This document shows, one piece after another, positions 1-36,696 of a stretch of DNA of 36,696 nucleotides. The stretch covers positions 1 through 36,696 of the forward strand of contig DAORCH010000029.1 in NCBI GenBank assembly GCA_035345335.1, in the 5' to 3' direction. Both the position numbers and the translations under genes were made by a program. The notes beneath the pieces are model-generated. The model was not told where the DNA came from. It was given only the letters and a program-made list of their open reading frames with translations, and made no database searches. This DNA is from Leptospiraceae bacterium. GTDB lineage: Bacteria > Spirochaetota > Leptospiria > Leptospirales > Leptospiraceae. Positions within the stretch are counted from its first letter, which is position 1; every line of letters starts with the position of its first letter.

Positions 1-8017: not shown

Positions 8018-9478
8018 ATGGCAAAGGGTAATCCACAAAGATTTTCATCAGATATTGTTACAACGACGCAATTGCATATCAGCTCGATTGAAAACATTCG
8101 AGCTGTGCTTTTTAGTCCTAGCCTTTCCACAGAGGCAAAAGAAATTATTGAAGGTCAAAAAGATGATATTCAAATCCAATTGACCGAGATCCAATCTGCC
8201 TATACTCGCTTTATTCAAAAGCTAGTTGGGCAACCAATGAAAGATGAAGTAGAAAAACAAATTTCAGAACTTTTTCCAGATGAAATTAATATCCAGCCAC
8301 AGGAAACTGAGTTTATTAAAACAAAGATTATCTATGAACATTTAGCTTCCTTTCTAAAAGCTTCCGAGACTGCTTGGAATAATATAATGGGTATGTCAAA
8401 AGTTTTTTCAACCTACCCTTCTACTAAACCTCTCTATGAAAAAATCCAAAGAGAAAATTTTTTAAATCTAAACCTTTTGAATGAGGATACACGAGCCTTA
8501 CTCAATCTAATCGAGAAAAATTTTGAATGTTACATTGTAGGTCCATCCAAATCAGATAAGCGCTTACTGGTAAGTAATTTAATTTATGACGAGGGAAAAG
8601 ATTATAAATTTGAAAACCTCTTCAAAGGAATGCCTAAACTTGAAACGATAGTTCCTACACAAGCAGCAGCTCCTACAAAGCTTTCTGACCGGTTGAATAT
8701 TTTAAAATCTAAAACTACATCAACACAAGAATCCGATTATTATTTCACATCCATTCGTGGAACAAAAGAATGGAATCGCAACGATGCATATATTTTATTT
8801 GTAAAGAAAAATGAACTCAAAGAAGAAGAAAAGAAATTTTATAGTTCTAGCTTTGTGATTCTAAATCCATCTGATAATAATAACATCAACCTAGCTGCTG
8901 CACTCGTTCGTAAAAACATGGGTCACTCCGCTGCTCCCAAATACAATAAAATGCTTCAGACTCTAGTAGACTTTGCAGTTACGAATTTATTTACGAAAGA
9001 CTTTGTAGATCTCTGCGATGACACACATACATTTTTATACCATATAGGACCTATCGTTATTTATAATATCATCCAAGAAGATTTGGTTCGAAGAGATTTT
9101 GGTTATTGCCACTATGTTGAAAATAATAAGATTATTAAATTTCTACCGGAAGCAATCATCAAAAAACATATCATAGACTACTGGGCTGAAAAATTCTTTG
9201 ATTTAAAGTCAGCACAAGTGGATGCATATATTAATTATTCCAAAGGGGTTTCCAATATTCGGGAGTCCTATAGAACTTTTTTTGAAAATGCTGCATCTAC
9301 TCGAAAGAGAATCACAAATGATCCAATGACCACTGAAGATTATATGAGAGAGAATGTAGGTAAATTTTTCGGATACAGAAGAGCCCAAGTCTATAGAAGG
9401 TTTGTTCCAGATAATGTTTTCGGATTGATGTCGGAAATTAATTCTACTGAACTTGTTACAAAGTTTAAATTCAGATAG
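8018..9478 (+). CDS. Hypothetical cytoplasmic protein, translationally coupled to ftsH
   Basis: The 486-aa ORF starts 1 nt after the ftsH stop. It has no signal peptide and no motif I can recognise. Confidence 0.55.
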   Translation: MAKGNPQRFSSDIVTTTQLHISSIENIRAVLFSPSLSTEAKEIIEGQKDDIQIQLTEIQSAYTRFIQKLVGQPMKDEVEKQISELFPDEINIQPQETEFIKTKIIYEHLASFLKASETAWNNIMGMSKVFSTYPSTKPLYEKIQRENFLNLNLLNEDTRALLNLIEKNFECYIVGPSKSDKRLLVSNLIYDEGKDYKFENLFKGMPKLETIVPTQAAAPTKLSDRLNILKSKTTSTQESDYYFTSIRGTKEWNRNDAYILFVKKNELKEEEKKFYSSSFVILNPSDNNNINLAAALVRKNMGHSAAPKYNKMLQTLVDFAVTNLFTKDFVDLCDDTHTFLYHIGPIVIYNIIQEDLVRRDFGYCHYVENNKIIKFLPEAIIKKHIIDYWAEKFFDLKSAQVDAYINYSKGVSNIRESYRTFFENAASTRKRITNDPMTTEDYMRENVGKFFGYRRAQVYRRFVPDNVFGLMSEINSTELVTKFKFR

Positions 9479-10030
9479 ATGCCAACTATATTCTCGCATG
9501 GGATAGCCGCTCTATCCTTCTCAAGTATTTTTAATACACAAATAGATAAGATTCGTTTTTATTTTCTAGTTTTTTTCTTTTCTATTTTACCAGACATTGA
9601 TGTCATCTCTTTTCTATTGGGTATACCCTACTCTCACCCGTTAGGGCATAGAGGATTTACTCATTCGATTTTATTTTCCATACTTATTCCTATTCCGTTT
9701 TTATATTTTTTCTATCGCAATCGAGATTTTAAACTATATCAAATATGCATTCTTTGGTTTGCTTTTTTTCTCTCATCTTTCTCTCATGCAGTATTGGATG
9801 CAATGACAAATGGAGGTCTTGGAGTCTGCTTATTTTATCCTGTTTCTTATGATCGATTTTTTTTTCCCTTTCGCCCCATTCAAGTTTCTCCAATCGGAAA
9901 GCAATTTTTCTCTAAATCTGGAATTAACGTTTTAAAATCAGAAATTATTTGGATTTGGGCTCCCTCATTTCTTTTTTTTATTCTAACTGAGACGATAAAC
10001 AAAATCATTTCTATTTCTAAAAGAAAATGA
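9479..10030 (+). CDS. Membrane-bound metal-dependent hydrolase, YdjM/DUF457 family
   Basis: It has the motifs HPLGHRGFTHS and HAVLDAMTNGG in a polytopic membrane context. Its ATG abuts the previous stop. Confidence 0.6.
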   Translation: MPTIFSHGIAALSFSSIFNTQIDKIRFYFLVFFFSILPDIDVISFLLGIPYSHPLGHRGFTHSILFSILIPIPFLYFFYRNRDFKLYQICILWFAFFLSSFSHAVLDAMTNGGLGVCLFYPVSYDRFFFPFRPIQVSPIGKQFFSKSGINVLKSEIIWIWAPSFLFFILTETINKIISISKRK

Positions 10031-10201
10031 CTCATATCTTTTCCTAACTGATCTTACGCAAAATTTATCATTTGAGAAATAAAGTATGATTATTAAAATA
10101 TTAGAGAATGGTAATGAATTAATAAAATCAACAGCCCTCTCTCTTAAGTTGACTGCATTGGGCGACAAGCCCTCCTTAGGACGAGACTTCATTTAAACAT
10201 T

Positions 10202-10245
10202 TAGCTCACCTTGTAAAAGGGGAGCTATTATTTTATTTCTTGTAT
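10202..10245 (+). terminator. Rho-independent terminator candidate
   Basis: The stem tagctc-cc/gg-gagcta has 8 of 9 pairs with an 8-nt loop. It is followed by ttattttatttcttgtatttt. Confidence 0.45.
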
Positions 10246-10734
10246 TTTGCAATTTACCACATTTGATTCTTAGTTTTTCTATTTTAAAAAATGAATAGTA
10301 AATCGCTAGAATACCATACTAGAACATTGAGCAAATCCATTCCTAAAATGGTTTATACGCGCAAAAGGGTAGTTTCTCTTAGTTGGAGAAATCTATTTCA
10401 AAAATCAATAAAAGAGATCGTTAGACTAACAAAGAGAGAATCAATCCATTCCTTTAAGATGATTTTTATCAAGGTGAATTAGGAGTTCCTACCCGAATAG
10501 TCCTTGACAAATTCAAAAGTATATAGGTATACATTAGATAGATACAAGAATAAATTCAATTAACGTTTTGGAAGTTGATTTGGTATTGAGTATGGAAATG
10601 AAAAGAATCACTGAGATTTATATCTTATAAACAGGATTGTCTTTATTGATCTTGTTGGAATTCAATCTTCAAAACAAAGCGTAAAATTTTTCATAACATT
10701 AAAACCTTTTTTAAATAACTCAATTACCTTTTAT

Positions 10735-12132
10735 ATGCAAAAGGATGTAGGAATGTTTTTTTTTACTAGATTTCAAATGAATTCAGCAATCAATCTTTAT
10801 AAAAGTAAGTTAGTCTTTATAGCTATCTTATTCTTACTTTTATCTCAATGCAAGCTGAATGATTCTCCAAAGTTTAAGGGTTATCTTCCTTCTATCGTTT
10901 CAACACGTTATACGATTGGCGGAACTGTAACTCAATTGGGTTCAGGAAAAACGATTGTATTACAAAATAATTCAGGAAATGATCTGACCATATCAACAAA
11001 CGGGGCATATACCTTTTCAGCCTCCATTGCAAACAACGCATCTTATGAAGTTACGATTCTAACACAACCCACGAATCAAACCTGTGTATTATCAAATGCA
11101 TCAGGATCTGTTACCTCTGCAAATATTGTAAATGTTGATGTAACTTGCTCCATTGGAGTTCTAAGTAGCGGAACGATAATCAATCCATTGAACCTCACAG
11201 GCGGAGTGACAACCCTCAATGGATCACCCTGTGGAGCTAGTGCTTCTGGATGTTCAAGTGTCAGCGGGTATGCAGACTCTACAAGTCCAGATTCAGTAAA
11301 ATATAATGGCGCTGAAGGAATCACCACGGATGGAACAAATCTCTATGTAGCCGATTATTTCAATAATCGAATCCGAAAAGTAGTAATCGCAACAGGAGCA
11401 ACGACCACTCTAGCAGGAAATGGAACAAATGCAAAAGTAGATGGAACAGGAACTTCTGCTTCATTAAGTTTACCGCGCTTTTTAACAACAGATGGAACTT
11501 ATCTTTATGTTTCAGATACAACAAATAATTGTATTCGAAAGGTTAATATTACCAGTGCGGTAGTTACAACTATAGTATGTAATAATACTTTACTATCTGA
11601 TCCACGGGGACTAATAGTATACAATAACATGCTATATATAGCAGACAATTCAGCAAATGCTATTAGGCAAATAGATTTATCAACTAACGCTTTATCAACA
11701 GTTATTTCGTCTGGACTTAGTTCTCCTAGAAATATGACTTTAATAGGATCAGATATTTACATTGCTGATTCAGGACTCGATCGTGTTGCAAAAACTACAA
11801 TCGGAACATGGACTCTTTCTACATTTGCAGGTAGTTCTTCAGGCTATCTGGATGGAACAGGGACAGGAGCTCAATTTAAAAATCTAGAAGGGATCACAAC
11901 AGATGGGACAGATCTTTATGTTGCGGATACAGGAAATCATAACGTTCGAAAAGTTACTGTCCCTGGAGCAGTGGTAACAACACTGGCAGGTTCTCTATCA
12001 GCCTCTTCTGGATATACAAACTCATCAACTTTTTCTACAGCTCGCTTTAACAACCCGAGAGGCATCACTTCCGATGGAACGAATCTTTATGTATTTGATT
12101 CAAATAACAATGCAATCCGAAAGATTCAATAG
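10735..12132 (+). CDS. NHL-repeat beta-propeller lipoprotein
   Basis: A signal peptide with an LLSQC lipobox follows an internal Met. The most likely start is 10753 (AAGGA RBS) or 10777. Six NHL-type blades are visible (e.g. GITTDGTNLYVADYFNNRIRKV). Confidence 0.7.
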   Translation: MQKDVGMFFFTRFQMNSAINLYKSKLVFIAILFLLLSQCKLNDSPKFKGYLPSIVSTRYTIGGTVTQLGSGKTIVLQNNSGNDLTISTNGAYTFSASIANNASYEVTILTQPTNQTCVLSNASGSVTSANIVNVDVTCSIGVLSSGTIINPLNLTGGVTTLNGSPCGASASGCSSVSGYADSTSPDSVKYNGAEGITTDGTNLYVADYFNNRIRKVVIATGATTTLAGNGTNAKVDGTGTSASLSLPRFLTTDGTYLYVSDTTNNCIRKVNITSAVVTTIVCNNTLLSDPRGLIVYNNMLYIADNSANAIRQIDLSTNALSTVISSGLSSPRNMTLIGSDIYIADSGLDRVAKTTIGTWTLSTFAGSSSGYLDGTGTGAQFKNLEGITTDGTDLYVADTGNHNVRKVTVPGAVVTTLAGSLSASSGYTNSSTFSTARFNNPRGITSDGTNLYVFDSNNNAIRKIQ

Positions 12133-13001
12133 TGAACTTTAAATTTTACTTTCTCTTTAGCGGTATATATCTATTAACCGCTTTTCATTTAATCGCACAA
12201 GATAATTTGGGGAAAGTAAAATACCAAGTAGAATCCAGTTTCGATATTACAAAAGACAGTGCCCAGAAAATTTTGCAAAATCTAGACTTTGAGAAAAAAG
12301 AGAGAACTGATTTTGTATTTGATGCATTTGATGGAGAAAACTTTCTTCTATTTCCAGGCAAAAGAAAAATCCGTTTTAGAATGAAAGAGGATGAAGAAAA
12401 AAAAGTTCTGCAAATCAATACAAACATTAACTTTATCAATCGAAAATGCCCGAAAGGGCAATCCATTCTAATTCGGGAAAAAGAAAATGGGGAAATCAAC
12501 CTTTCTGCAAATCAGTATGAATATTTAAAAACAGGAAACCAACTTTTAAATCTACCTGATTTAAATCCCAGTCAAACCTTAAAGTCTCTAAAAGAACTAG
12601 ATCAATATTTAAAAAAAATCCAATTGCCTCTCAAATCCGAATTAGAAAAAACATTTCCAAAAAAATGGGTCTATCTACCAATCAATCTCTCAAAAAAGAA
12701 AAAATATAAACACAAAGTCAATTTTGGGTATGGAGATATTACCGTTTCTATCTCCGGTGGAGAAGATTATATAGGAGAAAAATTTTTACAGGAAAAATGG
12801 GAATTAGAATTTCAAGTAAATCCCAAAGATTGGATAGATTCTAAATGCAAAGGTAAATACTGCGGATTTGAGAAGAGTATTTGTCTTTTTATGGAAAGCC
12901 AAAACCTATCCGCAAAAGACTTCAACCCTCCCAAGATTTCCCCCTATGATGTTTTAAAAAAAGAGATACCGAATTTATCTAAATTACTCCCAAGTCCCTA
13001 G
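12132..13001 (+). CDS. Hypothetical secreted protein
   Basis: The 289-aa ORF has an N-terminal signal peptide (MNFKFYFLFSGIYLLTAFHLIAQ) and is Lys-rich. I recognise no domain. Its start overlaps the upstream stop. Confidence 0.5.
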   Translation: MNFKFYFLFSGIYLLTAFHLIAQDNLGKVKYQVESSFDITKDSAQKILQNLDFEKKERTDFVFDAFDGENFLLFPGKRKIRFRMKEDEEKKVLQINTNINFINRKCPKGQSILIREKENGEINLSANQYEYLKTGNQLLNLPDLNPSQTLKSLKELDQYLKKIQLPLKSELEKTFPKKWVYLPINLSKKKKYKHKVNFGYGDITVSISGGEDYIGEKFLQEKWELEFQVNPKDWIDSKCKGKYCGFEKSICLFMESQNLSAKDFNPPKISPYDVLKKEIPNLSKLLPSP

Positions 13002-13622
13002 CCAAAACTCATTTCTATTCCTCGAAAATTCCTCCATCTACCCTATTTTGCAAAATTCATTTCCCTAAATCCTTTTGATTCCATTCTCTTCTGAGTTAAA
13101 TGAACTTGAATTCGGTATAAGGAATTGATAAATTGTTCAGACCGTCATTCCCGAAATTCCACCAGCAATCGCAGCAACCGCCAAACGATATCGGGAATCT
13201 GTTTTCTAGATACCCCTGATAATCGCCCCTGCGGAACTGGATGCGAATAGCATCGGGTGGAATTTGTGGGTGACAAAGTGAAACCTCATCTTATATCGAA
13301 CTCACGTTAAATTACAAAGACTACCCTACTCAAACCCGTTAACCCAAATCCCCATCTCCCAAGAGAGCCTAGAAAAAGAGGAAGCCAGGTTAGTGTAAAG
13401 ACCAGCAAAGGAATGTCGGTCTACCATAAACACCCAAAAAAAAGGGATCTAAAGTAGAACGATTGCCTATCTTTTAAAAATTTTAACTCTTCCAGCCTCC
13501 TTCCATCCGAATATCCTTGGTTACTTTTCTATGGGCACTCTGGTTTTGTCCAAATCTAAGTTCTGTTTTAGGCTTGCTTCTATAGGTTGTACAAAAAACC
13601 TTGCGGTAGAGATTAAAAAAAT

Positions 13623-14750
13623 ATGAAATTTGGTATTTTAAAAGAAAGTGGGGAAGAAAAAAGAGTAGCTCTTCTTCCTGAGTCTGTGGAAGCCCTTATC
13701 AAAATGGGGCAATCGGTGATTGTGGAAAAGGGAGCTGGTGAAACCGCTTTTGCCTCTGACGAGGAATACAAAAAAGCAGGGGCTAGTATTGTGTCCAAAA
13801 AGGAACTTCTATCCCAAGCGGAGGCAGTTATTAAAATACAGCTTCCCGAAGCGGAAGAAATCGAAGGACTAAAGTCTGGAACTCTTCTGTTTGCAGTCTT
13901 GCAACCTCTCTACAACCCTCAATTGATTAAGACTTTAAATGATAAGAAGATATCTATATTTAGCATGGACACGATTCCTAGAATTACTCGTGCCCAATCT
14001 ATGGACATTTTAAGTTCCCAAGCAACCGTTGCTGGCTATAAGGCAGTTCTAGTAGCTGCAAGCCATTTGCCACATTTTTTTCCAATGCTTACAACCGCGG
14101 CTGGAGCAATCCCACCCTCTAAAATTTTAGTTATGGGTGCTGGTGTTGCTGGTCTCCAAGCGATTGCAACTGGTAAGAGATTGGGCGGAGTTGTAGAAGT
14201 ATTCGACACTAGACCCGAAGTAAAAGAACAAGTCATGTCTCTCGGCGGAAAATTCGTAGAAGTAGAAGGTGCAGCCGATGCATCTAAAGCTGGAGGATAT
14301 GCGGTTGAACAATCAGAAGAATACAAAAATCGCCAAAGAGAAGCCATTTCTAAGTCTGCCATCAAATCCGATGTAATCATCACTACAGCCCAAATACCAG
14401 GTAAAAAGGCACCTCTACTCATAACCGAAGAAATGGTGAAGGGAATGAAAGCAGGTTCCGTCATCGTAGATTTGGCTGCCGCAACAGGTGGAAATTGCCA
14501 ATTGACAGAAAACAATAAAACTATTGTTGCACATGGTGTCACCATCATTGGAAATTCAAATCTTCCTTCTACAATTCCGTTTGATGCGAGTAAGATGTTT
14601 GGGAAAAATATAATCAACTTCCTAAAGAATATGCAAACCAAAGAAGGAAAGATTGAAATCAATTTCAATGATGAAATCATCTCTGGAACTTGTATAGCAC
14701 ATGCAGGAGAAGTTCGTCATAAACCAACACTGGACTTAATCAATAAATGA
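13623..14750 (+). CDS. pntAA: NAD(P) transhydrogenase subunit alpha part 1 (dI, NAD(H)-binding)
   Basis: The alanine-dehydrogenase-like fold carries the GAGVAGLQA Rossmann motif. The gene opens the pnt order. Confidence 0.9.
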   Translation: MKFGILKESGEEKRVALLPESVEALIKMGQSVIVEKGAGETAFASDEEYKKAGASIVSKKELLSQAEAVIKIQLPEAEEIEGLKSGTLLFAVLQPLYNPQLIKTLNDKKISIFSMDTIPRITRAQSMDILSSQATVAGYKAVLVAASHLPHFFPMLTTAAGAIPPSKILVMGAGVAGLQAIATGKRLGGVVEVFDTRPEVKEQVMSLGGKFVEVEGAADASKAGGYAVEQSEEYKNRQREAISKSAIKSDVIITTAQIPGKKAPLLITEEMVKGMKAGSVIVDLAAATGGNCQLTENNKTIVAHGVTIIGNSNLPSTIPFDASKMFGKNIINFLKNMQTKEGKIEINFNDEIISGTCIAHAGEVRHKPTLDLINK

Positions 14751-14850
14751 TTGGTGTTTCACTTATAGTTAATAACCCATATTGGCTAGACTCTGAGTAT
14801 AAAAACTCTCTAGTTCTATTCCTTTGTGGTAATTCTTTTTAGGAGATATT

Positions 14851-15174
14851 ATGGATCAAATACTAAACTTTTTAATCGAGAACAAAGCAATGATTTATAT
14901 GCTTGTTCTATCAATATTTGTGGGAGTAGAAATTATTTCTAAAGTCCCTGCAGTTTTACACACTCCTCTCATGTCTGGAGCAAATGCGATTCACGGAGTT
15001 GTGATCGTGGGTGCAATTATCGTTATGGGAGAGGCGAAAGAAGATGATACACTTTCTATCATTTTGGGGTTTATCGCTGTTATCCTCGGAACCTTAAACG
15101 TAGTTGGTGGATTCGTTGTTACAGATAGAATGCTGGAAATGTTTAAGAAGAAAACTCCAGCTAAGAAGGATTAA
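14851..15174 (+). CDS. pntAB: NAD(P) transhydrogenase subunit alpha part 2 (membrane)
   Basis: The 107-aa ORF is small and made of hydrophobic helices. It sits between pntAA and pntB. Confidence 0.85.
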   Translation: MDQILNFLIENKAMIYMLVLSIFVGVEIISKVPAVLHTPLMSGANAIHGVVIVGAIIVMGEAKEDDTLSIILGFIAVILGTLNVVGGFVVTDRMLEMFKKKTPAKKD

Positions 15175-15177
15175 CCC

Positions 15178-16578
15178 ATGTTAGGATATATTGAATTTGC
15201 TTATTTTTTAGGTTCCCTTTCTTTCGTAATTGGTCTTAAGATGCTTAGTCATCCAGACTCAGCTAGAAAAGGAAACATTCTCGCGGCTATCGGTATGGGA
15301 ATAGCTGTGATTCTCACAATTCTCGGAGAAAAAATTCACAATTACGGGTGGATCATTGGTGCTCTAGTCATTGGTTCAGCGTTAGGTGCAATTTCCGCTC
15401 GAAAAGTCAAAATGACTGCAATGCCGCAGATGGTCAGTCTTTTCAATGGTATGGGTGGTGCTTGTGCTGCCGTTATTTCCCTTGTAGAGTTTAAACACAA
15501 TCCTGTTTTACAAACTGGACTTATGAATAGCACAACAGCAATCATTCTTGCTGGTATGCTGATTGGATCTGTTTCTTTTGCTGGATCTATGATTGCATTT
15601 GGAAAATTACAAGGCTATAAAGCAATTGAAAAGCCAGTAACTTTTCCATTACAAAAAATATTAAATACAATCATTCTAATTTTTACAATTGGTCTTGGTG
15701 TGTTTATCTCAATCAATATGCAAAATCCACATGATGCACTCGAATTATTCTATGTAATGTTTGGTCTTTCCTTATTATATGGAATTTTATTTGTATTACC
15801 AATTGGTGGTGCAGACATGCCTGTTGTAATTTCTCTACTCAACTCTTTCACAGGAGTTGCGGCTGCTTGTGCTGGATTCTTATATAGCAATATGGTAATG
15901 CTGATTGGTGGGATTTTAGTTGGATCTGCAGGAACCATTCTAACAGTTGTTATGTGTAATGCAATGAACCGCTCTCTCATGAACGTTATTTTCGGTAGCT
16001 TCGGCGGTGGAGGCGGTGCTAGTGGTAGTTCTGCTTCTGGAGACCAAACTGTTCGAGAAATTTCTGTAACCGATGCTGCTATCCTAATGAGCTACGCTAA
16101 GAAAGTGATCATCGTTCCTGGATACGGACTTGCAGTTGCACAAGCACAGCATACCTGTCATGAACTAGATAGCTTACTCGAAGAGAAGGGTGTAGATGTG
16201 CGTTACGCGATCCATCCTGTGGCTGGTCGTATGCCTGGTCATATGAACGTTTTACTCGCAGAAGCAGATGTTCCCTACCCAAAATTATTTGATATGGAAG
16301 AAATCAATGGAGAATTCTCCTCTACTGATGTTGTTCTAGTTATTGGAGCGAATGATGTTGTAAACCCTGCAGCCAGAAAAGATACATCTAGTCCAATTTA
16401 TGGAATGCCAATCTTAGATGTTGACAACGCTGCCAATATTATCGTTCTCAAAAGAGGGATGAATGCTGGTTATGCTGGTATCGAAAACGAATTATTCTTT
16501 GATCCAAAAACAAAGATGCTTTTTGGAGATGCAAAATCTTCTCTTTTAAAACTCGTCTCCGAGGTAAAACAAAATTAA
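15178..16578 (+). CDS. pntB: NAD(P) transhydrogenase subunit beta
   Basis: A polytopic N-terminus is followed by a C-terminal dIII NADP(H)-binding domain (GYGLAVAQAQ, AGRMPGHMNVLLAEA). Confidence 0.9.
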   Translation: MLGYIEFAYFLGSLSFVIGLKMLSHPDSARKGNILAAIGMGIAVILTILGEKIHNYGWIIGALVIGSALGAISARKVKMTAMPQMVSLFNGMGGACAAVISLVEFKHNPVLQTGLMNSTTAIILAGMLIGSVSFAGSMIAFGKLQGYKAIEKPVTFPLQKILNTIILIFTIGLGVFISINMQNPHDALELFYVMFGLSLLYGILFVLPIGGADMPVVISLLNSFTGVAAACAGFLYSNMVMLIGGILVGSAGTILTVVMCNAMNRSLMNVIFGSFGGGGGASGSSASGDQTVREISVTDAAILMSYAKKVIIVPGYGLAVAQAQHTCHELDSLLEEKGVDVRYAIHPVAGRMPGHMNVLLAEADVPYPKLFDMEEINGEFSSTDVVLVIGANDVVNPAARKDTSSPIYGMPILDVDNAANIIVLKRGMNAGYAGIENELFFDPKTKMLFGDAKSSLLKLVSEVKQN

Positions 16579-16592
16579 CCCCTAGGTGGAAT

Positions 16593-17285
16593 TTGGATAT
16601 GGAAAGAAGAAAAAGAATTTCAAGACCTTTACCTGTAATTATATTCGGAATCATCTTTTTACTGCTTCCGTTTATTAACTACATTAACTTTGCATACCAT
16701 TTCCAAATTCCATTTACAAATGTAATAGAGGTTTTGAGAACCGTAGACATCATTGCTGTCATTCTTGCGTTGATTCCCTTTGCAGTTGGAATTGGAATCC
16801 TGCTTGTTAAGCGATGGGGTTGGTTCTTATTTTTAATCTACTCTTTAGTAGTTTTAGTTTACGATGCACTGGTCTCTATTTCAGATCCAACAGAGCCAAA
16901 CATCATGACTCTTGTGCAAAGTGCGATCGGATTTGCTGCCATTTTTTATTTTTTAAAACCAGACATTTCGGCTCCCTACATGAAAATGTATGGGAGAGGT
17001 TGGAGATTCCAAGTTAGGAAACCAATTGAAATGGACATAGCAATCAATGACTTAAAGCTTAGAACTAGAGATATTTCTCCTACAGGATTCTATGTAGAAT
17101 GGCCCAATTGCCCTTATGAACTCAACCAAGAAGTAAATATATCAATGAATGTAGATAGACAGGGATTGAACTTAAAGGCAGGAGTAGTTCGATTGGATAC
17201 AGCCGGAGCTGGCTTTGCATTCCGATCTATTGACAGAGAAAGTTATAGAGTTTTAGAGGATTGGATTTCGAGACAAGAAGCATGA
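16593..17285 (+). CDS. Membrane protein with C-terminal PilZ domain (predicted c-di-GMP receptor)
   Basis: Four TM helices are followed by the PilZ motifs RFQVR (RxxxR) and DISPTG (DxSxxG). Confidence 0.6.
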   Translation: MDMERRKRISRPLPVIIFGIIFLLLPFINYINFAYHFQIPFTNVIEVLRTVDIIAVILALIPFAVGIGILLVKRWGWFLFLIYSLVVLVYDALVSISDPTEPNIMTLVQSAIGFAAIFYFLKPDISAPYMKMYGRGWRFQVRKPIEMDIAINDLKLRTRDISPTGFYVEWPNCPYELNQEVNISMNVDRQGLNLKAGVVRLDTAGAGFAFRSIDRESYRVLEDWISRQEA

Positions 17286-17371
17286 ATTTCATTGACTCAT
17301 AGGCAAGCGAAAATAACCTGACTTTGTACACGAATTTATTATACTGTAATATTATTTTTTAAGGTAATAAG

Positions 17372-17533
17372 ATGAAAAGAACATTTCAACCAAGTAGAGT
17401 TAAAAGAGCAAGAACACATGGCTTTAGATCCCGTATGTCTACAAAAGCGGGAAGAGCTGTACTCGCAAGAAGAAGAGCTAAAGGCAGATATAAGCTAACT
17501 GTTTCCGATGAAAAAGTCGGAAAGAAATTTTAA
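17372..17533 (+). CDS. rpmH: 50S ribosomal protein L34
   Basis: The product is [44 protein letters not shown]... It falls below the ORF-track length threshold and was found by eye. A -35/-10-like pair (tgactt..tatact) lies ~25 nt upstream. Confidence 0.85.
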
Positions 17534-17543
17534 TTAGAGGTTC

Positions 17544-17876
17544 TTGACTAGGATATCGGAAACTCTAAAGGCAAAAGAAGAGATTAAAAGTCTTTTTCAA
17601 AAAGGTAAGAGAATCAAAGCCAACCATATATCTTTAGTGTACGCATCCAACCAGATATCGCTTAATAGATACCTCTTTTGTGCAGAACGTTTTACCAAAA
17701 AGGCGCATAAAAGAAATAGAATTAAGCGAGTCTTGCGCGCATTGGTTCACTGTATAGACTTTATCTTCCCTGTGAATGTAGATATCGCAATCATAGCAGA
17801 TTCTAGGTTTACAGAACTTGATTTTGAAGTCAGAAAGCAGACTTTAAAGAATCTATTTTTAAAAGTAAAAGTATGA
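17544..17876 (+). CDS. rnpA: Ribonuclease P protein component
   Basis: It is small and basic, sits directly after rpmH and has a TTG start with an AGAGG RBS. Confidence 0.8.
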   Translation: MTRISETLKAKEEIKSLFQKGKRIKANHISLVYASNQISLNRYLFCAERFTKKAHKRNRIKRVLRALVHCIDFIFPVNVDIAIIADSRFTELDFEVRKQTLKNLFLKVKV

Positions 17877-18103
17877 ATCAAATAGCGATACTTTTGATTC
17901 ATATTTATAAAAAATTCATATCTCCTTTATTGCCAGGTGCTTGCAGATTTTATCCGAGTTGTTCGGAATATGCATTACAGGCATTTAAGGAGTATGGTTT
18001 TTTGAAAGCCTTCTACCTAACCGTAAATAGAGTTTCTAGATGTAACCCAATGTCAGAAGGGTATTTTGATCCCTTACCTCCAAATCCAAATAAAAAAAAT
18101 TAG
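17873..18103 (+). CDS. yidD: Membrane protein insertion efficiency factor YidD
   Basis: It carries the motif FYPSCSEYA...RCNP. It overlaps the rnpA stop. Confidence 0.85.
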
Positions 18104-18111
18104 AGGAAATC

Positions 18112-20016
18112 ATGGAAGAAAGACAAGGTAGATTATTACTTGCAATCGTACTTAGCTTAGGAGTCTGGATGGGAGTTAACTACTTTTTATTCCCTCCGCA
18201 ACCCCCCAAAAAACCGCCTGTTGCAAATAACGCAAAAGATGCAAAAACAGCAGAACCAGTAAAAGATGCTAAAGAAGTTAAAACTCCAGATAAAAACACA
18301 ACTGTCTTAAAGCCGGTCGAAATCAAAGAAATTGATCCAAAAGATATAAAGAAATTCTATGTTGTAACATCTTCTTTTCTAGCTGAGTTTAGTTCTCTGG
18401 GCGGTAGAATCGAAAGATTTTATGTAAAGAACTATCCGGACTTAGAAGGAAATGAAGTTAAAATCATAAAAAATGAAAGCGAATTTGTTTCCTTCAATGG
18501 TGGAAATTACAAAGGGATTGAGATCACTCGAGAGAGAGGATTTGATTTTAACTTAACAAACGCAAAAGAAGAATTATCCGCTCCCCTATTCAATCATATT
18601 AATTTCACAGCAAACTATGATGAAGCAAAACAGATTCTCAGTTTCGAAGCGTTATCTCCAGATAAAAACTACTCTCTAAAGAAAGAATTCTCCTTTTTTA
18701 AATCAGAAAATTATTTTAAATACAATATGACTATCACTAATCTTTCTAAAGACAAATTGGTGTTAGCTGATCAAACAAAGCCTATTTATTTTAAATCTTT
18801 CGGAAGCTTAGGTCCAGTAAAAGGTCCTATTATTTCCGAAAAAGACCAAGTTCACTACTATCGATTCTTTTATATTGATGGTTCCTTCAATGACAATTTA
18901 GATGGAGTAAGTATAGAAGGTTTTTGGTCAAAAGCAAAAGCATTTTTCGGATTTGGTAGTGTTAACAATGATCCGAACTTTGACACCGTTCTCAAAAAAT
19001 CTGAACCAGTTGATTTTTTTGGAACAGGTAGCCGTTATTTTATCGCAGTCTTAAATCCTCTCAGTGGAAATAAGCCAAGTGGTGTATTACTCGATAATCG
19101 AAAAGGAAATGTAAATGGTGTTACAGCTCTCTATGAGAATATTTCCATTGAACCAAATACTTCGGTTAACTTTGATTATGCTGCTTATGTAGGTATTCGT
19201 GAATTAGATGGAATGTCATTCCGTGACAAAACCATTGATCCAAAAGAAACCAAGTCTTCTCCTTTCTCGGGCCTCAGTGAAAAATTAGACAAATCATTCA
19301 ATCAAGGAATTACGACTCCATTCCGTCATGGAATTGTTTGGATATTAAAGAAATTACACAATTTAATTCCAAATTACGGATGGTGTATTATCATCTTTGC
19401 AATTCTATTAAAACTTGTTTTCTATCCATTAAACCAAAAACAAGCTGAAAGTATGAAAAAGATGCAAGAGTTAAATCCACAAATCAAAGCGATAAACGAA
19501 AAGTATGACAAAGATCCCGCGATGAAGCAACAAAAGATAATGGAACTCTACAAAAAAAATGGAACAAATCCTATGGGTGGATGTCTTCCTATGTTAGTTC
19601 AGATTCCAATCTTTATCGCACTCTATACTGCATTTAGTGATACAATTGATTTATGGAAATCACCATTTTTATGGGTAACTGATTTGAGTGAGCCAGATAC
19701 GATTTGGACAAGTCCAGCTATCTTAGGAACCGCAGGTATAGCACTCAACGTTCTTCCACTTATCATGGTAGGAACACAAGTAGTGCAAACACAAATGACA
19801 TCAGTAGCAACGGATCCAAACCAAAAAACAATGATGTATTTAATGCCACTCATCATGTTGTATTTCTTCTGGACAATGCCATCTGGGGTTACACTTTACT
19901 GGACTATCCAAAACGTCCTTTCTATCTTACAACAATTTATCACGAACCGTTTTGGAAAGAATACAAAACCACAGACTGTGACCACAACCACAACAGTCAG
20001 TAAAAAGAAAAAGTAA
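18112..20016 (+). CDS. yidC: Membrane protein insertase YidC
   Basis: It has a large periplasmic domain followed by the conserved 5-TM core ([17 protein letters not shown]). Confidence 0.9.
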
Positions 20017-20038
20017 TAAGAAATTATAAGGAGCAAAT

Positions 20039-20746
20039 ATGTTAGGATATATTTTTGAAGCGGAAGGAAAAACAAAATCAGAAGCAGAAGAAGTAACGTT
20101 AAGCACTCTTCGCCTCGCTGAAGGGGATTTAAAATTTGAAACAGTTGATCCCGGCAAGAGCGGTTTCTTAGGATTTACCGCCAAAAAGCCCGCTATCGTG
20201 CGAGCATATATTTCCTCAAAAGACTTACCAGCTGAAAAAATTATTCATGGAGTTGTGATTACCATCCTAAAAAAAATGGGAATCGAAGCAGAAGTAGTCG
20301 GTATGGGTGATGTGGATGGGAAGATATACATAGAACTAGCAAGTCCAGAATCTGGAATCCTAATAGGCAAGAGAGGGGCAACACTCGATGCACTTCAATT
20401 TTTATTAAACCTAATGGTAGATCCAAAAATTCGTCATGGTAGAAAGATTATTTTAGATATTGAATCCTACAGAGATAAAAGAGAAATGTCTCTCGTTCGT
20501 CTCAGTCGCTCCATTGCATCAGGTGTTGCAAAAACTGGAAAATCAAGACTCCTCGAACCAATGAATCCATATGAAAGAAGAATTATTCATATGGCTCTTC
20601 AAAAGGATGAGAAAGTTTTCACTAGAAGCGAGGGAAATGGAACTTACAAAAGAGTTCGAGTTATTTCCGCAAAAGACAGACATAAATATAAAGACTTAGA
20701 AACCAAAAATCCGGAATTACCGGACGACGATGAATTAGACGTGTAG
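20039..20746 (+). CDS. khpB: RNA-binding protein Jag/KhpB (Jag-N, KH, R3H)
   Basis: An R3H motif ([13 protein letters not shown]) is present. It is in the conserved position after yidC. Confidence 0.8.
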
Positions 20747-22122
20747 TGATTGATACAATAGCCGCTATATCATCAGGGAATATTCCAAGTGCAATTGGAA
20801 TTATTCGATTATCTGGAGAGAATGTATTGTCAATCTGTTCAAAAGTTCTCTCCGGAAAAGATGGTCTTTTAACTTCTGATTTTATCCAACAAAATCCAAG
20901 AAAGGCTATCTACTGTGATTTCGTAGAAGATGATATTCATATTGATCAAATCGTTTTTATTTTCTTCAAAAATCCAAACTCATATACTGGGGAAGACCTA
21001 GCAGAGTTCTACTTCCATGGAAATCCTATATTATTAAAAAATGCTCTACAAATTCTTTTCAAAAAAGGAGCAAGACCAGCCAAAGAAGGAGAATTTACCA
21101 AGCGAGCATTTTTGAATGGTAAATTAGATTTAACTGGAGCAGAAGCAATCGGTAGATTGATAAATGCTCGATCTAAATTTGAATTAGAGCTTGCTCAAAA
21201 AAATGTTTTTGGTGAAATTCATAGACTTAGCTCAAGAGTTCGAAGTGATTTAATTAGTTTAAAAGCTGAATGTGAAGCAGAAATAGATTTTTCAACAGAA
21301 GACCTAACGTATGAAAGTTTCGAACAAAGAAAAGAAAGAATTCACTCTCTTTATAAACTTTGCACAAAAGTTTTAGATAGCTCCAAGAGAGCAGAAAGTT
21401 TTATAGAACACAATAAAATTGTTATCTATGGAGAGCCAAATACAGGAAAGTCTAGTCTCCTTAACAGTCTAATTGGTAAAGAGAGAGCTATCGTTTCTAG
21501 CATTCCTGGAACAACTAGAGATTACCTTGCAGAAAATTTTTCGCTCAATGGGATTCCTTTACAATTAGTGGACACTGCTGGAATTCGAGAAACGGAAGAC
21601 TCCATAGAAAAAATGGGAATTCAAAAAAGTCATACAGAATTCGAAAGTGCTAATTTGCGACTTTTTATTTTAGATATATCCAAACCAATTCTATTCGATG
21701 AATTGATAGAACGCTACGAACATAAAATTCGCAATTCTATTTTGGTTGCAAATAAACTAGACATTGCCCATGAATCTTGGGTTAAGAATAAAGAATTGTT
21801 TCGATCCGCGAATATAGAAGCCTGTGAAGTTTCCTGCAAAACAAAGCAAGGTATCGATGAACTTTTAAATTCAATTCATTCTCGTTTAATCCAAATAGAC
21901 AAATCAGACGACTATGTACTTTTGGAAGAAAGGAATGAATTTTACTTCCGAAAAATCCAAGAACATCTAAAAAATGCAATCGATTTAATGGAATCAGCTC
22001 CAGCAGAAATTTACATTAAAGAAATAGATTATGCATTGGAAAATGTTGGATATATAAACGGAAAAATTGACACAGAAGAAATACTCGGAAGAATTTTTAG
22101 TAAATTCTGCGTAGGCAAATAA
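20746..22122 (+). CDS. mnmE: tRNA modification GTPase MnmE
   Basis: It has the G1 motif [12 protein letters not shown] and the C-terminal CxGK motif (FCVGK). The GTG start overlaps the jag stop. Confidence 0.9.
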
Positions 22123-22132
22123 GGAAAATAAA

Positions 22133-23416
22133 ATGGAAGAAGAAGATTACAGGGAAAAAGCTTTAGAATATCACAGAGCGCATCCGCGCGGCAAAACAGG
22201 AATAGTCTCTACAAAGGCTACAGAAAATGCATATGATCTAGCCCTTGCCTACTCTCCTGGTGTCGCCTATCCTTGTTTAGAAATTCATAGCAATCCAGAT
22301 CTTGCATACGAATACACAAATAGAGGAAATCTACTTGGAATTATTTCAAATGGAACTTCTATTCTAGGGCTTGGAGATATAGGAGCTATCGCTGGTAAAC
22401 CTGTTATGGAAGGTAAATCAGTTTTATTTAAAAATTTTGCCGGTATCGATGTATTTGATATAGAACTCAATACAAAAGATGCAGACGAATTTATTAGAGC
22501 CGTCAAGCTAATGGAACCAACGTTCGGAGGAATCAATCTAGAAGATATTAAAGCTCCAGAATGTTTTTATATTGAAGAAAAATTAATAGAGATCATGGAT
22601 ATTCCAATCTTCCATGATGACCAACATGGAACAGCAATCATCACAGCAGCTGCAATTATCAATTATCTTATTCTATCAAACAAAAAAGCAGAAAATGTAA
22701 TTGTTGTTGTTAACGGAGCTGGAGCTGCGGCGATTGCAATTGCAAAATTAATTATTCATCTAGGAGTTGAGTCTGAAAATATATTTCTTGTAGATTCAAA
22801 AGGGCTCATCACAACTAGACGTTCCGATTTAAATGATATGAAAAAGCCATTTGCTCGAAATACAAATGCAAATACCTTAGAAGATATCATGAAAAACGCT
22901 GACATATTCATCGGTGTTTCCAAAAAAGATCAAGTGACAAGAGCTATGGTAAAATCTATGGCAAAAAATCCTCTCATACTTGCAATGGCAAATCCTGATC
23001 CAGAGATTTCATATCCCGATGCAATCTCCGTAAGAGATGATTTAATTATGGGAACAGGAAGAAGCGATTATCCCAACCAAGTTAATAATTTATTAGGATT
23101 TCCTTATATATTCCGCGGAGCGTTAGACATGCGGGCAAGAAGAATCACTCTAGAAATGAAACTTGCCGCGACCTATGCATTGGCTGAACTTGCAAGACAA
23201 GAAGTTCCTTCTTATGTATCAGATGCTTATGGTGGAGAGAAATTTCAATTTGGGAAAAAATACATTATTCCAAAACCCTTTGATCCTCGTGTATATTACA
23301 GCGTATCATCTGCTGTCGCAGAAGCTGCACACGCAAGTGGTGTAGCACGGATTCCATATCCAGGACATGCCGCCTACCGATCTCATTTAGAAAAGTATAG
23401 AGTTCGAAAGATTTAG
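22133..23416 (+). CDS. NAD(P)-dependent malic enzyme (short form, no PTA domain)
   Basis: The malic-enzyme N-terminal and NAD-binding domains are present ([12 protein letters not shown]). Confidence 0.85.
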
Positions 23417-23417
23417 T

Positions 23418-23690
23418 ATGCCAATCATTGAAGAAGAAACAGAAGTCAGCACTCGAATTGATAATATCTATGAACACAAAGTCATTTTACACAATGATGA
23501 TGTGAATTCTTTTGAGCATGTAGAAGACTGCCTTATGCGTATTTGCTTCAAAACAAAAAAGGATGCGGAAAAAATTGCTTTAGAAGCACATAACAAAGGG
23601 AAAGCCGTTTGTTATGAAGGTAGCATCGAAGCCTGTGAAACTGTTGCTGAAAAAATGGGTGATGAACGTTTAACTGTTAGTCTAGCTTAA
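23418..23690 (+). CDS. clpS: ATP-dependent Clp protease adaptor ClpS
   Basis: The ClpS core is present (VILHNDDVNSFEHVEDCLM...). No clpA gene follows. Confidence 0.85.
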   Translation: MPIIEEETEVSTRIDNIYEHKVILHNDDVNSFEHVEDCLMRICFKTKKDAEKIALEAHNKGKAVCYEGSIEACETVAEKMGDERLTVSLA

Positions 23691-23700
23691 GGATTGATTT

Positions 23701-24570
23701 ATGAATAAAACAATTGCTTTTATTGGTGTTGGGATTATGGGTCGTGGTCTTGTTAAAAACCTCAAAAAAACAAATACAAAATTAAAGATCTATGCGCGCA
23801 ATCAATCAAAGATAGAATTTCTAAAAGATACAAATACAGAAATTTTCCCAACGATAGCCGACACGGTAAAAGATGCTGATTTCATCATACTCTGTCTCAC
23901 AGAGGATGAAGTTGTCGAGAAAGCTTTTTTTGAAGCTGTGGCTGAACCACAAAAAGCAATTGTTTTAGATTTTGGAACAAGTTCTCCAAAGCTGACAGAA
24001 AAAATGCAATATGAGTCAAAAAAAAGAGGCTTTCGTTTTATAGATTCTCCTATGACAGGAAGTAAGCTAGCAGCCGATAAAGGCGAAATTTTATTTATGG
24101 TAGGTGCTAGCCAAGAAGACTTTCAAGCTTGCAATTTTATCTGGGAAGCTTGTGGTAAAAAAGTAATTCATTGTGGAGATGTTGGAAATGGGCAGCTAAT
24201 GAAGATTACCCTCAATATGATACAAGCGGGACTAGCACAAGTTTATATGGAAGGTCTTATACTTGGTAAAAAGCTAAGTTTAGATTTGGGAGTATTGCAT
24301 GAGATTATTACAAATTCTGCTGCACGCTCTGGAATATCTGATTTCAAAGTAAATTGCATACTAAACGATGACTACTCAACTCATTTTTCATTAAAAAATA
24401 TGAATAAAGATTTAAATCATGCTCTTCGTATTGCAACGGAAAATAACGTTAGTCTACCAATTATTCATAGTGTAAAATCTATATATGATGCGGGAATGTC
24501 TCATAATCAGGGAGAGGAAGATTTTATAAGTCTTTTCAAAATAAATAAACAAATCAATAATATTAATTAA
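23701..24570 (+). CDS. NAD(P)-dependent beta-hydroxyacid dehydrogenase (3-hydroxyisobutyrate dehydrogenase family)
   Basis: It has the N-terminal GVGIMGRG Rossmann motif and a 6-PGDH-type NAD-binding domain. Confidence 0.75.
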   Translation: MNKTIAFIGVGIMGRGLVKNLKKTNTKLKIYARNQSKIEFLKDTNTEIFPTIADTVKDADFIILCLTEDEVVEKAFFEAVAEPQKAIVLDFGTSSPKLTEKMQYESKKRGFRFIDSPMTGSKLAADKGEILFMVGASQEDFQACNFIWEACGKKVIHCGDVGNGQLMKITLNMIQAGLAQVYMEGLILGKKLSLDLGVLHEIITNSAARSGISDFKVNCILNDDYSTHFSLKNMNKDLNHALRIATENNVSLPIIHSVKSIYDAGMSHNQGEEDFISLFKINKQINNIN

Positions 24571-26992
24571 TCTTATAACCCCATTTTAAAATTAAGTCTT
24601 CAATTTTTTCTTTTGTAAATGGCTTGCTTGCATAATCATTCATACCAACCTTAAAACAAGTGTCTCTAGTGGAATCGGTTACACCTGCAGTCACTGCAAT
24701 AATTGGAGTCTCCTTGTAGTTTTCCAATTCTCTAATCTTTCTTGTCGCATCATATCCATCCATTTCTGGCATCTGAATATCCAAGAATATTAAATTAAAT
24801 TGATTATTTTGACAAAGGGAGACAGCCTTTTTTCCATTGCTGACTTCTGAGAGCTTTGCTTTCGGTAAAATTCTAGAAATAATGGTTCTAATCAACATTA
24901 GGTTTATTTCATCATCATCTGCTACTAGAATTTGAATTGGTTTTTCTTTTAAAATGGCAAGGCTCGGTAAAATCTTACTTGCCTCCTCCGGTTCTCCAAT
25001 CTTAACTCTTAACTTAAAAAAGAACTCACTGCCTTTCCCTAACTCACTATTAATCTCTAAATGACTATCCATTAATTGGAGTATCTTATTTGTTATCGGT
25101 AAACCAAGACCGATGCCACCATACTGCCGAACATTGGATTGATCCACTTGAGAAAAGAAATTTATAATCTGAGTTTGGTTCTCTTTAGAAATGCCAATAC
25201 CTGTATCCCTAATGGAAAAAAGAAGGGTCGCTTCTTTATCCATCGGTTCCATTGCGTCATGCGTTACTTCAATTACTACATCTCCACTGTCTGTGAACTT
25301 TATAGCATTACTTAAGAGATGTATCAAAATTTGTCTCAAGCGAATTGAATCTGTATAAATATAATGAGGGGTTTTTTCTGAAATTTTTAGTTTTAATTTT
25401 ATATTTTTCTTTAACTTTAATTTATGAATCTCAGTTACTTGATCTAGAACACTAATCAAATCAACCTTTTCCATTTGAAGTTGTATTTTTCCTAAATAGA
25501 GCTGACCAAAATCTAAGAGATCATTTAACTCGACTAACAATAAATTTCCCGATTGAAGAATCGTATTAACATATTTGATTTGAATTTCATTTAAATGAGT
25601 GGATTTTAATAAATCAGAAAAACCTAAAATCGCATTGAGTGGCGTCCGAATCTCATGACTCATATTGGAAATAAATTGAGATTTTGCTGCGTTAGCCGAC
25701 TCTGCTTCTTCTTTTGCTCTTCTTAATTCTATTTCTGATTTCCTTTCCTCAGTAATGTCTTTGCCATAGCAAGCAAGTCCAATTATTTTCTTTTCTTTAT
25801 AAATTGGTTTTATAATTAAACTAATCCATCCAACCGGACCTTCCGAATCTAATGTCCGGAATTCTGTTTTAACAATTTCACCGCTAAAACCTTGATCATA
25901 AAGCTTACGCCAATACTCTAAAATTTCTTTTGTGTAATAACTTTGATCCAAAAGAGAATTTCCTATTTCTAAGATTCTTCCAGTAGATTTTTGTATACTT
26001 GAAATAAATGCGTTATTTGCTGTAACTAAACAATAATTTCTATCAACCCCCCAAATTAAATCATCTATATTATTGAACAGAGCATCTCTTTCAATATTCA
26101 GATTGATAATTGTATTTTCTTTTTCCCTTCTCTCGTAAAGAGTTGCCGTTAATACCATTGTATTAACCATAACAATGCTAATAAAGCTGTATAGAAGAAG
26201 TAAACTTGAATTGATTTCGCCTGTATAAAACGGTCCCTTACCGTTTACTGTTCCAAGAACCGCGATCATCATTGCAATAAATGCAAATAAATAAGAGACT
26301 TTTGCTTCTAAGCGAATCGCTGACCAAATTAAAAATGGAAATACAAACCAAGTCAGATATTTTCCAGAAATATAAAAATCATATTCGAAATGAATCATGA
26401 ATTGTATAAAACATAAAAAGGAAAACAAAAGTATTGCTTCTAAAAATCGCTTAACACTATGAGGTTTGGTAGATATAAAAGACCATGATAAGAGAAGAGA
26501 TCCTAGTGTCAGAATTCCAAATGCATCCCCCGCCCACCAAGAAGCAATTGCATAACCAATATTACTCCATTTCAACATCCCATTCAAGCATAATCCTATT
26601 GAACCAATAATGGAGCTGAGAATTGGAGAAACTACTACTGAAAATAATAAAAAGAAGAAAATATCTTTTAGCCTAAGTAGAGATGGTCTTATTTTAAATT
26701 TTGTTTTCGCTAAATAGATTGAAATAATTGGCTCAAGAGTATTTGCGATAGTCGCAAATAAAACAAAGCTAATTGGAGCATTTGTTGTTAGGTTGGCGAC
26801 AAAGGCTCCAACTGCTATTCCTAAGGTAAATCTATATCCAAAAAGAAATAAAATGGCTACCGAGAAACCGGAAGGTAACCAAAATAGAGTTACATTAGAT
26901 TGAATAAATGCAAATGTTAATCCAATTTTTGCTAATACAAAAAAAAGGATGGCAACAAGAGCATTCTTAAAAAAATAATTCAACTTTTTCAT
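24563..26992 (-). CDS. Hybrid sensor histidine kinase: MASE1-like membrane domain, PAS, HisKA, HATPase_c, C-terminal receiver
   Basis: It has ~8 TM helices, the H-box SHEIRTPLNAILGFSDLL, the N/G boxes, and a C-terminal receiver (ILVADDDEINLM...DIQMPEMDGYD). I prefer the ATG at 26992 over the track's TTG at 27019. Confidence 0.8.
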   Translation of the reverse strand: MKKLNYFFKNALVAILFFVLAKIGLTFAFIQSNVTLFWLPSGFSVAILFLFGYRFTLGIAVGAFVANLTTNAPISFVLFATIANTLEPIISIYLAKTKFKIRPSLLRLKDIFFFLLFSVVVSPILSSIIGSIGLCLNGMLKWSNIGYAIASWWAGDAFGILTLGSLLLSWSFISTKPHSVKRFLEAILLFSFLCFIQFMIHFEYDFYISGKYLTWFVFPFLIWSAIRLEAKVSYLFAFIAMMIAVLGTVNGKGPFYTGEINSSLLLLYSFISIVMVNTMVLTATLYERREKENTIINLNIERDALFNNIDDLIWGVDRNYCLVTANNAFISSIQKSTGRILEIGNSLLDQSYYTKEILEYWRKLYDQGFSGEIVKTEFRTLDSEGPVGWISLIIKPIYKEKKIIGLACYGKDITEERKSEIELRRAKEEAESANAAKSQFISNMSHEIRTPLNAILGFSDLLKSTHLNEIQIKYVNTILQSGNLLLVELNDLLDFGQLYLGKIQLQMEKVDLISVLDQVTEIHKLKLKKNIKLKLKISEKTPHYIYTDSIRLRQILIHLLSNAIKFTDSGDVVIEVTHDAMEPMDKEATLLFSIRDTGIGISKENQTQIINFFSQVDQSNVRQYGGIGLGLPITNKILQLMDSHLEINSELGKGSEFFFKLRVKIGEPEEASKILPSLAILKEKPIQILVADDDEINLMLIRTIISRILPKAKLSEVSNGKKAVSLCQNNQFNLIFLDIQMPEMDGYDATRKIRELENYKETPIIAVTAGVTDSTRDTCFKVGMNDYASKPFTKEKIEDLILKWGYKIN

Positions 26993-27043
26993 TTGATAAT
27001 ATTTATCAAAAAAATACAACCTAGAAATTGAATCGATAGTTTT

Positions 27044-27427
27044 TTAATTGCACCAACTTTTATCACCACTTGCAATTGCTTTACACTGTGCAGAGCTACA
27101 CCAAGATTTATCTTTAGAAGCAACTCCTTTGCAATCAGAATCATTGCACCAACTTTTATCACTACTTGCCCATGCTTTGCAAAGAGGAGAACTACACCAT
27201 GACTTATCTTTAGATGCAACTCCTTTACAATCATTTGTCTGACACCAACTCTTGTCTCCACTAGCAATGCCTTTGCAATCGTTAGTTGTGCACCAACTTT
27301 TGTCTTTGCTTGCTATGCCTTTACAATCTCCCGAAGACAGGGAAGAGATGAAATTACTTCCCCAATCAGCAGCGGCGAGGTTAATAGAGATTAACCCCAT
27401 AAACAAAATTAACTTAATTTTATTCAT
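27044..27427 (-). CDS. Secreted cysteine-rich tandem-repeat protein (six repeats of ~19 aa, CK[GA][IVW]AS[KGS]DKSWC core)
   Basis: A signal peptide (MNKIKLILFMGLISINLAAA) is followed by six repeats, each bracketed by two Cys (12 Cys in total). Of the three overlapping ORFs here, only this frame has a start context and a signal peptide. Confidence 0.6.
   Translation of the reverse strand: MNKIKLILFMGLISINLAAADWGSNFISSLSSGDCKGIASKDKSWCTTNDCKGIASGDKSWCQTNDCKGVASKDKSWCSSPLCKAWASSDKSWCNDSDCKGVASKDKSWCSSAQCKAIASGDKSWCN
27047..27328 (-). repeat. In-frame 57-bp tandem coding repeat, about six copies
   Basis: The repeat is visible directly in the DNA (..ccaacttttatcac.., ..tcctttgcaatc.. recurring every 57 bp). 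Copies have diverged mostly at silent positions. Confidence 0.7.
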
Positions 27428-27465
27428 CTATATTCTCCTTTTATTTTAAAATAAGCTCAATGTTT

Positions 27466-36696: not shown

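Follow-up and report, generated by a model that had tools for sequence, protein, structure and literature searches.

We identified in the window, by which we mean the entire 36,696-nt stretch of Leptospiraceae DNA that was analyzed, a gene for a small cysteine-repeat protein that belongs to an uncatalogued exported family with ∼200 cluster representatives. According to structure prediction, its six repeat units most likely form a single, compact helical domain. We consider it fairly probable that the protein is an exported, disulfide-stapled alpha-solenoid domain, which would provide a stable module for binding or scaffolding. The gene, its ribosome-binding signal, and the parts of its product lie at the following positions.

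27044 to 27427, minus strand: complete gene for the exported Cys-repeat protein, 127 codons plus stop (from the ORF listing, homologs, and comparison with the ortholog in L011)
27435 to 27440, minus strand: Shine-Dalgarno sequence AAGGAG, 7 nt 5' of the ATG, read directly in the sequence
27368 to 27427, minus strand: putative Sec-type signal peptide, residues 1 to 20, read as MNKIK, a hydrophobic core, and AAA, then D
27326 to 27367, minus strand: N-terminal cap, residues 21 to 34, D-W-GSN-F-I-SS-LS-SGD, recognized by conservation of W22 and S31
27290 to 27325, minus strand: unit 1, residues 35 to 46, CKGIASKDKSWC
27242 to 27277, minus strand: unit 2, residues 51 to 62, CKGIASGDKSWC
27194 to 27229, minus strand: unit 3, residues 67 to 78, CKGVASKDKSWC
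27146 to 27181, minus strand: unit 4, residues 83 to 94, CKAWASSDKSWC, preceded by L, with an L-C-x-x-W signature kept across phyla
27098 to 27133, minus strand: unit 5, residues 99 to 110, CKGVASKDKSWC
27047 to 27085, minus strand: unit 6, residues 115 to 126, CKAIASGDKSWC, preceded by Q and followed by N127 as the single terminal residue

The 127-aa product of this gene is MNKIKLILFMGLISINLAAADWGSNFISSLSSGDCKGIASKDKSWCTTNDCKGIASGDKSWCQTNDCKGVASKDKSWCSSPLCKAWASSDKSWCNDSDCKGVASKDKSWCSSAQCKAIASGDKSWCN. As read from the sequence, its signal region has two Lys residues and a hydrophobic core, with AAA preceding D21; AF2 pLDDT is <50 across residues 1 to 20. The earlier note had described the protein as secreted, and this Sec-like N terminus agrees with that description, as does an N-terminal hydrophobic stretch in 124 of 143 family members (37 of those 124 also have a lipobox-like motif). 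W22 and S31 of the cap are at least 90% conserved (alignment A1), and a cap motif, W-x3-[WYF]-I-x2-LS-x2-D, directly before unit 1 is common to the close subfamily. The remainder consists of six C-x10-C units, CK[GA][IVW]AS[KGS]DKSWC. The number of units had been recognized correctly in the earlier note, but its repeat length of 19 aa had to be corrected: the period is exactly 16 aa, made up of a 12-residue unit and a 4-residue linker. The linkers (TTND, QTND, SSPL, NDSD, and SSAQ) are of fixed length, and no cleavage motif is shared among the five. Similarly, D or N had been said to flank each unit, yet D is found only before units 1, 2, 3, and 5, with L before unit 4 and Q before unit 6. At the DNA level, the array was picked up by Tandem Repeats Finder, which reported periods of 48 and 96 nt and a highest score of 276. 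Of the 107 residues of the mature chain, 11% are cysteines, which are invariant; His is absent from the mature protein, and Met occurs only in the signal peptide.

The repeat ORF is a genuine gene on which purifying selection acts strongly. We used as reference its closest genomic ortholog, from a Leptospiraceae metagenome-assembled genome (MAG; L011), and found in the mature domain a pN of 0.043 and a pS of 0.72 (pN/pS, ∼0.06), in keeping with the proposal that the repeats are selected at the protein level. The observation that the DNA copies differ mainly at silent sites was likewise confirmed, with 69 synonymous versus 30 nonsynonymous codon differences when the 12-codon cores of the six units were compared in all pairs. 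For Ser10, four units use the codon AGT and the other two use TCA or TCT. The use of two codon families at Ser10, together with the mostly synonymous differences, implies that selection on the protein maintains the similarity of the unit copies. Recent DNA homogenization as the source of the identical DKSW motifs was ruled out by the mixed Ser10 codons and by ancient unit-specific scaffold residues.

We give almost no credence to the idea that the true product is encoded on the opposite strand, in ORFs at 27048..27242 and 27252..27449, and that the repeat ORF is not the gene. One antisense frame is free of stops in L011 and nearly so in the window, but it mirrors the constraint on the sense strand, with a pN/pS of ∼0.19 versus ∼0.06 for the sense frame, and it is open because of sense codon usage. 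The other two antisense frames contain several stops and have pN well above pS in the same comparison. In addition, it is the sense ORF that has a Shine-Dalgarno sequence, a signal peptide, and the cap motif, and whose protein is conserved from the window, at 35% GC, to homologs in Myxococcota. The opposite-strand ORFs mentioned in the earlier note are by-products of codon usage in the sense gene.

Pfam and NCBIfam scans of the repeat protein yielded nothing above threshold, so the initial impression that no known family matches holds. At an E value of ≤10, Pfam returned only sub-threshold DUF3551 (PF12071; 17.0 bits versus a gathering cutoff of 26.5) and IBR, and even at this value there was no match to the Sel1/TPR-like profile (PF08238). 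A search of PDB sequences with the family profile gave chance matches only (E value, ∼0.15), no paper was retrieved when the full-text literature was searched for the repeat motif, and no record of the identical protein turned up in public assemblies. With the repeat protein as query, a word-indexed protein search recovered 27 close homologs that are 46 to 77% identical, all unnamed or hypothetical. A profile search of 1.84 billion representatives extended this set to 201 matches at an E value of ≤1e-3, including 124 at ≤1e-10. Five profile matches (P0049, P0113, P0144, P0145, and P0159) were excluded as false positives caused by low complexity.

The family definition, a C-x10-C unit in a 16-residue repeat with the protein usually ending one residue after the last Cys, was drawn up in this analysis. 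The window protein has the defining features, namely an export signal and then 3 to 7 C-[KR]-[GA]-[IV]-x7-C units at 16-residue spacing. Arrays of 3 to 7 C-x10-C units, mostly 5 or 6, occur in 143 retrieved proteins, and the unit spacing is almost always 16 residues. All of the arrays start and finish with a whole unit, with an even number of cysteines in consecutive pairs, and the last Cys is one residue from the protein end in 77 of 144 arrays, that of the window protein included. Four-unit variants represent a clean loss of units 4 and 5 (P0020 compared with P0006). A one-genome-per-species scan located 32 repeat-family loci, all in MAGs, nearly all of them labeled Leptospiraceae, Spirochaetota, or Myxococcota (Kofleriaceae, Polyangia, and Myxococcales), with a few under other labels.

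Judging from the sequences of longer members, the array behaves as a domain. It is a terminal module of secreted proteins of 300 to 964 aa, and in 10 of 44 longer members it lies downstream of a Somatomedin_B domain, an extracellular disulfide-rich domain. WG_beta_rep repeats accompany the array in one protein of 964 aa, several longer members are coiled-coil lipoproteins with a C-terminal array, and in two members the array is N-terminal and is followed by 200 to 400 further residues.

The units are not equivalent to one another. We matched 23 six-unit proteins unit by unit and found that positions −1, 3, and 4 are unit specific: identity at these positions is 0.93, 0.80, and 0.84 for the same unit between proteins and 0.37, 0.48, and 0.28 when units are compared within a protein. 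Positions 9, 10, and 11 are protein specific, with identities of 0.78, 0.83, and 0.92 between units of one protein and 0.42, 0.24, and 0.45 for the same unit between proteins. Units 1 to 3 read D-C-K-G-I, D-C-K-G-I, and D-C-K-G-V in Leptospiraceae and Myxococcota alike, and units 4 to 6 read L-C-K-A-W, D-C-K-G-V, and Q-C-K-A-I in both. Because these unit-specific residues are kept across phyla, the six units must be ancient and individually differentiated. Positions 8 to 11 are DKSW in all six window units; elsewhere they are DRSW, DRTW, DRYY, DKYY, ESVY, or NSSW throughout a protein. This unusual two-layer pattern is what would be predicted for a solenoid whose scaffold is fixed and whose stacked ladder co-varies.

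Structure prediction is consistent with such an arrangement. For the full-length protein and a 25-sequence alignment, AF2 gave a pLDDT of 96 to 98 over residues 21 to 127 and a pTM of 0.77, with three of five models in agreement; for the mature domain and a 99-sequence alignment, the pLDDT was 97.2 to 97.9 and the pTM 0.89, with all five models in agreement, values to be read with the caution that AF2 can be over-confident on regular repeats. Both runs yielded an element repeated six times, namely a helix of 8 residues, a short break, a 3-10 turn of 3 residues, and a linker of 3 residues; the models contain no strands. A Foldseek search of the model against the PDB found no solved structure alike (best E value, 3.4). 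A disulfide from Cys1 to Cys12 probably staples each unit. Pairing within the unit is the simplest scheme because no array has an incomplete C-x10-C unit or an odd number of cysteines. Pairing of consecutive cysteines is also the default of DsbA-type oxidation.

The window is chromosomal and also carries genes for FtsH, PntAB, YidC, Jag, and MnmE; an Rfam scan of it gave no match. Around the repeat gene, the minus-strand order is a che cluster (MCP, CheW, CheA, and CheB), a histidine kinase, a receiver, an MVP-like gene, the repeat gene, and a MASE1 hybrid kinase. The upstream vault-like gene carries MVP_shoulder (E value, 2.7e-24) and Vault_3, and the repeat gene follows 38 nt downstream on the same strand. 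The protein encoded by the vault-like gene begins MAAEERQRERDL and has no hydrophobic N-terminal stretch. The downstream gene encodes a MASE1-HisKA-HATPase-REC hybrid kinase, for which a distance of about 50 nt had been noted at the outset; we measured 51 nt to the first ATG and 24 nt to the first TTG. MASE1 occupies kinase residues 20 to 298 with membrane helices, leaving no sizeable periplasmic domain. No terminator-like site is present between the MVP-like gene, the repeat gene, and the kinase gene. Related loci compare with the window as follows.

L007: MVP 91% identical; repeat gene present, with the contig ending within it; downstream kinase off the contig
L044 and L045: MVP 91% identical; repeat gene present; MASE1 kinase, 38% identical (L045)
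L011: MVP 90% identical; repeat gene present; kinase with four PAS domains and no MASE1
L042 and L043: MVP 88% identical; repeat gene absent; MASE1 kinase 29 nt after MVP, 41% identical (L043)
L046: MVP 68% identical; repeat gene absent; no kinase, with a convergent gene next

The MASE1 kinases at these loci are thus only 38 to 41% identical, versus 88 to 91% for the vault-like protein. The other repeat-family loci that were fetched (∼30) have no MVP gene and no adjacent kinase. Based on all-against-all ORF clustering of 41 loci plus the window, no neighbor family is common to more than five loci, and those that share one are closely related; no protease, exporter, modifying enzyme, metal transporter, or metal regulator is conserved near the repeat genes in this set. 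We conclude from the neighborhood data that the repeat gene is free-standing and, in one small clade, sits between a vault-like gene and a fast-changing kinase slot. Two loci (L020 and L025) have an unrelated dCache hybrid kinase 1 to 2 kb downstream of the repeat gene. Neighbors at other family loci include restriction enzymes, a deaminase, NHL-repeat proteins, a nitroreductase, and a HAD hydrolase.

These data bear directly on the main proposal of the earlier note, a multi-copy precursor that is cleaved into six disulfide-looped peptides of 12 to 16 residues, which signal through the downstream MASE1 hybrid kinase. In its favor are loop positions 8 to 11, identical in six units and changing together between lineages, the predicted export of the protein, and the same-strand kinase gene that comes next with no intervening terminator-like site. 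We nevertheless regard it as very unlikely. The kinase is not a conserved partner: two close relatives retain the vault-like gene and the MASE1 kinase without any repeat gene, L011 has a PAS kinase in this place, and most family loci have no kinase alongside. MASE1 is itself membrane embedded and leaves the kinase no sizeable periplasmic domain. Maturation and export functions are not conserved nearby, the linkers have a fixed length and no cleavage motif, and the differentiated units are not interchangeable. Moreover, a compact whole-domain fold is confidently predicted, and the same array ends much larger proteins. The tempting lead of a peptide-receptor signaling pair in an uncultured Leptospiraceae bacterium is therefore removed as unsupported. 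The alternative raised in the same place, a structural, repeat-based secreted protein associated with the vault-like gene, fits the evidence in its first part; the association with the vault-like gene reduces to local synteny in one small clade. A role for the repeat protein as an accessory that works with the upstream MVP-like product appears, if anything, even less probable than the precursor. It would account for the close same-strand placement of the two genes with no terminator-like site between them and for the same gene order in L007, L011, L044, and L045, but these loci are all close relatives (MVP, 90 to 91% identical), so their common gene order reflects synteny inherited by descent. 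The repeat gene is missing from L042 and L043 and from the more distant L046, and the other family loci fetched have no MVP gene. The two products would also occupy different compartments, since the repeat protein is exported and the MVP-like protein has no hydrophobic N terminus.

The abundance of cysteine suggests a different possibility, which we rate as unlikely although less so than the preceding two: that 12 reduced cysteines line the solenoid and bind Cu(I), Zn, or Cd by thiolate coordination, making the protein a periplasmic metallothionein or a Csp-like store or buffer. The invariance of the cysteines, a predicted fold that is helical as in Csp copper-storage bundles, and the presence of Cu-binding_MopE-motif proteins near family members in two Myxococcota lineages are in its favor. 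However, matches to this motif (PF11617) are common in secreted proteins of Myxococcota and are no proof of copper binding. The signals in the family are of the Sec or lipoprotein type and not Tat, and unfolded export into an oxidizing compartment would favor disulfides, as does the co-occurrence of the array with the disulfide-rich Somatomedin_B domain and the even number of consecutively paired cysteines in every array. The lack of His and Met in the mature window protein and of any conserved metal transporter or regulator nearby also argues against metal binding, and the repeat protein has no metallothionein or Csp-type match in Pfam, NCBIfam, or PDB sequences.

The disulfide-stapled solenoid remains our preferred reading. 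After Sec export and removal of the signal peptide, the protein would form a single compact all-alpha solenoid domain in which six 16-residue units stack behind a short conserved cap. A unit would comprise an 8-residue helix (D-C-K-G-I-A-S-x), a 3-residue 3-10 turn (the S-W-C region), and a 3-residue linker. The small core is likely formed by Ile/Val4, Ala5, Trp/Tyr11, and the cystine, and residues 8 to 10 (D-K-S, with K/R at position 9 and S/T at position 10), possibly with Trp11 at the edge, may form a six-rung ladder on the surface. In the periplasm or at the cell surface, such a domain could be a rigid module for binding or scaffolding that resists proteases. Paralogs and homologs are lipid anchored or have the array at one end of a larger secreted protein. 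The uniformity of the ladder suggests a periodic ligand. A glycan polymer would be the most plausible guess, given that sugars are typically bound by Asp, Lys/Arg, Ser/Thr, and Trp/Tyr. Counting against this explanation, uniformity at positions 8 to 11 would be expected of a multi-copy peptide precursor as well, and there is no conserved neighbor or fused enzymatic domain that indicates a ligand.

More tentatively, we suggest that the protein could represent a fold absent from solved structures: an unusually short alpha-solenoid repeat of 16 residues with one disulfide per turn, in which a lineage-specific four-residue ladder (DKSW, DRTW, DRYY, ESVY, or NSSW) changes jointly in six turns over a fixed scaffold. 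It might in this way offer a surface that can be tuned to a periodic ligand, for example a glycan strand or a crystalline surface, in a family apparently found only in Leptospiraceae and Myxococcota. This extended proposal is possible rather than probable. What the analysis does define is an uncatalogued exported repeat-domain family with a confidently predicted fold that has no PDB counterpart. If the fold and the per-unit disulfides are correct, these would be among the shortest alpha-solenoid repeats known and a clean natural case of a fixed scaffold with a ladder that co-varies over all units. They would then be of interest for the evolution of repeat proteins and as a compact disulfide-stabilized scaffold for design.

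Several known systems share some of these properties. Like the repeat protein, yeast alpha-factor and multi-core RiPP precursors consist of short, nearly identical units in tandem behind a leader or signal sequence, and the units within a protein are kept similar. Unlike them, the repeat protein has no uniform cleavage sites, no nearby maturation or export genes, and no conserved receptor; each of its units has distinctive residues that are kept across phyla, and it is confidently predicted to form one folded whole. Csp1 and Csp3 are small helical Cys-rich copper storage proteins, some of them exported (Csp1 via Tat), but they are four-helix bundles with long helices, and the repeat protein has no sequence or family match to them. 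The beetle antifreeze proteins of Tenebrio and Dendroides have 12- to 13-aa repeats, each with a disulfide, and a uniform side-chain ladder that faces ice. They thus resemble the repeat protein in having a short disulfide-braced repeat and a uniform ladder. They are, however, beta-solenoids with a T-C-T ladder, whereas our protein is predicted to be all alpha with a D-K-S-W ladder, and a T-x-T ladder on 12- to 15-residue beta-strand coils is not present in a model that has no strands.

The Helicobacter cysteine-rich, Sel1-like proteins HcpB and HcpC consist of 36-aa disulfide-bridged alpha/alpha repeats (PMC2581425). As in those proteins, we would have a secreted bacterial array of tandem alpha-helical repeats, each with a disulfide staple, stacked into a solenoid that serves as a binding module. 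The repeat unit differs, with 16 aa forming one 8-residue helix and a 3-10 turn instead of 36 aa forming two full helices, and the 36 to 44 residues and two antiparallel helices of a Sel1-like/Hcp repeat (PF08238) are not found in it. The middle repeat region of CagY from H. pylori is composed of surface-exposed tandem alpha-helical modules with regularly spaced conserved cysteines, whose disulfides have been proposed to stabilize the array (PMC2581425). The repeat protein also has helical repeat modules with regularly spaced conserved cysteines, but the CagY motifs are 31 to 39 aa long and Lys/Glu rich and belong to a type IV secretion protein of very large size, and CagY has no sequence similarity to the window protein. 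By analogy, HcpB/HcpC and CagY may be the closest counterparts in function, and the beetle antifreeze proteins may be the closest in logic. The repeat protein is a member of none of these groups, because there is no profile match, its period is 16 and not 36 or 12, and it is predicted to be helical and not beta. Based on its predicted structure, we class it with the disulfide-stabilized extracellular solenoid repeats.

The repeat gene lies between a major vault protein (MVP)-like gene and a MASE1 hybrid kinase gene, and this junction varied among the loci we compared:
Window 27466-29964 (-), MVP-like gene, 832 aa, with matches to MVP_shoulder (E 2.7e-24), Vault_3, and Band_7
Window 24563-27019 (-), hybrid kinase gene downstream of the MVP/repeat block
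L043 6522-8975, L045 7075-9531, and L011 6391-9141, hybrid kinase slot in relatives

Two close relatives of the window, L042 and L043, lack the repeat gene, with only ∼29 nt separating the MVP stop codon from the kinase start codon (L043 6494-6521), indicating that the repeat gene has been cleanly gained or lost at this junction. The kinases are only 38 to 41% identical between loci where the MVP-like proteins share 88 to 91%, having diverged far more quickly than the products of neighboring genes, and in L011 a different kinase, one carrying four PAS domains, takes their place. Synteny seems to break down at the kinase slot.

Opposite the repeat gene runs a long mirror-image antisense ORF, a by-product of sense-strand codon usage:
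Window 27048-27449 (+), antisense ORF
L011 5985-6374 (-), antisense ORF, completely open

Such an ORF could easily be misannotated; naive ORF calling picked it over the repeat gene in several loci.

The array itself varies in unit number and cysteine content. Four-unit family members correspond to arrays that have lost exactly units 4 and 5, a single 96-nt double unit (P0020 compared with P0006; further examples are P0021, P0022, and P0024). In the window, units 3 and 5 have the most similar DNA sequences, differing at 4 of 36 nt, and the four-unit variants are consistent with recombination between these units. The orthologs in L044 (5286-5741) and L045 (6432-6887) are identical except in unit 3, where the second cysteine is replaced by tyrosine in L044 (KDKSWY versus KDKSWC). 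The tyrosine is either an error in the sequence or natural variation that leaves one cysteine without a partner. Members of a Somatomedin_B-bearing subfamily (P0040, P0041, P0047, P0054, and P0119) carry an insertion after the third unit of the array, with extra cysteines (e.g., C-x8-C-x13-C-x8-C in P0047), a pattern that suggests an elaborated middle turn in the array.

One Leptospiraceae MAG, JANYCR01, encodes two paralogs. The copy adjoining the MVP-like gene (L011) shares 84% identity with the repeat protein of the window. The second copy (L030), a lipoprotein form, shares 58% and has a HAD hydrolase gene alongside and a TP0873_N-domain gene further downstream. In two Myxococcota lineages, repeat-family members adjoin or sit near large secreted proteins with the Cu-binding_MopE motif (PF11617):
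L004 4931-7933
L026 and L040 6744-10345
L008 8731-11622

Proteins of this kind are widespread in Myxococcota, so the proximity may be coincidental.

The 832-aa MVP-like protein of the window is homologous to the major vault protein of eukaryotes. Its gene is the last of a che-type signaling cluster on what appears to be a Leptospiraceae chromosome, and it is 88 to 91% identical in six related metagenome or MAG loci. Bacterial MVP homologs listed in a 2019 preprint were from Myxococcales, Cytophagales, and Oscillatoriales only (10.1101/872010).
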